Below, piece after piece: positions 1 to 64,000 of a stretch of DNA of 64,000 bases. Below the pieces are notes generated by a model that saw only the letters and a program-made list of their open reading frames with translations, did not search any database and was not told where the DNA came from. Position 1 is the first letter of the stretch, and the number at the start of each line of letters is the position of its first letter. Where the stretch lies: positions 16,038 through 80,037 of the forward strand of contig CAYRJU010000004.1 in the NCBI GenBank assembly GCA_964424735.1. The letters run 5' to 3'. The position numbers and the translations under genes are program-made. Origin of the DNA: an uncultured bacterium. Its GTDB lineage: Bacteria > Chlamydiota > Chlamydiia > Chlamydiales > SM23-39.

Positions 1-101
1 GAAAAAACGCTGTCATCGAAATTCTCATCGAAGGAGAGGACGCCGAACCCACGATGCAGCATTTATTGGCGGCTTTTGAAATGGAATTTGGAGAAAAATG
101 A
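1..101 (+). CDS. ptsH: HPr phosphocarrier protein, C-terminal fragment (runs off window start)
   Basis: Frame from nt 3 reads KNAVIEILIEGEDAEPTMQHLLAAFEMEFGEK*, resembling an HPr C-terminus; its TGA overlaps the ptsI ATG (ATGA). Confidence 0.8.
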   Translation, partial: KNAVIEILIEGEDAEPTMQHLLAAFEMEFGEK

Positions 102-1873
102 TGCCGAATGGCAAAGAAGAAGAGCTCATCTTGCGGGGCATCCCCATCAGTAAGGGGATCGGCATTGGTCTTCCCATTTTCTTTGCGAGTCTGGAAGATG
201 AGGTGCCCGAAGTCGCCATTCCAAAAAAAGAGATCGATATTGAAATTGATCGGTATCGAAGAGCTCTTGAAATGAGCCGTCAAGATGTCGAAACCCTTCA
301 AAAACTCTCCCGCGCAGAAGGTCCTCCTGAAATTGTCTCTATTTTGGGAACGCATCTCGAGATGATGAGGGATCCGCTTTTGACGAATGTCATCGAAGAC
401 AAAATCCGGGATATGCAGCGAAATACCGAATCGATTTTCCACAATATCATCGAGGAATACAAGATTCGCTTCAGCACCCTGAAGGATCATTATTTCCAAG
501 AAAGAGTGCGTGATATCATCGATGTTTCGAGAAGGATTTTGGGACATTTACGCCCCGTTGATCAATTGAAAATGGCAGAAGTCCCCCATAATTCGATCAT
601 TTTGACGCACGAGCTCGTCCCTTCCGAAACTGTAGAGGCAAATGCCTCTCTCGTGAGCGCTTTTGTCACGGCGGTTGGTGGGATCACTTCCCATGCGGCC
701 ATCATTGCTCGCGCGAAGGGGATTCCCTATGTGGCCAATGTCGATATCAAAGAATTAAAAAAGGCAGAGGTCCATTCGATCATCGTGGACGGCTCTCAAG
801 GCCTCGTGATCCTCAATCCTTCTCGCACCACGTTGCAAAAATATCAGGAGATGCAGCGCGAGTTCCAGCTCAGCTACAAAATGCTCAAGAGCACTTCGCA
901 CCTGAAAGGGGAGACGATCGATGGGTATGAGGTGCGAATCTTTGCCAATTTGGAAAATCCCAAAGAGATCGAGGCGTTGATCAAAGCGGGCGCTGCTGGC
1001 ATCGGTCTTTTCCGCTCGGAATATCTCTTTTTCTCTCGTAAATCTTTCCCTTCTGAAGAAGAGCAATTTGGCGTCTATAAACGGATGGTCAAAACCCTCA
1101 AAGGGCGCCCCTTAGTGGTCCGGATCTTTGATATCGGAGGGGATAAAAAGATCGATCTTCCGCTGACGAATCGAGATGCAAAATATTTCCAGACAATCGG
1201 CACCGAACCCAATCCAGCGCTTGGCTGCCGCGCCATCCGGTTTTTACTCCGCTATCCCGAGATTTTAGAAGCCCAACTCAGGGCAATCCTGCGGGCCAGT
1301 CATTTTGGGGAAATACACATCCTCGTTCCGATGGTCTCCGATCTTTCTGAAATTCGTTTCGTGAAACAAAAAGTGCAAGAGATCCAAGAGGAATTCAAAG
1401 AAAAGGGGATCAAGTGCGCCAAAGAGATTCCCATAGGCTGTATGATTGAAGTGCCGTCTGCTGCCATCATGGCCGATGCGGTTGCTGAAGAGGCCGATTT
1501 TATTTCGATTGGGACCAACGATCTCATCCAATATGTCCTCGCGGCAGATAGGGGCAATAGCCACACTGCGGAACTCTATTTTTCGATCCATCCGAGCCTC
1601 CTCAGGCTCATTCGGATGGTGATCACTTCGGCCAATCACGCCCGCAAGCCGGTCATCCTCTGTGGAGAATGCGCAGCTGATCCCACTCTGATCCCGATCC
1701 TCATTGGTCTTGGTGTGCGCGAGTTTTCCGTTGCTGCCCGCCACATTCCGCTCGTCAAGCACACGATCCGCAAGTGGCGGATCCTCGAAGCGTGCCGTCT
1801 TGCCGAAGGGGCGCTCGAACACCGCTCCGCCCTCGAACTCAAGCAATTCCTCGCGACCGAAGCTTTGCGCTAA
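98..1873 (+). CDS. ptsI: PEP-protein phosphotransferase (PTS enzyme I)
   Basis: 591 aa; GGITSHAAIIAR phospho-His motif, GIGLFRSE, DIGGDK, NPALGCRAIR, MIEVP, SIGTNDL. Confidence 0.97.
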   Translation: MMPNGKEEELILRGIPISKGIGIGLPIFFASLEDEVPEVAIPKKEIDIEIDRYRRALEMSRQDVETLQKLSRAEGPPEIVSILGTHLEMMRDPLLTNVIEDKIRDMQRNTESIFHNIIEEYKIRFSTLKDHYFQERVRDIIDVSRRILGHLRPVDQLKMAEVPHNSIILTHELVPSETVEANASLVSAFVTAVGGITSHAAIIARAKGIPYVANVDIKELKKAEVHSIIVDGSQGLVILNPSRTTLQKYQEMQREFQLSYKMLKSTSHLKGETIDGYEVRIFANLENPKEIEALIKAGAAGIGLFRSEYLFFSRKSFPSEEEQFGVYKRMVKTLKGRPLVVRIFDIGGDKKIDLPLTNRDAKYFQTIGTEPNPALGCRAIRFLLRYPEILEAQLRAILRASHFGEIHILVPMVSDLSEIRFVKQKVQEIQEEFKEKGIKCAKEIPIGCMIEVPSAAIMADAVAEEADFISIGTNDLIQYVLAADRGNSHTAELYFSIHPSLLRLIRMVITSANHARKPVILCGECAADPTLIPILIGLGVREFSVAARHIPLVKHTIRKWRILEACRLAEGALEHRSALELKQFLATEALR

Positions 1874-1924
1874 ATCTTTTATCGTTCGGAGAACAAAAGT
1901 CTACTGTCGAATGGATAGGTTCAT

Positions 1925-2194
1925 TCATCTAAACAAATCTGAATGGGTTCCAGTTCTGAGTAAGATGATGTTATATTCATCGGTTTTAAAGATGAGTAGC
2001 CAATCCGGTTCAATATGCAATTCATGACAATTTTTGAAATCTCCAGCAAGCTGATGGAGTCGATGCTTTGGAGGAATTTCCTCTCTGTTTTGCAGCATGC
2101 GCACAATGGATAAAAGCTTGTCTTTCTTTTTTCCTCTTTTCTGAGCCAACTTGAATTCTCTTTTGAATTCATTTGTGAAAATGATTGTTTTCAA
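1925..2194 (-). CDS. yafQ: YafQ-family (RelE superfamily) mRNA interferase toxin
   Basis: 89 aa; H-x-L-x-G, ELHIEPDWLLIF and RTGTHSDLF motifs typical of YafQ. Confidence 0.9.
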   Translation of the reverse strand: MKTIIFTNEFKREFKLAQKRGKKKDKLLSIVRMLQNREEIPPKHRLHQLAGDFKNCHELHIEPDWLLIFKTDEYNIILLRTGTHSDLFR

Positions 2195-2481
2195 TCCAAC
2201 CCAAGCTTGTTGATAAAGTCATCGAAATCGTTGCATTTGACGAGATTTTCTCCTTTTTCAGCTTTACGGATAATCTCAATAGTTTTGGCATTTGGCTTAT
2301 GCATTTTTTCATCAATGCATTCAATGATTAAATCTTGTAGAGTTGTACCTTGTATTGCTGCAATAGCTTTGAGCCTCTTATGCTCTTCGGGTAAGAGGTC
2401 GATAGTTACTCTTGTCTTTTTACGCCTAATAATAGGTCTTCGCTTTAGAGGTCTTCTTGTTTTGCGTTTCACATTTACCAT
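2191..2481 (-). CDS. Antitoxin, RHH-type (RelB/DinJ-like C-terminus)
   Basis: 96 aa directly upstream of and overlapping the toxin by 4 nt; RHH-like RVTIDLLPEEHKRLKAIAA; PNAKT and FDDFINKL tail. Confidence 0.8.
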   Translation of the reverse strand: MVNVKRKTRRPLKRRPIIRRKKTRVTIDLLPEEHKRLKAIAAIQGTTLQDLIIECIDEKMHKPNAKTIEIIRKAEKGENLVKCNDFDDFINKLGLD

Positions 2482-2498
2482 GTGTTTCTCCTATGGGA

Positions 2499-2550
2499 TC
2501 ATGATCTCATCATATCATGACGAAATTTAACAACTCAAGAAATTTACTTG
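2499..2550 (-). promoter_or_regulatory. TA operon promoter with operator palindrome
   Basis: Minus strand TTGAGT-N18-TATGAT; inverted repeat TCATGAT-N8-ATCATGA (2499-2520) overlaps the -10 box; AGGAG upstream of the ATG. Confidence 0.55.
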
Positions 2551-2590
2551 GATTTTTGAGTGATTATTGGGATAACTGCTGCCTGTCCAA

Positions 2591-2893
2591 TTAGGAAAAG
2601 AGGTTGCCAAGACCGCTGGGAAGGCCGGGCATAGAGGGTGTTTGATCCTCGATTTTGGAGGCGGCATCTTCGAAGGCGCCGATGATGAGATCTTGGAGTC
2701 CTTCTACATCGCTTAACGCTTCGGGCTTGATGACAATTTTCTTCAGCTCTTTGGCGCCATTGAGGGTGAGGGTGACAAGACCATTGCCTGCACTGCCCTG
2801 GACGAAGGTAGTTTCCATTTTGTCTTTGGCCTGACTAAACTGCTCTTGCATCAGTCTTGCCTGTTTTTTCATCTTGGAAAATCCACTACCCAT
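2591..2893 (-). CDS. ybaB: YbaB/EbfC nucleoid-associated protein
   Basis: MGSGFSKMKKQARLMQEQ, GSAGNGLV, DVEGLQDLI; immediately downstream of dnaX. Confidence 0.92.
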   Translation of the reverse strand: MGSGFSKMKKQARLMQEQFSQAKDKMETTFVQGSAGNGLVTLTLNGAKELKKIVIKPEALSDVEGLQDLIIGAFEDAASKIEDQTPSMPGLPSGLGNLFS

Positions 2894-2904
2894 ATTGTGT
2901 AACC

Positions 2905-4374
2905 TTAATTTTTTACTGTTCCTTCAAACTCAACGGCCGCAAACCGGATGATCGTATCATAATGGCTTTGGTGTTTTTGCGCTATCAACGGTTTGGGTTC
3001 CTCTGGAGGCGCCTTAAACGGATTGAACGGCACCGGTTTGAGTTCGGGAGATTGTAAAGTTTCTACTTTAGGCGGCTCGGGAGGGGGCAAAGGCAAATTG
3101 ACAGGTTTTAGGAGAGGAGGCGCCTTGAATTCGGGAACAACAGGGATTGGTACCGGTTTGAGTTCAGGAGTGGGTAAAGTTTCTATAGGTTTTGGGAGAG
3201 GAGGAGCTTTGAATTCGGGGAGAACGGGTTTAGGGGGTGGTTCGATTTTCTCGGGAAGGGGGGAAAGTTCTAGTTTATCTGCGTGGTCGGTCAGATGGCG
3301 CACCAACACTTCGATGGGGATCCGGTTTTTGCTTCGGATGATCTGGAGGAGAATCGATTCGAGAGCGATGCGCTGAAAGACGCTTTTTTGAAAGCTGCTT
3401 TCGGCTTGAATGAGAGTATCGAGGATGTAGAGCGCTTGGGGCTGCGTATAGAGTTTTCCTTCGGGCAGGTGATTGCACTTTGCATGGACGATATTGCGAT
3501 AGTGTTCGATGAGTTGCTCGAAAAAGTGGGCGAGATCTTTTCCCGTTTGAGAGAGCTTTTCGACGAGCTCGAAGGCAAAGGGAAGATGGCAGGCCGCAAA
3601 GGCTTGATCCAGAGATTCAAAGATCTCTTTGGGAGCAAGTCCGAGCGTTTGTCTCACAATGGCAGCGGTGATCGTTTCTTCGGAAAAACAGAGAATTTGA
3701 TCGAGGAGTGATTCTGCATCGCGAAGGCTTCCTTCCGAAAAGACGGCAATGAGTTCGAGGGCCTCTTTTTCGACAGGACGCGATAGATCGTTGGCAATTT
3801 CGCCGAGTTTTTGGACGATAAGCGCATTCGAGATGCGGGAGAGATCGAACCTCTGACAGCGGCTGATGATGGTCGGCAGCACTTTATGGGCCTCTGTCGT
3901 GGCAAAGAAGAACTTGGCCTGCTCCGGTGGCTCTTCGAGGGTTTTCAAAAGGGCGTTGAACGCCTCTTTGGTGAGCATGTGCACTTCGTCGATGATGTAG
4001 ATCTTGTATTTCCCGTGACTCGGCGCATAGCCCACAGTTTCATTGATTTGCCTGATATCGTCGATTCCGCGGTTCGAAGCGCCGTCGATTTCGATCACGT
4101 CGAGCGATTGCCCGGCCGCAATTTCTAGGCAAGAAGGGCATTGGTTACAAGGCTCGAAGTCAGGGGTGAGGGCTTGGCAATTGAGGGCTTTGGCAAAGAG
4201 ACGGGCGAGCGTCGTTTTCCCTATGCCCCGCGAGCCGCAAAAGAGATAGGCATTCGCAATCTTAGAAAAGCGAATGGCGTTCTTCAGAGTGATGACTGCC
4301 GCCTCTTGGCCGACAACGTCTCGAAAGGTTTGGGGCCGGTATTTGCGGGCAAGAACCTGGTATCTTTTTGCCAT
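2905..4374 (-). CDS. dnaX: DNA polymerase III subunit gamma/tau
   Basis: LARKYRPQTF, GSRGIGKT Walker A, PCNQCPSC zinc motif, IIDEVHML, SRCQRF. Confidence 0.97.
   Translation of the reverse strand: MAKRYQVLARKYRPQTFRDVVGQEAAVITLKNAIRFSKIANAYLFCGSRGIGKTTLARLFAKALNCQALTPDFEPCNQCPSCLEIAAGQSLDVIEIDGASNRGIDDIRQINETVGYAPSHGKYKIYIIDEVHMLTKEAFNALLKTLEEPPEQAKFFFATTEAHKVLPTIISRCQRFDLSRISNALIVQKLGEIANDLSRPVEKEALELIAVFSEGSLRDAESLLDQILCFSEETITAAIVRQTLGLAPKEIFESLDQAFAACHLPFAFELVEKLSQTGKDLAHFFEQLIEHYRNIVHAKCNHLPEGKLYTQPQALYILDTLIQAESSFQKSVFQRIALESILLQIIRSKNRIPIEVLVRHLTDHADKLELSPLPEKIEPPPKPVLPEFKAPPLPKPIETLPTPELKPVPIPVVPEFKAPPLLKPVNLPLPPPEPPKVETLQSPELKPVPFNPFKAPPEEPKPLIAQKHQSHYDTIIRFAAVEFEGTVKN
3030..3235 (-). 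repeat. Duplicated Pro-rich linker modules inside dnaX
   Basis: PEFKAPPL(P/L)KP twice and ETL(P/Q)(T/S)PELKPVP twice; DNA-level repeats accggtttgagttc, gtaaagtttcta and ggagaggagg..ttgaattcggga. Confidence 0.8.
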
Positions 4375-4394
4375 AGTATGGTAATATTAAGAGT

Positions 4395-6509
4395 ATGAAC
4401 AAAAATTGGCAAGAGTGGCTGAAGGTCAATGATCGTGGCTGGCGACTCTTTGTGGGTTTTATTTGCGTCGTCTTCCTCGCCCTTTTCTTGCATTTTCGCG
4501 AAGTGCGGCTCGAGGTGCTAGAGGTCAATACGAGCGCTAAGAGATTCGTGGTCGCTCAGATCGATTTTGAATTCCCCGATTACGAGACGACGATCGTTTT
4601 AAAAAATCAGGCAAGCCAAGACATTGGCGCGATTTACCAGATCGATGAGAGGCAAATCCGCGAGACCCGTCTCAAGATGGAGCAGGATCTCTTCCGCAAT
4701 CGAAATTGGCGCTCCTCCGTTCCGACAGCCACTTTTGAAGAGATGTACAAGGCCTCAGATCAGATCGAAACGCTTCTCTTAGAAGCCAGGTTCACAGACC
4801 TGCGAACCATTCAAAAAATTCGGGAACTCAACTCTTCTGCCTCCTCCTATTTTGAATACATCCCCTCTCAAATCGATGAGCCCGCGCAGCTCTCCCGAGA
4901 GTTTTGGCAAAAAATCGCCTCTCAAATTGAAGAGAGCGGCACCTTTCATAAAGAGACCATCGATTATCTGACCCAATCTTTTGAAGGGAAATCTTGGACT
5001 TTTCAAAGAGATGCTGTTTTAGAAAAGACGTTGCAGACACAATCAATGCGTCTTGTCCCCGAGAAAATGACCAAAGTGCAAGCAGGGACTCGGATCATCA
5101 ATCCCGGGGATCTCGTCACATCTCGCCACGTGACGATGCTGAAGGCGATGAAACAGGCGATCTCGGAAAGTAGAAAAATCTGGGATCCTCTCAATATCCT
5201 CGCAAGCGTGATCCTCTCGATCATTTTTGTCACCGTTAGCGGACTCTATTTTCGAATCAGTCAGCCTCAGTTTATCCGCTCTTTTCGAGAAACATCTCTT
5301 TTTATCTGCATCGTCATTTTGACGCTCATCTTTGCAAAGTTGATCGAATATATTTTACTCAAGAGCTCTTCCGATCTCATCGAACAGGTGAGCTATCCGA
5401 TCGTTGCTCCTTTTGCAACGATCTTGATTTGCATCCTCTTATCGCCACGAACAGCCCTTTTTGCCGCGACGTTCCTCTCGATCCTCCTCGCCGTGAGTCT
5501 CGCTTTTGATCACAGCCACTTTTTGATCCTCAATCTCGTGACCTCCATCGTCGTCATCATCAGCTCAAAAGGCCTTCGGAAGCGCAAAGAGGTCTTCAAT
5601 GTCTGCATCAAATCGTGGCTCAGCTCCCTTCCCGTTCTCTATGCCTTTACGCTCTCTGAAAATCAGATCGCTTCTTACCCCCTACTCATCAATGCAGGGG
5701 CAAGTTTTGCCTTTTTGATGATCACAGCGATTCTCGTCGTTGGGCTATTGCCTTTACTCGAGACGATATTTGGCGTCTTGACCGATATGACGCTCATGGA
5801 ATTCACCGATCCGGGGAGCGATCTGTTGCGCAGGTTTGCCGTCGAAGTTCCTGGAACTTACCAACATAGCCTCGTACTCGGCAATCTTGCCGAAATTTGC
5901 GCCCAATCGATTGGGGCAAATGGTCTATTTTGCCGGGCCGCTACGCTCTATCACGATATTGGTAAGATGAATAACCCCCAGTTCTATACGGAAAATCAGC
6001 AAGGAGCGGTCAATATCCATCAACTCCTCACACCCCTCGAGTCGGCGCAAGTGATCATCTCTCACGTCACGGATGGCGAAGCCATTGCCCGAAAAGCCCA
6101 CTTGCCACAAGCCTTCATCGACATCATTCGAGAACACCATGGAACGACTCTCGTCTATTATTTTTACCGCAAACAGCTCGAATTGAAGGGGAATCGACCC
6201 GAAGAGGTCGATGAATCGCAATTCCGCTATCCGGGGCCAAAACCTCGGACCAAGGAATCGGCTATCATCATGATTTGCGATAGTATGGAAGCGGCTACCC
6301 GCTCTCTTGAAGAGATCACGGAAGAGACGCTGACAGAGCTCGTCAATCGGCTCGTCGTCGAAAAAGAGGAAGATGGGCAGCTCGACAATTGTCAGCTGAC
6401 CTTTGAGGAGCTGGCCCGGGTCAAGAAAACGCTGGTCAAAACTCTTCTCTTATCGCACCACGTCCGAGTCAAGTACCCCAAAAAAGAGCGCCCTCCCAGT
6501 CAACACTGA
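4395..6509 (+). CDS. 7TM-HD membrane phosphohydrolase (PgpH/YqfF-like, putative c-di-AMP phosphodiesterase)
   Basis: N-terminal TM, soluble domain, about 7 TM helices, then PGTYQHS, YHDIGK, FYTENQ, EHHGT, FRYPGPKP. Confidence 0.88.
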   Translation: MNKNWQEWLKVNDRGWRLFVGFICVVFLALFLHFREVRLEVLEVNTSAKRFVVAQIDFEFPDYETTIVLKNQASQDIGAIYQIDERQIRETRLKMEQDLFRNRNWRSSVPTATFEEMYKASDQIETLLLEARFTDLRTIQKIRELNSSASSYFEYIPSQIDEPAQLSREFWQKIASQIEESGTFHKETIDYLTQSFEGKSWTFQRDAVLEKTLQTQSMRLVPEKMTKVQAGTRIINPGDLVTSRHVTMLKAMKQAISESRKIWDPLNILASVILSIIFVTVSGLYFRISQPQFIRSFRETSLFICIVILTLIFAKLIEYILLKSSSDLIEQVSYPIVAPFATILICILLSPRTALFAATFLSILLAVSLAFDHSHFLILNLVTSIVVIISSKGLRKRKEVFNVCIKSWLSSLPVLYAFTLSENQIASYPLLINAGASFAFLMITAILVVGLLPLLETIFGVLTDMTLMEFTDPGSDLLRRFAVEVPGTYQHSLVLGNLAEICAQSIGANGLFCRAATLYHDIGKMNNPQFYTENQQGAVNIHQLLTPLESAQVIISHVTDGEAIARKAHLPQAFIDIIREHHGTTLVYYFYRKQLELKGNRPEEVDESQFRYPGPKPRTKESAIIMICDSMEAATRSLEEITEETLTELVNRLVVEKEEDGQLDNCQLTFEELARVKKTLVKTLLLSHHVRVKYPKKERPPSQH

Positions 6510-6527
6510 AAGAAGAATAAGAAGACA

Positions 6528-6596
6528 TAATTCAACATGTCGGGGACAAAGCGGATCGCCCCGTTTCGGGGCGTATCCGCTTTGTCCCCGACATGT
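6528..6596. repeat. Hairpin repeat family A, copy 1
   Basis: 22-bp arms ACATGTCGGGGACAAAGCGGAT / ATCCGCTTTGTCCCCGACATGT around an inner CGCCCCG-TTT-CGGGGCG stem; between convergent genes. Confidence 0.9.
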
Positions 6597-6636
6597 CTAT
6601 CTATAAGGATTAAACACTCTTATCTACTATCCGATA

Positions 6637-8508
6637 TTAGGGGGTTTTGAAGAGGTGTTTGAATGCTTCGCCGAATTCTTGCTGGATCCATGCGTTCACA
6701 TCTCCTGCAAGTGGCGTGGCTTTGTCCTCTTTGGTTCTGAGCGATACGATCTTCAACTGCTTGTCTTCAAAGACCTGATTTCGATTCGAAAATTGGGCGA
6801 TCAGCTTGTTTTTCCCATTCTGAATCGAAAATTCATAGGGGGTATTGCCGGCATTGAAACGGGTTGTCACGGTGTAGGGAAAGGGAGATTCTCGGAAGAT
6901 GGAGTGTCCTTCGAGAAAGGCAAAGCTCTTGCCCGCTAAATAATCGATCACCGAGGGAAAAATGTCGATTTGCGAAATGGTTTGAGGAAAAACCCGTTTT
7001 GGCATGCCGCTTCCAAACTTGAGAAAGAGAGGGATGTGGATCTGCTCTTGGGTCAAATGGGAATTGTGAAAGAGATGTCCATGATCGAAAAATTCTTCCC
7101 CATGATCCCCGGTGAAAATGACGATGGCCTCCTCCTCAACTTGATCGAGAAAACGGCCAAAGAGATGATCCATATAGTTCACTGCGCTGTGATAGCGATT
7201 TCGAATCGCTTGAATGGTCTTTTCCGATTGAATCATTCGAAAGTAGGTAAATTCTTGGGCAAACGGAGTGAATTTGGGACTCCAACTTTTAGGCCAGTTG
7301 TAATTGAAGTGGGTGCAGTCCCAAAAGACGATAAAAATTTGCCCTTCTCGATATTCCGGGTGCTCTTTGAGATCTTGTTGGAGTTTGGCAAGCGCGGCCT
7401 TGTCTGAATCGGCGGCAGATTCTGGAGGCGCGTGGTGAAAGGTTTGTTTACTATCGAGAAGATAGGCTTTTTGGCCAAAGAGAAGCTCCTCCATTCCATA
7501 ATAAGAGAGCTGGGCCGATGAGTAGAGCCTTACCTGGTAGCCCCATTTTTTGAGGAGTTTTAAAACGGGGCTTCCCATCTTCCGCTCCGTTTGGAATTGT
7601 TTCCAGTAAAAGGGATGTTGCGAATGAAAGATCGAAAACCAAGAGAGATGGGTCCCGTTTCCAGATGCGATTGCCTGATCGAAGAAAAAGGCTTTTTCTT
7701 TAAATTGAGAAAGATGGGGAGCAATGGCAGGTGTGATGCAATCTTCTCGAAGACTTTCCGTAATGAACAGATAGATGTTGGGTTTTTTGGCTAAAACCGT
7801 TTGATCTTGTGCCAAATCCTTTTCGATCTCCTTTTCTCGTGCGGGGTTTTTAAGAGAATCGGGAAGGTTGAGAAGGGCATTTTGAGGCTGTAAAAAGGTG
7901 CGCTTCCAAGGAAGCGATGTGCAAAAAGCGGTATAGGCATCGGGTTCAATGACGTGAGAGGCTGAAAAATCCCATAAGAAAAGGGCAACGGGTACGCACA
8001 GCGCAATCTGGAGAAAATGGGTAGGAGAAAGGGCGAATTTCCATTTTTGAACAATTTTATCGGTCATGTGGTAGAAAAAAATTCCCAGGAAAGGAAGGGC
8101 TGTTAAAAAGGCGAAGAAGAGTAGCCAAACCCAGAACGAAATGCCCGATGCATCGAGAAGATAGAAGAAATTTTCAAAACTTTCTTGCAAGACGAAGATG
8201 CGAAATGCTTCCCAAACGGAAAGATCGAGGATTCGGTCCATGAGATAATCAAAGATGTGAATGAAGACGGCAAAGAAAGTGAGGCCAATGAAGAGTTTAG
8301 CTGCTATTTTCCCGACATATTTTTGAAGGAGGACAGGGATCAGAATGAGAAAGGCCATTTCGACGAGAATCTGCCCTAAAGCATAGAGGAAAAAGAAGAG
8401 GGAAGAGCCCCCCAAACTCTCTTTGGTGAAGATACTACTCGTAGAAAGGAGGACGAGAAGCAAAAAATAAAGACCGAAATAGAGGATATTGACCCTGGAA
8501 GTCTCCAT
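6637..8508 (-). CDS. Membrane sulfatase-like hydrolase/transferase (YejM/PbgA-like)
   Basis: 5 N-terminal TMs, then KPNIYLFITESLR, SGNGT, TGDHGEEF, HIPL, SQIDIFPS. Confidence 0.8.
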   Translation of the reverse strand: METSRVNILYFGLYFLLLVLLSTSSIFTKESLGGSSLFFFLYALGQILVEMAFLILIPVLLQKYVGKIAAKLFIGLTFFAVFIHIFDYLMDRILDLSVWEAFRIFVLQESFENFFYLLDASGISFWVWLLFFAFLTALPFLGIFFYHMTDKIVQKWKFALSPTHFLQIALCVPVALFLWDFSASHVIEPDAYTAFCTSLPWKRTFLQPQNALLNLPDSLKNPAREKEIEKDLAQDQTVLAKKPNIYLFITESLREDCITPAIAPHLSQFKEKAFFFDQAIASGNGTHLSWFSIFHSQHPFYWKQFQTERKMGSPVLKLLKKWGYQVRLYSSAQLSYYGMEELLFGQKAYLLDSKQTFHHAPPESAADSDKAALAKLQQDLKEHPEYREGQIFIVFWDCTHFNYNWPKSWSPKFTPFAQEFTYFRMIQSEKTIQAIRNRYHSAVNYMDHLFGRFLDQVEEEAIVIFTGDHGEEFFDHGHLFHNSHLTQEQIHIPLFLKFGSGMPKRVFPQTISQIDIFPSVIDYLAGKSFAFLEGHSIFRESPFPYTVTTRFNAGNTPYEFSIQNGKNKLIAQFSNRNQVFEDKQLKIVSLRTKEDKATPLAGDVNAWIQQEFGEAFKHLFKTP

Positions 8509-8543
8509 ACTTTTTCTATAACTGAAGTGTAAAATATGGGAGA

Positions 8544-9227
8544 ATGGAAAAAATGGATTGGATACATTCTTTTGATCTTTTTCTCTTCGATTTCGATGGC
8601 TTGCTCGTCAAAACTGAACATCTTCACTATCAAGCTTATATCAATATGTTGGCCAGGAGGGGCTATAAGACAACCTTGAGTCTTTCCCATTTTTTTGAGC
8701 TCGCCCATTTTAGCTCCAGTGCTTGGAAAGAGGCGCTCTATGCCGATATTCCCGATTTGGACCCCAACTGGCAACTTCTCTATGAAGAGAAGAAGCAAAA
8801 CTATCTCGAGCTCGTCATTTCTGGAAAAGTGGAACTCATGCCGGGGGTGGAAAAGCTCCTCAAAGCCCTAGAAAAAAACCATCTACGCAGATGTGTAGTG
8901 ACGCATTCTTCTAAGCCTCACGTCGATCTCATCCGTGCACAAATGCCAATTCTTCAGACGCTTCCGCATTGGATCACGCGGGAAGATTACGAAAAGCCGA
9001 AGCCAGACCCTGAATGCTATTTAAAGGCGCTCATGCTCTATGGAAAACCGGGGGATCGGATCGTTGGCTTTGAGGATAGTTTGAGGGGGCTCAAAGCTTT
9101 AAGGCAAACTCCCGCTTTACCCATTCTCATCTGTCCCAAACACCATCCGCTCCTCTCGATCGCTCTCGAAGAGGGAGGCATACATTTTGAGTCTCTATCG
9201 GATATTTCCTTTAACGCCAAGTTTTAG
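8544..9227 (+). CDS. HAD-family phosphatase
   Basis: LFDFDGLLVKTE motif I, VVTHS, KPKPDPECY, GFEDS. Confidence 0.92.
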   Translation: MEKMDWIHSFDLFLFDFDGLLVKTEHLHYQAYINMLARRGYKTTLSLSHFFELAHFSSSAWKEALYADIPDLDPNWQLLYEEKKQNYLELVISGKVELMPGVEKLLKALEKNHLRRCVVTHSSKPHVDLIRAQMPILQTLPHWITREDYEKPKPDPECYLKALMLYGKPGDRIVGFEDSLRGLKALRQTPALPILICPKHHPLLSIALEEGGIHFESLSDISFNAKF

Positions 9228-9355
9228 AAGGGAACAGGATCTACAGGATCGTAAACGGCAGGATAAGAAGGATATTGCTCTTTCTTGAATTCCAATTTCC
9301 TCATTTTTTCCTGCGAATCCTTGCCACTTGTGATCCTGTAAATCCTGTTTTCCTC
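9227..9355. mobile_element. MITE-like palindromic element (CAGGAT-repeat type), 129 bp
   Basis: Arms AACAGGATCTACAGGATC / GATCCTGTAAATCCTGTT; TTA at 9224-9226 and 9356-9358; core shared with 47237-47385. Confidence 0.75.
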
Positions 9356-18379: not shown

Positions 18380-21267
18380 TCTTTGTAAGCTGCGCTTTCC
18401 TCTAGAGCCTTCTCGGCTCTGGGGGCGTAGCTTGCGATTTCTTCAAGCTGGGGAGTCTCGATTTGCGTATAGGCAAAAGGCGAGCCGATTTTCCCTTCGA
18501 TCAAAACTGCAATCCGGCGTCTGTTCTCACGAGCGAGAAATGCGCTCGAATTTTTCAGAAAGTCTTCGTATTTGAGTGCATTTAAAGCTTCGACCCTCTT
18601 TTCTATAAACTGAAAGTCTGCGTCCTTTTCGAAGGCGAGCCGATCCCAAAGGCCCGTTTTGCTCTCGAGATTCCGAAAACGGGTCTTGAGGGAGGCGATC
18701 AGGCTCGTCTTGATCGTTTCAAAACGCTCCGGCAGCACATTTTCGGCAAGAGCGTGGTGAAACTCTTCTAAAAACTGCTCGAATCGGAAGAGGAGCTCTT
18801 CTGGCTGATGGGAATTGGACTGGACGAGAAAGTATTGAAAGAGCCTCTCCTCGATCTCTGCTCCGTCGCTTTGGGCGATATAACCGGTCTTTTGATTGGT
18901 TCTCAGTTCATTGAAAAAGGCCTCTTTCAAAACGGCCGAGAGCACCTCTTGGCTCGAGCGTTTTGAATGGGTAAAATCGCCTTCATCGATGAGAAGAAGC
19001 GTTGCATTTCCCTGGACTTCGGTCTGTTCAGCAATTTTGTAGGGACCGCTTCCTTCGGGAAGATGGAGGATTTTGGTCACTGAATGCTGCTCTTTGGAAT
19101 AGGGAGTTTTCCCAATCGCATGGATCAGATCGAGAAAAGCCGATTCGGCCTCTTTGAGTGTGAGATTGCCAGCAAAAAGAGCTTTGGCGTAGGTGTTTTC
19201 AAAGAGATTTTCATGGAATTGGAGAAATTCCTCATAGGTGATGGATTGGAGAGCCTGGAGCTTTTCTCTTTTCGTCGTCTTATCTAGATTGATGATCGAA
19301 TCGACGAGTTCTTTAGCCTGACGGGCTGCGAGCTCTTTTTGTCCATTGAGATAGCCCTTTTCATGTCGGTCCAGATAGATGGCGAATTGCTCGGGTGTAG
19401 GAGGGTTTTCGGGCATTTGGGTCAAAATTTCTTGGAGGAGCAGAGGCGCTTTTTCGCTATATCCAGAGATTTCCAAGTGGAGAGCTGAACGGTCAATGTC
19501 AAAATTTGCATTGAGCCCCGCAGCATTTGCCGCCGCAAGGGTTGGATGCAAGAGATCGGTCAAATGATCGATATACAGAGAGGAGAGAACGGCACTTCGA
19601 GGAGACGGATTGATCTCTGGCGAGAGGATGTGGATGTGATAGATCGCGTCGGGTCCTCCAAATTCAGGAGAGCGGACGTAGTAGGCGACTCCGAGCTCGC
19701 TATTGGCAATGAGAGTAGGGACAAGAGGTCCTGTCGAAGTTACTTTAAGTTTTTCTGGAAGGAAGGGATTGGGTCCAGCCAATCTGATTTCAGGATTGGG
19801 TTTTGCCCCTTGCCAAAGACGCATCCATTTTTCGGGGATCGGTCGAATGGAGTATTCAGCTCCCAGCCATTTTTCACGCCGATTGGGAGACATTTGCAAG
19901 GACTCTAGAGGAGCCAGGATCGAAAGGGTAGAGCGCTCCGGGGTCAAAAGGGCGATCACCTCGTTCATTTTTTTAGGATTATACTCAGTGGCAAGAAGAG
20001 AATTTTTGGGAAACGTGCTCAAATCCTCTTCGGAAATGCTGTCTCCGAGATGGGTGATGTAGTCAAAGGGATTTTGGCGGGCCTGATATTTGTAATTGAG
20101 CTCTGCCATCGTGTTTTTTTCTTGAAAGAGATAGGCTGGAATGGCCGTTTCGCGAAGAGCAGCCAAAGCTTCAAACAGGCGCAAAACTGCTAAGTCCACC
20201 TGTTCGAGCCCTTTTTTTGTTAGCTCGAGGGTCACTTGAAAAAATTTGTGATCGAGTCCGCCGAGTTCATCCACTCGGATCGACATGGTGTCGATGAGTT
20301 CTTCCGCTTTCAGTTTTTCGTAAAGGCTGTATTTTTGCCCTCTTCTCAATGCATAGGCGAGCGTCTCTGCCGGTTTACTCGGATCTTTGGCAAGGGTTGA
20401 AGGAAGCTCCCAGGAAAGGGTCAATGTCTTGCGGTTCTTGATCGGTTTGATGGCAAGGATGTGGCCCACCTGCTCGGAGGAGGAGAGAAAGCCCCCGGTA
20501 TCGACGGGAGATGCCTTGCTCTTCGGGACTTCGGAAAAGATCTCTACGATCTTTGTCTTGAGCTCTTCTAAGGGAAGGGGCGAGTAGACCACTAAATGCA
20601 TTTTTTCGGCGCCGTATTGTCCTTCATGCCATTTCTTCAGAGCGCTTTGCGGGATTTTACCGAGAGTTTGCGAATTGCCGGTGGAGAACATCCGATTGGG
20701 GTGATTGGGGTTTCCCGTCTCTTTGAAGACCATGTATTCGCGCCAACCGTCATTTTCGATATTTTTGGCAAATTCCTGATCGACATTGTGCATTTCCCGC
20801 GAGATGAAAGAGGGATTGAAGAGGGGATCGATGAAAAAATGGGCAAAGCGATCGAGAAGGGGAAGAAATCCGCTCGTTTGGGCCGAGAACATGTACACGG
20901 TTCGATTGGGAGCGGTAAATGCGTTTGTCTGCCCCGCATAATCGGCGACCTGTGTGAAAAATTCGTTGACGCTCGGATATTTTTGGGTTCCCATGAAGAG
21001 CATGTGTTCGCAAAAATGGGCCATTCCCGGATATTCTATCGGATCGCTCCAAGACCCGGCGGCGACTGTGAGAGAGGCGGCCGATTGGTCTGCCATTGGA
21101 TCGGAGATGAGGAGAACGCGCAGTTCATTTTCGAGACAGAGTTTCAAAATTTTTCGATCTTTGAGCTCGGGATTTAAAAGGGAGAGGTTCGAAGTATCTT
21201 CAACAACGGTGTAAGGGGGGAGGGGAGCAATAGCAGTCATAATTAGGGTGGTGATGGATGCAATCAT
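18376..21267 (-). CDS. ptr: Insulinase family (M16) zinc protease
   Basis: GMAHFCEHMLFMGT inverted zinc motif (HxxEH), LRTNQKTGY; 963 aa. Confidence 0.93.
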   Translation of the reverse strand: MIASITTLIMTAIAPLPPYTVVEDTSNLSLLNPELKDRKILKLCLENELRVLLISDPMADQSAASLTVAAGSWSDPIEYPGMAHFCEHMLFMGTQKYPSVNEFFTQVADYAGQTNAFTAPNRTVYMFSAQTSGFLPLLDRFAHFFIDPLFNPSFISREMHNVDQEFAKNIENDGWREYMVFKETGNPNHPNRMFSTGNSQTLGKIPQSALKKWHEGQYGAEKMHLVVYSPLPLEELKTKIVEIFSEVPKSKASPVDTGGFLSSSEQVGHILAIKPIKNRKTLTLSWELPSTLAKDPSKPAETLAYALRRGQKYSLYEKLKAEELIDTMSIRVDELGGLDHKFFQVTLELTKKGLEQVDLAVLRLFEALAALRETAIPAYLFQEKNTMAELNYKYQARQNPFDYITHLGDSISEEDLSTFPKNSLLATEYNPKKMNEVIALLTPERSTLSILAPLESLQMSPNRREKWLGAEYSIRPIPEKWMRLWQGAKPNPEIRLAGPNPFLPEKLKVTSTGPLVPTLIANSELGVAYYVRSPEFGGPDAIYHIHILSPEINPSPRSAVLSSLYIDHLTDLLHPTLAAANAAGLNANFDIDRSALHLEISGYSEKAPLLLQEILTQMPENPPTPEQFAIYLDRHEKGYLNGQKELAARQAKELVDSIINLDKTTKREKLQALQSITYEEFLQFHENLFENTYAKALFAGNLTLKEAESAFLDLIHAIGKTPYSKEQHSVTKILHLPEGSGPYKIAEQTEVQGNATLLLIDEGDFTHSKRSSQEVLSAVLKEAFFNELRTNQKTGYIAQSDGAEIEERLFQYFLVQSNSHQPEELLFRFEQFLEEFHHALAENVLPERFETIKTSLIASLKTRFRNLESKTGLWDRLAFEKDADFQFIEKRVEALNALKYEDFLKNSSAFLARENRRRIAVLIEGKIGSPFAYTQIETPQLEEIASYAPRAEKALEESAAYKD

Positions 21268-22214
21268 TGTAAGCCTCGATAGGTGTTATTGACAATCTTC
21301 CAAAGGGCATCTGCCCGATTTTTTCTTCTAGCGGTTTTCTCTTCTTCCGAAGAGCCAGGAAAGTGTTCCATGTCGAATTCAGGGGAAAAAGCGATCTGAA
21401 CGGGACATCGCTGCGCGTGTCTCGTCTCTCCGAGTTCCTTTTGAATGGTCTCTGGAGGGGGAAGCAGATCGTAAGTGGCTAGGGTGAAAGGGTAAAAATG
21501 GGTCGGCGTTTTGGCTTTACGGGCCATGAGATAGAACATCTCGATGCTCGCTGGATCAAACGGTGCGACCTCGATGTTTCCCGATGCTCCACGCCGGTCT
21601 CTTCCGCCACTGGGGGCGACATAGATGATTTTTCCCCCTTCTTGTAAAAGCCGGCTCATCAACTCCATCGTATTTTTGTTGTGGAGCTGTTTTTGCAACT
21701 TCTCTTCGGGAGGATGGTCGATGTAGCGCTTTGAATAGATGCAGAGAAGATCGCAGCCCATGCTAAAGGGGACCGCTAAGGGATCTGTGACAACCCTTTC
21801 TCCAGCAACATAGATGATTTTTTCGCCAATATGGGAAAAATCCTTCTCTAAGAGAATAGAGATTGCCTGGGGATCGGGCTCTGTCTGATGATTGGCGAAG
21901 AGGACCACATTTTCTCTCCTTTTCAGCTGGGTATCGATCTGTTTGAGAATCTGGAACCCGTGGATTTTGGAGTGTTCGAGATCGATGAGGGATCGTATGA
22001 AGTCGAGACCAAATTGATAGTAGTCAAAAGGGGAGCGCACTTTTTGATGATATAGATCAAAAAAGTAGGGGTTTTTCTGAAGAAAGAGCAGCCTTTCGAC
22101 AAAGGTGTCGAGCACCGCTTCTTTTCCGCCCGCTTCTCGATAGCAGGCGAAAAAATGGCGCAAGATTTTTTGGTATTTGGGGGAAAATCCCTCAAGTTTC
22201 AATTTTTTGTCCAT
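21264..22214 (-). CDS. plsB: Glycerol-3-phosphate acyltransferase (chlamydial / plastid type)
   Basis: ANHQTEPDPQ (HxxxxD), PFSMGCDLLCIYSK, APSGGRDR. Confidence 0.9.
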   Translation of the reverse strand: MDKKLKLEGFSPKYQKILRHFFACYREAGGKEAVLDTFVERLLFLQKNPYFFDLYHQKVRSPFDYYQFGLDFIRSLIDLEHSKIHGFQILKQIDTQLKRRENVVLFANHQTEPDPQAISILLEKDFSHIGEKIIYVAGERVVTDPLAVPFSMGCDLLCIYSKRYIDHPPEEKLQKQLHNKNTMELMSRLLQEGGKIIYVAPSGGRDRRGASGNIEVAPFDPASIEMFYLMARKAKTPTHFYPFTLATYDLLPPPETIQKELGETRHAQRCPVQIAFSPEFDMEHFPGSSEEEKTARRKNRADALWKIVNNTYRGLQ

Positions 22215-23730
22215 TGGTCGTCGAATAAAAGAGGAACTCGTTGAGGTGTAAACTGTCGTTCACGGCAAATTCGAGATGGGCGTTCGATTTACCGGCAAGT
22301 TTGAGGTAGTAGTCTTTATCGCTCTGATCGAGGAATTTATTGAGTTCGGGATGGACGATGAGTTTTAGGGCGAATTGATTGTGGCACTGAATGAGTTTTT
22401 TGAGCGCCCTTTCAATTTCGACAGAAACGCTCTCGTGTGTCTTGATGAGCCCACTTCCAGAGCAATAGGGGCAATTCGTGTAGATGGTTTGCGAAAGGGA
22501 TTCGCGGTTTCGCTGGCGGGTCATTTCGACGAGGCCAAATTCGCTCATTCCGAGGATCGTGCACTTGGCCGAATCTTCTTTCATGCACTCTTTGAGTCTT
22601 TCCAATACCCGTCTTTGGTTTTTGCGCGAGCGCATATCGATGAAGTCGCAGATGATGAGTCCTCCGATGTTGCGAAGGCGCAGCTGTCTCGCAATCTCTT
22701 CTGAAGCTTCCAAATTGATCCGCACGAGCGTCTCTTCTACGTCCGAACCCGATGGATTGGCCGAACTTCTTCCCGAGTTGACATCGATGGTATGCATCGC
22801 TTCTGTCCGATCGAAGTAGAGATAGCCTCCGGAGCCAAGCCAAAGTTTGCGCTTGACGGCGCGATCAATTTCCCTTTCTACGTTGAATCTTTCGAACATG
22901 GGGACTTTATCGCGATAAAATTCGATTTTGAGCGGGTGTTCACTCATGTATTTTTGGTAGAGGTGCTTGCAGCGCAAGTAAGTCGAGTGATCATCGATGA
23001 GAAGGCGATCGATTTTTTTATCGACACAAAAGAGGATGACCCGTTTGATGAGGTCCGATTCTTCGTAGAGAAGAGTGGGACGGCTTGCCTTGTGGAACTT
23101 TTCTACGATCATTTGCCAAGAACTCAAGAGTTCGTGAGCCTCTTCGACGAGCTGTTCTGTGGTTGCGCTGCCACTTGCCGTGCGGCAGATCAGGCCCATA
23201 TCTTGCGGCATTTCGAAGGAGCGGATGATTTTTTTCAGCCGGTCGCGCATGGACTTATCTTCGATTTTGCGAGAAACGCCCCGATGGGGATTATTGGGAA
23301 GAAGAACGAGGTATCTGCCTGCAATCGAGATGTTGGAGGTGAGCCTTGCCCCTTTTGTTCCAATGGCCTCTTTGACGACCTGAACGAGAACGGGCTGATC
23401 GATTTTGAGAAGTTGAGAAATTTCTTTGGCTTTAGGCGTTTGCTCCATCTTCGAGATGTCGTAGTCGAGATCGAAATCCATGTCGAACATCTCTTCGAAT
23501 TTCTTCGTGTTTTCCAAGATGTCGCTGATGTGGATAAAACCGTTTTCTCCCTCGTGGATGTCGATGAAAGCCGACTGGATATTGTGGAGGATATTCGTGA
23601 CTCTACCGCGGTAAATATTGCCCGTAATCTGGCGCGATCTTTTCCGATCGACGATCAGGTCTTGGAGCTGTCCATTCTTGAGATAGGCGTACCGGATTTC
23701 TTTCGATTCGATGTTGAGTAGAATTTCATG
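22192..23730 (-). CDS. rng: Rne/Rng family ribonuclease (RNase G / CafA)
   Basis: GNIYRGRV S1 domain, AFIDI, IDVNSG, GGLIICDFIDM, C-x-x-C-x-G-x-G; start placed at MHEILL. Confidence 0.94.
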   Translation of the reverse strand, partial: HEILLNIESKEIRYAYLKNGQLQDLIVDRKRSRQITGNIYRGRVTNILHNIQSAFIDIHEGENGFIHISDILENTKKFEEMFDMDFDLDYDISKMEQTPKAKEISQLLKIDQPVLVQVVKEAIGTKGARLTSNISIAGRYLVLLPNNPHRGVSRKIEDKSMRDRLKKIIRSFEMPQDMGLICRTASGSATTEQLVEEAHELLSSWQMIVEKFHKASRPTLLYEESDLIKRVILFCVDKKIDRLLIDDHSTYLRCKHLYQKYMSEHPLKIEFYRDKVPMFERFNVEREIDRAVKRKLWLGSGGYLYFDRTEAMHTIDVNSGRSSANPSGSDVEETLVRINLEASEEIARQLRLRNIGGLIICDFIDMRSRKNQRRVLERLKECMKEDSAKCTILGMSEFGLVEMTRQRNRESLSQTIYTNCPYCSGSGLIKTHESVSVEIERALKKLIQCHNQFALKLIVHPELNKFLDQSDKDYYLKLAGKSNAHLEFAVNDSLHLNEFLFYSTTNGQKIET

Positions 23731-23740
23731 CATATTTTTA

Positions 23741-24664
23741 TCATAGTTCATTTAATAATTTTTGTACGAATGCCTCTTTTGCAAGTTCGATGGCGCCGAG
23801 AACTGCATTGGTAAATCCTTTAGGAGTGGAATATCCATGACATTTGATCACGATCCCTCGAATGCCGGCGAGAATAGCCCCTGGGTATTCGGCCAAGGTG
23901 AGCGACTGAAATTTTTTGAGTTCAGTTAAATCGCCTTGGATCTTGTCCAAGATGAGACTGGCGATCCCTTCAGCTGTTTTTAAAAAGACATTTCCCGTAA
24001 ATCCATCGGTGACGAGCACATCGACATCCCCATCAAACACTGTCATTCCCTCGATATTGCCAACAAAGGCAATCGATCTTTTCTTCTGGAGCTCATGGTA
24101 GGCGAGTTTCAATTCAGAAGTTCCTTTGAGAGGCTCCGATCCAATATTGAGCAGACCCACTTTGGGATGAGAAATGCCTCGCGTTTTTTGAAAAGCAGCT
24201 CCCACTAGAGCAAATTGTACGAGATGGGCCGCTTTGATTTGGACATTTGCGCCTACATCGAGAACAGCTACGGGATTTTTCTTGGTTGGCATGAGAGTGA
24301 GAAGAGAGGGTCGCAAAATACCTGGCAAGACGCCAACGGTCATTTTTGCAGATGAGACGAGCGCTCCCGTATTGCCGGCAGAGACAAACGCATCGATTTT
24401 ATTCTCTTTTAAAAGGCGCATTCCCATCGGAATAGAAGCATTTTTTTTTCGCCTAAGCGCGAGGAGGGGATGTTCATCCATTTCGATCGTCTCTTTTGCA
24501 GAAAAGTACTCAAAAGGAGAAGCCAAATGGGCAAATTCTGGGGAACCGATGGCAAAAAGAGTCACGTTCGAGGGAATCGAGATCCCTTTCAGAGCGCTCA
24601 GCAAGGTTTGGGGAGCGTTGTCGTTCCCCATTAAATCGACGCCGATCTTAAGCGGTCGCTGCAA
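23741..24664 (-). CDS. plsX: Phosphate acyltransferase
   Basis: KIGVDLMGND, VSAGNTGAL, DVGAN, GLLNIGSE, DGFTGN, KCHG; probable TTG start at 24664 overlapping the rpmF end. Confidence 0.9.
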   Translation of the reverse strand: MQRPLKIGVDLMGNDNAPQTLLSALKGISIPSNVTLFAIGSPEFAHLASPFEYFSAKETIEMDEHPLLALRRKKNASIPMGMRLLKENKIDAFVSAGNTGALVSSAKMTVGVLPGILRPSLLTLMPTKKNPVAVLDVGANVQIKAAHLVQFALVGAAFQKTRGISHPKVGLLNIGSEPLKGTSELKLAYHELQKKRSIAFVGNIEGMTVFDGDVDVLVTDGFTGNVFLKTAEGIASLILDKIQGDLTELKKFQSLTLAEYPGAILAGIRGIVIKCHGYSTPKGFTNAVLGAIELAKEAFVQKLLNEL

Positions 24665-24824
24665 AGGCTTGGCCTTTATACTGGCCGCAAGAGGGGCAAA
24701 TCCTGTGGGGAAGTCTGGACTTGCCGCAGTTTGGGCAGTTGGAAAAATTTTTCGGTTTTTTCGCATGGTGCGAACGGCGCGAATTTTTTTTCGCATTCGA
24801 CGTACGGTTACGAGGTACAGCCAT
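24648..24824 (-). CDS. rpmF: 50S ribosomal protein L32 (absent from ORF track, 58 aa)
   Basis: MAVPRNRTSNAKKNSRRSHH...CPNCG...PHRICPSCGQYKG*, with AGGAG SD. Confidence 0.95.
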   Translation of the reverse strand: MAVPRNRTSNAKKNSRRSHHAKKPKNFSNCPNCGKSRLPHRICPSCGQYKGQAFAATA

Positions 24825-24833
24825 TGTTTTCTC

Positions 24834-25292
24834 CTATTTTAAATCTTGATCCATGTTGGCAAATGGGAAATGGGTCCTTTCTTTTTGGGACTTGATGAAC
24901 GGTGTGATCGAAGCCCGTTCGGAACATTTTCCCCCATTGCATTCTACTGTTTTTGGGAGCTCGATGAGAAGAGATTCTCTCAGCGCTTCGCTGAAATCGA
25001 AAATCGCACCCTTGATCTCTTCGATCGGCTCCGTATGATAAAAATTGTCCACTTTCAGATCGATTCCGATCATCTCATTGCAAACAGAGCAGGGCATCCG
25101 TGCTTCTGTAGACGCCTTGAGATGGATGATCAGGTGTTCATCCGTCAAATAGGCTTCCCCTTTGATGAGAACCTGGTGCTTGAACTTGAGTTCAGGCTCA
25201 TCCGGACCCAAAAAAGTGGGGTCTATTCTCAAATCAATTTTATGAGTCGAGCCGCCTTTGAGACGATCGATGAGAATTTTAAAAGGTGACAT
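24834..25292 (-). CDS. yceD: YceD/DUF177 family protein
   Basis: PCSVCN and ECNGGKC cysteines; canonical position upstream of rpmF. Confidence 0.82.
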   Translation of the reverse strand: MSPFKILIDRLKGGSTHKIDLRIDPTFLGPDEPELKFKHQVLIKGEAYLTDEHLIIHLKASTEARMPCSVCNEMIGIDLKVDNFYHTEPIEEIKGAIFDFSEALRESLLIELPKTVECNGGKCSERASITPFIKSQKERTHFPFANMDQDLK

Positions 25293-25322
25293 ATGTAATT
25301 GTAGAGTTTAAGCGAGTCTAGG

Positions 25323-26438
25323 TTAAAAATCTACAAGGGACAAAATGGCAGCTACAGCTTCCTCGGAAGAGGAGCGAGAACCTAGAGTTTTTTGGACCTT
25401 TTTGCAGCCTGTAAGACACTTTCCCCTAGCTTCGGGGTCCTGGAGGAGTTTTTGGGATTCAAAAAAGAGTTTTTCTTCGGTGAGGTTGGGACCAAAGAGC
25501 TCAGGGAAAACTTCTTCCTGTACAACGATATTTGGCAGAGCGTAAAAGGGCAATTTGATGCGAAAGATTTTTTGAGCCAAGAAGAGATCTAGCGGTTTGA
25601 TGGCGTAGGCAACGACCGTTGGGGTCCCGTGAAGGGCTAGTTCCAAAGTCACGGTTCCAGAAGTTGCAAGAGCAAGGAACGAGGCGCGCATGAGCTCGTA
25701 ATTGTCTTCGGGCGCTACGATCTGAACACCTGGCGTCTCGATCTCAAACTGAGTTTTAGAAATGGCGATCTGAAGGGTAGGGTCGAGCTGTTTTATCTCC
25801 TTCGCACATTTAAGCAGCAAGGGGAGATTCCTCTCAATTTCTGTTTTTCGGCTCCCAGGAAAAATCCCGAGGATTTTCCCTGAGAATTTGCCAGCGGGTC
25901 TGAAGTTGGCTACTGCTGAGGTAAGTGGGTTTCCTATGTACTTGACATTCAGTTGGGTATGGGAGAAGCATTCCGTTTCAAAGGGGAAGAGAGTCAAGAG
26001 CAAATCGAGGTTTTGGGTCATGAGGGGGATTCTCTTTTTGCCCCAGGCCCAAACGGTTGGACAGATGAAGTGGATGAGTTTTCCTCTATACCCTTTTTTG
26101 CGTAAAGAGCGCTCCATCCTCAAGTGAAATCCCGGATAATCGATGAAGATGAGCGCTTTGGGCTCCAATTTAAGGATTTGATTTCGAATTTTGAAGAAAG
26201 ATCGGACCAATTTGGGGAGGGCAAAAAGGATGTCGGTAAACCCCATAACTTGAAGAGATTCCATGGGGAAAAATTCCCGAATGGGCAGTTTTCTCATTTG
26301 AGGGCCTGCAACGGCTCCTATTTTGAGATGGGGCCGTCTTTTCAAGAGTTCTTGGATGAGATGGGCTCCATGCACATCCCCGCTCATTTCGCCCGCTGAG
26401 ATAAAGAGATCTATCTTTTCAGGTGAGAGGCGAGCCAT
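25323..26438 (-). CDS. lpxB: Lipid-A-disaccharide synthase
   Basis: SAGEMSGD, IDYPGFH, PTVWAW, FPGSR, SGTVTLE, ALPNI. Confidence 0.95.
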   Translation of the reverse strand: MARLSPEKIDLFISAGEMSGDVHGAHLIQELLKRRPHLKIGAVAGPQMRKLPIREFFPMESLQVMGFTDILFALPKLVRSFFKIRNQILKLEPKALIFIDYPGFHLRMERSLRKKGYRGKLIHFICPTVWAWGKKRIPLMTQNLDLLLTLFPFETECFSHTQLNVKYIGNPLTSAVANFRPAGKFSGKILGIFPGSRKTEIERNLPLLLKCAKEIKQLDPTLQIAISKTQFEIETPGVQIVAPEDNYELMRASFLALATSGTVTLELALHGTPTVVAYAIKPLDLFLAQKIFRIKLPFYALPNIVVQEEVFPELFGPNLTEEKLFFESQKLLQDPEARGKCLTGCKKVQKTLGSRSSSEEAVAAILSLVDF

Positions 26439-27166
26439 AAAGCGCCCTGTTTAAAAATTTCTGGAGGGGTTCCATGTCCCATTTGCCCAATGGAAGGGTA
26501 CATGTGGAGTTCGACTTGTGCTATTCTCGTCTTTTTCTTTTCCACGAGAGCCATGGCGAATTCAAAACATTCTCGGGTGCCGACCCTCGTATCCTCGTTT
26601 CCAATGAAGAGTTGGATGTGTCTATCTTGAAGTAAGGGGGCCAAATGGATGAGATCGAGACGATTCGCGATGGGGTTGTGAGGCATTTCCCGAAATTCCC
26701 GGATGACGCGGAGCTGAGTGAGAGGAGCAAAACCGACCAAGTGCTTAAACCTCTCGTCTCTTGCTGCCACATGGGCCGCGATCATGGCGCCGCGAGAAAG
26801 TCCCGCCGTTCCCATCCTAGCCGGATCGATAAAGCGATTTTTTATGGCAAACTCGACAGCTCTTTCGATGTCTTCTAAAAACTCTTCGACCCTATTTTGC
26901 CCTTTTTCCATATCGCTTGCCCAGATTTGCATGGCCTCTTTTGCGGGAAGATCCATTTCGTGGCCTGGAAGGGTCATGGAAAAGATGCGGATCATCTCTC
27001 CTTGCAAAAACTGAACGGGTTGATTGAAAGGATCTAGGCAAAGGCTATCGGGGCCCGAAATGGCAAAATAGAAAAGAGAGGGAAGGGGACCATGATCTAG
27101 AGCGGGCCCTGTGTGATAGAGGGTGATATCAGGGGCAACAGAAATAGCATTACAGTGGCTCTTCAC
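26411..27166 (-). CDS. Alpha/beta hydrolase
   Basis: GLSRG nucleophile elbow, GNED, GHG; GTG start at 27166 preceded by GGAGGAG. Confidence 0.75.
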   Translation of the reverse strand: MKSHCNAISVAPDITLYHTGPALDHGPLPSLFYFAISGPDSLCLDPFNQPVQFLQGEMIRIFSMTLPGHEMDLPAKEAMQIWASDMEKGQNRVEEFLEDIERAVEFAIKNRFIDPARMGTAGLSRGAMIAAHVAARDERFKHLVGFAPLTQLRVIREFREMPHNPIANRLDLIHLAPLLQDRHIQLFIGNEDTRVGTRECFEFAMALVEKKKTRIAQVELHMYPSIGQMGHGTPPEIFKQGALWLASHLKR

Positions 27167-28403
27167 TTTGCTGTCTCCTCCTTCGTCTTCGCCGTTTTCT
27201 CTGGCGCCTTTCGGGGGGTAGATCGGATGCTTCATGAGAGGCATAAGAGGCCTCTGTCCAAAGAGTATAAGCGGGGAGGAGTTCTGGGTCTAGGCCAGCG
27301 CGTAATTTGAGGAGGTGCAGACTCAAAGGGAAAAGAGAATCTTTAGGGACTCTTTGCCGTCTCATTTTTCCATCGAGGGGAATCAGTCTAAATTGCGAGG
27401 TCAGGACGAATCCCATAATCCCTCGCATTCTTCGAGGAATGCTGAAGAAGGGGAGAAAGATTTGATCGATTGTGCGGTGGGCCATCTCTGCGATTTGCCC
27501 TAAGTGAGGAGGTTTTTCTTCTCGCCCATTTCTCTCTAGCACCTTTTCTTGGAAAAGGGGGAAGATCAGAGCCGCCAAGAGAAGGGAGCGATCTGCTGAA
27601 AAGCCTTTTTGGATTTCATCATCGATCTGTCCGAGAAGCTGCAGGGCCAAATTATTGGGTTTTTTCAAATAATCTGCTAGGTGAGCCGATAGAGGTTTTA
27701 AGAGTCCATATTCGTTGAGAAGGTGAAAAAACGCTTTTGAGGATCCCGATTCGAGCATCCGGAGGAGCTCTTCGAAAATGCGGGCTTGCGAGCTCTTTAA
27801 AATCTCTGCTTTGCAATTCAAAAGGGCTTCAAAGGTCGGGTGGTGGATTTCAAATTGAAAACGGGCGCAAAATTTGATGAGCCGGATCATCCGCACGGGG
27901 TCTTGGATGAATCTGATCTCGGGTTTTCCGATGGTGCGCAGCATTTTCTTTTCTAGATCGACATAGCCATCGACATAATCGATCACTTTTTGGCTTTCTG
28001 GATCGTAGAAGAGTCCATTGATGGTAAAATCTCTTCTCAAGACGTCTTGTTCTTCAGACCCCCATTCATTGTCTCGAACGATGAGGCCGGCCTCTTCTGT
28101 AGCGCCCGAGCGAAAGGTGGATACCTCAATGATTTTTTGACCAAAGCGGATGTGGGCGAGCCTAAATCTCCTTCCAATCAAAATGGCGTTGCGAAAAAGA
28201 GCCTTGATCTCCTCGGGTCTTGCCGAAGTCGACACGTCGAAATCTTTGGGACGGACTCCCAATAACAGATCGCGCACCCCACCCCCCACCAAATAGGCAC
28301 TATGGCCCGCTTGTCTTAGCTTCTGGATGACATAAGAGGCGTGCGTATCGATCTGTTCGAGAGCGATTTTGTGCGCATCAACTGGGTAAATTTTCGGTTG
28401 CAA
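27150..28403 (-). CDS. pcnB: Poly(A) polymerase I
   Basis: YLVGGGVRDLLLG, KDFDVST, IGRRFRLAH, RRDFTINGL, basic RRRRR tail. Confidence 0.93.
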   Translation of the reverse strand: MQPKIYPVDAHKIALEQIDTHASYVIQKLRQAGHSAYLVGGGVRDLLLGVRPKDFDVSTSARPEEIKALFRNAILIGRRFRLAHIRFGQKIIEVSTFRSGATEEAGLIVRDNEWGSEEQDVLRRDFTINGLFYDPESQKVIDYVDGYVDLEKKMLRTIGKPEIRFIQDPVRMIRLIKFCARFQFEIHHPTFEALLNCKAEILKSSQARIFEELLRMLESGSSKAFFHLLNEYGLLKPLSAHLADYLKKPNNLALQLLGQIDDEIQKGFSADRSLLLAALIFPLFQEKVLERNGREEKPPHLGQIAEMAHRTIDQIFLPFFSIPRRMRGIMGFVLTSQFRLIPLDGKMRRQRVPKDSLFPLSLHLLKLRAGLDPELLPAYTLWTEASYASHEASDLPPERRQRKRRRRRRRQQSEEPL

Positions 28404-28499
28404 TTGAGAGAACCTATCCGATCAATATTTGCCAAACTTGGAGTATATCACGTCTTGGATTGGGCTGCAATTATTCTCACATCTCGGTAGTGTCTCTTA

Positions 28500-28667
28500 G
28501 AGACTATTAACGGAATTTGCAAGGTCGAATTCTAAAGTCTTTTTGCGATATTCGGTTTCTCCTCGTGGGAGCTATGAAGCTGCCGGCATATGCCGCCCAC
28601 GAGGAAAAATCAAATCTCATCAAAAATACTTTAGAATTCGACACTTGCAAATTCCGTTAACAGTCTC
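28500..28667. mobile_element. MITE-like palindromic element, 168 bp
   Basis: About 40-bp arms GAGACT(A/G)TTAACGGAATTTGCAAG(T)GTCGAATTCTAAAGT; inner CCTCGTGGG/CCCACGAGG stem; TTA at 28497-28499 and 28668-28670. Confidence 0.8.
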
Positions 28668-28719
28668 TTAGCCAAACAGCGAGCTTCCCAATAAAAATCT
28701 CTTCCTGTATGGGGAGGTT

Positions 28720-29349
28720 ATGGAACCGAAAAAAACTCTCATGGCCATAAGCCTTGCTCTCGCTTTGTCTATTTTTAGCGCGGCGGCCCTGATCCAACTG
28801 GGGAGGCGTAACACCCCGGTTGTCATGAACACGAAGGGCTTTCCGTCCATTGGGCCTGCATCGGCTCCTATCGAAGTGGTTCTGATTGAAGACTTTCAGT
28901 GTAAAAATTGCAGAGATTTTAGCAAAAAGGTCTTGCCAAAACTCCAAAAAGACTATGTCAGGACGGGCAAGGTCAGATTCACCCTCGTTCCTGTCTCTTT
29001 TCTCGCTGGCTCTCAAGTCGTTGCCAACGCCACGCTAGAAGTCTATCACCAAAACCCAAAACTCTTTTTTTCCTTTTTGAAAGAGCTATTGGACTATGAA
29101 GAAGAGATCAAAAAAGAAGAGATTTTGAGACTGGCTCGTAGAATCAATGGAATTGATCTCGAAAGGCTTAAGAGTTGTATCGAGAAGCAATGCCACAGCG
29201 CCGAATTGCAGAGCAATCTTCAGTGGGCGCAGACGATGATGGGAAGTCAGTTCCGCACGCCAGCACTCTTTGTGAATGGGGCCGTTGGATCGACCTATTC
29301 GTATGAGGCCATTCAGTATCAAATCGATCAGCTGGAGAGGAAAAAGTGA
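28720..29349 (+). CDS. DsbA-family thioredoxin-fold protein
   Basis: Signal/TM segment, IEDFQCKNC (CxxC), RTPALFVNG cis-Pro loop; GGGGAGG SD. Confidence 0.88.
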   Translation: MEPKKTLMAISLALALSIFSAAALIQLGRRNTPVVMNTKGFPSIGPASAPIEVVLIEDFQCKNCRDFSKKVLPKLQKDYVRTGKVRFTLVPVSFLAGSQVVANATLEVYHQNPKLFFSFLKELLDYEEEIKKEEILRLARRINGIDLERLKSCIEKQCHSAELQSNLQWAQTMMGSQFRTPALFVNGAVGSTYSYEAIQYQIDQLERKK

Positions 29350-29726
29350 AGAAGTATCCTCTCTATTTTGCTTGGATGATCGCGTTGGTGGCCGTTTTCG
29401 GGAGCCTTTACTATGGGGAAGTCTTGCGCTTTGAGCCGTGCAGGCTCTGTTGGTATCAGAGAATGGCGATGTTTCCTCTTGCTCTTTTTTTAGGCATCGC
29501 CTTTTACAAAGACGATTTCAGAATAGCGCGGTATTGTCTCCCTCTTGTCGGAATTGGAGCGCTTTTCGCTTTTTATCATTCGGCCTCTCAGCTCTTTCCC
29601 TTCCTTCACACAAGCGCCCTTTGCGGAGAGTCGAGCTCCTGTACAACGGCAGGAATCGCTCCCTATCTCAGTTTTTGTGCTTTTGCCCTGATTGGTCTAC
29701 TCATTCTCAAGAATAAACAATTTTAA
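29346..29726 (+). CDS. dsbB: Disulfide bond formation protein B (BdbC-like)
   Basis: PCRLCWYQR motif, 4 TMs, second Cys pair. Confidence 0.9.
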   Translation: MKKYPLYFAWMIALVAVFGSLYYGEVLRFEPCRLCWYQRMAMFPLALFLGIAFYKDDFRIARYCLPLVGIGALFAFYHSASQLFPFLHTSALCGESSSCTTAGIAPYLSFCAFALIGLLILKNKQF

Positions 29727-29781
29727 AAAAATCGAAAAAAGGCGTACGCTCTCCCTTTCATCAATTTAAGGGAAAAGACCT

Positions 29782-30393
29782 ATGGCCAAGCTCTATTTTC
29801 GACATGGAACAGTTGGAAGTGCTAAAACGCTCAATCTCCTCGCTGTAGCTCATAATTATCGCCAGCAAGGAAAGAAGATCATCTTGATAAAACCCAATCT
29901 CGATGTCCGCTTTGGAAAAGAGCGGATCAAGTCGCGAGCGGGGCTTGAAATGGACGCCGATATCCTGATCACCGATGAGACCTCTTTGCGCGGAGTAGAC
30001 TATGCAGGAGTGAGTTGTATTTTAGTCGATGAGGTGCAGTTTTTGTCGGCAAAAGTGATCGAAGAGCTGAGGCGCATTGCTCTTGAATTCGATATCCCCG
30101 TGCTCTGTTATGGGCTGAGGACCGATTTCAAATCGCGTCTTTTTGAAGGCTCACAGCGGCTTTTGGAGCTGGCCGACTCGATCGAAGAGGTCAAAGCGAC
30201 CTGTCATTACTGCAACCGAAAATCGATCATGAATCTCAAGCACGTGAATGGGCTTGCGACGTCTGAAGGTCCCACAGTCGAACTAGGGGCCGAAGAAAAG
30301 TACTTTCCCACCTGCTACAAGTGCTATCGGAGAGAGCTCGACAAAGCGCGCGTTGCGAGAATGCAGAGCGCCTCTTGCGGCTGCAAGCATTAG
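29782..30393 (+). CDS. tdk: Thymidine kinase
   Basis: GTVGSAKT, ILVDEVQF, YGLRTDF, CHYC and CYKC zinc motifs. Confidence 0.95.
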   Translation: MAKLYFRHGTVGSAKTLNLLAVAHNYRQQGKKIILIKPNLDVRFGKERIKSRAGLEMDADILITDETSLRGVDYAGVSCILVDEVQFLSAKVIEELRRIALEFDIPVLCYGLRTDFKSRLFEGSQRLLELADSIEEVKATCHYCNRKSIMNLKHVNGLATSEGPTVELGAEEKYFPTCYKCYRRELDKARVARMQSASCGCKH

Positions 30394-30562
30394 AGACTGA
30401 CCACAACCTACCTTCAGTCGATTTTCGGGTTCTTTTGAGCCAATTTTCGATTCTTATTGCGGGGGTTAATATACGAGAGCTGATATGACCCCCGCAATAA
30501 GAATCGAAAATGGGCCAAAATAATCCCGAAAATCGACGAAGCGCAGGTTTGTGGTCAGTCTC
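30393..30562. mobile_element. MITE-like palindromic element, 170 bp
   Basis: 14-bp perfect TIR GAGACTGACCACAA, imperfect arms of about 75 bp, inner perfect TTTTCGATTCTTATTGCGGGGGT arm; TTA at 30390-30392 and 30563-30565. Confidence 0.82.
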
Positions 30563-30585
30563 TTAGAGTATGGCTCTCCCCCAAC

Positions 30586-31416
30586 TTAGGCAGGGGTGGG
30601 GGTCCATTCGCCCTTGGATAGGTAAAAGTTGAGTGGCAATCCAACAATCTCGAAGTAGTAATTTTTGTAGGCCTGTGCCAATTGAAAAGAGAAAGAGAGG
30701 GCAAGCTCCTTAGCCCCTTTCCCATTTCGCTGAAGATGCCCTTCATCCAAGTTCTTTACTCTAGATGGGTCGCAGTAAGATCCATGTTCATCGTATACAT
30801 CTAAGATGATGGCATCGGGATATCCCGCTTTTCTTGCAGCCTCTACAAAGCTCTTCTCTCCTTGTGCTGGGTCATAAACGTTTTCCAGTTCCTTTGGGTT
30901 AAGGATTGGAGGAAGATTTTCGCGTCTGGGATTTGGCTGAATGTTTTCAGCAATTGGAGTTCCGGGGGCATAATGTCGATTGAATGGGTCTACAGGGAAG
31001 CGAATCCCCTGTTTCTGCAAATACTTCCAATGGGCTCTTTGCAGCGCTTTGTTGAATTTGTTAAAGATGTCAAGGCCGCCCGTTAGATGGTTGATTGGCC
31101 CCTTAAACTTAGGACCTGTCTGATCGAGTGCTTCACGGTTTTTTGGAAATACCTGCTCAAAAGCATTCAGTATGACCTCTCGCTGATAACCCGCTTTCAA
31201 GGCAACTCTGGCCTGTGCCGAAAGATGCTGATAGGAAACGTTGTCCTGTTCGGCATTTACCTCTTCTTTCGTTAGAAGACGGGGGAGAGGAGGTAATTCT
31301 ACAACTTGTCTATTTTCCCAAACAGACGTATAGGGTTTTTGGAAAATATTTGTATCATAATATCTCGACAACATATCGGTATCATAAATAGGGCGATCAT
31401 CTCGAATGCTAATCAT
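30586..31416 (-). CDS. Hypothetical protein with an internally duplicated domain
   Basis: 276-aa ORF, AAGGA SD, AT-rich upstream region; two copies of LP..L...E...A.KAGY....IL...F...L..A...Y. Confidence 0.7.
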   Translation of the reverse strand: MISIRDDRPIYDTDMLSRYYDTNIFQKPYTSVWENRQVVELPPLPRLLTKEEVNAEQDNVSYQHLSAQARVALKAGYQREVILNAFEQVFPKNREALDQTGPKFKGPINHLTGGLDIFNKFNKALQRAHWKYLQKQGIRFPVDPFNRHYAPGTPIAENIQPNPRRENLPPILNPKELENVYDPAQGEKSFVEAARKAGYPDAIILDVYDEHGSYCDPSRVKNLDEGHLQRNGKGAKELALSFSFQLAQAYKNYYFEIVGLPLNFYLSKGEWTPTPA

Positions 31417-31518
31417 AATAATTTCCTTCTTTAAGCTTGTGTTTATTATATTAAAAATAAAGAAAAAAAAGAATGTTAATGAATGTTTATATATAAAACA
31501 GTTTTTTAATTGAGTGAA

Positions 31519-32817
31519 TTATTCTAGGCCGAAATGGACCTGTTTGCGCAAGAGGAAGATTCCAGTCAGGTTGAAGATGAGGAGGGCTGCCCCTGAAAGG
31601 GACATGAGCACAAAGGCTTGGGACGGTTCTACGAAGGCAAAGAGGGGAAGGGCAATGATTGCGTAGAGGTAGTAGAGGATCGGGCCCCATTTTTTCGAGA
31701 CGTAGCGGGCGCATTTGACCCCGACTACAAAGTAGGCAAGGATCGTCGTATATCCCAAGAGAAAGAGGAACGTCGGCATAAAGAAGTGCATGTAGGGAAA
31801 GTGCAGACCGAGCGCCTCTTGCACCATGAGAGCTACATCGGTATCGGTGTGCCAGTAGCCCGTAGTTAAGACGACGAAAATGCTGAGCGTGCAGATGACA
31901 AAGGTGTCGAGAAAAATGCCGATGATGGTCATGGACGCTTGTCTTTGGATTTTTTGCGTTGCGCTTTCGGCGTAGATCACAGAAGTGTAGCCGACCCCGA
32001 TGTCCCCAGAATAGGCGCCTCGCGAAAGTCCCATAGAGATGGCAAGGAGAACGGAACTGCCAGCAAATCCGCCTTTAGCTGCTTGAGGAGTAAAAGCTCC
32101 TGCAAAGATCGAGTGAAAAACGGAGGGGAGTTCATCTGCGTGCTGAAAAATGACCCAGAGGGCCATACAGACATAGGCGAGAATGAAGAGGGGAATGAGA
32201 GCGCTACAAACAGCGCCAACTCGATTGATGCCGCCTGTCGCGACGATGAGAATAGCGAGGAGAAGTCCCCCTACTACCCAATAGGGATTGAGGTTCCAGT
32301 TGGTTGAAATGCTATCGGCCATGACATTGAACATGAAAATTTCGACGCCATAGATACAAAGAAGGGTGCAGATGACAGGAGCAATCCACTTGCCCTTGTA
32401 GGCTATGGGGAGAAAAAACATGGGGCCGCCATCGTAGCTTCCGCTTGTGTTTTTGATGCGGTACTTCATTCCCAGATAAACTTCTGCGTATTGGATGAGC
32501 ATTCCGGCAAGTCCCGCAACCCAAGTCCAAAAAAGAGCGCCGGGGCCACCGATTGTTACCGCTGTGACGATCCCAACGACGTTTCCAATGCCGATACAGC
32601 CCCCAATGGCCGCAAAAAAGACCCTGATCGGATGAACTCCAATTTTAGAGCGCTCTTCAATGAGAGCAGAGTAGAAGGAGCGCAAGATAGAGAAAAATGA
32701 GCGGATCTGAAAAAAGCGGGAGCGAAAGGAAAAATAGATTCCAAGCGCCAAAATGAGGACAAAACCCACATGTCCCCATATCAATTCATTGATGTGATCC
32801 AGGATCTGAAAAGTCAT
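31519..32817 (-). CDS. Alanine/glycine:cation symporter (AgcS/DagA family)
   Basis: IGIGNVVG, GGPGALFW, GGPM; about 11 TMs; start placed at MTFQIL (32817). Confidence 0.92.
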   Translation of the reverse strand: MTFQILDHINELIWGHVGFVLILALGIYFSFRSRFFQIRSFFSILRSFYSALIEERSKIGVHPIRVFFAAIGGCIGIGNVVGIVTAVTIGGPGALFWTWVAGLAGMLIQYAEVYLGMKYRIKNTSGSYDGGPMFFLPIAYKGKWIAPVICTLLCIYGVEIFMFNVMADSISTNWNLNPYWVVGGLLLAILIVATGGINRVGAVCSALIPLFILAYVCMALWVIFQHADELPSVFHSIFAGAFTPQAAKGGFAGSSVLLAISMGLSRGAYSGDIGVGYTSVIYAESATQKIQRQASMTIIGIFLDTFVICTLSIFVVLTTGYWHTDTDVALMVQEALGLHFPYMHFFMPTFLFLLGYTTILAYFVVGVKCARYVSKKWGPILYYLYAIIALPLFAFVEPSQAFVLMSLSGAALLIFNLTGIFLLRKQVHFGLE

Positions 32818-33247
32818 TTTCCTCGATAAAGGTATTTTCCCAATAGTAGTGTTCGAGGAGCTTTTCTGTCGAGCGTTGTAAAATATGGTGGGCGATATAG
32901 AGAGCTTCGACAGAAGCAAGGCCCCATTCTGGATGAGGACAATCGGTTTGACGGCGAGGATAAGCTGTTTTGTAGCCTTGGGGAAGGCTGCGCGCTTCGA
33001 GATTCCAAGGAAGCTGTCGTTCCATAATCTGAGCCAGCCTCCAGGTTCCATCGATCAATAAAAGACCTCGATCTCGATCTGCAAGAGTTAGGGGGGGCGC
33101 CCCCACTTTCAAGAGGAGGTAGTGGGAAAGATCGGGAAGTTTGTGGATGGGATAGGTATAAAAGATGAGATCCTCTCTTTTCTCAAGGCCTCGAAGAGAG
33201 CACTTTTTTAAATTTTCTCGTCTGTGGCGTAAAATGACAGTTTTCAT
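32786..33247 (-). CDS. DUF367 / Tsr3-like aminocarboxypropyltransferase homolog
   Basis: HRRENLKKCS, LLIDGTWRLA, RSLP..YKTAYPR, LASVEAL, YYWENTF. Confidence 0.75.
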   Translation of the reverse strand: MKTVILRHRRENLKKCSLRGLEKREDLIFYTYPIHKLPDLSHYLLLKVGAPPLTLADRDRGLLLIDGTWRLAQIMERQLPWNLEARSLPQGYKTAYPRRQTDCPHPEWGLASVEALYIAHHILQRSTEKLLEHYYWENTFIEENDFSDPGSHQ

Positions 33248-35142
33248 AGGATGATTTTGTGGTCGGTGACTCTGAAGAGCTCTTTGGGGATTTCATAGAG
33301 AAAGCGGGATGGATTTGTCGGGTGGGCTTTTCCCATTTTTAGCCTGGCGCGCGCCATGCTGAGAGCGAGATGTTTTTCAGCCCTTGTGATGCCGACGTAA
33401 AAAAGGCGTCTTTCCTCTTCGAGTCCCGTCTCCTTCATGCTCTTTTCGTGGGGTAAAATCCCCTCTTCGAGCCCCACGAGAAAACAGATCGGAAATTCGA
33501 GTCCTTTTGCGCTGTGGAAGGTCATTAAATGAACGCAATCTTCTCTTTCTTTTTTAGAGGAGCTCACCTGACGGTTGAGAGTTGTATTGGCGATGAAATC
33601 TTGTAGAGTCTCCTCTTTGGACTCGGCAAGGGCATTGACACATTCTTGGACGTTTTCCCATTTGAATTCTCGCATCTTCTCCGATTTTACATCCTCTTCG
33701 ATGGCTTTTTTGTAGTTGATTTTCTCGATGAGCCATTGAAGCGCTTCGTGAAAGGGGGGATTTTTAAATCTCAAAACAGCCTCTTCGATGAGATCGACGA
33801 AGGCGCGCGTCGCTTTTTTTTCTTCTTTTTTGAGAAGGTGCCAAAGGGGGATATTTTGGGAGCGATTGACTTTCGTGAGCTCGTCGAGATAGGCATCGGA
33901 GATGCCTCTTCGAGGCACGTTGATGATTCTGAGAAGAGCTTCTTGATCGAGTGGATTGGCGATCACGCGCAAATAGGCGAGAAGATCTTTGATCTCGGCT
34001 CTTTCGGCAAACTCGAGCCCTCCAAATATTTCGTAGGGAATTCCCCGCATCCATTTTCCCTCCTGGTTTTGCCAGGAGGCTTGCAAAAGAGCCATTTCGA
34101 ATTGTCTGGAAAGGGCATTGGATCGATAGAGGATGGCCATGTCGCGCCAACGGTAATTTTGCTGTTTGAAACGGATGAGTCGATTCACGACAGCCGCCGC
34201 CTCTTCGACATCGGTTGGAGCATTGAACACTTCGATCGCTTCGAGCTCTTTCGATGTGCTCCACAAACTTTTGGCATGCCGATCCTGGTTATTTTTAATG
34301 ACCGCGTTGGCAGCTGCCAAAATAGAGGAGGTAGATCGGTAGTTTTGTTCCAGTTTGATCGTGTGATCGGCTTTGAAATGGAGGATATTTTTCACCTCTG
34401 CGCCTCGCCAGCCATAGATCGATTGATCATCATCTCCCACGACACAGAGGTTGTTGTATTTTGCGGCTAAAAGCTCCGCGAGTCGAAATTGGGCTGGATT
34501 GGTGTCCTGGTATTCATCGATCATCAGGTATTGATACCGGTCTTGATATTTTTCGAGCATAGTTGGGTGCTCTTCGAAGAGTTGGATCGTCAGGGTGATG
34601 AGGCTATCAAAACTCACCGCATTGTAGGCTCTCAAAGAAGAGTTCAGTCTCACATAGAGATCTTTGGAAAATGCATCGTGCCACGTAGCCTCTTCTGCAG
34701 ACAGTCCTTGATTGGCAGCTTCGGCAAGAGCTGCCCGAGTGGGAGCTAAAGAGGGGAGCTCTCCTTGAACGCCAAGCATGTCTCGTGCGAGCTGCTGGAT
34801 GAGCCTTTGCATGTCTTTTTCATCATACAGGCTAAATTCTCGCGTATAACCCAATTTTTCAATCTCTTTTCTCAGGACCTGCATGCAAAAACTGTGAAAG
34901 GTGCAAACAGTAACCCGCTTGGCTGTTTCTCCGATCAAACCTTCTACTCTGTGGCGCATTTCGGCGGCGGCTTTGTTGGTGAAGGTGAGCCCTAAAATGG
35001 CGTTTGGGTCAATTCCAAGGCCGATGAGATGGGCAATTCGATGGACAATGACTCTGGTCTTGCCGCTTCCCGCTCCGGCCAAGACGAGAAGGCGCCCTTT
35101 CACCGTTTCTACCGCTTTTCTCTGAGGAGCGTTCAATTGCAT
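33244..35142 (-). CDS. uvrD: UvrD/PcrA/Rep family DNA helicase
   Basis: LAGAGSGKT, TFTNKAA, IDEYQDTN, VGDDDQSIYGWRGA, LEQNYRS, HSAKGLEF, EEERRLFYVG. Confidence 0.95.
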   Translation of the reverse strand: MQLNAPQRKAVETVKGRLLVLAGAGSGKTRVIVHRIAHLIGLGIDPNAILGLTFTNKAAAEMRHRVEGLIGETAKRVTVCTFHSFCMQVLRKEIEKLGYTREFSLYDEKDMQRLIQQLARDMLGVQGELPSLAPTRAALAEAANQGLSAEEATWHDAFSKDLYVRLNSSLRAYNAVSFDSLITLTIQLFEEHPTMLEKYQDRYQYLMIDEYQDTNPAQFRLAELLAAKYNNLCVVGDDDQSIYGWRGAEVKNILHFKADHTIKLEQNYRSTSSILAAANAVIKNNQDRHAKSLWSTSKELEAIEVFNAPTDVEEAAAVVNRLIRFKQQNYRWRDMAILYRSNALSRQFEMALLQASWQNQEGKWMRGIPYEIFGGLEFAERAEIKDLLAYLRVIANPLDQEALLRIINVPRRGISDAYLDELTKVNRSQNIPLWHLLKKEEKKATRAFVDLIEEAVLRFKNPPFHEALQWLIEKINYKKAIEEDVKSEKMREFKWENVQECVNALAESKEETLQDFIANTTLNRQVSSSKKEREDCVHLMTFHSAKGLEFPICFLVGLEEGILPHEKSMKETGLEEERRLFYVGITRAEKHLALSMARARLKMGKAHPTNPSRFLYEIPKELFRVTDHKIIL

Positions 35143-35594
35143 TGCTTGAGAAGGCTCCTCATCTCATCCAAAATGTGGGCGAAGGTGGCCTGTTTTGCGC
35201 ACTGTCTGGGGATGACATTGAGTTCTACGAGGGGAAGAGAGTGGACCTGATGCCGAAAGGCTTCCCGGACGAGCCGTTTGAAGCGATTTCTCTCTGGGGC
35301 AGAGCCATACTTACTCGAGGCGCTGATCCCCAGCCGGCTCTTCCGAGCTGCCCGAAAATCTAGACACAGATAACGGCCTACGAGCCGCTTTCCCTCTTTC
35401 GATACCCTGAGAAAGTCCCGTCGTTTCAGGAGACGGGAGTGTTTAGAATATTTTAAGCGGCCAGCTTCTTTCTGCCTGCTCTGCGGCGGCGGTTGATCAC
35501 TTTGCGCCCCGAAGTGGTTTTCATTCTGGCCCGGAATCCGAAGGTCTTTTTTCGGCGGGTTTTGCTGGCTTGGTAGGTTCGTTTCATAGTTCAT
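35133..35594 (-). CDS. rnpA: Ribonuclease P protein component, possibly N-terminally extended across rpmH
   Basis: [15 protein letters not shown] and [14 protein letters not shown] (RNR motif); only usable canonical start is ATG 35594. Confidence 0.85.
35453..35587 (-). CDS. rpmH: 50S ribosomal protein L34 (absent from ORF track, 44 aa)
   Basis: [44 protein letters not shown]. Confidence 0.96.
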
Positions 35595-35624
35595 CCGAGT
35601 TAAGCTAGGTTTTTTTAAGTTCAA

Positions 35625-35685
35625 AGTTTACCCATTCGGGGACTTATCTTCAAGACTTGAATATAAATGGTAGGCTGTGTATAAA
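35625..35685. promoter_or_regulatory. Back-to-back sigma66/70-type promoters for rnpA-rpmH and rpmJ-rpsN
   Basis: Minus strand TTGAAG(35653)-N17-TAAACT(35625); plus strand TTGAAT(35657)-N17-TATAAA(35685) with extended TG. Confidence 0.65.
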
Positions 35686-35712
35686 TATGGCCTTTGAACC
35701 TGAGGAATATTC

Positions 35713-35850
35713 ATGAAAGTTGGAGCTTCTATCAAAGCCGATCCTTCAAAAGGGGACATCATTGTCCGCCGCCAAGGAAGGATTTATGTGATCAACAAGA
35801 AAGACCCTAACCGCAAGCAGCGCCAAAAAGGGCCTGCCCGTAAGAAATAA
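35713..35850 (+). CDS. rpmJ: 50S ribosomal protein L36, zinc-free type (absent from ORF track)
   Basis: [45 protein letters not shown], with GAGG SD. Confidence 0.93.
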
Positions 35851-35861
35851 TAAGAGGAAAC

Positions 35862-36167
35862 ATGGCCAAAAAATCGCAAGTTGCACGACAGCAGAAACGA
35901 GAGAGAATGGTAAAAAATAAATGGGACAAACGCAAAGCCCTGAAAGAGACTATTCTCGATATGACAAAGCCCATTGACGAGAGACTCTCTGCTGTGGATG
36001 CCCTCAACAAAATGCCAAAAAATTCCTCTAAAATCCGTCTGCGCAACCGTTGCCAATTTACGGGAAGATCGCGCGGTTTCTTGCGCAAATTCAAGCTTTC
36101 CCGCCTCTGTTTTCGCGAGATGGCGAACCAAGGACTTATCCCAGGCGTCGTGAAAGCCTCCTGGTAA
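35862..36167 (+). CDS. rpsN: 30S ribosomal protein S14 (long, zinc-free type)
   Basis: [37 protein letters not shown]. Confidence 0.96.
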
Positions 36168-36206
36168 GCCATACCTCTTTGGATAAAAAGAGAAAAAAAG
36201 ACGAAA

Positions 36207-36285
36207 TAATTCAACATGTCGGGGACGAGGACGGAACGGGGCCCCGTTTCGAGGCGATCCGCTTTGTCCCCGACATGTTGAATTA
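36207..36285. repeat. Hairpin repeat family A, copy 2
   Basis: 20-bp perfect arms TAATTCAACATGTCGGGGAC / GTCCCCGACATGTTGAATTA; between convergent genes. Confidence 0.9.
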
Positions 36286-36306
36286 TATCTTCTATTTTGT
36301 ATCTTA

Positions 36307-36729
36307 TTAGACTAATTCGGTTTTGAGGGTGTCTTTGAGGGGCTTCCACTCTGGCAGCTCTTCGTGCCAGACAAAGGTTGATAGATCGATTTTTCCCGAC
36401 TTCCAGGCTTCTGTCAGAGCATCTCTACTCATAGGACCCTGTTGGTTATGAGTGGGGTCTAAGTAATACCAAAATTTATCAGAAGGGCCCTCGATGCGAA
36501 GAACGGGCTGTTTGGGCATTTGGGTAGGAATTTTTTTAGCCCCAGAGGTAAAAAAGAGGGCAAAAATCCCAAAAATGCCAAAGAAGAACCCAAGGGCAAA
36601 CCAGAGATAGGGGTTTTTCCCCCGCTTTTTGGCAAGGTAAGCAGAGAGAGTTCCCATCACAGCTGCGGTCAGAAGCATAACGGGGCTAAAGGGATTTTGC
36701 ATTTTCGAATTCCTCTTTTCTCTCATCAT
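36307..36729 (-). CDS. DUF4339 (GYF_2) domain membrane protein
   Basis: Two TMs, then WYYL...QQGP...L.....VWHEELPEW; exact start uncertain. Confidence 0.8.
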   Translation of the reverse strand: MMREKRNSKMQNPFSPVMLLTAAVMGTLSAYLAKKRGKNPYLWFALGFFFGIFGIFALFFTSGAKKIPTQMPKQPVLRIEGPSDKFWYYLDPTHNQQGPMSRDALTEAWKSGKIDLSTFVWHEELPEWKPLKDTLKTELV

Positions 36730-36795
36730 ATCTCAAGAGAGTGTTTTAGAAAAAGTTTCCCATGTTATAATGTGTTAGAACGAGGTGAGGGGTCT

Positions 36796-37218
36796 ATGTA
36801 CGATCAATTAAAAAATATGGATGCTAGAGAGATCGAACTTCCAGAAACGGTCTTTATCCGGGATATAGACACTCGGGTTTTTCAAGCGATTGCTCTACAG
36901 TGTCTAGCCAAAATCGAGGGGATTGGTCTTTTAGAGGGAACTCTCTTTGATAGCCTGCTCGGAAGAGAAATAGAGAAAGTCAAAGGCATCCACGTGGAGC
37001 AAAACCAGAAAAATCACACGGTGGAAGTGAGGGTCGAGCTCAATATCAAATATGGCGTGAATATCCCCTCAAAAGCAGAAGAGGTCCAAGAGAAATTGGT
37101 CGAGGAGATCAGCAAATGGACAGCTCTTCATGTCTCTTTGGTGCACGTCATTTTCAAAGATCTCGTGTCAGAACCAGCTAAAGCTCAAACGCAAATGGAA
37201 TTTGAAGAGGCGTTTTAA
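36796..37218 (+). CDS. Asp23/Gls24 family envelope stress protein
   Basis: V.V.VELNIKYGVNIPSKAEEVQ...I..WTALHV..VHV; GAGG SD before ATG 36796. Confidence 0.8.
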   Translation: MYDQLKNMDAREIELPETVFIRDIDTRVFQAIALQCLAKIEGIGLLEGTLFDSLLGREIEKVKGIHVEQNQKNHTVEVRVELNIKYGVNIPSKAEEVQEKLVEEISKWTALHVSLVHVIFKDLVSEPAKAQTQMEFEEAF

Positions 37219-37712
37219 TGTCAGTGAGACAGGCCATTGCCTCAGCTCTGCATCTCTTTGTGGTTTTCTTTTTTTTCACCACGGGGCTTTTTTTTGTCTT
37301 GCTTTCCTATCTACCTAGGACACGCGTTGTGATGATCGATTTTCTCTCCAACCGCTACGTAGAGTGTACAGAGATCGGCATGGGATTTTTTCTCATTGCC
37401 CTGATTTTCCTCATCGGTTTTTATGCTTTCAATCGGGGGAAATATCTGACGGTGCGTATGGGAATCAGCGCCGATCTCAAACTGGTTCATCATGCAATCG
37501 AAGACTGTTTTTCGAAAAAATTCCCCAAAAAAATTTCCCTTAAGGAGATCGAGCTCGGTCCAAAGGGGCTTCTCAGCTTCACCGTTCATCTAGCTCCCCT
37601 CGATGAATCTGCCCGGGAAGATCTCTTCATCAAGGTCGAAGAGCAGCTCGGCTGCCTTCTCCAAGAGCGCTTTGGCTATACCCAGACCTTCTATCTCATG
37701 GTCAAAACTTAA
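37218..37712 (+). CDS. Membrane protein, possible Asp23 anchor (AmaP-like)
   Basis: Two N-terminal TMs plus soluble domain; coupled to the Asp23-like gene. Confidence 0.55.
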   Translation: MSVRQAIASALHLFVVFFFFTTGLFFVLLSYLPRTRVVMIDFLSNRYVECTEIGMGFFLIALIFLIGFYAFNRGKYLTVRMGISADLKLVHHAIEDCFSKKFPKKISLKEIELGPKGLLSFTVHLAPLDESAREDLFIKVEEQLGCLLQERFGYTQTFYLMVKT

Positions 37713-37775
37713 AATTTTATTTCCAACTATTCCCTTCCTCAGGTAAAGAACGGATTAAGAGCCGTAAGGAGGCGT

Positions 37776-38015
37776 ATGAATAGCAGACAAATCATTGGAT
37801 TGATCACTGGAGTGATCGTCCTGGGAATCGGAGTCTATCTCTTAAATTCCAGCTACAATTCCATGGATGGAACGAAAGAGAAGATCAAACACAAAATCAC
37901 GGGTAAACATTCAGAAGGAGTCCGAAACCATCTGAAAGCAGGAACTACCTTGATCATTCTTGGGTGCATTGTAGGAGCGGGATCCGCTTACTACTTTAGA
38001 AAAAAGCACCACTAG
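37776..38015 (+). CDS. Small two-TM membrane protein (DUF3185-like)
   Basis: AAGGAGG SD; two hydrophobic helices with a short linker. Confidence 0.6.
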   Translation: MNSRQIIGLITGVIVLGIGVYLLNSSYNSMDGTKEKIKHKITGKHSEGVRNHLKAGTTLIILGCIVGAGSAYYFRKKHH

Positions 38016-38022
38016 AGATTCT

Positions 38023-38424
38023 CTAAAGGACCAGAACAGGGATTTCCTTCGAGATGAGATCGAGAAGCCTCGCCTCTAACTCGGGGATTTTTTTGCTTTT
38101 TTTTGTAAATTGGTCGATGAGGGCTTGAGTAGACCTGAAGACCTCTTGCACTTTTTGTAGGTCGTTTCCTTGGCAGTGCTGATTGATATCAGTAAGGAAA
38201 GTGTCTTTCAAAGAGGCCAATTGGGGTCCTAAGGCAAGCGCTTGGTTGAGAGTTTCTATATATTTTTTGTGAGTTTGCAGAAATGCTTCATAATCTGCAT
38301 TTTTAGGGGAAACTCCTTCATATCTCTTGGCTTTTTCAATCTCAGTGCATTGGGTGTCGCAGAGAGCCAAATAACTTTGAATCATAGCGGCTAGTTGTTG
38401 GATTTGTGGAATAACTACACTCAT
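38023..38424 (-). CDS. Hypothetical alpha-helical protein
   Basis: 133-aa ORF with AAGGAG SD; no recognisable motif. Confidence 0.6.
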   Translation of the reverse strand: MSVVIPQIQQLAAMIQSYLALCDTQCTEIEKAKRYEGVSPKNADYEAFLQTHKKYIETLNQALALGPQLASLKDTFLTDINQHCQGNDLQKVQEVFRSTQALIDQFTKKSKKIPELEARLLDLISKEIPVLVL

Positions 38425-38473
38425 ATAACTCTCCTTATTAAAGAGTGGCAGTTATTTTATACCCATCCCCGAT

Positions 38474-39163
38474 TTATAAACTATTTATTTTACGGGCGGC
38501 GTTGGCCGCTAAATGGGCCTGCCGGGTAGGTTCTGGAAGGCGGTAGCCTTTGAGGCAGCTCGAAACGAGTTGAAGAGCAGATGCGGCATCGATCTTGTTT
38601 CCAGGGGAAACAACTAAGGGCAGAACCCTCTTTTTCGAGCGAAGGAGCACTCCAATTTCTTTGCCTTTCCAGACCAAAGGGATAGTGCTTCCCGGCTCAT
38701 CTGGCAGGGCCTCTTTGGCCTTTCCCACCAAGATAGATTTGGCAACGCCCACGGTGGGGACATCGAGCGCGACGCCGATGTGGCTGGCTACTCCCAATCC
38801 CCTCGGGTGGCTCACCCCGTGGCCATCAACCAGAATCACGTCGGGTTGAATGCTGAGTTGTCGGTAGGCCTTATAGAGGGTTGGCACTTCCCGAAACCCC
38901 AAAAAACCGGGAATGTAGGGAAATTCCTGTTTTTCTCTGCAAGTGCTCGTTTCCACTACTTTTAAGTCTGGATAAGACAGAACGACCACCGCACCAAAAA
39001 CCATCTGCTCGGGATCAAAAGGGGTGTTGCTGATATCCATTCCGGCCACGTAGCGGATGGAGGCGAGATCGAGTTTTTCAAGAGAGACTTTTTGGGCCAT
39101 CTCCCTTTGAGCAAGGGCCGCCTGTTCCAAGCTTCCGGGAAAGATCCAGCTACTGGTCACCAT
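38474..39163 (-). CDS. nfi: Endonuclease V
   Basis: AGMDIS, FPYIPGFLGFRE, VDGHG..HPRGLGVASH, VAKS, RLPEPTRQAH. Confidence 0.95.
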   Translation of the reverse strand: MVTSSWIFPGSLEQAALAQREMAQKVSLEKLDLASIRYVAGMDISNTPFDPEQMVFGAVVVLSYPDLKVVETSTCREKQEFPYIPGFLGFREVPTLYKAYRQLSIQPDVILVDGHGVSHPRGLGVASHIGVALDVPTVGVAKSILVGKAKEALPDEPGSTIPLVWKGKEIGVLLRSKKRVLPLVVSPGNKIDAASALQLVSSCLKGYRLPEPTRQAHLAANAARKINSL

Positions 39164-39722
39164 GAGTCAAACAATCCTCTAAATGATCATTCACGAGGCC
39201 GACCGCCTGCATGTAGGAATAGATGATTTTGGTCCCGACGAAAGTCATCCCCCTTTTCTTGAGATCTTTCGAAAGGGTGTCGCTTTCAAGAGATTTGCAA
39301 GGCACATCTTTGAACTGTTTTCGCGGGGTAACGATCGGTTGGTGACTCACAAATCGCCACACATAGCGATCAAAGGAGCCGAATTCTTTTTGAATCTTTA
39401 AAAAGCTTTGAGCATTTTGACGGACGCTAAACACTTTGAGACGATTGCGGATGATGGCTGGATTTTTCAAAATTTTTTCCAGTTCAAGATCGGACATTTT
39501 AGCCACTTTTTCAGGATCAAAGCCATGGAAAAGAGTTCGATAGCCCTCCCGCTTTTTGAGGATGGTCTCCCAGCTCAAGCCCGCTTGCGCGCCCTCTAAA
39601 CTCAGCATCTCAAAATGACGCACCTCGTCATGGACGGGAACTCCCCATTCTAGATCGTGGTAGGCGGCATAAAATTCTTGATTCGGTTTATTTCCAAAAC
39701 ATCTCTTCATCGTTTTTGCCAT
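39150..39722 (-). CDS. tag: DNA-3-methyladenine glycosylase I
   Basis: YHDLEWG, LEGAQAGLSW, IIRNRLK, FVGTKI.YSYMQAVG.VNDH. Confidence 0.95.
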   Translation of the reverse strand: MAKTMKRCFGNKPNQEFYAAYHDLEWGVPVHDEVRHFEMLSLEGAQAGLSWETILKKREGYRTLFHGFDPEKVAKMSDLELEKILKNPAIIRNRLKVFSVRQNAQSFLKIQKEFGSFDRYVWRFVSHQPIVTPRKQFKDVPCKSLESDTLSKDLKKRGMTFVGTKIIYSYMQAVGLVNDHLEDCLTHGDQ

Positions 39723-41509
39723 TCCAAAAGCATCTGGATATCTGTTTCTGTGATTCCCCGAACGGTTCGGATCTCCTCTTCTTTGGCTCCTTTAAGCGCT
39801 TTTACACTCCCAAATTTTTGCAAAAGTCTTTTCTTTTTGATAGGGCCAATTCCGGGCAGGGTATCGAGCTCACTCGTAAAAGTCCTTTGAGAGCGCCTTT
39901 TCCTATGAAACTCGATCGCCTGTCTATGTGCTTCATCGCGGATCTTTTGCAAGAGAAAGAGGAGGGGAGAGCGTAGGTCGATGAGGAAGGGGTCTTTGCG
40001 GTAGGGAACATAGATCTTTTCTTGGGTGAGCCCTTTGTCATGGCGAGCCTCCTCTTTGGTGAGCGCGATGACATCGACCGTAGCGATGTCCAACTCTCGA
40101 AACACTTCGAGAGCGATGCCCAGCTGGCCCTTCCCTCCATCGACGATGAGGAGATCGCAAAAGTCATTTTTCTCCTTTTCTTTAGTAAAATGGCGCATCA
40201 AAACTTGCCGCATGGCGGTGTAGTCATCGGCTTTTTCCAACCCTTTGATTTTGAAGAGTTTTTTGCGTGAGCTGTCTTTTTCTCCATTGACAAAGCAGGT
40301 AAGGCTTGCCACGGGATCGGTTCCTGCGATATTCGACGTGTCAAAACACTCAATCCTTCGGGGAAAGCGGGTGAGCTGCAGAGTCTCTTGGAGATCGAGC
40401 AGCATTTTTTCCTTGAGCGATCTCGCATCCTGTTCGCGCACAAAGAGCGCTTTGGCATTGCGCATCGCCATTTCTATGAGATCTTTTTTCTTCCCTTTTT
40501 GGGGTGTGTGTATCGATGTGTTTAAAATTTCTTCCACATCCTTTTGTTGAGGGAGATCGATCGGAATGAAAATCTCGGTGGGCAATTTGGGATGATTTTT
40601 GTAGTGTTGGAGGAGAAAGGATTCGATGATTTCGGCATCCCGAGAGGCGATGAAATGGAAGCTAAAATGCTCCGATCCGATGAGTTTGCCCTCTCTAAAA
40701 AAGAGAAGAGCGATGAGAACGGCGTCCGCTTCTCGGTGAAGGCCCACCACGTCGCAATTTTGGGCGGCTGGATTGTCGATATGCTGCACCTGGGTTACAT
40801 GTTCGATCTGGTGGATCATGGTGAGATAGTTGTCCGCTTTTTCAAATTCAAGGGCCTCGGAGGCTGCCTCCATCCGTTTTTTGAGCTCGGCGAGCACCTC
40901 TTGATCCTGACCGCGCAAAAGACGCATAGCTGCTTCTACGTGGCCCCTATATTCTTCCTCTGTACATTTATCTACACAAGGAGCGATACACCGCTTGATA
41001 TCGTGGAGAAGACAGGGCCTTTGACGAGTGGCAAGTTCGCTATCCGAGCACTGCCTTAAAGGAAACATTTTGGAGATGAGATCAAAGGTTTGTCTCGCGG
41101 CCATTGCGTTGGTGTAGGGGCCAAAGTAGATCCCATCGTTTTTGGGCTTTCCTTTGTAGCGTATGAGGCGGAGCATGGGCCATTTGTGTCTTGTGAGCAT
41201 GAGACTGACAAAGGTCTTATCGTCTTTTAAGAGAACGTTGTATTTGGGTTTGTGGAGTTTGATGAGGTTATTTTCGAGAATGAGTGCATCTTTTTCCGTG
41301 AGGGCGATGATCGTATCGATCACCTCCACCTGCGCTGTCAAATAGGGGACCATGTCTCTCTGATCGCCGCTTTCAGAAAAGTACTGTTTGAGACGGGAGC
41401 GCAAGTTCTTGGCTTTCCCCACATAGAGAACGATTCCCTGATCATTTTTCATGAGGTAGACACCGGGCTGGTCGGGGTAGAGGGTAAGGGATCGGGGGTC
41501 AAAGGACAT
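39707..41509 (-). CDS. uvrC: Excinuclease ABC subunit C
   Basis: PGVYLM, YVGKAKNLR GIY-YIG domain, IECFDTSN, DGGKGQL, RDEAHR, HhH PGIG. Confidence 0.96.
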   Translation of the reverse strand: MSFDPRSLTLYPDQPGVYLMKNDQGIVLYVGKAKNLRSRLKQYFSESGDQRDMVPYLTAQVEVIDTIIALTEKDALILENNLIKLHKPKYNVLLKDDKTFVSLMLTRHKWPMLRLIRYKGKPKNDGIYFGPYTNAMAARQTFDLISKMFPLRQCSDSELATRQRPCLLHDIKRCIAPCVDKCTEEEYRGHVEAAMRLLRGQDQEVLAELKKRMEAASEALEFEKADNYLTMIHQIEHVTQVQHIDNPAAQNCDVVGLHREADAVLIALLFFREGKLIGSEHFSFHFIASRDAEIIESFLLQHYKNHPKLPTEIFIPIDLPQQKDVEEILNTSIHTPQKGKKKDLIEMAMRNAKALFVREQDARSLKEKMLLDLQETLQLTRFPRRIECFDTSNIAGTDPVASLTCFVNGEKDSSRKKLFKIKGLEKADDYTAMRQVLMRHFTKEKEKNDFCDLLIVDGGKGQLGIALEVFRELDIATVDVIALTKEEARHDKGLTQEKIYVPYRKDPFLIDLRSPLLFLLQKIRDEAHRQAIEFHRKRRSQRTFTSELDTLPGIGPIKKKRLLQKFGSVKALKGAKEEEIRTVRGITETDIQMLLEWQKR

Positions 41510-41510
41510 A

Positions 41511-43859
41511 TTAAAAGAAGCAGAGTTGGCTATTGGGTTTTTTCTCGAGCTCTTTGAGCATCTCTTCGGCCCTCTTGATCGCTTTTTGAGGAAGTCCTGC
41601 GAGTTTGGCTACGTGAATGCCGTAGCTCTTGTCGGTGCCGCCGCGCACAATTTTTCTTAAAAAAACAATGCCTGACGCAGTCTCTTCGACAGCAGTTTGA
41701 AAATTAGCCGCATGAGAGAATTCATTTTCGAGTTTGGTCAATTCCCAATAGTGGGTGGCAAAAAGAGTTTTGGCCATTTTTCGGGGCGTTGTCAGTAAAT
41801 ATTCGGCAACGGCCCAGGCAATCGAGATGCCATCATAGGTGCTCGTTCCCCGCCCAATCTCATCGAGGAGCACGAGAGAGCGGGAGGTGGCGTTGTTCAA
41901 AATGTTGGCCGTTTCGGCCATTTCCACCATAAAGGTCGATTGTCCTCTTGCGAGATCATCGCTCGCGCCGATGCGGGAAAAGACTTTGTCGATGAGGCCA
42001 ATTTTGGCCGATGTGGCGGGAACGAAGGAGCCGACCTGAGCCAGGATGACAAGAAGCGCAACTTGCCGGATGTAGGTCGATTTCCCTGCCATATTGGGCC
42101 CCGTAATCAGCATCAGCTGCTCTTCGGGATTTAAGATCGCATCATTCGGAATGAAGGCAGATTTGCCAATCGCCCGTTCAATCACCGGATGGCGCCCTCC
42201 GAGAATTTCGATCCGATCCGATTCGTCGACCTCGGGTTTTGTCCACTGGTACTGCGTCGCGACTTTGGCAAGCGAGAGAAAAACGTCGTGTTTGGCAATC
42301 AGTTTGGCTGCCGCGTGGACTGAGGCTGCCTGTTTTGCAACCTCTTTTCTCAAATCTTCAAAAAGTTCTGCCTCAAGGGCTTTGGAGCGCTCTTCTGCCG
42401 TCAAGACCTGGTGCTCAAATTCTTTGAGCTCCTCGGTGATGAACCGCTCTGCGTTGACGAGGGTCTGTCTTCTCAAAAAGACCGGCGGGATCTTTTCGCT
42501 CTGTGCCCGACTCACCTCGATATAAAACCCAAAGGCTTTGGTGTATCCCACCTTGAGCGTTTTGATTCCCGTTTCTTCCCTCAATCGAACTTGATAATTC
42601 GCCATCCAGCTCATCGAATCTTTGCAAAGAAGCCGCAAGTGATCGAGTTCTGTATGGTACCCATCCTTAAAAATATCTCCTTCTCCAATGCGTAGAGGCG
42701 GGGACTCATTCATACAGCCCAAAATGCGATCTGCAAGTGGGCCCGCATCGAAAAGCCCTTCCAGTTGCAGCAGCTCTTTGAGTTTTGGGAGATGGGAAAG
42801 AGAAACCCCCAGAGCAAACACATCCCTCGGCGATGCATAGCAGGCCGAGATCTTCATCATGAGTCTTTCGAGATCGCGCACCTTTGATAAGAGTTCGCGC
42901 GCCTCTTTACTGCCCCCAGGACGCTCTTGATACGACTCAATGGCCTTTTGCCTTTCGGCAATCGCCGAACAGGAAAGGAGTGGGTATTGGATCCACTGTC
43001 TTAGCAGCCTTCCTCCCATCGGTGTACAGGTCTCGTCGAGGAGATCCAAAAGACTCGTGTCGATTTCCAAATTGCGCATCGTGGAGCGATCGATCGCCAA
43101 ACTCTCCGTCGCATTCAGTTGGACCGCTTGGATGGGCTCCAAGTTGAGATTGAGCGTCTCTTTGAGGTATAAGAGGAGTGAACCTGCAGCAATGATGGCA
43201 GCAGATTTGCCCCTCAGGCCAAATCCATCGAGATTTTGCACATCGAAATGGGCGCTCAAGACGTCGGTGCTGAGTTTCAGATCGAGCGCCTTTTTTTCAC
43301 TCGCCAAAAAGCCAAAAGAGAGCGACAGCTCTTTTAAAAACTCAAAAGATTTGGAGACGAGCAGCTCCCTCGGTTTTAAGCGGCACAGCTCATCGATGAG
43401 CATTTGCTCTTTTTCATATTCGCTGACCCGAAATTCAGTCGTCGTCAAATCGAGTGCCGCGAGTCCAAACTCATCTCCTACCTGAACGAGCGACACGAAA
43501 AAATTATTTTTTTTCTCGCTGAGCAGTTGCGAGCTCACCACAGTTCCCGGGGTGACGATCCGGACGATCTCTCGTCTCACGAGACCCTTTGCTACCTTTG
43601 GGTCTTCTGTCTGCTCGGCAATCGCAATCTTATACCCCTTCGCAAGCAACTTGTCGATGTAGGTTTCAGCGGTGTGGAAAGGGACCCCACACATGGGGAT
43701 GCCCTGTCTTGCCGTAAGAGTCAGACCAATTTCTTTAGAGATCACACCAGCATCTTCATGAAACGCTTCGTAGAAATCGCCCAAGCGGAAGAGTAAAAGC
43801 GCATCTTTGGCCTGCGACTTGCACGCTTGCCACTGCGACATCATCGGGGTAACAGTCAT
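41511..43859 (-). CDS. mutS: DNA mismatch repair protein MutS
   Basis: TPMM, FRLGDFYE, TGPNMAGKST, FSRIGASDDLARGQSTFMVEM, DEIGRGTS; start placed at MTVTPMM. Confidence 0.96.
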   Translation of the reverse strand: MTVTPMMSQWQACKSQAKDALLLFRLGDFYEAFHEDAGVISKEIGLTLTARQGIPMCGVPFHTAETYIDKLLAKGYKIAIAEQTEDPKVAKGLVRREIVRIVTPGTVVSSQLLSEKKNNFFVSLVQVGDEFGLAALDLTTTEFRVSEYEKEQMLIDELCRLKPRELLVSKSFEFLKELSLSFGFLASEKKALDLKLSTDVLSAHFDVQNLDGFGLRGKSAAIIAAGSLLLYLKETLNLNLEPIQAVQLNATESLAIDRSTMRNLEIDTSLLDLLDETCTPMGGRLLRQWIQYPLLSCSAIAERQKAIESYQERPGGSKEARELLSKVRDLERLMMKISACYASPRDVFALGVSLSHLPKLKELLQLEGLFDAGPLADRILGCMNESPPLRIGEGDIFKDGYHTELDHLRLLCKDSMSWMANYQVRLREETGIKTLKVGYTKAFGFYIEVSRAQSEKIPPVFLRRQTLVNAERFITEELKEFEHQVLTAEERSKALEAELFEDLRKEVAKQAASVHAAAKLIAKHDVFLSLAKVATQYQWTKPEVDESDRIEILGGRHPVIERAIGKSAFIPNDAILNPEEQLMLITGPNMAGKSTYIRQVALLVILAQVGSFVPATSAKIGLIDKVFSRIGASDDLARGQSTFMVEMAETANILNNATSRSLVLLDEIGRGTSTYDGISIAWAVAEYLLTTPRKMAKTLFATHYWELTKLENEFSHAANFQTAVEETASGIVFLRKIVRGGTDKSYGIHVAKLAGLPQKAIKRAEEMLKELEKKPNSQLCFF

Positions 43860-43946
43860 GTAGATGATGATACGAGAAGAGGGGAAATAAAATGAAGAAA
43901 ACACTTCTCGGCCGCTTCAAGCAGCCGAGAGGCTTTTTGAGACATT

Positions 43947-44273
43947 TTATAAGATGACGCACTTAGTGGATGTGGGGGACGCAGTCGGCTTGCTGAGCAA
44001 CTGTTCGGCTATTCTCTGTACAGATTTAGCTACCTCGATGCCCGCTTGAGCTGCTCGAGCCCGTCCTAATTCCGCATAGAGAGTACTGTTTTTCAAACCT
44101 TCGTATATATTTTTATAGTAGGCTATATCATTTCCTACCTGTCGGATCACTTGAGCAAGTTCGGTTCTCGGTAACGCGCTGATTTCGCTAGCCTCTGGAT
44201 GAGTATGATGCACGGACTCCTCAGAAACGTCTTGAGAATTAGAACGAAAGACATGGCTAATTTCACTTGTCAT
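43947..44273 (-). CDS. Small orphan protein ending in a CaaX box (CVIL)
   Basis: 108-aa ORF, AAGGA SD, C-terminus SPTSTKCVIL*. Confidence 0.6.
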   Translation of the reverse strand: MTSEISHVFRSNSQDVSEESVHHTHPEASEISALPRTELAQVIRQVGNDIAYYKNIYEGLKNSTLYAELGRARAAQAGIEVAKSVQRIAEQLLSKPTASPTSTKCVIL

Positions 44274-44360
44274 TGTTTTTCCTTTTGTTAAGAAGCGGAG
44301 ATTATAAACCGACGGGAAGTATTTGGCAAGAATTTCAACTTCAGGATAGGATGTTTCTCT

Positions 44361-45089
44361 ATGAAGAAATACCGAGTGACGTTTGCCACCTCTTGTTGGG
44401 AAAGAGATTGGCGCACTATTCTATTGGATCCCACCTATTTGTCTATCAGACAGATTGAAAACCATTGTTTTCCCTTTTTTGAAAGACTTCTCGTCATCAA
44501 CAATGTGGAAGATTTAAAAGCGGTTAAAAAAGCGGCGCAGGCAAAAGTCGATCAGGGCATTTTGAGTCGTTATGTGGTGGCGGGGGATATATTGCCTGCT
44601 TTTGGGCTCAAACGAGCCGATTTCAACGATTGGCAGTACTACAATGCGCTGCCGCCTCTCATGGCCATTCATGAAGCGGCGGGGGACTATCTCCTCTATT
44701 TGACGGGGGATGTTTTTCTAAAAAAGCCCGTTTCATGGATCGAAAAGGCCCTGCGGTTCATGGAAAAAAGAGAGGAAGTGAAAGTGGCCAATCTCACTTG
44801 GAACGATAACTACAAAGAGGCAAGAAAAGAGTCGTACCGGCGCACTTGGAATTTTTTTGTAGCCAAAGAGGGATTTTCAGATCAGATGTTTTTGGTCCAA
44901 ACGAAAGATTTTAAAGCGCCGATTTACAACGAGATCCGCTCTGATGGGGCCCACTATCCGCGTGGGGATGTTTTGGAAAAACGAATCTTTAGCTACATGA
45001 AAAATCGCGGGTGGGAGAGAATAGTGTATAGGCACGGTAGCTACATACACGATACACACGATGGTCACATTTTCCAGGGAAAGTCTTGA
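44361..45089 (+). CDS. Putative GT-A fold glycosyltransferase-like protein
   Basis: ERLLVINN and GDYLLYLTGDV resemble GT-A strands and the DxD region. Confidence 0.5.
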   Translation: MKKYRVTFATSCWERDWRTILLDPTYLSIRQIENHCFPFFERLLVINNVEDLKAVKKAAQAKVDQGILSRYVVAGDILPAFGLKRADFNDWQYYNALPPLMAIHEAAGDYLLYLTGDVFLKKPVSWIEKALRFMEKREEVKVANLTWNDNYKEARKESYRRTWNFFVAKEGFSDQMFLVQTKDFKAPIYNEIRSDGAHYPRGDVLEKRIFSYMKNRGWERIVYRHGSYIHDTHDGHIFQGKS

Positions 45090-46854
45090 ACTGCTCCGAT
45101 CGCGCATCGATCTCGTCGAGGTTTTGTCCCCCTATTTAAAATTGCAGAGGGCAGGTTCGGCGCACAAAGCGCTTTGCCCTTTTCACGATGAAAAAAATCC
45201 CTCTTTTGTCATCAATCGGGGGGATAGCCATTACCACTGTTTTGGATGTGGAGCGCATGGCGATGCCATCCAGTTTCTGATGACTCATCTCAAGATGAGT
45301 TTTATGGAGGCAGTGGAGAATTTGGCCGACCGGTTCCATGTCCAACTCGAAGAGATCAAAGGGGATCAGCAACCCAAAGGGCCTTCCAAAGCTCTTCTCA
45401 AAGATGCACTCGAAAGGGCTTGCCAGTTTTACCAGTTTTATCTGCTCCACACTCTGGAAGGACACGGCGCGCTGGACTATCTCTATAGCCGCGGCATTAC
45501 GCTTGATTTCATCCAGCAGTTTCAGTTGGGCCTTGCTCCCAAGCAGCCGAATCTCTTCTTGAGGGCGATGTGGGAGCAAAAGATTTCGAATCAGATCTTG
45601 GAGGAGGTGGGTCTTCTTTCAAAAAGTAGGGAATTTTTTTCCGACCGGATCACGATCCCCATTCGGGATGCGCAAGGATCGGTCATCGGTTTTTCTGCGA
45701 GGAAATACAAGACCGATACGTTTGGGGGAAAGTATGTCAATAGTCCAGAGACTCCGCTCTTCAAAAAGTCCAAAATTCTCTTCGGTCTTAGTTTTTCGAG
45801 GAAGACGATTGCCAAAAGTCGCAAAGCGCTCATCGTCGAAGGGCAGATCGATGCGCTTCGGCTCATCTACTCGGGATTTGACTGGACGGTTGCAGGGCAG
45901 GGGACCGCTTTTGGAGAAGAGCAGGCCAAAGAGCTCATCCAGCTGGGAGTTCGCCAAGTCTACTTGGGGCTCGATGGGGATACGGCTGGACAAGAAGCGG
46001 CTGTCAAGATCGGCCATCTCTTCCAAAAAGAGGGAATCGAGGTGTTTGTTCTCAAATTGCCCGACAAGTGCGATCCCGATCTTCTTCTCCAAGAAAAAGG
46101 GCCCGCAGAGTGGCAAAAACTCATAGATAAATCCTCCGATTACCTCACTTTTTTAGTCGAGCATCTTTCAAAGACGATCAATGTCCAATCGCCTGCTGGA
46201 AAAAATGAGCTCGTCCAAACGATTGCCAAGAGGGTGCGAGACTGGGACCATCCGCTCATGGTGCACGAATCGCTCCGTAAACTCGCGCGTCTCACTCAAA
46301 CCCCCGAATCAATCATCGGTGCTCCCGAACAAAATGTCCCCCAAGTCTATATCAAGAGATCGGCGAGCGTCGCTTTTTCCGAGATCGATCCCGATCGGAT
46401 TTTGGAGGCCGATCTCTTGCGCTGGCTCTTTCTCATGGGAGAGAGTTGTCCCAACCTCATCGCCATTGCCAAGGCCAATTTGACCCCCGAGCATTTTCGG
46501 GTCTCTGCAGGGAAAAGCCTCTATGAAAAATACCTCGCGGCGACCCAAGAAAATAAACCTCGGGATCTCCTCTCTTTAGCCATCGATTTAGAACAGGCCG
46601 AGCACCAGCTCTTCATGGCTGAAATCCTTCAAAAACGGGTCAATCGGGATAGGGCCACTCCCTGCTTTATCGAGACAGTGCAGCGCATTCTCGAGCGGCA
46701 CTGGATGTATCAAAGAGAGGAGATCAAGTTGAAAATTTTCAGCGGCACCTGTAGTGAAGAGGAGGTGCTAGAACTGGCCCGCAAATTCGATGAGATCAAG
46801 AAAAAACGGCCCGAGGCCACACTGCCAGAAGGAGGGATATGTACGAGCACCTGA
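45061..46854 (+). CDS. dnaG: DNA primase
   Basis: CPFHDEKNPSF, HCFGCG zinc finger, KYVNSPET, IVEGQID, LDGDTAG Toprim, DPD. Confidence 0.97.
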   Translation: MVTFSRESLELLRSRIDLVEVLSPYLKLQRAGSAHKALCPFHDEKNPSFVINRGDSHYHCFGCGAHGDAIQFLMTHLKMSFMEAVENLADRFHVQLEEIKGDQQPKGPSKALLKDALERACQFYQFYLLHTLEGHGALDYLYSRGITLDFIQQFQLGLAPKQPNLFLRAMWEQKISNQILEEVGLLSKSREFFSDRITIPIRDAQGSVIGFSARKYKTDTFGGKYVNSPETPLFKKSKILFGLSFSRKTIAKSRKALIVEGQIDALRLIYSGFDWTVAGQGTAFGEEQAKELIQLGVRQVYLGLDGDTAGQEAAVKIGHLFQKEGIEVFVLKLPDKCDPDLLLQEKGPAEWQKLIDKSSDYLTFLVEHLSKTINVQSPAGKNELVQTIAKRVRDWDHPLMVHESLRKLARLTQTPESIIGAPEQNVPQVYIKRSASVAFSEIDPDRILEADLLRWLFLMGESCPNLIAIAKANLTPEHFRVSAGKSLYEKYLAATQENKPRDLLSLAIDLEQAEHQLFMAEILQKRVNRDRATPCFIETVQRILERHWMYQREEIKLKIFSGTCSEEEVLELARKFDEIKKKRPEATLPEGGICTST

Positions 46855-47237
46855 TTTTCTTCGATGGAGAATGTCCTTTTTGCCACCGTTCTGTTCGCCA
46901 CATCATCGACATCGATGTGCATAAACACTTTCTCTTTGCCCCCCTCAATGGAGAGACGGCCCGGGCAATTCTAGTCGGCCCCCAAGCTGTCCTCAAAAAG
47001 GCCAACAGCCTCGTCCTCGTGGAAAATTACCAATCTACCGACCGGAAATTTTGGATTGAATCGAGAGCCGTTTTACGTATCTATTGGCTCGTCGGAGGGT
47101 GGGGCCTCATCGGCATCTTTTCGTTTTTGCCTGGCTTCATCGGCGATTTTATCTATCGCTGGGTGGCGGCCCACCGGCATCAGTTCAAACTCCGTATTCC
47201 CGATCAGCCCGGTCCCAAAGATCGTTTTTTGCCCTAG
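46839..47237 (+). CDS. DCC1-like thiol-disulfide oxidoreductase (DUF393)
   Basis: FFDGECPFC, YRWVAAHRH. Confidence 0.9.
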   Translation: MYEHLIFFDGECPFCHRSVRHIIDIDVHKHFLFAPLNGETARAILVGPQAVLKKANSLVLVENYQSTDRKFWIESRAVLRIYWLVGGWGLIGIFSFLPGFIGDFIYRWVAAHRHQFKLRIPDQPGPKDRFLP

Positions 47238-47385
47238 AGGATGTTTGCAAATTCAGAAGGAACAGGATTTGCAGGATCGTAAACGGCAGGATAAGAAGGA
47301 TCATACACTCTCTTAAATTTTTTCCTGTACATCCTGCCACTTGTGATCCTGCAAATCCTGTTCCTTCTGAATTTGCAACACCTTC
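47237..47385. mobile_element. Composite MITE-like palindrome, 149 bp
   Basis: 34-bp perfect IR at 47245-47278 and 47345-47378; ends GAGGATGTTTGCAAATTC / GAATTTGCAACACCTTC; flanked by CTA and TTA; core shared with 9227-9355. Confidence 0.8.
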
Positions 47386-47465
47386 TTAGTCTTAATAGAT
47401 TTGTTGTGTTTTTTGTTTGATCTTTGCTAAAATATTTTGATCAAAATACCGGATGGATTTTAAGT

Positions 47466-47978
47466 ATGACTAACCCAGTAAATGACAGACCTCATCATCA
47501 AGTAAAACAGCTGCTCAATGAGCGTTTACTCCCTCCTTTGACGGATGTTGCTTTTCAATATCTTATTTCTTATCGAGTTGACGTTACCTCGGAGCCTTCA
47601 AAACCGGGGAGTGAGTTGGTCATTCAGCAACTATTCAATGATTGTTTGTTGTTAAGCTCTGTAACTCTCCGGTCTACTCCACACCTTTCTGTATTCACCG
47701 GCAATGGTGATGAAAGAGATCAGAATGTGTTGCGACAAATCCAAGCCCATCTCAATTCTACTGGGGAAATGGCTCTAAGCTACTTTAAAAGTTATGCAGC
47801 AATATATACAGGAGCACCTGGGGTTTTTTTGAATACAGGAAAACTTATGGAGACTCTTGATAAAGGCCAACCATTAACGGCAGAGCTGGCTGAAGAGGAA
47901 ATTGTTCAGGAGAAAAGAAACGCCGCATATTTGGAAGTTCTTGCGGGGACTAAAGACCCTGGATGCTTGGACTACTAG
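47466..47978 (+). CDS. Hypothetical protein, possible N-terminal F-box-like motif
   Basis: 170 aa from ATG 47466 after an AT-rich spacer; LLNERLLPPLTDVAFQYL. Confidence 0.55.
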   Translation: MTNPVNDRPHHQVKQLLNERLLPPLTDVAFQYLISYRVDVTSEPSKPGSELVIQQLFNDCLLLSSVTLRSTPHLSVFTGNGDERDQNVLRQIQAHLNSTGEMALSYFKSYAAIYTGAPGVFLNTGKLMETLDKGQPLTAELAEEEIVQEKRNAAYLEVLAGTKDPGCLDY

Positions 47979-48030
47979 CCCCTTGCGTCTTCCTAATAGC
48001 AATCGCCCTGGCCGGGAATCCGCAGCAGAT

Positions 48031-49419
48031 TTAAGCCAACTTCTTTCTCAATACAGAAACCAATTCCCCGATAGGTACTCTCGTTTGTTGCATCGAGTCT
48101 CGATCGCGCAGCGTCACGGTGTTGTTTTCGAGAGTGTCGAAGTCGATGGTCACGCAAAAGGGCGTGCCGAGCTCATCTTGGCGCCGGTAGCGCTTGCCGA
48201 TGGCTCCCGACTCATCGTACTCAGAGAGGAAATGGGCCTGCAGCTCCTCGAACACTTCTTGAGCTTTGGGTCCTAAAGGATCTTTCTTCATCAGAGGGAA
48301 GACGGCCACTTTGACGGGGGCTACGCGGGGGTGCAGGTGCAAGACGGTGCGCATCTCCCCATTTTCGAGCTGCTCTTCGTCGTAGGCATCGCAGAGAAGA
48401 GCGAGGAGAGTTCTCTCCACGCCAAAGGTGGGCTCGATCACGTGGGGCACGAATTTTTCGCGCGTTTCGGGATCGGTGTATTCGAGAGATTGTCCCGAGA
48501 ATTCTGCATGGCGAGAAAGGTCGAAATCGGTGCGGTAAGCGAGGCCGTAGAGTTCTGAGGTGCCAAAGGGAAAATCGTACACGAGATCGACAGTTCTCTT
48601 GGAATAGTGGGAAAGCTGTTCTTTGGGATGCTCTTTTTCATGGATGCGTGTTTTTTTGAGGCCGATCGATTGGCACCAATCGTGCATGGCTTTTAGCCAT
48701 TCTTCAAACGTCTTTTCCCAAGCTTCTTTCCGGATGAAGTATTCGATCTCCATTTGCTCGAACTCGATGACGCGAAAGACAAAATTTCCTGGCGTGATCT
48801 CATTGCGAAACGCTTTTCCAATTTGCGCAACTCCAAAAGGGATGCGCACCCGCATGGTGTCGAGGATGTTTTTGAAATCGAGAAAGATCGCTTGGGCCGT
48901 TTCGGGTCTGAGATAAGCCACATCGCCATCCGTGCCCGTCTTGCTCATGTGGGTCGAAAACATCAGATTGAAGTGGCGGGCATTGGTAAAATCTTGGGCG
49001 CCACATTTTGGGCATTTTACTTTTTTGGACTGAACGAGCTGGGTCATCTGTTCCAAAGTAAGGCCATCTGCATTTTGCCCGAGAGCCTCTTCGATCAAGT
49101 GATCGCAGCGGAATCTGCTCTTGCACGCCTTGCAGTCGATCATGGCGTCATTGAATCCTTCCAAGTGACCTGAGGCGGCCCATGCTTTGGGGTGGAGGAG
49201 AATGGGGCCATCGAGCCCTACCATGTCCCGTCTTTTTTGCACAAAAGTTTGCCACCAGAGATCTTTTACATTTTTTTTGAGCTGCGCGCCATAAGGGCCA
49301 AAGGAGTAGGTATTGGCAAAACCGCCATAAATTTCAGAGCCAGGATAGATGAAACCCCTTCGTTTACAAAGGGCTACGATGGATTTTAGGGAATCTTGAA
49401 TGTTTTTGACTTGGGACAT
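48031..49419 (-). CDS. glyQS: Glycine-tRNA ligase, alpha2 (homodimeric) type
   Basis: [52 protein letters not shown] anticodon domain; about 462 aa. Confidence 0.93.
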
Positions 49420-49455
49420 AAACCTGTATTCATTTAAAGTAGCCAATCGTAGCAC

Positions 49456-50118
49456 ATGGAAGACTTTAGCTTAAATCTTTTATGCCGGGGAAAGAGCCAT
49501 CTACTCCCTATGACCCTTGACTCTTTGAAGGTCCAAAATGGACTTTTCGAGGTCATTCTCCTCGATGAAGAGGGGAATGGAAAACTCCACGAGATCGCAA
49601 GGCGTTATACGGATCTTCCGATCCGGATCCTCCCTGGCAAGGGGAAAAGCCTTGCCGAGCTCATGAATTTAGGGCTCAGCGCATCGAAGGGCAAGTACAT
49701 CCAGTTTTTAGAAGCGGGAGATCGCTACATTTCTCAATACGGCCTTTCGTATCTTTCCGAGCTCATAGCTCCTCATCCTCCTCTCATTGCAGCGCGCGGG
49801 ATAGAAGAGGGGACAGAGTCTCACTGGTTTTTGAGAAAAAAACTCGTTGAGATGGGAGGTTTTAATGAACAAATTATCTTTAGGCCTCTCTTTGATCTTC
49901 TTTGTCGGCTGCAAAAACAGGGTGTTGAACCGCTTCTTTCTACGCGGGTGCTCGTCGACGAACCTCCAAAAAAGAAAAATGGATCTTTTTGGGAGACTTG
50001 CAAAATTCTCTACCGTCATTTTGGGCTCAAACAGGTAGCGAAATGGCTTTTGCAAGGGCACTCCCACAACCTACATAAAGCCGCCACTTTTTTCAAAAAC
50101 GCCTTCTGGCGCGAATAA
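49456..50118 (+). CDS. Glycosyltransferase family 2-like protein
   Basis: SLKVQ...[22 protein letters not shown]; DxD positions degenerate. Confidence 0.65.
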
Positions 50119-50140
50119 CAAAAAATAGATAAGAAGAGAG

Positions 50141-50220
50141 TAATTCAACATGTCGGGGACAAAGCGGATACGCCCCGAAACGGGGCCCCGTTCCGCCCTC
50201 GTCCCCGACATGTTGAATTA
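50141..50220. repeat. Hairpin repeat family A, copy 3
   Basis: 20-bp perfect arms TAATTCAACATGTCGGGGAC / GTCCCCGACATGTTGAATTA; between convergent genes. Confidence 0.9.
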
Positions 50221-50255
50221 TGTCTTCTTATTTTTTCTCATCCAATATGTGTGGA

Positions 50256-50750
50256 TTAGTATTTGGGTTGGTGGTTGAGCCAGCGCTTGATCCAGGCGTC
50301 TAGGGAGATTCGGCCTGGGCCAAAGGCCAAGACCATGAGGGTCGTAATGAGAAAAGGATAGGGACTTTGACTCACAAGAGACTTCGGATCGAGAATGAAA
50401 TTGAAATTCGTCAGGTTTTCCGCATGGGCCGTGCTGAGAGCTGTGACGAGAATGATGATGAGAGGAATCGAAATGAGCCTAGAAGCCAATCCAATGATCA
50501 GCAGGATCCCCCCAACTGATTCAAAAAAACCAACTAGATAGGCATGTAGTTCTGGATGGGGAATGCCGAGCTGGGTAAAGAGGGCGGTTGGCCCCTGAAT
50601 ATTTTTGAGTTTTTCCATCCCCGCTAAAAAAAATTGATGCCCCCAGGTCAAACGCATATATAAGAGAAATAGACTCTGTAGGTTAGATCCGATTTTGATG
50701 AAAAACCCATAACATTTATCCATCCAGTAGAGAAATCGGTTCTGAAGCAT
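50256..50750 (-). CDS. DoxX family membrane protein
   Basis: RLTWG..F..AG..K, ESVGGILLIIGL, GPGRISLD. Confidence 0.88.
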   Translation of the reverse strand: MLQNRFLYWMDKCYGFFIKIGSNLQSLFLLYMRLTWGHQFFLAGMEKLKNIQGPTALFTQLGIPHPELHAYLVGFFESVGGILLIIGLASRLISIPLIIILVTALSTAHAENLTNFNFILDPKSLVSQSPYPFLITTLMVLAFGPGRISLDAWIKRWLNHQPKY

Positions 50751-50793
50751 ATCTATCCCCTTTTATGGCTATTATGCTATACTTTTTAGCACT

Positions 50794-51825
50794 ATGAAAG
50801 AAATTTGTTCATTTTCCCTGGAAAGCCTCAAGACTTGGATGGAAGAAAACGGAGAAAAAGCATTCCGTGCGGGTCAGATTTTTGATTGGATCTACATCAA
50901 AGATGCTCCCCATTTTGAAGCCATGACCAACTTGAGTAAATCTTTTCGAGAAAAATTGACGAAAGAGTTTTCCTTTCCCATTTTAAAACTCTTGAAAACA
51001 GTTGAATCAGAAGATTTGGAAACGATCAAATTTCTCTGGGAACTTCCCGATCAAAAAAGAGTCGAATCGGTTCTCATTCTCTCGGGCGATCGGCGAACCG
51101 TTTGCATCTCCTGTCAGGTAGGCTGTCCAGCTCGTTGCGCTTTTTGCGCTTCGGGGAAAGAGGGGCTTTTGAGAAATTTGAGTGCGGCAGAAATTGTCGA
51201 GCAGGTTTTGCACATCAACCGCTTTCTCAAACAAAAAGGGGAAAGAGTTTCCCACCTCGTCTTCATGGGGATGGGGGAGCCGATGGAAAATTACGATGCC
51301 GTTGTGAAGGCCATTCAGATCTTTCATGCCGAAGAGGGTCTCAATATTTCTCAAAGAAGGATCACCGTTTCTACGGTAGGTGTTGTCGAGGGTATTCACA
51401 AACTGGCCAAAGAGGAGCTCAAAGTCAATCTCGTCCTTTCTCTGCACGCTCCCAATCAACACATTCGGAAAAAAATCATTCCTTATGCTCGCAAATACCC
51501 GTTTGAAGAGGTTTTGCTCGCAATGGACTTCTATTCAAAAGAGACGAAGCGAGATATCACCTACGAATACACGCTCATGGCGGGGATTAATGACCGGTCA
51601 GAGCACGCGGAAGAACTCGCGCATCTCTTGTCGGGGAAACAGTGTACTGTCAATCTCATTCCCTATAATCCAGTAGAAGGGCTGCAATTGCAAAGGCCCA
51701 AACGAGAGACGATCGAAGTGTTTCGCGAAATCTTGGAGCATGCTGGGATCAACACGACTTGGCGCTACACGAAAGGAAAAGATATTGCCGCAGCGTGTGG
51801 GCAGTTAGCGTTGCAAAAAAGTTAG
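50794..51825 (+). CDS. rlmN: 23S rRNA m2A2503 / tRNA methyltransferase
   Basis: CISCQVGCPARCAFC radical SAM motif, MGMGEP, SLHAP, AACGQL. Confidence 0.96.
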   Translation: MKEICSFSLESLKTWMEENGEKAFRAGQIFDWIYIKDAPHFEAMTNLSKSFREKLTKEFSFPILKLLKTVESEDLETIKFLWELPDQKRVESVLILSGDRRTVCISCQVGCPARCAFCASGKEGLLRNLSAAEIVEQVLHINRFLKQKGERVSHLVFMGMGEPMENYDAVVKAIQIFHAEEGLNISQRRITVSTVGVVEGIHKLAKEELKVNLVLSLHAPNQHIRKKIIPYARKYPFEEVLLAMDFYSKETKRDITYEYTLMAGINDRSEHAEELAHLLSGKQCTVNLIPYNPVEGLQLQRPKRETIEVFREILEHAGINTTWRYTKGKDIAAACGQLALQKS

Positions 51826-51847
51826 GTCTTGATTACTCTGTTCAATC

Positions 51848-52429
51848 ATGAACCCTTCGCATTGGTTGACCCTTCTTAGAATTTTTTTGAGTCCCATTTT
51901 TCCCATTCTTTATTTAGAGAGAGAATGGCTCGGTATTCCCCTGACTGCGCTTCCCTATATTTTGCTCTTTCTCTTGATCATTTGCGAATGTTCCGATGTA
52001 TTGGATGGGATGCTCGCGAGAAAGCGCAATGAAGTGACAGAGCTCGGAAAAGTGCTCGATCCCATGGCAGATAGCATCACGCACATTTCTCTTTTTCTCA
52101 CCTTTACACAAGGTTTTGTCGCACTCCCGCTCCTTCTCGTTCTCATCTTTTTGTATCGCGACTTTTTTGTCAGCACTCTGAGAACTCTTTGCGCTCTACG
52201 CGGCGTTGCACTTGCTGCCAGATTCAGTGGGAAGATGAAGGCGATCTTACAAGCAGCGGTTGCTTTTTTGATTCTAATCTTGATGATTCCCTATTCGACG
52301 GGACTCATTTCTCTTGAATCGTTTCAACAGGTCTGTCTCTTTGCCGTTTCGATAGCCGCACTTTATACTGCGATTTCAATTGGCGACTACGTTTATGCGA
52401 ATTGGATTTACATCAAGCGTGCTTTTTAA
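51848..52429 (+). CDS. pgsA: CDP-diacylglycerol-glycerol-3-phosphate phosphatidyltransferase
   Basis: DVLDGMLAR...T.LGKVLDPMAD. Confidence 0.9.
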   Translation: MNPSHWLTLLRIFLSPIFPILYLEREWLGIPLTALPYILLFLLIICECSDVLDGMLARKRNEVTELGKVLDPMADSITHISLFLTFTQGFVALPLLLVLIFLYRDFFVSTLRTLCALRGVALAARFSGKMKAILQAAVAFLILILMIPYSTGLISLESFQQVCLFAVSIAALYTAISIGDYVYANWIYIKRAF

Positions 52430-53866
52430 GAGATTCCGATAAATTTTTAGATATTCTTGCGTTGGATCTTTCCAGCTAAAATCGGTCTGCATGCCCCGCC
52501 GAATCAGAGATTGAAAAGTAGCTGGATCCGAATGGAAGAGTTGGAAGGCTCTTTCTAGCGTCTGATTGAAGGAGGATTTGGTGGCCTCTTTAAACGAAAA
52601 GCCATTGCGCTTTTGGTTTGGAATTTCTGGATTTTCACAATCGAAGACGGTGTCTTTCAATCCCCCGGTTGCGCGGACGATGGGAACTGTGCCGTAGCGC
52701 ATGGCAATCATTTGAGTGAGACCGCAAGGCTCAAAGTGCGAAGGAACGAGGAGAAAGTCGAGCGCCGCGTACATCTGGTGGGCAAGAGTCTCATTGTAAT
52801 CAAAGTGTAAAAAGACCTGGTCGTTTCCCTTGTATTTCTTTTGAAGTGTGTTGAAATGCTCTTGCAATTTTGGGTTTGAAGCTGAACCGAGGAGAAGGAA
52901 ACTGCCGCCGAGTTTGAGAGTTGTAAAAAGCGCCTCTTCGAGAAGTTCTGGTCCTTTTTGAGGAACGAGTCTCGTGATAGCGCCTACCCAAGGACGCTTT
53001 TTAGCATCGAGTTTGAATTTTCCTTTTGCTGCTGCTTTGCCTTTCAAAACCGATTCAACAGCATAGGGTTTTGAAAGATCGGGATCGTTTTCTGGATCCC
53101 AGATCTTCGTGTCGATTCCGTTGAGAATTCCCACGATTTTGGATTTGTGTTTGCGCAAAGTCACATCCAACCCCGCTCCATACTCTTTTGTGAGGATCTC
53201 TTTGGCATATGTGGGAGAAACGGGTACAAGAGCATCGGAAAAGACAAGCCCCCCTTTCAATAAATTGATCGTTTTCGGATGGAGAGGATTGTTATCCTGA
53301 AGCAAATTTGGTTGGAGATAGGCCTCCCCATCCAATCCAATTTGGTCTAAATCTTGAACGGCGCATTTACCCTGGTACTCGATGTTGTGGATCGAAAGGA
53401 CAATGGCCTTCACCTGGAGTCGTTTAAAGTAATTTCTTACCATGGGAGCGCAAAGGCTCACATGCCAATCGTGCAAATGGAGAATGTCGATCGGTTGGTT
53501 TTGCTGGGCCAAATACTCAAGAGCTGCTCTTGAAAAGTAGGTAAATCTGGCAATATCGTCCTCACACCCGTAAATTTTTCCTCGATGGAAATACCCGGCT
53601 GGGTGCCTCGATTCTAAAAGTCTCAAATGGCACTCTTCATACCGGCAGCTCCAAAGGGCATTCTGATTCTCAAGACATTTAAAGTTAGGAACTTCCAATT
53701 TTAAATTCTGAACTTTAGAGAGATCGATGAAGTCATATTTGGGCAAGATGACTTCGACATCGAGTCTTTTTTTAGTCAGCTCTCTACTTAACCCCAATAG
53801 AACTTCACCCAACCCCCCCGCCTTAGCGATTGGAGCAAACTCAGCAGCCAAATGAACAACACGCAT
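52376..53866 (-). CDS. glgA: Glycogen synthase
   Basis: KAGGLG, HLHDWH, HNIEYQG, GILNGID, RLVPQKG, EPCGLTQMIAMRYG. Confidence 0.95.
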   Translation of the reverse strand: MRVVHLAAEFAPIAKAGGLGEVLLGLSRELTKKRLDVEVILPKYDFIDLSKVQNLKLEVPNFKCLENQNALWSCRYEECHLRLLESRHPAGYFHRGKIYGCEDDIARFTYFSRAALEYLAQQNQPIDILHLHDWHVSLCAPMVRNYFKRLQVKAIVLSIHNIEYQGKCAVQDLDQIGLDGEAYLQPNLLQDNNPLHPKTINLLKGGLVFSDALVPVSPTYAKEILTKEYGAGLDVTLRKHKSKIVGILNGIDTKIWDPENDPDLSKPYAVESVLKGKAAAKGKFKLDAKKRPWVGAITRLVPQKGPELLEEALFTTLKLGGSFLLLGSASNPKLQEHFNTLQKKYKGNDQVFLHFDYNETLAHQMYAALDFLLVPSHFEPCGLTQMIAMRYGTVPIVRATGGLKDTVFDCENPEIPNQKRNGFSFKEATKSSFNQTLERAFQLFHSDPATFQSLIRRGMQTDFSWKDPTQEYLKIYRNLLKSTLDVNPIRINVVAN

Positions 53867-53947
53867 AATTTTGCATATAGCGCACCCCGAAAATAGAAAA
53901 AAGAGAAATGAGAATATTTTCTTTAGACCATTCTATTCCCAGACTGC

Positions 53948-53977
53948 TTGCAAAATATTTAGCTTCTTGGCTATGAT
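53948..53977 (+). promoter_or_regulatory. Promoter upstream of tRNA-Gln / prs operon
   Basis: TTGCAA-N18-TATGAT, about 27 nt before the tRNA. Confidence 0.55.
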
Positions 53978-54004
53978 GGCTCCTTTAAATTTTTTCGGTA
54001 GTGA

Positions 54005-54076
54005 TGGGGCGTCGCCAAGCGGTAAGGCAGCGGTTTTTGGTACCGCCATGCGGAGGTTCGAATCCTTCCGCCCCAA
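54005..54076 (+). tRNA. tRNA-Gln (anticodon TTG), CCA not encoded
   Basis: Acceptor TGGGGCG/CGCCCCA, anticodon stem GCGGT-TTTTGGT-ACCGC, T-loop GGTTCGAATCC. Confidence 0.96.
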
Positions 54077-54088
54077 GTAAGAAAAAAG

Positions 54089-55018
54089 ATGAGTCAGATA
54101 CCCCTTTTGTTTGCCGGAACTTCCCACCCTGAGCTGGCTGCCCAGGTGGCAAAATGTTTGGGAGGCAAGGTGGGGAAAGTGGCCATCGAGACTTTTCCTG
54201 ACGGGGAAATTGGGGTGCAAATCCTCGAGAATGTAAGGGGACGGGATGTCTTTGTCATCCAGTCGCTAGCTAAGCACCCAAATCGATTCTTGATGGAATT
54301 GTTGATCTTGGTCGATGCGCTGAAAAGGGCGTCGGCTAAGAGCATTGTGGCGGTTTTGCCCTACTATGCGTATGCCAGGCAGGACCGAAAAGAGAAGGGG
54401 CGCGTGCCCATTACAGCGAGATTGATGGCCAATTTGCTCGAAAGAGCGGGAGTCACTCGCCTCCTGACAATGGATTTGCATACAGAGCAGATCCAGGGAT
54501 TTTTTGATATCCCTGTCGATCACTTGTATGCCCGGCCTCTTTTTGTGGAGGCTTTGAAAAAACGGCGTCTCAAAGATGCCGTGATTGTCTCTCCCGATGT
54601 GGGAAGCAATCGAATGGCGAGAAAATTCGCCGAAGATTTGAAGTTAGAGATCGCGATTGTCGATAAACGGCGCGTCGATGGGGGGCATGTAGAAGCGAAA
54701 GCTCTCATTGGTAGCGTCAAGGGCAAGGTTGCCATTCTCGTCGATGATATCAGTTCGACGGGGGAGACCTTGAAGATGGCAGCGCAAGTTTGTAAAAAAG
54801 AGGGCGCAAAGACCGTTTTGGCCGTTGTGACCCATGCTCTTTTATTGAGTGGGCATAAAGTGAAAGGTGTAGATGAGCTCTATGTGAGCGATTCGGTACC
54901 CCAAAAAGGAAAAATGCGAGATATGCATGTAGTTTCGATCGCACCGCTATTAGCGGAAGCCATCGATTGTGTGATTTCGGCAAAGTCGATCTCATCACTT
55001 TTTAAGAGGAAAATATGA
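54089..55018 (+). CDS. prs: Ribose-phosphate pyrophosphokinase
   Basis: FPDGE, PYYAYARQDRK, DLHTEQIQGFFD, VSPDVG, VDDISSTGET. Confidence 0.96.
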   Translation: MSQIPLLFAGTSHPELAAQVAKCLGGKVGKVAIETFPDGEIGVQILENVRGRDVFVIQSLAKHPNRFLMELLILVDALKRASAKSIVAVLPYYAYARQDRKEKGRVPITARLMANLLERAGVTRLLTMDLHTEQIQGFFDIPVDHLYARPLFVEALKKRRLKDAVIVSPDVGSNRMARKFAEDLKLEIAIVDKRRVDGGHVEAKALIGSVKGKVAILVDDISSTGETLKMAAQVCKKEGAKTVLAVVTHALLLSGHKVKGVDELYVSDSVPQKGKMRDMHVVSIAPLLAEAIDCVISAKSISSLFKRKI

Positions 55019-55584
55019 AATTGGAATTAGCAAAGAGAACAACCGGCAAAAAGGGAGAGAATAACAAACTCCGCCGGGAGGGAAATATCCCAGCCATTCT
55101 GTACAATTCGAAAAAGGAAGGGAAGCCAGTTGCCGTAAAAGGTGATGAATTCAAGGCGATTTTGCGCACGCTGAAGCCGGGCCTTCTTCCAACAACCGTG
55201 TTTGAACTGACGCTGGATGGCAAAAAGATGAAAGCCATTGTCAAAGAAGTTCAGTATCACGTGGCGAGCTATGAAATTGAGCATGTCGATTTCTTGCAAC
55301 TTTCCGATCAAGAGAAAGTGACGGTGAATGTTCCGATCCAACTCGTTGGAGCTGCTGACTGTGCAGGAGTTAAACTCGGTGGATTTATACGGCAAGTCAT
55401 CCGGTCGTTGAAAGTGACCTGTTTGCCAAAAGATATTCCCCAAGAATTTTCGATCGATGTTCGTGAACTCGGGATTGCAGAGTCCAAGAGATTGTCGGAT
55501 ATCGACATTCCGGCAAGCGTTCGACCCGTTGCCCAGATGAGCGAAGTGGCAGTCCTCGTCGGTAAGAAGGCGGGAGCGGCGTAA
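55015..55584 (+). CDS. rplY: 50S ribosomal protein L25/CTC
   Basis: LRREGNIPAILY, KEVQYH, HVDF, GVKLGG. Confidence 0.93.
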   Translation: MKLELAKRTTGKKGENNKLRREGNIPAILYNSKKEGKPVAVKGDEFKAILRTLKPGLLPTTVFELTLDGKKMKAIVKEVQYHVASYEIEHVDFLQLSDQEKVTVNVPIQLVGAADCAGVKLGGFIRQVIRSLKVTCLPKDIPQEFSIDVRELGIAESKRLSDIDIPASVRPVAQMSEVAVLVGKKAGAA

Positions 55585-55596
55585 TTGAGCTCTTTA

Positions 55597-55783
55597 GAGG
55601 CCCTTGCAAAATTCCACGGCAGCGAAAAATTGATGATTTTGAGCTCAGGTGGAGCCAGCAAGCTGGCCACGGTTCATTCGACGAGGCCAACTCCTGGAAC
55701 CTTTGGAGGGTTGGTCGAGGAGAATAAATGCAGATGAGCTCAAAAGAACAATTTTACGCGCCGAAGAATTTTGCAAGGGCCTC
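55597..55783. mobile_element. MITE-like palindromic element inserted in the 5' end of pth, 187 bp
   Basis: 18-bp perfect TIR GAGGCCCTTGCAAAATTC, imperfect arms to about 50 bp; TTTA duplicated at 55593-55596 and 55784-55787. Confidence 0.85.
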
Positions 55784-56381
55784 TTTAGTCGTGGGTCTTG
55801 GCAATCCGGGCAGAGCTTACAAGAAGACCCGCCACAATATTGGGTTTATGGCTGCAGATCTCTTGGCCCAAAAATGGGGTTTGGAGTTTCGAGAGCAGCA
55901 TGAGTTTAAAGGAGATCTTGCCAAGGGCAAGATCGGTGAGGATTCTCTTTTAGTCCTCAAGCCACTGACCTTTATGAATCTCAGTGGAGAAGCTGTAGCG
56001 CTTGTGATGCGCTACTTTCAGATCGATCTGTCTCGGCTGCTCATCCTCTCGGATGATGTAGCGCTTCCTCTGGGACAGCTGCGCTTGCGCATCAACAGCA
56101 GCTCAGGAGGTCACAATGGCCTCAAGAGCGTTGAAGAGTGTCTGCAGACGATCCGATATCCTAGGCTCCGGATTGGAGTGGGAGATCGAGAAGAAGGGGA
56201 TTTGTCTGACCATGTGTTGGGCAAGTTTTCAAAAGAGGAAGAAACGCTCCTTCCAAGCGTTTTGGAACGAGTCGTCCAAGCTGTTGAAATTTGGCTGGAC
56301 AAAGGTTTAACCAGTGCGATGGATTTTGCCAACAGGCACCCATCGACTCCGAGCATTGGAGAAGAAAATGAAGAAACATGA
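55728..56381 (+). CDS. pth: Peptidyl-tRNA hydrolase with element-derived N-terminus
   Basis: LVVGLGNPG, TRHNIGF, KPLTFMNLSG, SSGGHNGLKS, RLRIGVG; first 19 codons come from the inserted element. Confidence 0.93.
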   Translation: MQMSSKEQFYAPKNFARASLVVGLGNPGRAYKKTRHNIGFMAADLLAQKWGLEFREQHEFKGDLAKGKIGEDSLLVLKPLTFMNLSGEAVALVMRYFQIDLSRLLILSDDVALPLGQLRLRINSSSGGHNGLKSVEECLQTIRYPRLRIGVGDREEGDLSDHVLGKFSKEEETLLPSVLERVVQAVEIWLDKGLTSAMDFANRHPSTPSIGEENEET

Positions 56382-56715
56382 GCGAAAAGGGCTCTATGAG
56401 GGAATGTATATCCTCAGCGCGACGCTGAGCGATGATTCCCGCAAAAAAGCCTTCGATAAGATTACCGATGGAATCACCCAAAAAGGGGGAGAGGTCCATA
56501 AAATCCACGAACAGGGGCGAAAAAGACTCGCCTATGAGATCGATGGAAAGCGAGAAGGCTACTACTACGTCCTCTATTTCACAGCTCCCACCCAAATCAT
56601 CGGCGAGCTTTGGAAGGAATATCACCTGCATGAAGATCTCATTCGATTTGTGACCATGCGCACCGAGAAGGTTCTCGAGACTTTAGAATTCAAATCCCTG
56701 AAGATGCAAGGTTAA
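56368..56715 (+). CDS. rpsF: 30S ribosomal protein S6
   Basis: YEGMYIL, GRKRLAYEI, EGYY, DLIRF; GGAG SD before ATG 56368. Confidence 0.95.
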   Translation: MKKHERKGLYEGMYILSATLSDDSRKKAFDKITDGITQKGGEVHKIHEQGRKRLAYEIDGKREGYYYVLYFTAPTQIIGELWKEYHLHEDLIRFVTMRTEKVLETLEFKSLKMQG

Positions 56716-56718
56716 TCC

Positions 56719-64000: not shown

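Follow-up and report, generated by a model that had tools for sequence, protein, structure and literature searches.

A chlamydial rpmH gene probably nested out of frame within an extended rnpA gene, resembling the arrangement of Thermus

Introduction

To our knowledge, bacteria only very rarely have genes nested out of frame in which both products are essential. The nested rnpA/rpmH pair of Thermus was reportedly described by Feltens et al. in 2003 (PNAS 100:5724). It has been called the sole example of this type on record (NAR 2022, PMC9841429; Meydan et al. 2019 preprint, bioRxiv 10.1101/520783). PMC9841429 gives the two Thermus start sites as AUGGAUG, with 4 nt from start to start and a 1-nt spacer, and places a single GGAGG upstream of both AUGs. 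That both Thermus proteins are expressed has been demonstrated, according to the same article and the preprint (PMC9841429; bioRxiv 10.1101/520783). Another known system is found in E. coli, where the ambiguous start sites AUGUG and GUGUG occur in pqiA, tamA and narQ (PMC9841429).

Here, we analyze an rpmH/rnpA locus in a window of 64,000 nt, the whole stretch of DNA that was studied, from an uncultured member of the Chlamydiota (GCA_964424735.1, contig CAYRJU010000004.1). The source genome is a bin of 92% completeness, and its genus is represented entirely by metagenome bins. The author of a preliminary description of this DNA was not aware of a nested rpmH/rnpA pair in Chlamydiota, and we likewise found no description of one in the searchable literature. 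The chlamydial locus resembles that of Thermus in several respects. In both, rpmH lies inside the rnpA reading frame, the rnpA start is found a few nucleotides upstream in the -1 frame (rnpA is rpmH minus 1), and both starts share one initiation region. A long N-terminal extension of RnpA would be encoded by rpmH sequence in the other frame, a conventional rnpA start downstream of rpmH is absent, and the layout is conserved in relatives. There are also distinct differences. The chlamydial ATGs stand 7 nt apart (ATGAACTATG) instead of 4 nt, and in place of a GGAGG before both AUGs the sole Shine-Dalgarno (SD)-like motif, GGAUGA, includes the rnpA AUG itself. The host belongs to a different phylum, with a G+C content of 47% here, and while expression of the Thermus pair has been demonstrated, that of the chlamydial pair is predicted from sequence. 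As in the E. coli sites, two out-of-frame start codons would compete in one ribosome-binding region; however, the E. coli codons overlap by 2 nt and their alternative ORFs are short, whereas 7 nt separate the chlamydial codons, and each of the two products is a conserved, essential protein.

Results

The two starts are read on the minus strand as CGG-ATG-AACT-ATG-AAA-CGA, with the first ATG at 35594-35592 and the second at 35587-35585. [quoted passage not shown] The first opens a frame in -1 relative to rpmH that runs without stops to a TGA at 35135-35133 and encodes an RnpA of 153 aa (35594..35133). The frame reading of the window together with the profile matches bears out the preliminary description, which had seen rpmH completely overlapped by this stop-free frame. 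It had also placed the starts 4 nt apart in the manner of Thermus; the spacer is indeed 4 nt, but the distance from start to start is 7 nt and the spacing is not literally that of Thermus. Gene callers used for public collections give the identical 153-aa product (P0001). At its other end rnpA overlaps by 10 nt (35133..35142, minus strand) with a UvrD/PcrA-like helicase gene that starts at an ATG at 35142.

The RnpA core comprises residues 50-153 (35136..35447, minus strand) and contains the motif SKHSRLL (consensus FPKxxRL) as well as the RNR motif. Pfam Ribonuclease_P (PF00825) covers residues 50-152 with profile positions 2-108 of 109 (E 2.3e-23; 82.7 bits, cut-off 22.3), TIGR00188 gives 62.9 bits (cut-off 38.35), and RnpA chains in the PDB are matched with an E value of 1e-12. 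In the AlphaFold model the core has a pLDDT of about 90 and the helix/strand order H-E-E-E-H-E-H-H. Across 30 relatives, positions F3, K5, R8 and L9 of the N-terminal motif FPKxxRL show conservation of at least 90%. Since the codons of this motif directly follow the L34 stop, translation of rnpA must begin at or before that stop. The genome holds a single rnpA and one type A RNase P RNA gene (rnpB, 209 bits), and we therefore count rnpA as needed.

The 49 codons that precede the core (35448..35594, minus strand) lie over rpmH and outside the Pfam match. AlphaFold assigns this extension a pLDDT of 46-60 and no secondary structure, which suggests that it is probably disordered. Residues E4, Q11, E25 and Q34 are common to the relatives; by our codon reading, the conserved codons of L34 would dictate these residues in the other frame. 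As a test for constraint on the extension we compared 4-fold sites of rpmH and found no excess conservation in open-frame over closed-frame genomes, so the extension appears to be constrained only to stay open. Among the open-frame genomes these sites are near saturation (identity 0.36-0.48).

Only two ATG, GTG or TTG codons stand in the rnpA frame before the core, a TTG at 35624 and the ATG at 35594, and none is found between the latter and the core, just as the preliminary description had stated. At the junction with rpmH, relatives carry an ATG, GTG or TTG that overlaps a TGA stop, and where the sequence is gcT TGA the codon is TTG. In the window gcT TAA stands instead and makes the codon TTA (35454..35456, minus strand), which looks like a decayed rnpA junction start. 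The locus shares gene order, promoter-proximal rpmH and RnpA core with the ordinary bacterial rpmH-rnpA operon, in which the genes meet as NTGA or across a short gap, and differs from it in the TTA junction, the TAA stop of L34 and an rnpA frame that reaches back through rpmH to an ATG.

Upstream of rpmH, the sequence CGGATG (35592..35597, minus strand) provides the SD-like GGA(U)G of rpmH and contains the rnpA ATG. The 20 nt upstream of GGAUGA are A/U-rich and hold no SD, which leaves GGAUGA as the sole SD-like motif there. Reading of the leader therefore agrees with the earlier remark that the ATG at 35594 lacks an SD of its own: none stands at a usable distance, and the codon is itself part of the rpmH motif. 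Whether it might be nothing more than that, as had been suggested, is answered in part by the relatives: cGGATGaa is kept where the frame is open, while closed-frame relatives have GGAC or AGGTGA at this place, a motif without the ATG.

A -35-like hexamer TTGAAG (35648..35653, minus strand; TTGAAG or TTGAAA in aligned congeners) is followed after 17 nt by a -10-like hexamer TAAACT (35625..35630, minus strand), whose position is conserved in relatives as TAAACT, TAGACT, TATCCT or TATTCT. A consensus promoter scan did not list this pair, because it scores 8 of 12, and gave a weaker-placed site at 35735..35706 instead; the promoter call rests on conservation in the upstream alignment and not on the scan. 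From these hexamers we infer a transcription start near 35618. Folding of the start region RNA revealed nothing notable (z -0.62).

When L34 was resampled with synonymous codons according to the codon usage of the host genome, the rnpA frame stayed open in about 10% of the draws. An open frame in one genome is thus not significant, and the weight of the argument rests on the relatives. We classified 105 distinct chlamydial loci by their rpmH-rnpA layout. An rnpA start that overlaps the L34 stop (NTGA) was the commonest layout (51 of 105). Of the 40 species that lack a junction start, 36 possess an extended rnpA ORF whose canonical start lies within rpmH or upstream of it. A tree built by a quick method, from loci in which much data is missing, defines a clade of 43 species (support 99); here 33 keep the frame open throughout rpmH, where about 15.5% would be expected, as opposed to 9 of 62 outside the clade. 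Of the 42 open species 31 have an in-frame upstream ATG, as do 8 of the 63 closed ones; the background in the other two frames is about 10%. The alternate frame and its upstream ATG are hence found together in relatives, as the preliminary description had proposed to check. Closed-frame relatives contain codon pairs that make stops (AGT-AAA and similar), have no ATG and keep the NTGA start; T accounts for 16% of the rpmH third-codon positions elsewhere in open-frame genomes. Independent-pairs sign tests, which are conservative and were underpowered, with supported branches yielding 7-8 pairs, did not reach significance. When the junction start was set against the extended ORF, 3.5 pairs went the expected way and 0.1 the opposite way, and for open frame against upstream ATG the figures were 3.4 and 0.4 (median p 0.25 in both).

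The rnpA start is found in different lineages at -4, -7, -10, -13, -16 and -25 relative to rpmH, and this variation speaks for an in-frame start having been selected repeatedly. Other candidate rnpA starts lie inside rpmH, namely an ATG at +44 in the -1 frame and an ATG at +76 in the +1 frame. The fully nested layout also occurs in at least 5 further families beyond the clade. All five Chlamydiaceae genomes that were examined separately have the ordinary layout with a short gap between rpmH and rnpA. Fourteen species carry both the upstream ATG and a junction start, and in these the long RnpA need not be the sole product.

Discussion

We consider it likely that rnpA is translated from the ATG at 35594. 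As this codon precedes the rpmH start by 7 nt and opens the -1 frame, the whole of rpmH would be inside rnpA, and RnpA would carry the 49-residue, probably disordered extension. The ancestral state would have been the usual 4-nt overlap of start and stop (NTGA). In the environmental chlamydiae clade an in-frame ATG may then have arisen within the ribosome-binding region of rpmH, and the -1 frame of rpmH would have been cleared of stops. After that, the junction start would have become dispensable, and in the source genome a change of the L34 stop from TGA to TAA could have turned TTG into TTA, by which the junction start was lost. In the present-day locus the single promoter TTGAAG-17-TAAACT would give a single mRNA. 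Ribosomes that pair with GGAUGA would initiate at the rpmH AUG, and since the rnpA AUG is located inside this motif and lacks a separate SD, initiation there would be rare. Competition between the two starts might in this way yield little RnpA relative to L34.

An ordinary-length RnpA could instead be made by termination-reinitiation, or from a non-canonical codon near the L34 stop, and the open frame and its ATG would then be irrelevant. Weak starts are common in RnpA genes (PMC9945441). Non-canonical rnpA starts do occur in Chlamydiota, as is evident from three loci with a closed frame and no canonical rnpA start, L028 (ATA/ATT), L080 (ATT) and L081 (CTG), and an ATT, ATC or CTG stands near the junction in 8 of 20 nested-only species. 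In the other 12 such a near-cognate is absent at the junction. The window reads TTA there and, between a point 25 nt ahead of the L34 stop and the conserved motif, has no ATT, ATC, ATA or CTG in the rnpA frame; the only near-cognates in this frame are an ATT at +50 and a CTG at +158, the latter past the conserved N-terminal motif. A non-canonical restart would moreover leave a 44-codon open frame and the accompanying in-frame ATG unexplained. We therefore regard this alternative, which the preliminary description had already raised, as unlikely.

Translation might also begin at the TTG (35622..35624, minus strand), the codon with which the mechanical ORF opens, and this would give an RnpA of 163 aa that spans rpmH as well. 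The weaker promoter-like site at 35735..35706 would include this TTG in a transcript. However, the codon abuts the conserved -10 hexamer, and as had been supposed from these positions, which we could confirm, it is probably upstream of the transcript. Among the relatives a TTG at -37 is found in L001 and L017 only, while an ATG at -7 or -10 is widespread. We have rejected the TTG as the rnpA start on these grounds and give it very little probability.

Even less probable is an L34-RnpA fusion that arises by a programmed -1 frameshift in rpmH, the second possibility named beforehand. A dnaX-type heptamer, A_AAA_AAG (35546..35552, minus strand), does occupy rpmH codons 12-14 in the correct register, with rnpA in the -1 frame. 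However, open-frame relatives do not keep it (CGC AAG AAA in L003 and L007, AGA AAG AAG in L005), and it is present in the closed-frame loci L011, L013 and L014, of which the latter two have stops downstream in the -1 frame. Stops are absent upstream of the heptamer too, and an upstream in-frame ATG is conserved, neither of which frameshifting requires. At codons 8-9, all open-frame genomes among the first 30 loci have AGC-AAA or, as with ACG-AAA in L016, a different pair without a stop, whereas most closed-frame genomes have AGT-AAA. A stimulatory RNA structure is not evident in the fold of the start region (z -0.6). The heptamer is judged incidental and the frameshift rejected. Least credible of all is a chance frame in a Lys/Arg-rich gene next to a decaying or unexpressed rnpA: the resampling result for a single genome and a bin that is 92% complete would allow for it, but the sole rnpA has an intact, well-scoring core with a confidently predicted fold beside an rnpB, the layout recurs in dozens of independent assemblies as well as over 100 protein clusters with members of 150-160 aa, and the frame is open in far more of the clade than expected.

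With initiation at the ATG at 35594 as the preferred reading, the chlamydial rpmH/rnpA locus is probably a new member of the Thermus-type arrangement and of independent origin. It would be a second case, phylogenetically remote from Thermus and maintained in a large clade of environmental chlamydiae, and nesting may thus be something to which evolution of the rpmH-rnpA junction can lead repeatedly. A wider proposal, which is tentative and may well prove wrong, is that the rnpA start is mobile in Chlamydiota and has moved more than once from the NTGA junction into rpmH or past it, that nesting is widespread and evolved repeatedly, and that an AUG within the rpmH SD acts as a ratio setter. SD pairing and rnpA initiation would be mutually exclusive, and a fixed low output of RnpA relative to L34 could be achieved without a regulator.

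The Chlamydiota offer all intermediates, from loci with the junction start only through those with both starts to those that are nested only. Genome annotation is concerned as well: miscalls of rpmH or of the true rnpA start come easily in these chlamydial genomes. The start spacings form a natural series from 4 to 25 nt that could be used in studies of start-codon competition, and one relative, L125, has the spacing of Thermus itself, ATGAATG.

A probable nested rpmH-rnpA pair

The arrangement is a real feature of the window. Its start region reads cggATGaactATGaaacga on the minus strand. There rpmH, encoding L34 (44 aa), runs from the ATG at 35587 to a TAA stop at 35455-35453 and gives full-length Pfam Ribosomal_L34 and TIGR01030 matches, and rnpA, encoding the RNase P protein, lies in the -1 frame relative to rpmH, stop-free for 153 aa from the ATG at 35594 to the TGA at 35135-35133. 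The rnpA product matches Pfam Ribonuclease_P over residues 50-152 (profile 2-108 of 109, E 2.3e-23) and also exceeds the TIGR00188 cut-off. Since the core match starts at residue 50, residues 1-49 form an extension encoded over rpmH in the alternate frame. It is predicted to be disordered (pLDDT 46-60 versus about 90 for the core), and neither the rpmH 4-fold sites nor conserved residues among relatives showed amino-acid constraint on it beyond openness.

These data confirm a preliminary description in which the upstream ATG opens a stop-free 153-aa frame through all of rpmH, with no ATG, GTG or TTG between 35594 and the core: a codon scan found only that ATG and a TTG at 35624 ahead of the core. 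The stated distance of 4 nt between the starts needs correction, as they lie 7 nt apart with a 4-nt spacer. The frame has just two near-cognate codons, ATT at +50 and CTG at +158, and the CTG follows the conserved N-terminal motif.

A UvrD/PcrA-like helicase gene (33244..35142, minus, 632 aa), present downstream of rnpA in most chlamydial loci fetched, begins 10 nt before the rnpA stop (overlap 35133-35142), so that rnpA is overlapped at both ends. Divergent from the pair lie rpmJ (L36, 45 aa) and rpsN (S14, 101 aa) at 35713-36167 on the plus strand, a neighbourhood kept in most relatives.

Layouts among relatives

L34 contains many Lys and Arg residues, and an rnpA-frame stop forms wherever a T-ending rpmH codon precedes a codon starting with AA, AG or GA. 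When the L34 codons were resampled synonymously with the genome's own usage, about 10% of the draws kept an open frame, and 2 stops were expected on average. At this chance level the window alone proves nothing and a comparative test is needed.

We collected 148 loci. The main classification and the tree use 105 distinct rpmH-rnpA sequences out of the first 121; a further 25 (L124-L148), several from species already included, were classed separately. The close relatives are without exception metagenome bins; their labels read Chlamydiae, Chlamydiales or Parachlamydiales. The commonest layout (51/105, after reclassification of three by eye) has an rnpA ATG, GTG or TTG overlapping the rpmH TGA (NTGA) and an rnpA frame with stops inside rpmH; this junction start heads a conserved motif, (M/V/L)xFPKxxRL. 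Twenty loci are of a nested-only type: their frame is open, with an upstream start, and the junction start is missing. Fourteen have both starts. Another 17 lack a junction start and begin rnpA inside rpmH, 15 of them at a -1 frame ATG at +44 and two at a +1 frame ATG at +76; three have a closed frame and no canonical start. In the window the junction codon is TTA, relatives reading gcT-TGA versus gcT-TAA here; it looks like a junction start that was lost upon the change of the L34 stop.

In the comparative tests, groups were defined independently of the counted trait. Lack of a junction start goes with a canonically started, extended ORF in 36 of 40 species; among species that have a junction start the count is 16 of 65. 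An upstream in-frame ATG occurs in 31/42 open versus 8/63 closed species; openness and this ATG rest on different nucleotides, and ATGs in the other two frames stand at about 10% in both groups. Within a tree-defined clade of 43 species (SH-aLRT 99) the frame is open in 33, with 15.5% expected from T frequency at other third positions, the binomial figure being descriptive only because it ignores kinship; outside it, 9/62 are open, about chance level. The check proposed in the preliminary description, whether related genomes keep the frame open with an upstream ATG, comes out positive. At the rpmH 4-fold sites open-frame genomes are close to saturation (identity 0.36-0.48), like closed-frame ones, and T accounts for 16% of the third positions elsewhere in rpmH genes of open-frame genomes. 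Stop-making pairs are visible in closed-frame relatives, such as AGT-AAA at codons 8-9, which in every open-frame genome of the first 30 loci are stop-free (AGC-AAA or other, ACG-AAA in L016). Independent-pairs sign tests had too few pairs (median p 0.25 in both), with 3.5 pairs the expected way and 0.1 the other for junction start against extended ORF, and 3.4 versus 0.4 for open frame against upstream ATG.

We regard the pair as most likely a nesting of the Thermus type that arose independently in environmental chlamydiae. RnpA could instead be made by a non-canonical restart near the L34 stop, and the three closed-frame genomes without a canonical start show that such starts exist in the phylum; however, neither the window nor 12 of the 20 nested-only species has a candidate codon near the junction. 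For a -1 frameshift from rpmH, codons 12-14 (CGA-AAA-AAG) do supply a dnaX-type A_AAA_AAG in register, yet open-frame relatives do not conserve the heptamer; it is found in closed-frame relatives whose -1 frame stops downstream, and it would not account for a frame that is open, with an ATG, upstream of it as well. Initiation at TTG 35624 is opposed by its lack of conservation and, as proposed earlier, its position directly beside a conserved -10 hexamer. Decay of rnpA is countered by a single rnpA with an intact, confidently predicted core and the presence of rnpB.

Probable promoter and initiation

In aligned upstream regions of congeners a -35-like TTGAAG (35653-35648, minus) and, after a 17-nt spacer, a -10-like TAAACT (35630-35625, minus) are conserved, followed by roughly 30 nt of A/U-rich leader and cGGATGaa. 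Judged from these elements, the transcript would start near 35618. Within the leader an A/U-rich block is conserved; it reads gaaatttaattttaaata in several congeners and acttaaaaaaacctagcttaact in the window (about 35598-35617, minus), and it might enhance translation independently of an SD or serve as a regulatory site. RNA folding of the leader gave nothing significant (z -0.6).

No SD for the rnpA AUG was seen in the leader, in agreement with the preliminary description; the sole SD-like motif, GGAUGA, is spaced as an SD would be from the rpmH AUG, and the AUG of rnpA lies within it. Pairing there would place ribosomes on the rpmH AUG and at the same time mask that of rnpA, making rnpA initiation rare. 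Such rarity fits the low RnpA:L34 ratio in E. coli, about 1:130 (PMC9945441).

Comparison with Thermus and other overlap types

Among known systems the Thermus rnpA/rpmH pair comes closest; it has been called the only described bacterial case of its kind (PMC9841429, 2022) and listed as one of two out-of-frame internal starts known (Meydan et al., bioRxiv 10.1101/520783). By its sequence the window arrangement is structurally of the Thermus type, and the earlier comparison stands for nesting and frame relation, which are the same. It does not hold for the start region: Thermus is described with AUGGAUG and a single upstream SD (PMC9841429), whereas the window has ATGs 7 nt apart and lacks that SD. 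The spacing given there does occur in an f7 family genome (G248, L125), which reads ATGAATG, with ATGs 4 nt apart, a TAA L34 stop and no junction start.

Our phylum screen covered 400 genomes, with 25 further loci read. Outside the window's family, full nesting was found in families f7 (ATG -4, -10), f15 (ATG -16), f21 (TTG -7), f37 (ATG -7, -13) and f43 (TTG -7). Five Chlamydiaceae genomes (family f20) are of the ordinary kind, rnpA starting with GTG or ATG a few bases past the L34 stop. A literature search found no report of rnpA/rpmH nesting or overlap for Chlamydiota, as had been supposed, or for any taxon except Thermus. Public gene callers list RnpA of 150-160 aa in >100 clusters, the 153-aa product among them; the long ORF is thus already annotated yet, as far as we found, apparently undiscussed.

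Other arrangements were seen as well. Loci of the +44 type, mostly from f7 (L067, L071, L073, L083, L086, L091, L093-L095, L098-L100, L105, L106, L113, L128, L129, L132), lack a junction start, end L34 with TAA or TAG and overlap by about 90 nt; their conserved -1 frame ATG is composed of an A-ending codon 15 and a TGY codon for Cys at position 16 of L34, a residue that is His in most L34 proteins. The +76 type (L119 and L120, from G022 and G023 of the window's family) places rnpA in the +1 frame without a junction start and yields an extension of some 20 aa that is rich in Glu and Lys. The closed-frame loci L028, L080 and L081 have no ATG, GTG or TTG ahead of the FPK motif; they may start at ATA or ATT in L028 (ATAA instead of ATGA), at ATT in L080 and at CTG in L081 (CTGA). 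In L018 (G002, of the window's genus) a 54-nt insertion between the L34 stop and the core leaves the frame from ATG -7 open and holds an additional in-frame ATG at +167.

Follow-up and report, generated by a model that had tools for sequence, protein, structure and literature searches.

A palindromic MITE inserted out of frame at the 5′ end of pth in a Chlamydiales bacterium carries the in-frame start codons that preserve the predicted catalytic core

The pth gene of an uncultured Chlamydiales bacterium is interrupted twelve bases into its coding sequence, between codons 4 and 5, by a palindromic MITE, and of the in-frame starts only two ATG codons in the right arm of this element retain strand beta-1 and the residues N26 and H36 of the Pth product. 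Our folding and start-site models favor, with moderate confidence, a restoration of Pth by termination-reinitiation, in which a leader opened at the native TTG start would deliver ribosomes to the element ATGs. The stretch of DNA analyzed, termed the window, is 64,000 nt long and represents positions 16038–80037 of contig C4 (CAYRJU010000004.1) of genome G000. The assembly is a 55-contig draft of 1.68 Mb, 92% complete, with pth situated on a 91.6-kb contig. A homologue search gives Parachlamydiales/Chlamydiales MAGs as the nearest named homologues, and the operon order is prs-rplY-pth-rpsF-rpsR-rplI. The features at the rplY/pth junction are as follows.

55015–55584, + strand: rplY (ribosomal protein L25/Ctc), from the ORF list, with Pfam Ribosomal_L25p found on the identical gene in L053
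55582–55584, + strand: rplY stop TAA, directly adjoined by TTG 55585
55585–55587, + strand: native pth start TTG, right after the rplY TAA, as in the L053 empty allele and in the TAATTG of the closest species
55585–55737, + strand: leader ORF of 50 codons (four native pth codons and 46 element codons), which stops at TGA 55735–55737
55593–55596: target-site duplication TTTA, left copy (a single TTTA in the L053 empty site)
55597–55783, + strand: palindromic MITE of 187 bp, with no transposase ORF and only short peptide frames
55597–55614, + strand: left terminal inverted repeat GAGGCCCTTGCAAAATTC
55717–55722, + strand: Shine-Dalgarno (SD)-like GAGGAG, 5 nt before ATG 55728 and 11 nt before ATG 55734
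55728–55730, + strand: first in-frame ATG, giving a 217-aa Pth with 19 element residues in place of the native Met-Ser-Ser
55734–55737, + strand: second in-frame ATG, present as ATGA over the leader TGA, giving a 215-aa Pth; the start in the public annotation (P0121)
55766–55783, + strand: right terminal inverted repeat GAATTTTGCAAGGGCCTC
55784–55787: target-site duplication TTTA, right copy (a single TTTA in the L053 empty site)
55785–56381, + strand: conserved Pth core (LVVGLGNPG...) to the TGA stop

A preliminary description of this DNA had placed the rplY TAA, the TTG, the element, the GAGGAG, the ATGs and the TGA at these same positions, all of which hold. It had also read the TTG 55585 frame as a 50-aa peptide ending at TGA 55735–55737 with an ATGA overlap at ATG 55734, and this is what the translation gives. 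A native ATGA is found in the same operon, where the prs stop and the rplY start overlap at 55015–55018; this junction is of the type proposed here for the restart.

The inverted repeats of the MITE are perfect over 18 of 18 nt, and 92% of positions match when 25 nt are compared. With the TTTA the total insert amounts to 191 nt (187 bp + TTTA), which is 2 mod 3, so the insertion is out of frame as had been claimed. As RNA, the inserted region forms one long hairpin with a predicted free energy of −100.6 kcal/mol (z = −8.5 relative to shuffled sequences). A search of Rfam gave no match to the element, and a consensus scan inside it showed neither a sigma-70-like promoter nor an intrinsic terminator. 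The window copy carries stops in all three frames, and the pth frame is shut by TAA 55725–55727, directly upstream of ATG 55728. With a length of 191 nt and stops in every frame, read-through of the element is impossible.

A closely related allele without the element is found on L053 (GCA_034680565.1, contig JAXOUH010047191.1), which encodes P0001, a Pth homologue of 177 aa with 99% identity. The L053 junction is GCGTAATTGAGCTCTTTAGTCGTGGGTCTTGGCAATCCGGGC, with a single TTTA, and reads TAA-TTG AGC TCT TTA GTC GTG GGT. This is exactly the empty site that had been predicted by removing the insert from the window. The insert is absent as well in 13 of 13 other species of the genus, in all of which pth opens with GTG or TTG only a few bases beyond the rplY stop, and 5–8 residues separate that start from GLGNPG. 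TAATTG is also the junction in the closest species, where the annotation lets protein P0002 begin at this point (MVVAQF). Window and L053 are 99.8% identical upstream of the element and 99.25% identical downstream of it, and the two pth genes differ by 2 nt, one synonymous and one I/V. When the products of 217 aa and 215 aa were looked up by exact match, the filled allele turned up only in the window's own record. Judged from these sequence comparisons, the insertion is a genuine transposition event and is derived, strain-lineage-specific and very recent. Because the insertion is so young, the intact pth frame is uninformative on selection or on lasting tolerance. The preliminary description had stated that the element keeps the gene open; the frame is indeed readable from the element ATGs, but with a pth only 2 nt from that of the empty-site strain this is not evidence of lasting tolerance.

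Differences between the window and L053 are unevenly distributed, in that 16 of the 30 found over 5.25 kb fall within 73 nt (window 58540–58612). The cluster has the appearance of a small patch of recombination or gene conversion, the background being otherwise 99.8% identical.

At least 16 copies, spread over five genomes, make up the repeat family of which the element is a member. G013, from the same genus, has at least 11 copies that are 64–72% identical to the window copy, and G018, G024 and G003 have a few copies or fragments apiece. G000 itself carries a second full copy (C32:4075–4256) and a half copy (C1:43221–43327). Other copies are bounded by 4-bp duplications of their own (TAAA, TCAA, CCTA, TCTA, GTTA, TTCA and AATA), the target being roughly NNTA, and the hairpin is conserved across the family, with compensatory changes in 39 of 67 predicted pairs. 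The separate duplications, together with the repeat family, thus make the element more than a chance palindrome. With the 187-bp length, the inverted repeats, the TTTA, the family copies and the L053 empty site, the earlier proposal of a mobile element inserted in pth is confirmed.

Further copies of the sub-family of the window copy were sought by exact-pattern scans of genome and metagenome contigs for GAGGCCCTTGCAAAATTCNNCG, which returned chance matches only, inside unrelated coding DNA. A source of transposase was also sought. Among the DDE_Tnp_1 and DDE_Tnp_1_6 loci fetched from relatives, IS copies are present and none has matching ends; neither transposase type was found in G000 or G013. 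A look-alike end in L072 was considered as a mark of the parent IS and rejected, as it sits inside an unrelated ORF and the IS there has different inverted repeats. The element is a non-autonomous MITE, with no partner having matching ends among the transposase loci fetched.

An 886-bp segment of G000 (C1:42442–43327; L057 543–1428) displays inverted family-like ends, GAGGCAATTGCAAAACTC and GAGGTAGTTGCAAAACTG, with TATA on both sides. It contains a second small palindrome, a 99-aa membrane-like ORF and the half family copy, and has no transposase. The segment may be a composite mobilized by the same ends. As a candidate for the parent transposon this TATA-flanked segment was rejected, since it encodes no transposase.

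The 217-aa ORF at 55728–56381 matches Pfam Pept_tRNA_hydro (PF01195) over residues 20–199 with 214 bits (cut-off 27). In an alignment of 30 homologues (A1), N26, H36, N84, D109/D110 and N130 are invariant. The catalytic residues of E. coli Pth are N10, H20, N68, D93 and N114 (PMC3488237), and the window residues N26, H36, N84, D109/D110 and N130 correspond to these. Bacteria are stated to require Pth activity for viability (PMC3488237). A pth gene is present in 41 of 41 related genomes searched. The 92%-complete G000 assembly has one pth; a second-copy check of that assembly, which had been named as a way to overturn the earlier proposal, found neither another pth nor Pth2. An AlphaFold2 model of the protein has a mean pLDDT of 84.5 with a confident core; residues 1–10 score below 50 and are predicted to be disordered. 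Relatives show natural N-terminal extensions of roughly 9–17 residues, and it is plausible from the model that Pth tolerates a floppy N-terminal extension of 17–19 residues.

Gene callers place the pth start wrongly in both records: the empty allele is given as 177 aa from an internal Met and the filled allele as 215 aa from inside the element. The L053 gene (1645–2250) as annotated is without the catalytic Asn and His, and its real start is the TTG after the rplY TAA. The corresponding Met41 start was rejected as a start for the window gene, for it removes N26 and H36.

Three in-frame starts were compared for SD pairing and for the cost of opening the start region, the opening energies being those of equilibrium folding models.

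ATG 55728: SD −8.4 kcal/mol, opening cost 23.9 kcal/mol, 217 aa with the full core
ATG 55734: SD −8.4 kcal/mol, opening cost 21.2 kcal/mol, 215 aa with the full core
GTG 55791: SD −3.7 kcal/mol, opening cost 37.7 kcal/mol, product loses strand beta-1

The −8.4 kcal/mol duplex of GAGGAG is calculated with a canonical anti-SD, which is assumed because the 16S 3′ end of G000 is absent from the assembly. This value lies in the top 6% of gene starts in G000, the chance level being 3% of internal ATGs. SD use in G000 is weak overall, with −6 kcal/mol or stronger in 23% of starts and in 12% of the background. In line with the restart site proposed earlier, the sole starts for a full catalytic Pth lie in the right arm of the element behind a strong SD, and the public annotation of the contig has a 215-aa product from ATG 55734.

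Initiation beyond the element, at GTG 55791, would give a Pth that begins M-G-L-G-N-P-G and carries no element residues. This GTG is in frame and has AAGGG 11 nt upstream. Its use is nevertheless very improbable: it deletes strand beta-1 (residues 19–23 of the model), none of 29 aligned homologues starts so near GLGNPG and there is no plausible start at that place in the junctions of relatives, the SD is weak (−3.7 kcal/mol), and the opening cost is the highest of the three (37.7 kcal/mol), the codon being deep in the terminal stem. A programmed frameshift that joins the leader and pth frames was also considered and rejected, there being no slippery heptamer in the 10-nt overlap of the two frames.

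In termination-reinitiation, the reading favored here, ribosomes would initiate at the native TTG 55585, immediately next to the rplY stop, and would translate the 50-codon leader through the left arm and loop, melting the −100 kcal/mol hairpin. They would terminate at TGA 55735–55737 and restart at ATG 55734, which forms ATGA with that stop, or at ATG 55728, aided by the GAGGAG of the element. The product would be a full predicted catalytic Pth with its first three residues exchanged for 17–19 floppy residues derived from the element. Leader translation should continue, since the insertion leaves the native TTG and the sequence upstream of it as they were, and because the leader consists mostly of the family frame it would carry ribosomes through the left arm and loop to the stop over ATG 55734. 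With 55585–55712 held single-stranded, the modeled opening cost of the start region is about 5 kcal/mol, compared with 21–24 kcal/mol in the folded mRNA. On these models termination-reinitiation would be the most economical mechanism.

The GAGGAG and ATG could also be used by independent initiation, with no part played by the leader. A strong SD placed 5 nt from ATG 55728 is in keeping with this, and transcription-coupled translation might prevent the hairpin from forming. The modeled opening cost is high, however, unless the left arm is held open; translation of the leader is to be expected in any case, as the native TTG and its context are untouched; and the leader stop lies over ATG 55734 as ATGA, like the native prs-rplY junction. 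We regard initiation independent of the leader as rather unlikely.

A somewhat stronger competitor, though still an unlikely one, is that the allele is null or strongly crippled and represents a transient or sub-population variant in the assembly, with function supplied by empty-site cells or by an unassembled second copy. Favoring this, the event is very recent, given a strain 99.5% identical that carries the empty site and a pth 2 nt apart, and with so young an insertion the intact pth frame is expected even if the gene is dead. The genome is a draft of 55 contigs and 92% completeness, and the missing 8% could hide another pth, which would count against the restart. The start region also lies within the −100 kcal/mol hairpin with its opening cost of 21–24 kcal/mol, and the hairpin itself could be an RNase III target or a block to transcription, again counting against the restart. 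On the other side, a lethal allele should not become the consensus in a 91.6-kb contig, pth is found in every one of the related genomes searched while neither a second pth nor Pth2 was detected here, and a strong SD and two in-frame ATGs are present exactly where they are needed.

The long leader on which termination-reinitiation would depend has its origin in the family. The modal family length is 182 bp, which with the 4-bp duplication makes 186 nt or 62 codons. A stop-free frame crosses the whole element in 12 of the 15 other copies; the chance expectation for a stop-free 61-codon stretch, estimated from stop-codon frequency, is roughly 5% per frame. In most stop-free copies this frame reads the conserved peptide EAVAKLLCPEKSMILSHVTSGSKAATVHSTRSTPSGLAEENGRNVAQKGDFNGQMSFAIAS. 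A 182-bp copy on the minus strand of G013 C9 (L021 1502–1683) is found in frame within a gene, where it forms amino acid positions 194–254 of a 541-aa histidine kinase with PAS, HisKA and HATPase_c domains. The copy lies in the PAS region and adds approximately 61 residues, and the orthologues in G000 and G009 are without residues 194–254. The family itself is in-frame-tolerant, in the manner of the Rickettsia palindromic elements, and the pth copy is a frame-broken member of it. The preliminary description had set the element apart from the Rickettsia elements as a different route to tolerance; this stands for the pth copy, which is out of frame, but does not stand for the family, which is of the in-frame type (182 + 4 nt, 62 codons).

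In pth the element lies in the orientation and phase that align the family frame with TTG 55585, and it is to this frame that the leader ORF owes its length. The leader peptide, EALAKFHGSEKLMILSS...VEEN, aligns with the family peptide and consists of M-S-S-L followed by EALAKFHGSEKLMILSSGGASKLATVHSTRPTPGTFGGLVEEN. The nearest relative of the pth copy is G013 C1:467122, with 72–75% identity. Compared with this relative, the pth copy shows in-frame length changes of +9 and −3 nt, a stop (AGA TGA GCT versus AAC GTG GCC) and a T-run near 55750 that is shorter by 1 nt. After the T-run it is the pth frame that reads the family peptide (YAPKNFARAS, compared with FAPKNFAIHS). The right-arm TGAGCTC is matched by a left-arm GAGCTCA, and this arm match suggests, at the level of sequence, that the leader stop was already in the source element.

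That typical family copies are in frame and that the genome is a draft would fit a sequencing or assembly error, with a true insert of 189 or 192 nt read through from TTG 55585. One indel is insufficient for this, however, given the leader TGA at 55735, the pth-frame TAA at 55725–55727 and an overlap of the frames of only 10 nt. Relative to its nearest relative the pth copy has a stop substitution in addition to the 1-nt length change, and at least two changes would be required. An error of this kind is the least credible of the explanations considered.

The start signals are only partly a family property. The preliminary description had asked whether other copies carry the same SD and ATG. 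An exact GAGGAG recurs in 9 of the 15 other copies, which makes it a family feature, but an ATG aligned with 55734 is present in only two of the 15, both in G018, and one aligned with 55728 in a single copy (G018_C61). Most copies read AATGGACGCAACGTGGC where the window has AATAAATGCAGATGAGC. It is conceivable, though doubtful, that the family is built to be harmless wherever it inserts, with a through-frame for copies inserted in phase and with the conserved GAGGAG and right-arm starts restarting the host protein from frame-broken or out-of-phase copies; the rescue of pth would then be a fail-safe and not luck.

In the copy nearest to that of the window (L005 1494–1675, in G013 C1), the left inverted repeat contains a TGA, after which comes an open frame of 339 aa from the conserved ATG of the element (position 37). 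This frame has no Pfam match, overlaps long opposite-strand ORFs and may be spurious.

Rickettsia palindromic elements are small palindromic mobile elements with a conserved open frame that are translated inside real genes (PMC10969869). The family described here resembles them in its obligate intracellular host, its conserved frame (12 of 15 copies) and the copy inside the histidine kinase gene. It differs in that it is from another phylum and in that the chlamydial family has clear terminal inverted repeats and a 4-bp duplication; the likeness is in behavior only. Furthermore the pth copy, 191 nt long with stops in all frames, cannot use their in-frame route.

Known contributions of bacterial MITEs to host genes are promoters, IHF sites, small RNAs, in-frame peptide segments, C-termini and stop codons (PMC10969869, PMC5896051). 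Correia elements provide outward promoters, and in Coxiella the QMITEs contribute stop codons together with C-terminal residues (PMC10969869, PMC5896051); for no gene of known function is the 5′ end affected by a QMITE (PMC5896051). The pth element is similar to both in being non-autonomous, in its inverted repeats, duplication and hairpin, and in providing expression signals or coding residues to a host gene. In contrast to them, it would furnish an essential gene with its ribosome-binding site, start codon and N-terminus.

The proposed restart also has a parallel in ordinary operons. Translational coupling by termination-reinitiation occurs at ATGA or TGATG stop/start overlaps in bacterial operons. 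As in these, the pth junction has a stop atop an ATG, an SD just upstream and a start buried in structure that upstream ribosomes would open. It is unlike them in that the upstream ORF is an accidental leader, four pth codons and a transposon, and in that the coupling here is modeled. A limited literature search found no bacterial MITE that gives a ribosome-binding site, a start codon and an N-terminus to an essential gene after an out-of-frame insertion. The parts (a MITE, a frame like that of the Rickettsia elements, ATGA coupling) are already known and the combination is new.

If the restart is real, an out-of-frame transposon in the first codons of an essential gene would be survivable by means of its own ribosome-binding site and start codon. 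This would add to the routes by which MITEs are tolerated in compact intracellular genomes, i.e. in-frame fusion, promoter donation and 3′-end donation. The empty- and filled-site strains, 99.5% identical, would then be a natural before/after pair, and the junction would offer a simple cassette for hairpin-gated translational coupling in E. coli.

A further inverted repeat is found downstream in the window, between rplI and the next gene (57575–58181). Its arms are approximately 259 bp long and approximately 89% alike, and it is also present in the sister strain L053 (3444–3701 and 3795–4050).
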